DNA of 21,088 nt. It comes from Fidelibacterota bacterium (GTDB lineage: Bacteria > Fidelibacterota > Marinisomatia > Marinisomatales > TCS56). The DNA is taken from contig JBDRBK010000007.1 of NCBI GenBank assembly GCA_043822705.1, positions 1 to 21,088 of the forward strand, in the 5' to 3' direction. The notes beneath the pieces were generated by a model. It saw nothing but the letters and a program-made list of their open reading frames with translations. It searched no databases and was not told the DNA's origin. Of the stretch, positions 1-21,088 are shown one piece after another. Every line of letters begins with the position of its first letter. Position 1 is the stretch's first letter. Both the position numbers and the translations under genes were made by a program.

Positions 1-1169
1 TTGCCCGGTTGATTCAACTGGCTGAATACCGGATTCTGGATCGGCGTTAACTGGAAAAAGCCCTGCATCAGGGCCGAGCGGTTCGAACTGAACAGCAGCG
101 GCTGAACCGGCAGGATTCCCAGGCTGTCCGCCTCGGGCTGGTAGGCGATTTCGCTGGGAAAGATCATTCGCACCTGCTCCAGGCTTTTGACAATCGGATG
201 CTGGCCGAATTCCCGGACCAGCGGGAAAAAGGGATAGTCCATGGCGGTGTTCATGCGGAAGAAACCGCGGTTCTGCATCACGTTGACCTGGCCGCAGCGC
301 TGATCGAGAACCAGGTTGTCCATCAGGTGCAGTCCGGCCTGATCCAGAAAATTGAAGATATTGGACTGAATCACACTGCCGGTCTGCTGCTGGAGGTCTG
401 CCAGCACCCGGCCTTGTGCGATGAAGACATTGCCGCTGCGGGCGATGAATTGATTCAGCCGTTCCAATTCTGTAGCCGGGACCGAATCGTTGACGCCGTT
501 GATCAGCAGCAGGTCGAGATCGCCGGGCAGATCGTCGGCCAGGCTGATATGACGGATCTGATAGGATTCCTGCAGCACCTGGGTCAGGTTCTGATTCTTG
601 GCGGTCTGTCCGCTGAATGTGGCAAAACCGACCGACCGTTTGTTGGTGTCGACCATTTTCTTGATCTTGGTGGTAATGTCGTATTCCAGTCCGGTGGTGG
701 TCTGGATCACCGGAATCGCCTCGCGCTGATCTTCGTAGATCAGGACCATCCCCATGTAGACTTTCTTGATCTCGAGCTTGTCGTTCTCGATGACCTGCAA
801 CTGCACCGGCATGATTCCGTATTTCTGGGCTTCCTGCTCCAGTTTTTCATCGTTTTCCGGCAGATAGAATTCGAAGCGGACGTTGCCGCCGGACAGGGCG
901 GTATATTCTTCCAGGATATCCTGCAGAAAGCGGCGGTTGTTGGCGTAATCGCCGGGGAGGTTTTCCGAGAAGTAGACTTTCATCGTCAGCAGGTCGTCGA
1001 TCTTCTGCACGACCGATTTGCTGGACGGGGAGAGTGAATACATTTTGTTATCGGTGAAATCGAGGCGGAAGAACCAGTTGCGGGAGATCAGGTTAACCAG
1101 TACTACCGCCACCAGGGCAACTGTCAGATAAATGATAAAAGTTCGTTTATTATTGACTCGCAGCATCAT
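1..1169 (-). CDS. GldG-family ABC transporter auxiliary component (3' end runs off the window)
   Basis: Not in the ORF track because no stop lies in the window. Hand translation from ATG at 1169 gives MMLRVNNKRTFIIYLTVALVAVVLVNLISRNWFFRLDFTDNKMYSLSPSSKSVVQKIDDLLTMKVYFSENLPGDYANNRRFLQDILEEY. This has an N-terminal TM helix and the RxDxTxxxxYSLS motif typical of GldG. GGAGG RBS upstream; abuts the stop of the gldF-like gene. Confidence 0.88.
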   Translation of the reverse strand, partial: MMLRVNNKRTFIIYLTVALVAVVLVNLISRNWFFRLDFTDNKMYSLSPSSKSVVQKIDDLLTMKVYFSENLPGDYANNRRFLQDILEEYTALSGGNVRFEFYLPENDEKLEQEAQKYGIMPVQLQVIENDKLEIKKVYMGMVLIYEDQREAIPVIQTTTGLEYDITTKIKKMVDTNKRSVGFATFSGQTAKNQNLTQVLQESYQIRHISLADDLPGDLDLLLINGVNDSVPATELERLNQFIARSGNVFIAQGRVLADLQQQTGSVIQSNIFNFLDQAGLHLMDNLVLDQRCGQVNVMQNRGFFRMNTAMDYPFFPLVREFGQHPIVKSLEQVRMIFPSEIAYQPEADSLGILPVQPLLFSSNRSALMQGFFQLTPIQNPVFSQLNQPG

Positions 1170-1883
1170 CTACCTCCATTTCCGCATTTCAAGGATTCGT
1201 ATCGTAATCGTCAGGAATAATCCGATCATCGTGCCGAAATAGACCAGGTTACGGGAATCAATCACCCCACGGGAAATATTGGACAGATGGTAATCCACAC
1301 TGATGAACTGAAACAGTCCGCTCAGGCCGGCCGGCATGAATACCAGCAGCTTGTCCAGCAGGAAGAACACCAGCACGATCGTGATCGCGATGATGAAGGC
1401 CACGACCTGGTTGTCGGTGACGCTGCTGGTGAAGGTGCCGATGGCGGCGTAAAATCCGCCCACCAGCAGCAGGCCCAGATAACCGCAAAGTACGGCGCCG
1501 TAATCGATGTTGGTACCCACAGCTACCAGCGTAAAGAAATGCACCAGGGTGAAGGCCAGGCCGATTGCTACCAGCGTCAGGGCCGCCAGGAATTTACCGG
1601 CGACAAATTCCACATCCTGAATCGGCAGGGTCGAGATCATTTCCATCGTGCCGCTATTATTCTCCTTGGCAATCAGGCTCATGGTGATGGCCGGGATGAA
1701 AAACAGAAACAGCAGCGGTACGATCCCGAACAGCGAGCGCAGGTCCGATTGGCCGATCAGGAAGAACGTGTTGGTGAAGAAATAGCCGTTGAAGATGGCG
1801 AACAGTACCAGGAAAATATAGGCCATGGGACTGTTGAAGTAGGATTTGAGTTCTTTCAGGAACAGGACTTTCACGTTACGCAT
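1170..1883 (-). CDS. ABC-2 type permease, GldF-like
   Basis: 237 aa with about 6 TM segments. KELKSYFNSPMAY N-terminus, E..SGTME motif, SSVTDNQVVAF and H...ISRGVID are GldF-family features. Lies between gldA-like and gldG-like genes. Confidence 0.9.
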   Translation of the reverse strand: MRNVKVLFLKELKSYFNSPMAYIFLVLFAIFNGYFFTNTFFLIGQSDLRSLFGIVPLLFLFFIPAITMSLIAKENNSGTMEMISTLPIQDVEFVAGKFLAALTLVAIGLAFTLVHFFTLVAVGTNIDYGAVLCGYLGLLLVGGFYAAIGTFTSSVTDNQVVAFIIAITIVLVFFLLDKLLVFMPAGLSGLFQFISVDYHLSNISRGVIDSRNLVYFGTMIGLFLTITIRILEMRKWR

Positions 1884-2820
1884 TGCCGCCCCCTTTCACC
1901 GTCAGCTTGCGGAAGATATCCTCGAGATGGGCTTTACTGGCGCTCATTTCCAGCACGACCCACTTGGATCTGACCGCATGCCGGAAGATTGCCTCCCGGG
2001 GATCGGCGTCGTTGCCGTACTCCAGTTCGATAATCGTGCTGGTACCGGTTTCCTCGGTGCGATTGATCCGGACTTCCGGTGCCGCGTCTTTCAGGGCGGT
2101 GATGCTCGGTTCGGCGGCACCGCGGACTTCCAGGGTCAATTGGGTCAGGCCGCGGAAACCGGCCATCAGTTCCTTGCTGGTGCCGTCAGCGATGATCAGT
2201 CCTTCGTGGATGATCACGATCCGATCCACGGTAGCCTCGATTTCCTGCAGGATATGACTCGAGATAATCACCAGTTTTTCCCGGCCCAGCTCTTTGATCA
2301 GTTCGCGAATTTCAACGATCTGATTCGGATCGAGGCCGGAGACCGGTTCATCCAGAATCAGAATCTGGGGGTCATGCAGGATGGCGGTAGCCAGTCCGAT
2401 CCGCTGGCGGTAGCCCTTCGAGCATTCGGCCACATTTTTATGCAGCACCCCGGCCAGTCCGCATTGTTCGATCACCCGGGTCAGGGCGGTCCGGAAGGCT
2501 TTGCCTTCGATCCGGCGGATGCTGGCGGTGAACTCCAGCAGATCGAATACGCGCATATCCAGATACAGCGGATTCAATTCGGCCAGGTAGCCGATCTGTT
2601 TCCTGATATCCAGTGAATGATCGCGGATATTAAGATCATTAACTATGACATTGCCGGAAGTCGGCGACAGGTATCCGGTGATTATTTTCAGGGTGGTGGT
2701 TTTACCGGCGCCATTGGCGCCCAGAAAACCAAGAATCTCGCCATCCTGTACTTCAAAATTGATTGATCTCACGGCTTTGACTTCGCCGTAGTGCTTGACC
2801 AGGTTTTCTACACGAATCAC
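1876..2820 (-). CDS. ABC transporter ATP-binding protein, GldA-like
   Basis: Walker A GANGAGKT, signature CSKGYRQR, Walker B ILILDEP, H-loop SSH. GTG start. Overlaps the permease start by 8 nt. Confidence 0.93.
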   Translation of the reverse strand: MIRVENLVKHYGEVKAVRSINFEVQDGEILGFLGANGAGKTTTLKIITGYLSPTSGNVIVNDLNIRDHSLDIRKQIGYLAELNPLYLDMRVFDLLEFTASIRRIEGKAFRTALTRVIEQCGLAGVLHKNVAECSKGYRQRIGLATAILHDPQILILDEPVSGLDPNQIVEIRELIKELGREKLVIISSHILQEIEATVDRIVIIHEGLIIADGTSKELMAGFRGLTQLTLEVRGAAEPSITALKDAAPEVRINRTEETGTSTIIELEYGNDADPREAIFRHAVRSKWVVLEMSASKAHLEDIFRKLTVKGGGNA

Positions 2821-3054
2821 TTCAGTAGCTCCCTCAGTATAGTTGTTTCATGATTTAATTCAAATTCAGTCGATAAATAAGTAGCGAATTTGATAGTTAC
2901 CGTGCCAAGTTGGCAACAGCCAATTTTTCCTGGGTGAATGCGGTTGGGGCCGTTTTGTTCCCGTTGAATACGGCCGTAGCGGTTTTTCGCCGGTGCTGCC
3001 GGAACTGAATTATAGAATAATTATTATGTAGATTTCTTGCCGGTCGATTAGCAA

Positions 3055-4530
3055 ATGAAGACAATTTCTGGTAAATATCACCGAATCTATTTGGCACTAC
3101 TGGTGGCGGTCTGGGCCGGTCTGCTGTTCCAGTTGCGCCAGACCTACTTCGCGGACGGCCGTAAGGCTGTTTACCTGTCGCTGGCAACTGGTCTGCACGA
3201 GCTGCCCGATGAGATCGAGTGGATGAATATTCTGCTCAACGGGAAGAAGGTCGGTCATTCCTATTCCGCCATCAAAGCGCTGTCGACCGGTGGTTATGCG
3301 GTCGAAAATATGATCGATTTCAATACTATTATCGCCGGTATGCCGGTGCGGGTAACCACCACCAGCCACGCCGAGACTGACAGCGAATTTCACTACCGTT
3401 CGTTCGATTGGCAGGTCGTATCGGGTTTCTACAGCACCAGCATCAGTGGTGAAATATCCGGTGGCAAGGCGCTAATCCGGAGGATCGAAGCAGGTGACAC
3501 CACCAGCCAGGAAATACCGCTGCCTCAGGAAATCTATCCGTCGCAGGTTGTGCGGCACCTGTTGGCGCAGCGCGGTATCCGGGCAGGCGAGCAACTGATC
3601 TTGCCGGTTTATGAACCATTATCGCGGGAAACCGTCGAATTGGTGATCACCCACGAAGGCCGGGCCGACCTGCAATTGGACAGTGCGACTTTGTCCCTGA
3701 ATAAGATCAGGATCATGTACGGCGATCTGCCGACCTGGCTGTGGCTGGATGACAACGGCATTGCCTACCGGGAAGAAGGTCTGCTGGGCCTGGTTCTGGA
3801 GCGTACCACCGTCCAGGATGCGATGACCGGCAAGCTTGATTTCGGTGATCTCGATCTGGCGGAATTTTACGCCGTGCCGGTCCGGGGAAAGATTGATAAC
3901 CCGCGACAGGTCGGCGATTTGACGCTCACGGTCAGTGGAATCGGGGCCGTACCGCCGCCTGCACTGGTGCGTTATCAGGTTTCCGCGCCAGCCGAGGACC
4001 AGATTACCGTGCATCTGTCCAACCGGCCGCGGTCGTTGGATGATAGCGATTCTTCGATTTATACGACGGCGACTGCGCTGATCCAGGCTGACTCGCCGCT
4101 GATCGGGGAGCAGGCCCGGGAGATTGTCGGCGACCTAGACGTTCCACTGGCGCAGGTACGGGCGTTGACCGATTGGGTTTACCGCTCTTTGGACAAGGTT
4201 GCGGTAGCCAATCTGGCCTCGGCCGTGGAAATACTGAAGCAGCGCCAAGGCGATTGCAGCGAACATACCACCCTGTTTACCGCCCTGGCTCGCAACCGGG
4301 GCATTCCGACCAGAATCTTCATGGGCCTGGTTTACCTCGACGGAAAGTTTCTTTACCACGCCTGGCCGGCGGTGCTGCTGGACGAAGGCTGGCTGGCGGT
4401 CGATCCCACCTTCGGTCAGGTGCCGGCCGACGCCACCCATCTGCCGCTGCTGGAGGGCGACTTCAGCGGCCTGTCGGAACTGGCGCCGCTGCTGGGCCGG
4501 ATCAGTCTGATTGTTGAGGATTATCAATGA
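3055..4530 (+). CDS. Membrane-anchored transglutaminase-like (Cys-His-Asp) domain protein
   Basis: N-terminal hydrophobic anchor and a beta-rich N-terminal domain. The C-terminal transglutaminase core has GDCSEH (Cys), YHAW (His) and VDPT (Asp), plus FTALAR..GIPTR. Confidence 0.88.
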   Translation: MKTISGKYHRIYLALLVAVWAGLLFQLRQTYFADGRKAVYLSLATGLHELPDEIEWMNILLNGKKVGHSYSAIKALSTGGYAVENMIDFNTIIAGMPVRVTTTSHAETDSEFHYRSFDWQVVSGFYSTSISGEISGGKALIRRIEAGDTTSQEIPLPQEIYPSQVVRHLLAQRGIRAGEQLILPVYEPLSRETVELVITHEGRADLQLDSATLSLNKIRIMYGDLPTWLWLDDNGIAYREEGLLGLVLERTTVQDAMTGKLDFGDLDLAEFYAVPVRGKIDNPRQVGDLTLTVSGIGAVPPPALVRYQVSAPAEDQITVHLSNRPRSLDDSDSSIYTTATALIQADSPLIGEQAREIVGDLDVPLAQVRALTDWVYRSLDKVAVANLASAVEILKQRQGDCSEHTTLFTALARNRGIPTRIFMGLVYLDGKFLYHAWPAVLLDEGWLAVDPTFGQVPADATHLPLLEGDFSGLSELAPLLGRISLIVEDYQ

Positions 4531-4600
4531 ATCGGTGGCCGGAGAATAGAGTAATTAAGATACATGCAATAGTTATAGCAGCGCGAAAACGGAAGATATT

Positions 4601-5341
4601 ATGATCAGGATTGAAAGATTAACCAAAACCTTCGATGGTACTCCCGCGGTGCGGGATGTGTCACTGGCAATCGCGCCGGGGGAGCTGTTCGGCTTTCTGG
4701 GACCCAACGGGGCTGGCAAGACCACGACTCTGAAAATGGCCGCCGGATTGCTCCGTCCCGATGCGGGGCGGGTGCTGATCGACGGCATTGATATTCAGCA
4801 ACAGCCCGAGCGGGCCAAGCAGGTGATCGGCTACATCCCGGACAGCCCGTTTCTCTATGAAAAACTCACTGGTTTTGAATTTCTGCAATTCATCGGAATG
4901 TTATATAATGTCGCTCCCGGGCAGTTGCACGACGATCTGGCGGCCTACCGCGACGCTTTCCGGATCGGTGACTGGCTCCACGACCGGATCGAGACTTATT
5001 CCCACGGGATGCGCCAGAAGCTGGTGTTCACCGCCGCTTTCATCCATAATCCCAAGGCCCTGATCGTGGACGAGCCGATGGTGGGGCTGGACCCCGGCAG
5101 CATTCGCACTGTGAAAAAACTGTTGACCGCCAAATGCCGGACCGGTCTGACGGTGCTGATGTCCACCCACACCCTGGGAATTGCCGAGGAAATCTGCGAC
5201 CGGGTGGGAATCATCAACCGCGGCAACCTGATCAGTACCGGCACCCTGTCGAACCTGCGGGCGGCCGCCAACTCCAACGGCAGTCTGGAAGATGTTTTTT
5301 TGACCATGGTGACCGAAGAAGACGAGACCATTCCCCGGTGA
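4601..5341 (+). CDS. ABC transporter ATP-binding protein (exporter type)
   Basis: Walker A GPNGAGKT, signature YSHGMRQK, Walker B LIVDEP, STH switch, SLEDVFL C-terminal motif. Confidence 0.93.
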   Translation: MIRIERLTKTFDGTPAVRDVSLAIAPGELFGFLGPNGAGKTTTLKMAAGLLRPDAGRVLIDGIDIQQQPERAKQVIGYIPDSPFLYEKLTGFEFLQFIGMLYNVAPGQLHDDLAAYRDAFRIGDWLHDRIETYSHGMRQKLVFTAAFIHNPKALIVDEPMVGLDPGSIRTVKKLLTAKCRTGLTVLMSTHTLGIAEEICDRVGIINRGNLISTGTLSNLRAAANSNGSLEDVFLTMVTEEDETIPR

Positions 5342-7014
5342 ACCGGCCGCTGTTCACGACCTATCTGGGGCTGCGTTTCCGTTCGCTGAGGAACCGCATC
5401 CTGGCTCAGCACTGGAAGCGCTGGGTAGAGATCGCAGTTTCGCTGATCATCCTGATCGGTGTCGAGTGGGGCGGTTATTTGCTGTTTAGAAGCGCCTTCC
5501 GGTTCCTGCTCGGTCAAGGCGAGATCGGTCAGATTATTCTGGATCGCCTGTTCAATATGGGCTGGTCGGTGATTTTTCTGCTGCTGATAATTTCCAATAT
5601 TATCACCGCCTTTTCGACCTTTTACCGTTCGCCGGAAGTGGAATATCTGTTCTCCACCAATCTGTCATACGGCCAGATATTCCGCTTGAAATTTCTGGAT
5701 AGCCTGCTATTCAGCTCCTGGGCGATCGTTCTGTTGGGATTGCCACTGATTCTGGCCTACGGCGCCGTGCGTGAACTGACTGTAGCGTCGATGCTGCTTC
5801 TGACAATTTTCGGTCTGCCGCTGCTGTTGTGGCTGGCCGGCATCACTGCTCTGTTGATTTTACTGCCGTTGATCCGGATTTCCGGCTACATCCGGCTGAG
5901 GACCAGTTTTGTTATTCTGGCACTGGCTTTGTGCGGGTTTTTCCTGCTCTACCGCCAGTTCAACCAGGTTGATGTCGTTGTAGCTGGTGATGTCGCCGAC
6001 CTGCGCTACCTCGGCCGTTATCTTGAGAATCTGGCCCGTCAGCCCTTCCAGCTGATTCCCAGTTACTGGTTTACCCATTGTTTTTTCATGAAAGCCGGCG
6101 ATCCGTCCAACTTGATGTTGTTCGGCGGACTGCTGGTAACCACGGCGCTGCTGGGGTGGGAATTATTGCTGGCAGTGGTGGGCCGTCTGTATTACGGCAG
6201 CTGGCAACTCTTGCAGTCGCGCCACCGGATACTTACACCAGCGGGTCAGTCCCAGGGGAAACTGTTCGGTCGCCTCAAACACCTGCCCGCCCGGACCAGG
6301 GCGTTGTATCTCAAGGACCTGGCCCAGTTCAGCCGTACGCCCCAGCAGTGGATTCAATTTCTGCTGTTCATTCTGATGATCATGATTTACGTTTTGAATC
6401 TGGCCCGGATCGAATACAATCTCCACTCAGCTGGCGAATTCTGGCGGCGCCTGGTGTTCGTGCTGAATTTCGGTTTCAGCGGCTTCGTGCTGGCCAGCCT
6501 GATCACCCGTTTCGTGTTTCCGTTGATCAGTCTCGAAGGCCGCAACCGCTGGGTGCTGCTGGCGTCCCCGGTGACGATGAAACAGTTACTGCGGCAGAAA
6601 TTCCGGTTGTCGGCCACGCTCTTTTTTGTGCTGGCGGAATTGGTGGCGCTGCTGTCCGGGATACTGCTGAAACAAACCGCTGTCATGATCCTGATTTCGT
6701 CGATATTGTTGCTGGTCATGAGCGTCACGCTCACCAGCATTTCCCTGGGGCTGGGGGCGGTGTTCCCGCTGTACCACGAAAGCAACCCGATGCGGATCGT
6801 GTCGGGCCTGGGTGGCATCATAGCGATTTTGGTCAGCCTGGCATACCTGGGACTGATGATCCTTGCTCTGATCTGGCTGACAGGATTTTACTATGCAGGT
6901 CATTATGGTCCTGTTTTCTGGACCTTGATTTTTGTAATGCTGCTGGTCAATGCACTGGCCAACTATGTTTCACTGAATCTCGGTTATCGGGCACTATGCC
7001 GGGCGGTGGGGTAG
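5338..7014 (+). CDS. Putative ABC exporter permease (large, about 12-14 TM)
   Basis: Highly hydrophobic. The true start is most likely GTG at 5338, overlapping the ATPase stop as GTGA and in frame with ORF 5134..7014; the first 68 codons of that ORF overlap the ATPase. The SLEG...W.L..SP motif and two-half architecture are typical of fused ABC-2-like permeases. Confidence 0.82.
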   Translation: MNRPLFTTYLGLRFRSLRNRILAQHWKRWVEIAVSLIILIGVEWGGYLLFRSAFRFLLGQGEIGQIILDRLFNMGWSVIFLLLIISNIITAFSTFYRSPEVEYLFSTNLSYGQIFRLKFLDSLLFSSWAIVLLGLPLILAYGAVRELTVASMLLLTIFGLPLLLWLAGITALLILLPLIRISGYIRLRTSFVILALALCGFFLLYRQFNQVDVVVAGDVADLRYLGRYLENLARQPFQLIPSYWFTHCFFMKAGDPSNLMLFGGLLVTTALLGWELLLAVVGRLYYGSWQLLQSRHRILTPAGQSQGKLFGRLKHLPARTRALYLKDLAQFSRTPQQWIQFLLFILMIMIYVLNLARIEYNLHSAGEFWRRLVFVLNFGFSGFVLASLITRFVFPLISLEGRNRWVLLASPVTMKQLLRQKFRLSATLFFVLAELVALLSGILLKQTAVMILISSILLLVMSVTLTSISLGLGAVFPLYHESNPMRIVSGLGGIIAILVSLAYLGLMILALIWLTGFYYAGHYGPVFWTLIFVMLLVNALANYVSLNLGYRALCRAVG

Positions 7015-7033
7015 GGTTTAAGGTAATCGGAAG

Positions 7034-7139
7034 ATATTTGTAAAATGGATAACGGCCCCGGTCAGTTGAAACCTGTTTCAACTTACAGCGGCGGATGGAA
7101 CTGCCACCACCCCTGGGAGCCGGATCCGTTTTATAATAT
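7034..7139 (+). other. Extended inverted-repeat / folded element between convergent genes
   Basis: Outer arms ATATTTGTAAAATGGAT..CGGCCCCGG and CTGGGAGCCG.ATCCGTTTTATAATAT pair. They enclose hairpins AGTTGAAAC-CT-GTTTCAACT and GGCGG-ATGGAA-CTGCC. Confidence 0.55.
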
Positions 7140-7146
7140 GTGAGTA

Positions 7147-8010
7147 TTACTCTAAAGCTGACAAAGAAATCTCAGCTAATATATCCATAAAAACTTTAAA
7201 ATATTCATATTGTAAATACTTAACAACGTCCTCTATAATTGAACCGGCATATAATACAGCCAAAGCACCAATTGAAATTGTGTTGGAATTGAAAATAGGT
7301 GCACAAGTATTTTTTCCACGATCTACTAATAGATTTTCTATTAAAGAATCTGAATGGGTAGATATAGACAAAGCGGAAAATACTTTAACATATTGACTAC
7401 TAATACCCAATTGTTCACATATGAATTTCGTTGTTATGGGTTTATTTTGAGCACGAGCAATATTTGAATAAATAGACCAAGCCCAATGGTTGCTTTTTCC
7501 ATTATTATAATTCGCCTTTACGTTTTCATATTCTTCATTTGCTTTCTTTACCCTATGTAATGGGTAAGTACTTTCGAATTGCTCGAGTGATATTTTCTGG
7601 CTCTCTAATAATTCTAAGTTCTTATCTAATTGCTTTTTTCGAGTGATATACTTGAAATCGTACCATAATGGTATTCTATCCTCGACATCTTTTTCTAAGA
7701 TAACCTTCACATCAACATATATTTCAAATAATGATCTTAACAAAATCGAAGCTTCAATTATCAGGCCATTGAATAAACAATGATAGATACCAAAATGGGA
7801 GAGTGCGGTTTTAGCATATAAAATTGCGATTGGAGTTTTTGCTTTTTCAAGATCAAGTACATGTTGATCATCTACTAAAAAATTGAAAAGTATATATAGC
7901 TTATACATATTGCTAAATAGTCGATCGTAACAACTGCGTCTTTCTTTTAGGTAACCCTCAAAAATTGTTACAGTTTCTTTTTCATAGGCTTCGAATTTTT
8001 CAACTAACAT
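7147..8010 (-). CDS. DUF5677 / HEPN-like alpha-helical protein, AT-rich, probably horizontally acquired
   Basis: 287 aa. A..LLRSLFE and Y....LS...H motifs resemble DUF5677. A sampled 60-nt line had 18 G+C (30%), against clearly GC-rich flanks. Confidence 0.65.
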   Translation of the reverse strand: MLVEKFEAYEKETVTIFEGYLKERRSCYDRLFSNMYKLYILFNFLVDDQHVLDLEKAKTPIAILYAKTALSHFGIYHCLFNGLIIEASILLRSLFEIYVDVKVILEKDVEDRIPLWYDFKYITRKKQLDKNLELLESQKISLEQFESTYPLHRVKKANEEYENVKANYNNGKSNHWAWSIYSNIARAQNKPITTKFICEQLGISSQYVKVFSALSISTHSDSLIENLLVDRGKNTCAPIFNSNTISIGALAVLYAGSIIEDVVKYLQYEYFKVFMDILAEISLSALE

Positions 8011-8170
8011 ATCTATCTCGGTATATTATCTTGATAATTATTTATTAATTTATGTGATACTGTGGTGTAAATCAACCGGTGCGGAACCGGTTGTGCACCA
8101 GCCGATACAAGCAGGATATCAACCTATGGGGGTATCATGCTGCATTCAACCGAAACAGGAGCTTGAGATA

Positions 8171-8362
8171 ATGCCGGGCGACAATACGATCGGGACCCGG
8201 CTGGACGATACGCTGGGCGAAACGGGTTACAAGGAGAATGTGCTGGCGATTCTGACCGCCCTGGGTGTGGGCGACAACGGCACGGCGGATGAGATCGGCC
8301 GGCTGCGGGAAGGGGTGAAAGCGGCGGCGACGCTGCTGGAGATTGCACTGAACGAAACTTGA
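8171..8362 (+). CDS. Small hypothetical protein (63 aa, MPGDNTIGTRLDD...LEIALNET)
   Basis: ATG at 8171 preceded by AGGAG. Strong G/C bias at third codon positions from this ATG onward. Followed directly by a palindrome. Confidence 0.6.
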   Translation: MPGDNTIGTRLDDTLGETGYKENVLAILTALGVGDNGTADEIGRLREGVKAAATLLEIALNET

Positions 8363-8366
8363 AACA

Positions 8367-8395
8367 GCGCCCCCTCAATTGAGGGGGCGCCCTAC
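8367..8395 (-). repeat. Perfect 24-bp palindrome with GTAG foot (REP-like); may act as terminator between convergent genes
   Basis: GCGCCCCCTCAATTGAGGGGGCGC at 8367-8390 is a perfect palindrome. The minus strand reads GTAG-G followed by the palindrome. Confidence 0.55.
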
Positions 8396-8417
8396 TGGTT
8401 CATTGCCTTGCTCTATA

Positions 8418-8645
8418 TTAATGGCATCCGCTTGTGCTTGTGCACTGGCATCGGTTTCCCGCCGCCGTTAATGCTATAAGTTTTGTAGCCCCAGAAAATT
8501 CTGGTGGACTCACTCCGGCAGCACCAAAAGACCGTGTTTCCACATGGCAATCGTGGCACAATACCTTTGCATTCCCACTTCTGTTACCGCCTGCCCGGTT
8601 AATATGATGAACCTCTAAATTAGTAGTTCGTGTACATCTACTCAT
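8418..8645 (-). CDS. Small HNH endonuclease-like Zn-finger protein (apparently circularly permuted)
   Basis: LEVHH...GGN...N...LCHDCH is an HNH core. Strong AGGAGG RBS 4 nt upstream of the ATG. The C-terminus is FSGATK..AL..AGNRCQC....CH. Confidence 0.75.
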   Translation of the reverse strand: MSRCTRTTNLEVHHINRAGGNRSGNAKVLCHDCHVETRSFGAAGVSPPEFSGATKLIALTAAGNRCQCTSTSGCH

Positions 8646-8675
8646 TTGACCTCCTGTTTTAAAATGCGCGGAATA

Positions 8676-9188
8676 TTAATCTGCGCTTTCTGGTGTAAGA
8701 TACCCGGCCAGCATCAGCGCCCCACCGACGACCATGCCGGCGTAATGTAATTTGTAGATCCGGATGCCGTTGTCGTAAAAAACCTCGGCTTCCTCCAGGC
8801 CGCAATCATCACATTCACGACTGATATTCCAATAACCCAAAGCGCCGGAGGCGATGATAAATCCTGTTCCGGCACGAAGCAAGTCATCGCGTGTATAGTG
8901 GAATTTCGGTGGTGTGGTAGATTTGACCGGCCGTATTGGTTCAGACAGCGTGTTGACATTATAATCAATGGCTAATGGATTTCCCTGCAGATCCCGGATT
9001 TCGGCTATAGAAATATATGACAGCACTTGCAGCCGGCCGGTTACCGGCAGCTTATAATAGACGATCGTATCATGTACGCCAAGCAGGTCGGCTTTGATCG
9101 GCTGGCCGTGTTTAGGTATGATTATGACCGGCTCGGCTATAGCGGCCGAGACGCAGAGCAAAGCTAAAAACAGTCGATTAAATGTCAT
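8676..9188 (-). CDS. Hypothetical exported/membrane protein
   Basis: Start is probably ATG at 9188 (GGAGGTAAA RBS). Signal peptide MTFNRLFLALLCVSAAIA. Two C-terminal hydrophobic segments flank a CDDC motif. Confidence 0.7.
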   Translation of the reverse strand: MTFNRLFLALLCVSAAIAEPVIIIPKHGQPIKADLLGVHDTIVYYKLPVTGRLQVLSYISIAEIRDLQGNPLAIDYNVNTLSEPIRPVKSTTPPKFHYTRDDLLRAGTGFIIASGALGYWNISRECDDCGLEEAEVFYDNGIRIYKLHYAGMVVGGALMLAGYLTPESAD

Positions 9189-9310
9189 TTTACCTCCCAA
9201 GTAAACTGGTATTAGTGGGATATTAAAACCGGATTAATTATTAATCAATAACTATGATTGTCTGTTGTATTTATGGAAAAAAGTCTCATTTAATTTGCGC
9301 GTTGATAGCC

Positions 9311-9330
9311 AATGTGACCTCCTTCACATT
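9311..9330. promoter_or_regulatory. CRP/FNR-family (or Rex-like) binding site
   Basis: AATGTGA-CCTCCT-TCACATT is a perfect TGTGA-N6-TCACA with extended symmetry, in an AT-rich divergent intergenic region. Confidence 0.6.
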
Positions 9331-9390
9331 CTGAAATTCTTACGCATTCCCGGAACATTACCTGTTGTGCCGTGTTGAAATCCACTTTTA

Positions 9391-9408
9391 ACTTACCGAC
9401 CGGTAAGT
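9391..9408. promoter_or_regulatory. TetR-type operator palindrome
   Basis: ACTTACCG-AC-CGGTAAGT has perfect 8-bp arms and ends 8 nt before the tetR start. It overlaps a candidate -10 (TAACTT 9389-9394) with -35 TTGTGC at 9365-9370. Confidence 0.72.
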
Positions 9409-9416
9409 AAACAGGA

Positions 9417-10010
9417 ATGATGAAAAAGAAAGCAACCAACAAAGAAATCATATTCCGGGAAGCGGCGCGCCTGTTCTCGGAAAAAGGCTACGAACGCACT
9501 TCCATGCGGGCGGTGGCCGAAGCCGCCGGCGTATCCAAACCGGCGATCTATTATTACTTTTGCAATAAAGAAGCGTTGTTCGAAGCCATGCTGGAAATGG
9601 CCATCAGTCATATCGTTGACACGATGGAGTCGGTCCGCAAAGCGGACCTGTCGCCCCTGGAAAAGCTGTCGGTAATCGCCGTGCACCGCTTCGAATTGTA
9701 CATCAAACACCCGGAAGTATCGAAATTCCTGATGGATCTATCGGTCTGGAATATCAAGAAAAATCTGATGCTGAATTTCCTGGAAAAGCATTCCGATATT
9801 CGCACGATAATGAGCGACATAATCATCGAAGGTCAGAAATCAGGTCTGTTCAAACGGGAAGTTGATCCGCTGTTGACCGGTCACATGTTTTTAGGCGGAT
9901 TGAATATGTACCTGATGAATTACATCAAGACCCGCGAGGGTGAATTGACGGCGGACAAGGCCCGCGAATTCGTGACAACCTTATTCAATGGAATCGGACT
10001 AACCCGATGA
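9417..10010 (+). CDS. TetR/AcrR family transcriptional regulator
   Basis: HTH motif A.RLFSEKGYERTSMRAVAEAAGVSKPAIYYYFCNKEALF. First gene of the efflux operon. Confidence 0.95.
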   Translation: MMKKKATNKEIIFREAARLFSEKGYERTSMRAVAEAAGVSKPAIYYYFCNKEALFEAMLEMAISHIVDTMESVRKADLSPLEKLSVIAVHRFELYIKHPEVSKFLMDLSVWNIKKNLMLNFLEKHSDIRTIMSDIIIEGQKSGLFKREVDPLLTGHMFLGGLNMYLMNYIKTREGELTADKAREFVTTLFNGIGLTR

Positions 10011-10042
10011 CCCAACCATTATTGAATCGGAGACTGTTTAAC

Positions 10043-11413
10043 ATGCACTGCGTTAAAAAGTATCTTTTATTGATTGCCGGCTTCCTGCTTGCTGCCACAG
10101 CCCCGGCCCAGGTTCTGGAACTGAGCCTGGAAAAAGCCCGCGAACTGGCCTTGACCAATAATCCGCAGATTAAACTGGCCGACGAGGCGCTACGGAAATC
10201 GGCGGCGCGGGTCACCGAGGCACGGGCCGGACTGCTGCCTTCGGTCAGCGCTTTTTCCAATTACCAGCGCTCCTGGGACCTGCAGACCACGGTAATCCCC
10301 AATTTCCTGAAGCCGATCTTTGTCGACATGAATATGCCCGGTGCCGACGGCCTGCCGGATTATATGGAAATGGCCTTCGGTCTAGAAAACACCTTGTTGT
10401 ATGGAGTCAATATTTCCCAGCCCCTGTTTCTTGGGGGAGCAGTCTGGAACGGCTACCAGATATCCAAAAATGCCCGCAATATCAGCGCGGCCCAGGTACA
10501 GGCCGCCCGCCAGACGGTGCTGCTGGAAGTGACCAATGCCTACTACGGTGTCCTGTTTGCCCGCTCGGTAATGAGCGTGATGCAGCAGAGCGTGCAGGCC
10601 GCGGAGAAAAACCTGGAACAGGTGCAAAAATTCCGGGCCACCGGCAAATCATCCGATTTCGATGTGCTACGGGCCGATGTGCAGTTGGCCAACTATATGC
10701 CGCAACTGGTCTCGGCCGAGAATAACGCCCATCTGGCGGTGTCCAATCTACTGCGGATACTCGGTCTCGGAGACAGCGAACTGGTTATAATCTCCGACGA
10801 GCTGACCTACCGGCCCAGCGAATACTCGCAGCGGAATTTTTCCGATCTGGTGGCACTGGCGCTGACTGCCCGACCCGAGATGACCATGCTGGACGAACAG
10901 CGGCTGATCGCCCGCAAGCAGTTATCGCTGGCGCAGGCCTCGCTGATGCCCAGTGTCGTTTTCGGGACATCCTACCAGTATCAGGGTCAGCGCAACGATC
11001 TGGACTTCACCGGGGACGATTTTGCCAAGTCTTTCAATTCTTCTCTGGCGATCAGTATTCCGCTGTTCAAAGGTCTGGGCAATCAGGCCAGGATTCAGCA
11101 GGCCAAAGTCGGGATTAATGAAGCCCGCTACCAGGAAGAATCCCTGCGGCAGGGCATCAGGCTGGAGGTGGAAGGGGCTTATTATAAAATGAAAGAGGCC
11201 GAAGAAAATGTGGCGACCCAATCCAAGGTGATCAACTCCGCCGCCGAAGCGCTGCGGCTGGTCAACCTGCGCTACGCCGAGGGCGCCAGCACCCAGTTGG
11301 AAGTGATGAACGCCGAAGTGGCCCTGAACCAGGCCCGGCTCAACCATCAACGAACATTATTCGAATACAATACGGCCCTGGCCGCATTGAAAAAAGCATT
11401 GAACCAGTTGTAG
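10043..11413 (+). CDS. TolC-family outer membrane efflux protein
   Basis: Signal peptide and two OEP repeats (A..LLPSVS..., SQPLF.GG; A..MPSV..., SIPLF.G). Start is ATG 10043 (GGAG upstream) or 10007 (ATGA overlap with tetR). Confidence 0.92.
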   Translation: MHCVKKYLLLIAGFLLAATAPAQVLELSLEKARELALTNNPQIKLADEALRKSAARVTEARAGLLPSVSAFSNYQRSWDLQTTVIPNFLKPIFVDMNMPGADGLPDYMEMAFGLENTLLYGVNISQPLFLGGAVWNGYQISKNARNISAAQVQAARQTVLLEVTNAYYGVLFARSVMSVMQQSVQAAEKNLEQVQKFRATGKSSDFDVLRADVQLANYMPQLVSAENNAHLAVSNLLRILGLGDSELVIISDELTYRPSEYSQRNFSDLVALALTARPEMTMLDEQRLIARKQLSLAQASLMPSVVFGTSYQYQGQRNDLDFTGDDFAKSFNSSLAISIPLFKGLGNQARIQQAKVGINEARYQEESLRQGIRLEVEGAYYKMKEAEENVATQSKVINSAAEALRLVNLRYAEGASTQLEVMNAEVALNQARLNHQRTLFEYNTALAALKKALNQL

Positions 11414-11422
11414 GAGTATCCG

Positions 11423-12556
11423 ATGAAAAGCAGACTTATGTTTGGTTTGACAGTATTTTTGATGATAATTATGGTTGCCGGGTGCGGCAAGCCCGAGCAG
11501 TCCGCGGCCGAGGAAAAAACGCCGGCGGTGCCGGTGGAACTGACCACCGTGAAGCTGGGCGCGATTGAAAATACGATTCAGTTTTTCGGCAATATGGCCG
11601 CCGATCAGGAGATTCGCGTTTATTCGACCGTTCCCAATAAAATTATTGATATTAAAGTGGAGATCGGCGCCACCGTCAAGGCCGGTGAGCTGCTGGCGGA
11701 AATCGATGGTGAAAAAATCAGCCAGGCCGTGACGCAGGCCGAGGCCGGATTGGAATCGGCACAGGCGCAGTTTAAATCAGTGGATGCCGAATTCAACCGG
11801 ATAAAAAAATTATACGAGGACAATGCCATCAGCCAGTCCCAGTATGAAGCGGTCAAAGCCCAGCGCGACGCCGCCAGTTCCGGTGTCAAGCAGGTAAAAG
11901 CGGCCCTGTCGACGACTAGGAGTCAGTTACGGGACACCCGGATCACGGCGCCGATTGCCGGTGTTATCGCGGAGCGGAATTTCGACATTGGCGATATGGC
12001 CGCACCTCAGGTGCCGCTGTTCACGGTGGTCAAAATGGATCCGGTAATGGTCGAGGTCAACGTAATCGAACGCCATATCGACCTGGTCCGGCCGGGGCAG
12101 ACGGCCTGGATCACCGTGACCGGTTACCCCGACACGGTTTTTCAGGGACGAATTCGGCGCGTCAACCCGACGCTTAATCCCCTGACCCGCACCGCACGGG
12201 CGGAAATTGAAATTCCCAACAGCAGTTTGCTGCTGCGACCCGGCATGTTTGCCGATGTCAATGTTGTGATCCAGGAAAAAACGGGCGTGCCGGTCATTCC
12301 CAAATATGCCATTATCGAAAGGACCTCGCTGAATTATGAGGCCGGTCAACTGACCACCAACAAGGTCAAGGTCAACCGCCATGTCTATGTCATCGAGGAT
12401 AGTATCGCCATACGCCGCGAGATCACGATCGGCATTGAGGACCGCTCGCGGGTCGAAGTCATATCCGGTCTGACCGGCGGCGAAAAAATAGTGACCATTG
12501 GTCAGCATAATTTATCCGATTCAGCCCTGATTGCAGTAATCCAGGAATCGGAATAG
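11423..12556 (+). CDS. RND efflux periplasmic adaptor (MFP), lipoprotein
   Basis: Lipobox VAGC, lipoyl halves (V..G..VKAG; ITAPIAGVI), alpha-hairpin, LRPGMFA. AGGAG RBS. Confidence 0.94.
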   Translation: MKSRLMFGLTVFLMIIMVAGCGKPEQSAAEEKTPAVPVELTTVKLGAIENTIQFFGNMAADQEIRVYSTVPNKIIDIKVEIGATVKAGELLAEIDGEKISQAVTQAEAGLESAQAQFKSVDAEFNRIKKLYEDNAISQSQYEAVKAQRDAASSGVKQVKAALSTTRSQLRDTRITAPIAGVIAERNFDIGDMAAPQVPLFTVVKMDPVMVEVNVIERHIDLVRPGQTAWITVTGYPDTVFQGRIRRVNPTLNPLTRTARAEIEIPNSSLLLRPGMFADVNVVIQEKTGVPVIPKYAIIERTSLNYEAGQLTTNKVKVNRHVYVIEDSIAIRREITIGIEDRSRVEVISGLTGGEKIVTIGQHNLSDSALIAVIQESE

Positions 12557-12578
12557 CGGCCGCTCGGAGGACCAGTAA

Positions 12579-15500
12579 ATGATTATATCCAAGATAGCTA
12601 TTCGTCGCAGCGTCACATTCACGATGCTGTATCTGATTGCGATCGGGTTCGGGTTATTCGGTTTGTCCAGCCTCAAGCTCGATTTGTATCCCAACATAAC
12701 CTTTCCGGTGATCGGAATAATCACCCAGTACGAGGGCGTCGGCCCGGAGGATATTGAGAATGTTCTGACCCGGCCGCTGGAGCAGACGGTGGTTTCCGTC
12801 GAGAATGTCAAGAAAATCACCTCGACTTCCAAGGTCGGCACGTCGATCATCATCATGGAGTTCGAATGGGGCTCCGACATGGATCAGGCCGAGATCAATG
12901 TGCGCAAGATGATCGATTTCGTGCGCGATTACCTGCCGTCACAGGCTTCCGATCCGATTACTTTTGCCTTCAACCCGTCGATGCAGCCGATTCAGTATCT
13001 GACGGTCAGTTCCGAGCAGTTGGGAATGGCCGAGCTGCGCCGGGTCGTGGATGAGCAGATCACGCCGCGCCTGGAACGGATCAACGGCGTCGCGGCCGCC
13101 GGTATTCAGGGCGGGCTCGAACGTCAGATTCAGGTGCTGGTGAATCCCCATGAACTGGCCTCCCAGGGATTGTCGCTGCAGCAACTGATTCAGGTCCTGC
13201 GCATGGAAAACCTCCAGATCCCCGGAGGCCTGATCGACGAACAGAACAAGGAATTTGCCGTCAAGACCTACGGTGAGTTTACCAGTGTCGGGCAGATCGA
13301 AAATACGGTAGTCGGCTACAAAGCCGGTGTGCCGATCTATCTGAAAAATGTCGCCCGGGTATCCGACGGTTTCAAGGAACAGCGGGAAATCATCCGCAAT
13401 AACGGCCGGTCGGCCTTGATGCTGTTCATTCAGAAACAGGCCGATGCCAACACGGTCCAGACCAGCCGGGCGGTGAATGAGGCGCTGCCGGGTATCCTGG
13501 AAAAAGTCGGCCAGTCGGTGGAAGTCTCTACTCTAATCGACTTTGCCGATTTTATTACACGCTCGCTGAATAATCTGAGGACCACCGCCCTGCAGGCCTT
13601 TGTGCTGGCCTTCCTGGTCCTGCTGTTCTTCCTGCGCAATATCCGCAGTTCGCTGATCGTGGCCGTATCGATTCCGGTCTCGGTCATCGTAACCTTCTTT
13701 GTCATGGATCAGGGCGGTCTGACCCTGAATGTAATTTCCATGGCCGGTCTGGCGCTGGCGATCGGCATGCTGGTTGATAATGCCATCGTGGTGCTGGAAA
13801 ATATTTTCCGGCGCAAGGAAAAGGGCATGGAAGTAAAGGAAGCGGCCTATGAGGGTACCAAACAGGTCTCGATGGCGATTATCGCCTCGACGCTGACGAC
13901 GCTGGCGGTTTTCGTGCCGATCCTGTTTGTTCCCGGTATTGCCGGTATCATGTTCAATGACATGTCGGTGACGATCGTATTCTCGCTGACCACATCGTTG
14001 CTGGTGGCACTGACCCTGATTCCGCTGCTGGCCTCGCGCTTCCTGCAAGCGGGGAAGACGGAAGCCAAAAACCGCGTTTCACAGGCGATCGGTCGATTTC
14101 TGGCCGGAGTAGAGCGTAATTATATCAGGACGCTGGATTTCTTCCTGATCCACAAGAAGACCCTGTTTGCCATAATAACCGGATTATTCATCATCACCGT
14201 GATCCTGGCCGGAAAAATCGGCGGTGAATTCATGGGCCGGACCGACCAGTCCTTTGTCAGTATGAATATCGAACGGGAAAGCGGTGCCTCACTGACGGCG
14301 ACCAATGAAACCTTTCTCGCCCTGGAAGAGATAACCCGGAATGATGTCCCGGAGGCCACCAATATCTATTCCAATTTCGGCACCGGCGAGGGGATCGGCG
14401 CCATGTTCGGCAGTACCGGCTCCAACGCCGGGCAGATCATGATATCACTGCCCGACGTGAAGGATCGCGACCGTTCCCAATTCGAGATTCAGGACAAACT
14501 GCGTGAAAATTTCGCCCGGATTCCCGGAGCCAAAATCACCTTCGAGGATAACAGCGGCTTCATGGGTGCCGCCGGTGATGTGGTGGTCAAAATATTCGGT
14601 TTCGACCGCAACGCGGCCGCCGCTCTGGGCGACCAGGTCGCCGAGGTCATGGGTGCGGTGGACGGCGTAGTCGATATCCAGAAGAGCTATAGCTCACCCC
14701 AGCCCGAGTACCAGATTTACCTGAACCGAGACCGAATTTCGTCCATGGGACTCAGTGTCACCATGGTGGCCCAGACGGTGGAAGCCGGGATCAAGGGTAC
14801 CCTGGCCACTCAGTACCGTGAAGGCGGCAAGGAATACGAGGTTTTGGTGCGTTTCGACGATGTCTATCGTGATTCACGGGCGGACCTGGAAAATATCTAT
14901 GTCACGACCCCCATGGGTGAGCAGGTGCCGTTGATCAACCTGGCGGAAATTGTTACCGGCCGCGGCGCCAACAAGATTAATCGTGAAGACCAGGACCGGG
15001 TTATTACCGTGAGCTGCATGGTCAGCGGGCGAGACCTGCGTAGCGTCACCAACGATATTCTGGAAGGTTTGAACAGGCTGACTTTCCCCCCGGACTTCCG
15101 CTGGGAAATCGGCGGCACGGCCGAGGATATGCAGGAATCATTCATGTACCTGGGACTGGCGTTGCTGGCGGCCATCCTGCTGGTCTACATGGTAATGGCG
15201 TCCCAGTTTGAGTCGCTGCTCAATCCGTTTATTATTCTATTCACGATCCCCCTGGCCTTTATTGGTGTGATCTTCGGGTTGTTTGTCTCTGGTACAACCC
15301 TCTCGATCACCGCCATGATCGGCGGCATGCTACTGATCGGTATAGTGGTCAATAACGGTATCGTTCTGGTCGATTATATTAATCAGCTCCGGTTCATCAA
15401 CGGTTACAAGCTTTGGGAAGCGGTAGTCCGCGGCGGCCGCCGGCGGATGCGACCGATCCTGATGACGGCGTTGACGACGATATTTTCGATGACGCCGATG

Positions 15501-15716
15501 GCCCTGGAACTTGGCTCGGGTGCCGAAATCTGGGCGCCGATGGCACGGGCGGTAATCGGCGGTTTGACGGCATCGACCTTCTTCACGCTGGTGCTGATTC
15601 CGGTGCTGTATTTCACGATCGAGCGCTGGAAACTCAATCGGGCGATCCGCAAGGGCCGGATCGAGGCCCAGGAAACCGGCCGGCCGGAAGGAGCCAACGC
15701 GCTAGAACTGAACTGA
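12579..15716 (+). CDS. RND efflux transporter permease (AcrB/AcrD/AcrF family)
   Basis: 1045 aa. GLALAIGMLVDNAIVVLENI in TM4, GIVVNNGIVLVD in TM10, RPILMTALTT in TM11. Confidence 0.96.
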   Translation: MIISKIAIRRSVTFTMLYLIAIGFGLFGLSSLKLDLYPNITFPVIGIITQYEGVGPEDIENVLTRPLEQTVVSVENVKKITSTSKVGTSIIIMEFEWGSDMDQAEINVRKMIDFVRDYLPSQASDPITFAFNPSMQPIQYLTVSSEQLGMAELRRVVDEQITPRLERINGVAAAGIQGGLERQIQVLVNPHELASQGLSLQQLIQVLRMENLQIPGGLIDEQNKEFAVKTYGEFTSVGQIENTVVGYKAGVPIYLKNVARVSDGFKEQREIIRNNGRSALMLFIQKQADANTVQTSRAVNEALPGILEKVGQSVEVSTLIDFADFITRSLNNLRTTALQAFVLAFLVLLFFLRNIRSSLIVAVSIPVSVIVTFFVMDQGGLTLNVISMAGLALAIGMLVDNAIVVLENIFRRKEKGMEVKEAAYEGTKQVSMAIIASTLTTLAVFVPILFVPGIAGIMFNDMSVTIVFSLTTSLLVALTLIPLLASRFLQAGKTEAKNRVSQAIGRFLAGVERNYIRTLDFFLIHKKTLFAIITGLFIITVILAGKIGGEFMGRTDQSFVSMNIERESGASLTATNETFLALEEITRNDVPEATNIYSNFGTGEGIGAMFGSTGSNAGQIMISLPDVKDRDRSQFEIQDKLRENFARIPGAKITFEDNSGFMGAAGDVVVKIFGFDRNAAAALGDQVAEVMGAVDGVVDIQKSYSSPQPEYQIYLNRDRISSMGLSVTMVAQTVEAGIKGTLATQYREGGKEYEVLVRFDDVYRDSRADLENIYVTTPMGEQVPLINLAEIVTGRGANKINREDQDRVITVSCMVSGRDLRSVTNDILEGLNRLTFPPDFRWEIGGTAEDMQESFMYLGLALLAAILLVYMVMASQFESLLNPFIILFTIPLAFIGVIFGLFVSGTTLSITAMIGGMLLIGIVVNNGIVLVDYINQLRFINGYKLWEAVVRGGRRRMRPILMTALTTIFSMTPMALELGSGAEIWAPMARAVIGGLTASTFFTLVLIPVLYFTIERWKLNRAIRKGRIEAQETGRPEGANALELN

Positions 15717-15737
15717 GCCGTTGACGAACATGATCTC

Positions 15738-15771
15738 AAGGGACTGGTTCCGGTCGAATCAGTCCCTTTTT
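15738..15771 (+). terminator. Rho-independent terminator of the efflux operon
   Basis: AAGGGACTGGTTC-CGGTC-GAATCAGTCCCTT followed by a T-run, 21 nt after the RND stop. Confidence 0.85.
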
Positions 15772-15889
15772 ATTTATCGCTGCGAAACACTTAAATTGCC
15801 ACTGCTATCCGGATGCGCAAACCGGATTGATCATCCTGATTCAGGGTTATGAAAAAATAATCTTATAATACGGGGATACAACTGCTGCC

Positions 15890-17818
15890 ATGCTTGATTT
15901 TACCTTTAGGCCCTTCAATGAAATGACTCCCGCCGACTATGCTAAAGTCGGATTCAAGGGGGGACTGGAAATTCACCAGCAATTGTTGACGGAAAAGAAG
16001 CTGTTCTGCCGCTGCCCGGCCGGGAAGTACAGCTCCGAGTATGATGCCGAAATTCTGCGCCATATGCGCCCGACCCTGTCGGAGTTGGGGGAATATGACG
16101 GTACGGCCCTGATGGAATTCAAAACCCGAAAGGATATTATCTATAATATCCGCCATGAAACCGTCTGCACCTACGAAATGGATGATACGCCGCCATTCGA
16201 ATTGAATGAACAGGCCCTGGATATCGCCCTCGAAATCGGTTTGTTGTACCGCAGCAACATCGTCGACGAAATCCATATTGCCCGCAAACAGTATCTGGAC
16301 GGCAGCATTCCCACCGGTTTTCAGCGCACGGCGATAATCAGTGTGGGCGGTGAATTACAGTTCAAGGATCGGAAAATCGGCATCACCCAGTTGGCCATCG
16401 AAGAGGATGCCTGCCGCGAAGTCAGCGATATCGGGCACACGCGGACCTACCTGACCGACCGGCTGGGGATGCCGCTGATCGAGACCGTCACCGATCCCGA
16501 TATGCGCACGCCCCAGGAACTGGCCGAAGTCGGCAATATCTTCCGTTACCTGACGCGCAGCACGGGCAAGGTCCGCACCGGCTACGGCGCCGCCCGCCAG
16601 GATGTGAACGTCAGCGTGGACGGCGGCACCCGGATCGAAATCAAAGGCGTGTCGCGGATTCGGGCGATACCGCTGCTGGCCTTCAACGAAGCGCAACGTC
16701 AATGGAATCTGCTGCGGATTCGCGAAGAATTGTGGCAGCGCGGCATCACCGGCAAATCGTTCCAGTCGGTCGTCGAGGATCTGACCCGGGTACTGCGCCG
16801 GACGCAGTTCGTCCCGATCAAGAATGCCCTGGCGCAGGATGTGGTCATCAAGGGTGTGTTGCTGCGGGGCTTCCGTGGAATTCTGCGCCGGCCGACCCAG
16901 ACCGATACGACTTTTTCCCAGGAAATCGCAGATCGCGTGCGTGTCGTCGCCTGCCTGACGTCACTGCCCAATATCATTCATTCCGACAGTCCCAGCGAAA
17001 CGCTTACCACTGCCGAGTGGCAGCGGTTAAAAAAGAACCTGCGGGCCCGGGAGGAGGATACGGTGGTGGTCGTCTGGGGGTCGCCCCAGGATGCCCAGAC
17101 CGGCGCCGAGGAGATCGTGATCAGGGCGCGAGAGGCCACGGTCGGGATTCCATCCGAAACCCGCCAGGCCCATGCCGATGGCACCAACGGCTTCGAACGA
17201 ATCCTGCCGGGACCCAATCGCATGTATCCCGATACCGATCTGCCGCCCAAGCGGATCAGTCCCGAACGCCTCGGGCAAATCGCTGACGGCCTGAACGAAA
17301 ATTACTGGGAACGGGTCCTGCGCTACCGCCGGCTGCAACTGCCCGATGATGTGGTCAGTCCGCTGGCACTGTCGGCTTATTTCCCGCTGTTCGACGAAAT
17401 CCTGGCTGCCGGCCGGATTGAACCGCGGCTCGCGGCGCTGGCCCTGGTACAGTTTCCCAAGCGGATCGCCCGCTCGGGCCTGGACATAACACAATTGACG
17501 CCGGCGCTGTTGCGGGATATTTTCCGGTTGCTGGCGGAAGGCCGGATAGTGAAGGACGGACTGCTGACGGTAATGTTGCAGACCTGCCTGCGTGGCCGGC
17601 CGGCTCTGGATGAACTGCCGTCGCCCTGCGCGACAGCGGAACTGGATCAGGTGATCGCGGTCGCCCGTAGCGAGACCGATTCACTGGAACTGGATAATGA
17701 CGAACAACGCGAACTGGTACTGATGGGAATCATCATGAATCGTTTGCGCGGCCGGGTCAACGGCGCGGAGGTTCGGCAGCGTCTGGCAACAAGCGGGAGG
17801 ACAGGTAATAATGGCTGA
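15890..17818 (+). CDS. gatE: Glu-tRNA(Gln) amidotransferase subunit E (archaeal type)
   Basis: 642 aa with GLEIHQQL, KLFC, DGS.PTGFQRT, EEDA, DRLG.PLIE, RQDVNVS, EIKGV and PG..RMYP.TD. It carries the GatE-specific AspRS-like insertion (I.HSD) and the C-terminal LMG..M..LRGR..G tail. These features separate it from GatB. Confidence 0.93.
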   Translation: MLDFTFRPFNEMTPADYAKVGFKGGLEIHQQLLTEKKLFCRCPAGKYSSEYDAEILRHMRPTLSELGEYDGTALMEFKTRKDIIYNIRHETVCTYEMDDTPPFELNEQALDIALEIGLLYRSNIVDEIHIARKQYLDGSIPTGFQRTAIISVGGELQFKDRKIGITQLAIEEDACREVSDIGHTRTYLTDRLGMPLIETVTDPDMRTPQELAEVGNIFRYLTRSTGKVRTGYGAARQDVNVSVDGGTRIEIKGVSRIRAIPLLAFNEAQRQWNLLRIREELWQRGITGKSFQSVVEDLTRVLRRTQFVPIKNALAQDVVIKGVLLRGFRGILRRPTQTDTTFSQEIADRVRVVACLTSLPNIIHSDSPSETLTTAEWQRLKKNLRAREEDTVVVVWGSPQDAQTGAEEIVIRAREATVGIPSETRQAHADGTNGFERILPGPNRMYPDTDLPPKRISPERLGQIADGLNENYWERVLRYRRLQLPDDVVSPLALSAYFPLFDEILAAGRIEPRLAALALVQFPKRIARSGLDITQLTPALLRDIFRLLAEGRIVKDGLLTVMLQTCLRGRPALDELPSPCATAELDQVIAVARSETDSLELDNDEQRELVLMGIIMNRLRGRVNGAEVRQRLATSGRTGNNG

Positions 17819-19193
17819 TCAATTTAAAGGTTACCGCGGAGCGGCTCTCGGTACGTTGCGTAATTTCAATACGGAAGTCTGGAGCGATGTGGAAATCACG
17901 ACCGGCAAAGGGCGTTTTACCGGAATCGTTTTGCCGCGTTCGGAGACCGCCGATGACCGGCATATCGTCTTAAAATTGCGGTCAGGTTATAATGTGGGGA
18001 TCGCAGCAGACACGATCACGGCGATTCGAGTCGATGGGCGTAGGGAAGCCAACTACAAGATACCGGAAAAAGCCTTCCCCTATGATCCGCGCAAGCCCAA
18101 CGTGAAACTGCTGGGCACCGGCGGTACGATTGCCAGCCGGCTGGATTACCGGACGGGGGCGGTGATTCCGGCCTTTACCCCCGGCGAGCTATACGGCTCC
18201 GTACCGGAGTTGGCGGATATCTGCAACCTGGATACGGAAAAGCTGTACGGTGTATTCAGCGAGAATATGGGACCGGAGCAGTGGATCGGCACGGCCCAGG
18301 CGGTGGGCCGGGAAATCGCCAATGGCGCCCAGGGGATCGTGATCGGCCACGGTACCGATACCATGCACCACACCGCCGCCTGTCTCTCGTTTATGGTGCA
18401 GAATTCGCCGGTGCCGATCGTGATGGTCGGCTCCCAGCGCTCCAGCGACCGGCCGTCCTCCGACGCCGCCCTGAATTTGATTCACAGTGTCAAGACCGCC
18501 GCCGAAAGCGATATTGCCGAGGTGCTGGTCTGCATGTTCGGGCCCACATCCGATGAATATGGTCTACTGCATCGCGGCACCCGCGTCCGGAAAATGCACT
18601 CCAGCTATCGTTCCACCTTTCGAACCATCGGTGATATTCCGGTGGCGATGGTGGATCGCAACAAAATCACACCGCTACGCAACGATTACCGCAAGCGCCG
18701 CAGCGACCGCGACGTGATTATCAATACGGCCTTTGAAGAGAAGGTCAGCATCGTTTATTACTATCCCAACATGAAGCCGGATATCATTGATTCCCTGATC
18801 GATAACGGCTACCGGGGAATAGTAATCGCCGGGACCGGACTGGGGCATGTCAACAAGCCGCTTTATCCGGCTTTGCAGCGCGCCCGGGAAAAGAATGTCG
18901 CCGTCTACATGACGGTCCAGACCCTGTGGGGCTATGTTCAGATGTATGTTTACGATACCGGCCGGGACATCATGGAATTGGGCGTGCACCCCTCGGCCAA
19001 CATGCTGCCCGAGGTAGCATACGTGAAACTGGGCTGGGCTTTGGGACAGACCAGCGACCTGGAGCAGGTGCGGGAAATAATGCTGACGCCGATCGTCAGC
19101 GAGATTACCGAACGGGAGCCCAGCAACGGTTATCTGATATTCCAGGGTGGCATCGCCGAAGTGGAGGAATTCATCTCCCGGATCAGGAAATAA
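17811..19193 (+). CDS. gatD: Glu-tRNA(Gln) amidotransferase subunit D (asparaginase-like, archaeal type)
   Basis: 460 aa. GatD-specific N-terminal domain (IVLKL.SGYNVG), GTGGTIASR.DY.TGAV, HGTDT, GSQRSSDRPSSD, RKMHSS.R, GTGLGH, MLPEVAYVKL.W.LG. Overlaps gatE by 8 nt. Confidence 0.95.
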   Translation: MADQFKGYRGAALGTLRNFNTEVWSDVEITTGKGRFTGIVLPRSETADDRHIVLKLRSGYNVGIAADTITAIRVDGRREANYKIPEKAFPYDPRKPNVKLLGTGGTIASRLDYRTGAVIPAFTPGELYGSVPELADICNLDTEKLYGVFSENMGPEQWIGTAQAVGREIANGAQGIVIGHGTDTMHHTAACLSFMVQNSPVPIVMVGSQRSSDRPSSDAALNLIHSVKTAAESDIAEVLVCMFGPTSDEYGLLHRGTRVRKMHSSYRSTFRTIGDIPVAMVDRNKITPLRNDYRKRRSDRDVIINTAFEEKVSIVYYYPNMKPDIIDSLIDNGYRGIVIAGTGLGHVNKPLYPALQRAREKNVAVYMTVQTLWGYVQMYVYDTGRDIMELGVHPSANMLPEVAYVKLGWALGQTSDLEQVREIMLTPIVSEITEREPSNGYLIFQGGIAEVEEFISRIRK

Positions 19194-19258
19194 CCCTGTT
19201 GATGTGATAATGGAGTACAAACCGAGTTCAAAAAACTGCAAATATTTTGCTTTTAATC

Positions 19259-19287
19259 TTGTCTGAAAAACCGCGACAATGTAGTTT
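19259..19287 (+). promoter_or_regulatory. Candidate sigma70 promoter
   Basis: TTGTCT (19259-19264), 17-bp spacer, TAGTTT (19282-19287), with an AT-rich upstream stretch. Confidence 0.45.
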
Positions 19288-19293
19288 CCATCT

Positions 19294-19396
19294 ACGACTC
19301 CAATGTAAGAATTACGGTGAGTAATTTCTCGACTGGAGGGGTTGGCAAGTGAATACCTATAAAAAGGCTCTGAGTTGGCGCTGGGAGCCTTTTTTT
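19294..19396 (+). ncRNA. Candidate orphan small RNA (~100 nt)
   Basis: Lies between the candidate promoter and a terminator. Contains the hairpin CTCCA..AGAATTAC-GGTGA-GTAATTTCT..TGGAG. No credible ORF. Confidence 0.35.
19361..19396 (+). terminator. Rho-independent terminator (possibly bidirectional)
   Basis: AAAAAGGCTC...GAGCCTTTTTTT stem with a 7-T tract and a 5' A tract. Confidence 0.8.
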
Positions 19397-19576
19397 ATTT
19401 CAGGACTCGACGGTAGTCGCAATAAGGATCTGCCGGGCGGCGAATCGACGGCGGACCAGCGCTGTTCCGGTTCGGTAATTGATCCGAGATTTATCCGGTA
19501 TCGAAAGTCGCTGAACGGCCGTTATCCGGGAACATTATAGTTACGGATTGTGTAAATTAGACCAGCTATTTGACAT

Positions 19577-19926
19577 GGGGGCGACCGGTTTCGACGGGAT
19601 AGAAAAGCTGTTAAACTGCAGGCGGAGGTCCAGGCATCTCCCAAATCACCTGGAAACACAATAAGTGCCGATTACGGCTACATGGCTGCCGCTTAACTGA
19701 CGGCGACCCGTCCTGTGCAGGATTTGTCTGTGGTCTTGCATAAGGGCGACACATACACGGGCTGGTTTGTTTAGCTGCTCATGCTAAACGAATGAGACAC
19801 TACTGAGCTGGTCCTGACAACTGGGGTCACCGGAAGTTGTCGGGATGAGAAATATCCGGAAGACTAAGCTTGTAGACGTTTTTCAGGGTTCTATTTCGGA
19901 CGGGAGTTCGACTCTCCCCGCCTCCA
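19577..19926 (+). ncRNA. ssrA: tmRNA (transfer-messenger RNA)
   Basis: 5' end GGGGGCGACCGGTTTCGAC; 3' end GACGGGAGTTCGACTCTCCCCGCCTCCA (T-arm, acceptor stem with G3-U Ala determinant). PK1-like pairings GGAG/CTCC and CCAGG/CCTGG. Tag ORF 19667-19696 follows ATAAGT and encodes ADYGYMAAA*. Confidence 0.96.
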
Positions 19927-19945
19927 CTGAAAGAATTGATTATAT

Positions 19946-20196
19946 ATGATTACGGTCTATGTGTTAACTGGTAAACCCAGAACAAAAGATACGTGGGTAT
20001 TACCAATAATCTTGCCCGCAGGATAAAAGAGCACCAGTCGGCAAAATCAACTGTGCAGAAAATACTCGGGGATTTTCATGTAGTGCTTACCGAAGAATAT
20101 TCCGATTATCGATCGGCCAGGGAACGAGAGAAATTCCTGAAAAGCGGGAAGGGTCGGGCGTGGTTGGATCGACATTTCGGTCGGGACGCGCCTTAG
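19946..20196 (+). pseudogene. GIY-YIG nuclease (UPF0213/YhbQ-like), frameshifted
   Basis: ATG 19946 gives MITVYVLTGK. The rest (TQNKRYVGITNNLARRIKEH...AREREKFLKSGKGR) is in another frame. One extra A in GGTAAACCC (~19975) would fuse the two parts. Confidence 0.75.
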
Positions 20197-20280
20197 GCGG
20201 AGTGTATCTGGCACGATTGTCGTGTGGTACCCGATCGCAGACAATAAAAATGATTCTTTTAAAGTAACCGGAAAAACCGG

Positions 20281-20898
20281 TTACTCCAGATCGGATTCAT
20301 CCTTCAGCCGGATGACGCTGGTATTTTCCGGGAATTTGCCGCAGATCCCGGAATAGAATTCCCGCAGGCGGTCCATGTCGGCCTTGACATTGCCGGTAGG
20401 CAGGAACGACAGTCCCAGACCGGCCACCTTACGTTTAAAATCCAGAAAGCCGCACAGCAGCGGCACCTGCGCTTTTAAGGCGATCCAGTAAAAACCGGAT
20501 TTCCAGTATTCCCGCCTGGCCCGCGTCCCGGAGGGCGGAACGACAACTACCAGTTTATCATGTCGCCGGAACTGCTCGACTAACTGCTCGACCAGCCCCT
20601 GCGGAGCGGAGCGATCCACGGCGATTCCTCCCAGGCCGCGCATGAACCGGCCAAATGGTTTTTTGAACAGGGAATCTTTGCCGAACCAGGATATTTTCAG
20701 GCGCAGGCTGAATGTGGCCGCTATCAGCAGCGGAAAATCCCAGTTGCTGGTATGGGGTGCGGCAATCAGAACAAATTTTTCGCCCGGTGGAATTCTGCCT
20801 TCAAGCTTCCAGCCGGCGATCCACAGACCGAAACGGCCGAGTAAATAGGGAATAAATCCGACTACAGGTCCGGAGTGGGCAACGGTTGTACTGCTCAT
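20281..20898 (-). CDS. Lysophospholipid / 1-acyl-sn-glycerol-3-phosphate acyltransferase (PlsC family)
   Basis: APHTSNWD (HX4D), GGIAVDR, P.GTR and WKSGFY.IA motifs. Confidence 0.9.
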   Translation of the reverse strand: MSSTTVAHSGPVVGFIPYLLGRFGLWIAGWKLEGRIPPGEKFVLIAAPHTSNWDFPLLIAATFSLRLKISWFGKDSLFKKPFGRFMRGLGGIAVDRSAPQGLVEQLVEQFRRHDKLVVVVPPSGTRARREYWKSGFYWIALKAQVPLLCGFLDFKRKVAGLGLSFLPTGNVKADMDRLREFYSGICGKFPENTSVIRLKDESDLE

Positions 20899-21088
20899 AC
20901 GCGCGCTTTTTTAATTATCTGCATTGACGGAATTTAGATCGCGCGACCCACCATTTTCGGCAATAATCGTATGTGCCGCCATAAAAAACGTGCCAATAAT
21001 GGTGAATTCGATGTACATTCGTTGGACCATAAAACTAAAATAGTCGAATAGTTCAATAGCTTAATCACTATGGATGAAAAAAAAGAAC

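What the first reader, a model, noticed from the sequence alone, without database searches (positions are those of the whole stretch)
15890..19193. Intact archaeal-type GatDE amidotransferase operon in a bacterial chromosome
Seen: two full-length, overlapping ORFs with GatE motifs (including the AspRS-like insert) and GatD motifs (N-terminal domain, catalytic GGT, HGTDT and RKMH). They are flanked by bacteria-specific genes, TolC/MFP/RND upstream and tmRNA downstream. Their GC-rich codon style looks like that of the neighbours. Established: GatDE is the classic archaea-specific route to Gln-tRNA(Gln), while bacteria use GatCAB or GlnRS. Inference: an old archaea-to-bacteria transfer gave this lineage a third, archaeal way of making Gln-tRNA(Gln), or GatDE has been repurposed. 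I cannot tell from sequence alone whether such bacterial homologues are already described.
Basis: partly seen in the sequence, partly recalled or inferred. Interest (0 to 1): 0.85.

Follow-up and report, generated by a model that had tools for sequence, protein, structure and literature searches.

The report
Bacterial GatDE operon, accessory cassette
This groundwater-type bacterium really carries an intact copy of GatDE, the tRNA-linked glutamine-making enzyme that reviews call archaea-only, but it is one of many hundreds of bacterial copies, the cell already has the direct enzymes, and close relatives carry an asparagine-synthesis gene in exactly the same spot.

Summary
gatE (15890-17818) and gatD (17811-19193) are intact, overlap by 8 nt and pass NCBIfam's GatE/GatD equivalog cut-offs; GatB models fail. 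It is not a chimera: two other genomes of the same family hold RND pump-gatE-gatD-tmRNA in the same order, and the genes' GC3 matches each host.

It is not lineage-specific. A species-level genome collection holds at least 569 bacterial-type copies, and this scan has noted bacterial GatDE before in at least 16 other genomes. In my trees the bacterial-type GatE forms one clade nested in archaeal GatE, next to an Asgard-labelled sequence.

The genome has GlnRS, AsnRS, one GluRS, one AspRS and AsnB, and no GatCAB, so GatDE is surplus. Of 50 other GatDE-bearing bacterial genomes, 44 have GlnRS and 45 AsnRS.

New here: in three sister genomes the same slot holds asnA instead. Phylum-wide, however, GatDE and AsnA are not associated (25% vs 24%).

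Best reading: a working, dispensable Glu-tRNA(Gln) amidotransferase whose physiological role is open. The reviews I read (2008, 2022) still call GatDE archaeal. New member of a known kind; moderate interest.

The parts
12579..15716 (+). RND efflux pump gene, the conserved left flank of the variable slot
   Evidence: ACR_tran 865 bits. It is 84-87% identical in five family genomes, whichever gene fills the slot.
15738..15778 (+). Terminator-like hairpin after the RND gene; gatED is therefore probably its own transcription unit
   Evidence: 13-pair stem followed by a T run. It is shared with the G006 gatED version but not alignable in the asnA versions.
15890..17818 (+). gatE: kinase/amidotransferase subunit with cradle domain, AspRS-like insertion and fast-evolving C-terminal YqeY-like tail (about residues 481-642)
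   Evidence: NF003107 532.6 bits against cut-off 456. End-to-end alignment to 1ZQ1_C and 2D6F_C. 34 core residues shared with GatB and archaeal GatE are kept. Non-synonymous divergence in the tail is 0.63-0.68, against 0.08-0.11 in the cradle.
17811..19193 (+). gatD: asparaginase-type ammonia-releasing subunit, start overlapping the gatE stop by 8 nt
   Evidence: NF003217 518.5 bits against cut-off 310. T106, T182, D183 and K261 align with the GGT Thr, HGTDT Thr-Asp and RKMH Lys of 2D6F_A. It is 86-87% identical to the copies in G006 and G001.
19278..19397 (+). Conserved non-coding block (candidate small RNA with terminator hairpin) forming the right boundary of the variable slot
   Evidence: Alignable in 6 of 6 family genomes, whether the slot holds gatED or asnA. 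No Rfam match.
19577..19927 (+). tmRNA gene (tag ADYGYMAAA), the conserved right flank
   Evidence: ARAGORN; Rfam RF00023 183.9 bits. The same tag occurs in G001, G002, G004, G005 and G006.

Best explanation
The window holds a genuine, intact, long-resident two-gene operon, gatE then gatD. It encodes a GatDE-type tRNA-dependent amidotransferase of the large bacterial GatDE clade.

Mechanism, inferred from the archaeal enzyme: GatD hydrolyses Gln or Asn to ammonia using its Thr nucleophile and Thr-Asp-Lys triad. GatE binds the acceptor end of a mischarged tRNA, phosphorylates the side-chain carboxylate with ATP and amidates it.

The most likely substrate is Glu-tRNA(Gln), giving Gln-tRNA(Gln). 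It would be read here through the bacterial U1-A72 pair rather than the archaeal A1-U72.

In this organism the pathway is accessory rather than essential. The genome has GlnRS and AsnRS, and sister genomes do without GatDE.

Shown: gene identity, intact catalytic residues, chromosomal residence, clade membership and dispensability. Inferred: activity, substrate and physiological role.

The confidence of 0.55 is for the whole statement, including the Glu-tRNA(Gln) substrate. That this is a real, resident GatDE operon I put at about 0.95.
For: Identity:
- Both proteins pass curated equivalog cut-offs for GatE and GatD.
- Both align end to end with the solved archaeal GatE and GatD chains.
- Foldseek ranks 1ZQ1_C and 2D6F first, from a low-confidence model.
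- Of 41 alignment columns that separate archaeal GatE from GatB, the bacterial-type clade follows archaeal GatE in 27, GatB in 2 and neither in 12. It keeps 34 residues shared by all three groups.

Residence:
- G006 holds TGase-ABC-TetR-OEP-MFP-RND-gatE-gatD-tmRNA, and G001 holds gatE-gatD-tmRNA.
- GC3 is 0.72/0.71 here and 0.50/0.46 in the lower-GC G006, each matching its host.
- DNA contigs from two runs of one other study, from a roughly 93%-identical relative, bridge the gatE-gatD junction, the gatD-to-intergenic junction and the intergenic-to-tmRNA junction.

Selection:
- dN is 0.08-0.11 for the cradle and 0.08-0.09 for GatD between family members.
- GatD is 75-86% identical across 72 loci from several phyla.

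Canonical role somewhere in the phylum:
- G156 (94% complete) has GatE, two GluRS-like genes, no GlnRS and no GatB.

Dispensability:
- GatE is over cut-off in 3 of 9 family genomes.
- GlnRS was found in all 8 of the 8 family genomes in the phylum sample.
Against: Nothing in the genome needs the enzyme.
- GlnRS scores 732 bits and AsnRS 484 bits. There is only one GluRS.
- That GluRS looks the same in GatDE-bearing and GatDE-lacking relatives. All five keep the Arg that aligns with the conserved Arg in the E. coli and H. pylori GluRS structures. The aligned Thermus residue, Arg358, marks discriminating enzymes, but the marker is described as phylum-dependent.
- tRNA(Gln)-CUG has the same acceptor stem and D-arm in two GatDE-bearing and two GatDE-lacking relatives.

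Archaeal GatDE reads A1-U72 (review passage), whereas both tRNA(Gln) genes here have U1-A72.

The tRNA-reading tail domain is the least constrained part. Mean pairwise identity is 0.20 in the bacterial-type clade against 0.26 in the archaeal clade, while the cradle is more conserved (0.63 against 0.51).

Among 50 other GatDE-bearing bacterial genomes, 44 have GlnRS, 45 have AsnRS and 19 also have GatB. So the enzyme is systematically redundant for known needs.

I could not show activity or expression.
Confidence: 0.55

Rival explanations
1. GatDE here amidates Asp-tRNA(Asn), giving tRNA-dependent asparagine synthesis. It would then be functionally interchangeable with AsnA, as surplus GatCAB is in Thermus, Deinococcus and Bdellovibrio.
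For: - In the same slot between the RND pump and tmRNA, three family genomes (G002, G004, G005) carry asnA instead (TIGR00669 298.7-304.1 bits, cut-off 292.8).
- Within the family, GatDE (3 genomes) and AsnA (3 genomes) are mutually exclusive.
- G001 and G006 have no AsnA and no AsnB over cut-off.
- tRNA(Asn) and tRNA(Gln) of G000 both have U1-A72, G73 and a 7-nt D-loop, while tRNA(Glu) and tRNA(Asp) differ.
- 8 of 50 other GatDE-bearing genomes show no AsnA, AsnB or GatB, among them one assembled as a single chromosome.
- There is a precedent: surplus GatCAB together with GlnRS and AsnRS (PMC4206432, abstract seen in the listing).
Against: - Phylum-wide there is no association. AsnA occurs in 8 of 32 GatE-bearing genomes (25%) and in 65 of 269 others (24%). 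In family f28, 7 of 9 GatE-bearing genomes also have AsnA.
- G000 itself has at least two AsnB-family genes over cut-off.
- 33 of 50 other GatDE-bearing genomes have an AsnB-family gene.
- 11 of 41 relatives have none of AsnA, AsnB, GatB or GatE. A GatDE-only genome is therefore not a strong argument.
- No second AspRS exists; the apparent second copy is a 90%-identical strain duplicate.
- Archaeal GatDE does not use Asp-tRNA(Asn) (review passage).
Confidence: 0.15
2. GatDE serves only one glutamine isoacceptor. tRNA(Gln)-UUG carries C3-G70 instead of the G3-C70 that GlnRS normally reads, so it would be charged by GluRS and then amidated.
For: G000 tRNA(Gln)-UUG reads U1-A72, G2-C71, C3-G70, whereas tRNA(Gln)-CUG has G3-C70. 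[quoted passage not shown] Both tRNA(Gln) genes share the D-stem 5' strand GUCU with tRNA(Glu).
Against: There is therefore no covariation test. The effect of pair 3-70 on GlnRS is known to me only from recall, for E. coli. The GluRS anticodon-side marker looks discriminating.
Confidence: 0.1
3. The enzyme has been recruited to a substrate outside ordinary translation, such as another aminoacyl-tRNA used in cell-envelope or natural-product chemistry, or it works mainly as a regulated amidase.
For: It is systematically redundant with GlnRS, AsnRS and often GatCAB. The tRNA D-loop-reading tail evolves quickly. The distribution is patchy and looks like that of an accessory gene.
Against: No conserved neighbour hints at another pathway: the largest neighbour family occurs in 6 of 80 loci. 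The catalytic cradle and GatD are under strong constraint and stay GatE-like. G156 looks like a canonical user.
Confidence: 0.1
4. Assembly or binning artefact: an archaeal fragment joined to bacterial flanks.
For: The genome is a metagenome bin with 218 contigs and 6% contamination.
Against: The same junctions occur in two other genomes of different genera, and partly in contigs of another study. Composition is host-like in each genome. The nearest GatE relatives are all in bacterial records. The duplicated marker genes are 90-96% identical strain copies, not foreign DNA.
Confidence: 0.01

Closest known systems
Archaeal GatDE (Methanothermobacter thermautotrophicus, PDB 2D6F; Pyrococcus abyssi, PDB 1ZQ1)
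   Same: Both have two subunits with the same domain order: a GatE cradle, AspRS-like insertion and YqeY-like tail, and a GatD N-domain plus asparaginase fold. The GatD Thr and Thr-Asp-Lys residues and the GatE core residues are conserved. Alignments run end to end.
   Different: Identity is only about 32-39% for GatE. The host has GlnRS and a bacterial-type GluRS. Its tRNA(Gln) has U1-A72, not A1-U72. The tail is less conserved than in the archaeal clade. The operon is dispensable within the family.
The bacterial GatDE clade annotated in MAGs of Ignavibacteria, Kapabacteria, Bacteroidota, Aminicenantes, Calditrichia, Marinimicrobia and others
   Same: GatE is 53-75% and GatD 75-86% identical. 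gatE precedes gatD in 72 of 80 loci, and the other 8 are cut by contig ends. The window falls in the same well-supported clade.
   Different: Here the operon sits in a slot that holds asnA in sister genomes. The window's GatE tail is unusually diverged even from its family copies, at 25-47% identity.
Bacterial GatCAB
   Same: It catalyses the same chemistry, and GatB and GatE are paralogous. The bacterial tRNA features it reads (U1-A72, compact D-loop; review passage) are those found on tRNA(Gln) and tRNA(Asn) here.
   Different: GatB models score 56-138 bits against cut-offs of 315-680. The ammonia donor subunit is an asparaginase homologue, not the amidase GatA. There is no GatC. No GatB or GatA was found in this genome over cut-off.
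Surplus GatCAB of Thermus, Deinococcus and Bdellovibrio (asparagine made on tRNA despite AsnRS and GlnRS)
   Same: An amidotransferase coexists with both direct synthetases (PMC4206432, abstract in the listing).
   Different: Those cases lack AsnA and AsnB and have a tRNA(Asn)-charging AspRS. Here AsnB-family genes exist, and nothing shows that the AspRS is non-discriminating.

Membership tests
GatDE (Glu-tRNA(Gln) amidotransferase, archaeal type) | GatE subunit recognised by curated equivalog models and distinct from GatB | tested here: met
   NF003107 scores 532.6 against cut-off 456, and TIGR00134 476.8 against 319.55; GatB models fall below their cut-offs. The GatE/GatB split has 100% support in both trees.
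GatDE (Glu-tRNA(Gln) amidotransferase, archaeal type) | GatD subunit: N-terminal GatD domain plus asparaginase fold, with a Thr nucleophile and a Thr-Asp-Lys triad | tested here: met
   NF003217 scores 518.5 against cut-off 310. Pfam finds GatD_N, Asparaginase and Asparaginase_C. T106, T182, D183 and K261 align to the GGT, HGTDT and RKMH residues of 2D6F_A. The roles of these residues come from the review passage.
GatDE (Glu-tRNA(Gln) amidotransferase, archaeal type) | AspRS-like insertion domain inside the GatE cradle | tested here: met
   The GatB_N match spans residues 25-459 for a 277-position model. The alignment to 1ZQ1_C and 2D6F_C is continuous through residues 285-400. That region is modelled confidently (block-mean pLDDT mostly 82-93 over residues ~281-420, with dips to 52-75), and Foldseek gives weak AspRS hits (E 5.6e-4).
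GatDE (Glu-tRNA(Gln) amidotransferase, archaeal type) | C-terminal YqeY-like tail domain that reads the tRNA D-loop | tested here: met
   PF02637 scores 27.9 bits against cut-off 27, which is marginal. The tail is modelled as helices with pLDDT about 79-92. It is, however, the fastest-evolving part.
GatDE (Glu-tRNA(Gln) amidotransferase, archaeal type) | The two genes are adjacent and the proteins form a D2E2 complex | tested here: inconclusive
   Adjacency is met, with an 8-nt overlap and gatE-gatD order in 72 of 80 related loci. Complex formation was not tested.
GatDE (Glu-tRNA(Gln) amidotransferase, archaeal type) | Physiological context: no GlnRS, a non-discriminating GluRS, and GatDE as the only route to Gln-tRNA(Gln) | tested here: not met
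   GlnRS is present at 732 bits. The single GluRS carries the Arg marker of discriminating enzymes. GlnRS is present in 44 of 50 other GatDE-bearing bacterial genomes.
GatDE (Glu-tRNA(Gln) amidotransferase, archaeal type) | Substrate tRNA(Gln) with the archaeal A1-U72 identity pair | tested here: not met
   Both tRNA(Gln) genes have U1-A72 and G73. The A1-U72 requirement comes from review passages.
GatDE (Glu-tRNA(Gln) amidotransferase, archaeal type) | ATP-dependent transamidation of Glu-tRNA(Gln) | not testable with these tools
   This needs a biochemical assay.
GatCAB | GatB, GatA and GatC subunits | tested here: not met
   In the own genome only GatE matches the GatB model, at 97.5 bits against cut-off 314.8. 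The best GatA-model match is a 564-aa amidase at 172 bits against cut-off 481. GatC was not searched.

The most novel reading that the evidence does not exclude
Bacterial GatDE is not a housekeeping route to Gln-tRNA(Gln). It is a horizontally spreading accessory module that works beside GlnRS and AsnRS on a substrate nobody has assigned to it. In this family that substrate could be Asp-tRNA(Asn), which would make it interchangeable with AsnA at one chromosomal slot. Or it could be a tRNA(Gln) isoacceptor with C3-G70 that GlnRS handles poorly.
Probability: 0.25. Interest if true: 0.75.

Novelty: new member of a known kind. Interest (0 to 1): 0.42.

Why it matters
[quoted passage not shown] Arguments about tRNA(Gln) co-evolution and about the amidotransferases of the last common ancestor rest on that claim.

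A large bacterial clade undermines it. In 40 of 50 sampled genomes the clade coexists with both GlnRS and AsnRS, which raises the question of what a surplus amidotransferase is for.

This window adds a natural experiment. Closely related genomes share the same GlnRS, GluRS and tRNA(Gln)-CUG and differ only in whether one slot holds gatED or asnA.

The window itself is an ordinary member of that clade, and annotation pipelines already name these genes.

Tried and rejected
1. GatDE/AsnA mutual exclusion as a general rule. It holds in family f1 (3 against 3) and f19 (2 against 5). It fails phylum-wide (8 of 32 against 65 of 269) and in f28, where 7 of 9 GatE-bearing genomes have AsnA.

2. A GatDE-specific GluRS. 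The GluRS of G000 and G006 (gatED) and of G002, G004 and G005 (asnA) show no systematic difference, and all keep the Arg marker. G001 gave no match with this query.

3. A second, possibly non-discriminating AspRS. The partial copy on C162 is 90% identical to the full one, and the two LysRS are 96% identical. These are strain duplicates.

4. tRNA genes next to gatED, as earlier scan notes reported elsewhere. In 60 of the 80 loci I found one tRNA-Val and no tRNA-Gln.

5. Conserved neighbours. The largest neighbour family occurs in 6 of 80 loci.

6. GluRS duplication as a sign of an indirect pathway. 43 of 50 GatDE-bearing genomes have one match, 4 have two and 3 have none. The four genomes lacking both GlnRS and GatB have one or no GluRS, which fits incompleteness.

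7. Plasmid or phage carriage. No bacterial-type GatE turned up. The plasmid collection gave one archaeal GatE at 38% identity, and otherwise GatB-type partial matches, under the hits that carry annotation. The phage collection gave only GatB-like partial matches.

8. Expression. One RNA run holds exact tmRNA (depth 366) and an RND piece, but only 35-46-nt pieces with mismatches on gatE. Nothing can be said about gatED transcription.

9. Rfam match for the conserved intergenic block: none.

10. dN/dS. Synonymous sites are saturated (dS 1.6-3.2 or undefined), so only dN is used.

11. Structure model. The mean pLDDT is 62.5 and the cradle is poorly modelled with a 10-sequence alignment. I use it only for the insertion and tail.

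12. Papers on bacterial GatDE. Four searches found none. Only Creative Commons PMC papers and bioRxiv preprints were searched, and no supplements were read.


Full report
**Observation**

They overlap by 8 nt (ATGGCTGA), with a Shine-Dalgarno-like GGGAGGA before the second start.

The first ORF passes both NCBIfam GatE equivalog models (532.6 bits against 456; 476.8 against 319.55). It fails all six GatB models. The second passes both GatD models (518.5 against 310; 516.2 against 324). It has the GatD_N, Asparaginase and Asparaginase_C domains.

Both align end to end with the solved archaeal subunits. GatE gives 332 and 321 bits to 1ZQ1_C and 2D6F_C. GatD gives 414 and 406 bits to 1ZQ1_A and 2D6F_A. 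Counting along the 2D6F_A alignment, GatD T106, T182, D183 and K261 sit on the GGT, HGTDT and RKMH residues. A review passage describes a Thr nucleophile plus a Thr-Lys-Asp triad for GatD.

The flanks are bacterial. TetR, an outer-membrane factor, a membrane-fusion protein and an RND pump lie upstream. A tmRNA lies downstream.

**Assembly and residence**

The window is a whole 21,088-base contig of a metagenome bin. The bin has 3.34 Mb in 218 contigs, with 93% completeness and 6% contamination.

Several results exclude a chimera:
- A genome of another genus of the same family (G006) holds transglutaminase-ABC-TetR-OEP-MFP-RND-gatE-gatD-tmRNA in the same order. A third genus (G001) holds gatE-gatD-tmRNA.
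- GC3 of gatE and gatD is 0.72 and 0.71 here, like the neighbours (0.66-0.75). It is 0.50 and 0.46 in the lower-GC G006. The genes have therefore taken on each host's composition.
- DNA contigs of another study hold a relative about 93% identical. They bridge the gatE-gatD junction, the end of gatD into the intergenic block, and that block into tmRNA. No listed piece bridges the RND gene to gatE.
- The bin's duplicated marker genes are 90% and 96% identical strain copies, not foreign DNA.

**How common it is**

The best 120 were all 60-68% identical. Where named, they were labelled GatE of Marinimicrobia, Bacteroidota or Kapaibacterium MAGs.

I scanned one genome per species (185,579 species) with two motifs of the bacterial clade. 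The 80 loci kept were all from MAG records. They were labelled Ignavibacteria, Kapabacteria, Bacteroidota, Aminicenantes, Calditrichia, Rhodothermaceae, Chloroflexota, Planctomycetaceae and others.

In 72 of the 80 loci gatD follows gatE directly. The other 8 end at a contig edge.

In the window's own phylum, probably Marinimicrobia judging by the label of the closest named homologues, GatE was found in 32 of 301 sampled genomes. These lie in 5 of 32 families. In its family GatE is over cut-off in 3 of 9 genomes.

This scan's notebook already holds follow-ups on bacterial GatDE in at least 16 other genomes. I treated those notes as leads and repeated the tests.

**Phylogeny**

I built two trees:
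- FastTree: 138 rows, made of the window, 19 named bacterial loci, 113 full-length representatives from a 50%-clustered library, and 5 GatB from relatives.
- IQ-TREE quick (LG+G4): 50 of those rows.

Both separate GatE from GatB with 100% support. Both recover one bacterial-type clade, with 100% support and a stem of 0.35-0.37. It holds the window and all named bacterial rows.

Its sister is a representative whose cluster is labelled Heimdallarchaeota (support 96 and 92). A Thorarchaeota-labelled sequence lies nearby. Thermoprotei- and Parvarchaeota-labelled sequences sit in the large remaining clade.

Three caveats apply. Most representatives carry no name, so I have not shown that every member of the bacterial-type clade is bacterial. 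Support values are SH-like only. The root rests on a long GatB branch.

Within the clade, rows labelled with different phyla are interleaved. Together with the patchy distribution, this points to spread between bacterial phyla after one ancient entry from archaea.

**What the cell needs**

The own genome has the following:
- GlnRS (732 bits)
- AsnRS (484 bits)
- one GluRS
- one AspRS type
- at least two AsnB-family genes over cut-off
- no AsnA
- no GatB or GatA over cut-off

GatDE is therefore surplus for charging tRNA.

The same holds broadly.

| Gene | Genomes with it (of 50) |
|---|---|
| GlnRS | 44 |
| AsnRS | 45, plus 2 fragmentary |
| GlnRS and AsnRS both | 40 |
| GatB | 19, plus 1 partial |
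| AsnB-family gene | 33 |
| AsnA | 2 |
| exactly one GluRS match | 43 |

In the phylum sample GlnRS is more frequent with GatE (27 of 32) than without it (148 of 269).

One genome looks like a canonical user. G156 is 94% complete. It has GatE and two GluRS-like genes, and neither GlnRS nor GatB was found. It also has AsnRS and AsnA.

**The slot swap**

Three family genomes without GatDE (G002, G004, G005) keep the same flanks. Between the RND pump and tmRNA they carry a 376-aa ORF (385-386 aa read stop to stop) that passes the AsnA equivalog model (298.7-304.1 bits against 292.8).

The exchanged segment runs from just after the RND stop codon to a conserved block of about 120 nt upstream of tmRNA. 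That block is alignable in all six genomes.

Flank identities follow taxonomy. G006 and G002 belong to the same genus and share 91.5% identity in the RND protein, yet the slot differs between them. At least one replacement therefore happened within a genus, most simply by recombination in the conserved flanks.

This suggested that GatDE might stand in for AsnA by making asparagine on tRNA. The test did not support a general rule. AsnA occurs in 25% of GatE-bearing and 24% of other genomes of the phylum. In one family 7 of 9 GatE-bearing genomes have both. The swap remains a real local fact, but it may only mark a recombination-prone slot.

**tRNA and synthetase clues**

Both tRNA(Gln) genes and tRNA(Asn) have U1-A72, G73 and 7-nt D-loops. 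tRNA(Glu) and tRNA(Asp) begin with G1 and have longer D-loops.

Review passages say that archaeal GatDE reads A1-U72 and D-loop positions 19 and 20, whereas bacterial GatCAB reads U1-A72 and rejects an extra D-loop base. A bacterial GatDE must therefore have changed its acceptor-stem reading. By these features alone it could not tell tRNA(Gln) from tRNA(Asn). That last step is inference.

GluRS and tRNA(Gln)-CUG do not differ between GatDE-bearing and GatDE-lacking relatives.

tRNA(Gln)-UUG of G000 has C3-G70. A 2014 survey calls G3-C70 absolutely conserved in GlnRS-containing genomes. I could not test this lead in relatives.

**Domain-wise evolution**

Between the three family copies GatD is 86-89% identical but GatE only 67-72%. 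The difference lies in the C-terminal tail: 25-47% identity there against 75-93% in most of the N-terminal cradle.

Non-synonymous divergence between the three family copies:

| Region | dN |
|---|---|
| GatE cradle | 0.08-0.11 |
| GatD | 0.08-0.09 |
| GatE insertion | 0.19-0.24 |
| GatE tail | 0.63-0.68 |

Synonymous sites are saturated.

Across the trees' rows, mean pairwise identity for cradle and tail is 0.63 and 0.20 in the bacterial-type clade. It is 0.51 and 0.26 in the archaeal clade.

The tail is still there. It gives a marginal Pfam hit of 27.9 against 27 and is modelled as confident helices. The catalytic core is GatE-like and complete.

**Conclusion**

I file this as a genuine member of the GatDE family by sequence and architecture. 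It lacks the archaeal physiological context, because GlnRS is present and tRNA(Gln) has U1-A72.

The most likely chemistry is the canonical amidation of Glu-tRNA(Gln) as a dispensable second route. The rivals are asparagine synthesis on tRNA, service of a single isoacceptor, and a role outside translation. Telling them apart needs the assays listed under next steps.

**Literature seen**
- PMC2330236: passages only. It calls GatDE 'an archaeal signature protein'.
- PMC9499178: passages only. [quoted passage not shown]
- PMC3927822 and PMC12088422: passages.
- PMC2777447: passages, nothing useful.
- PMC13047044: GatDE appears only in the reference list.
- PMC4206432: abstract in a search listing.

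The roles of E. coli GlnRS identity elements and the Thermus/Deinococcus precedent beyond that abstract are recalled, not checked. No supplementary files were read.

Noticed in passing
window 19278-19397 (+); also L031:727-851 (-), L032:3551-3675, L038:15025-15150, L039:3146-3270 (-), L040:761-885 (-): A conserved block of about 120 nt lies between the variable slot and tmRNA. It has a promoter-like TTGTG...TAATGT lead-in, an internal hairpin and a terminator hairpin followed by a T run. One terminator pair switches C-G to U-A in 3 of 6 genomes. It is a candidate small RNA or tmRNA leader, and it has no Rfam match.
   Followed up: partly
window 7015-9416 (DUF5677 gene 7147-8010, -; ORF 8676-9200, -): A 2.4-kb insert lies between the ABC transporter gene and TetR. 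It contains a DUF5677 gene with GC 0.31 and GC3 0.24, against a genome median GC3 of 0.64. In G002 those two genes lie only about 180 nt apart (about 115-140 nt in G004 and G005; about 1.4 kb in G006), so this looks like a recent foreign insertion specific to this genome.
   Followed up: partly
G000:C33:33648-33719 (-), outside the window: tRNA(Gln)-UUG has C3-G70 in its acceptor stem, whereas tRNA(Gln)-CUG has G3-C70. A published survey calls G3-C70 invariant in GlnRS-containing bacteria. I could not compare relatives.
   Followed up: no
G000:C94:4884-16074, outside the window: GlnRS, tRNA(Gln)-CUG, tRNA(Glu)-CUC and GluRS lie within 11 kb on one contig. In many of the 50 other GatDE-bearing genomes the GluRS and GlnRS genes are directly adjacent, for example G057, G070, G080, G047 and G089, judging by the coordinates.
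   Followed up: no
G156 (same phylum, family f32): This 94%-complete genome has GatE, two GluRS-like genes (475 and 476 aa), AsnRS and AsnA, but neither GlnRS nor GatB was found. It is the best candidate in the sample for a bacterium that depends on GatDE for Gln-tRNA(Gln).
   Followed up: partly
L041-L120 (80 related loci): GatD is 75-86% identical to the window's copy across loci labelled with several phyla, while GatE is only 53-70%. That is unusually high conservation for the ammonia-releasing subunit.
   Followed up: partly
G000:C162:2-607 and C176:2246-3988; C26:209-1546 and C110:23671-24999: The partial second AspRS and the second LysRS are 90% and 96% identical to the first copies. The bin's 6% contamination therefore looks like a co-binned close strain.
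   Followed up: yes
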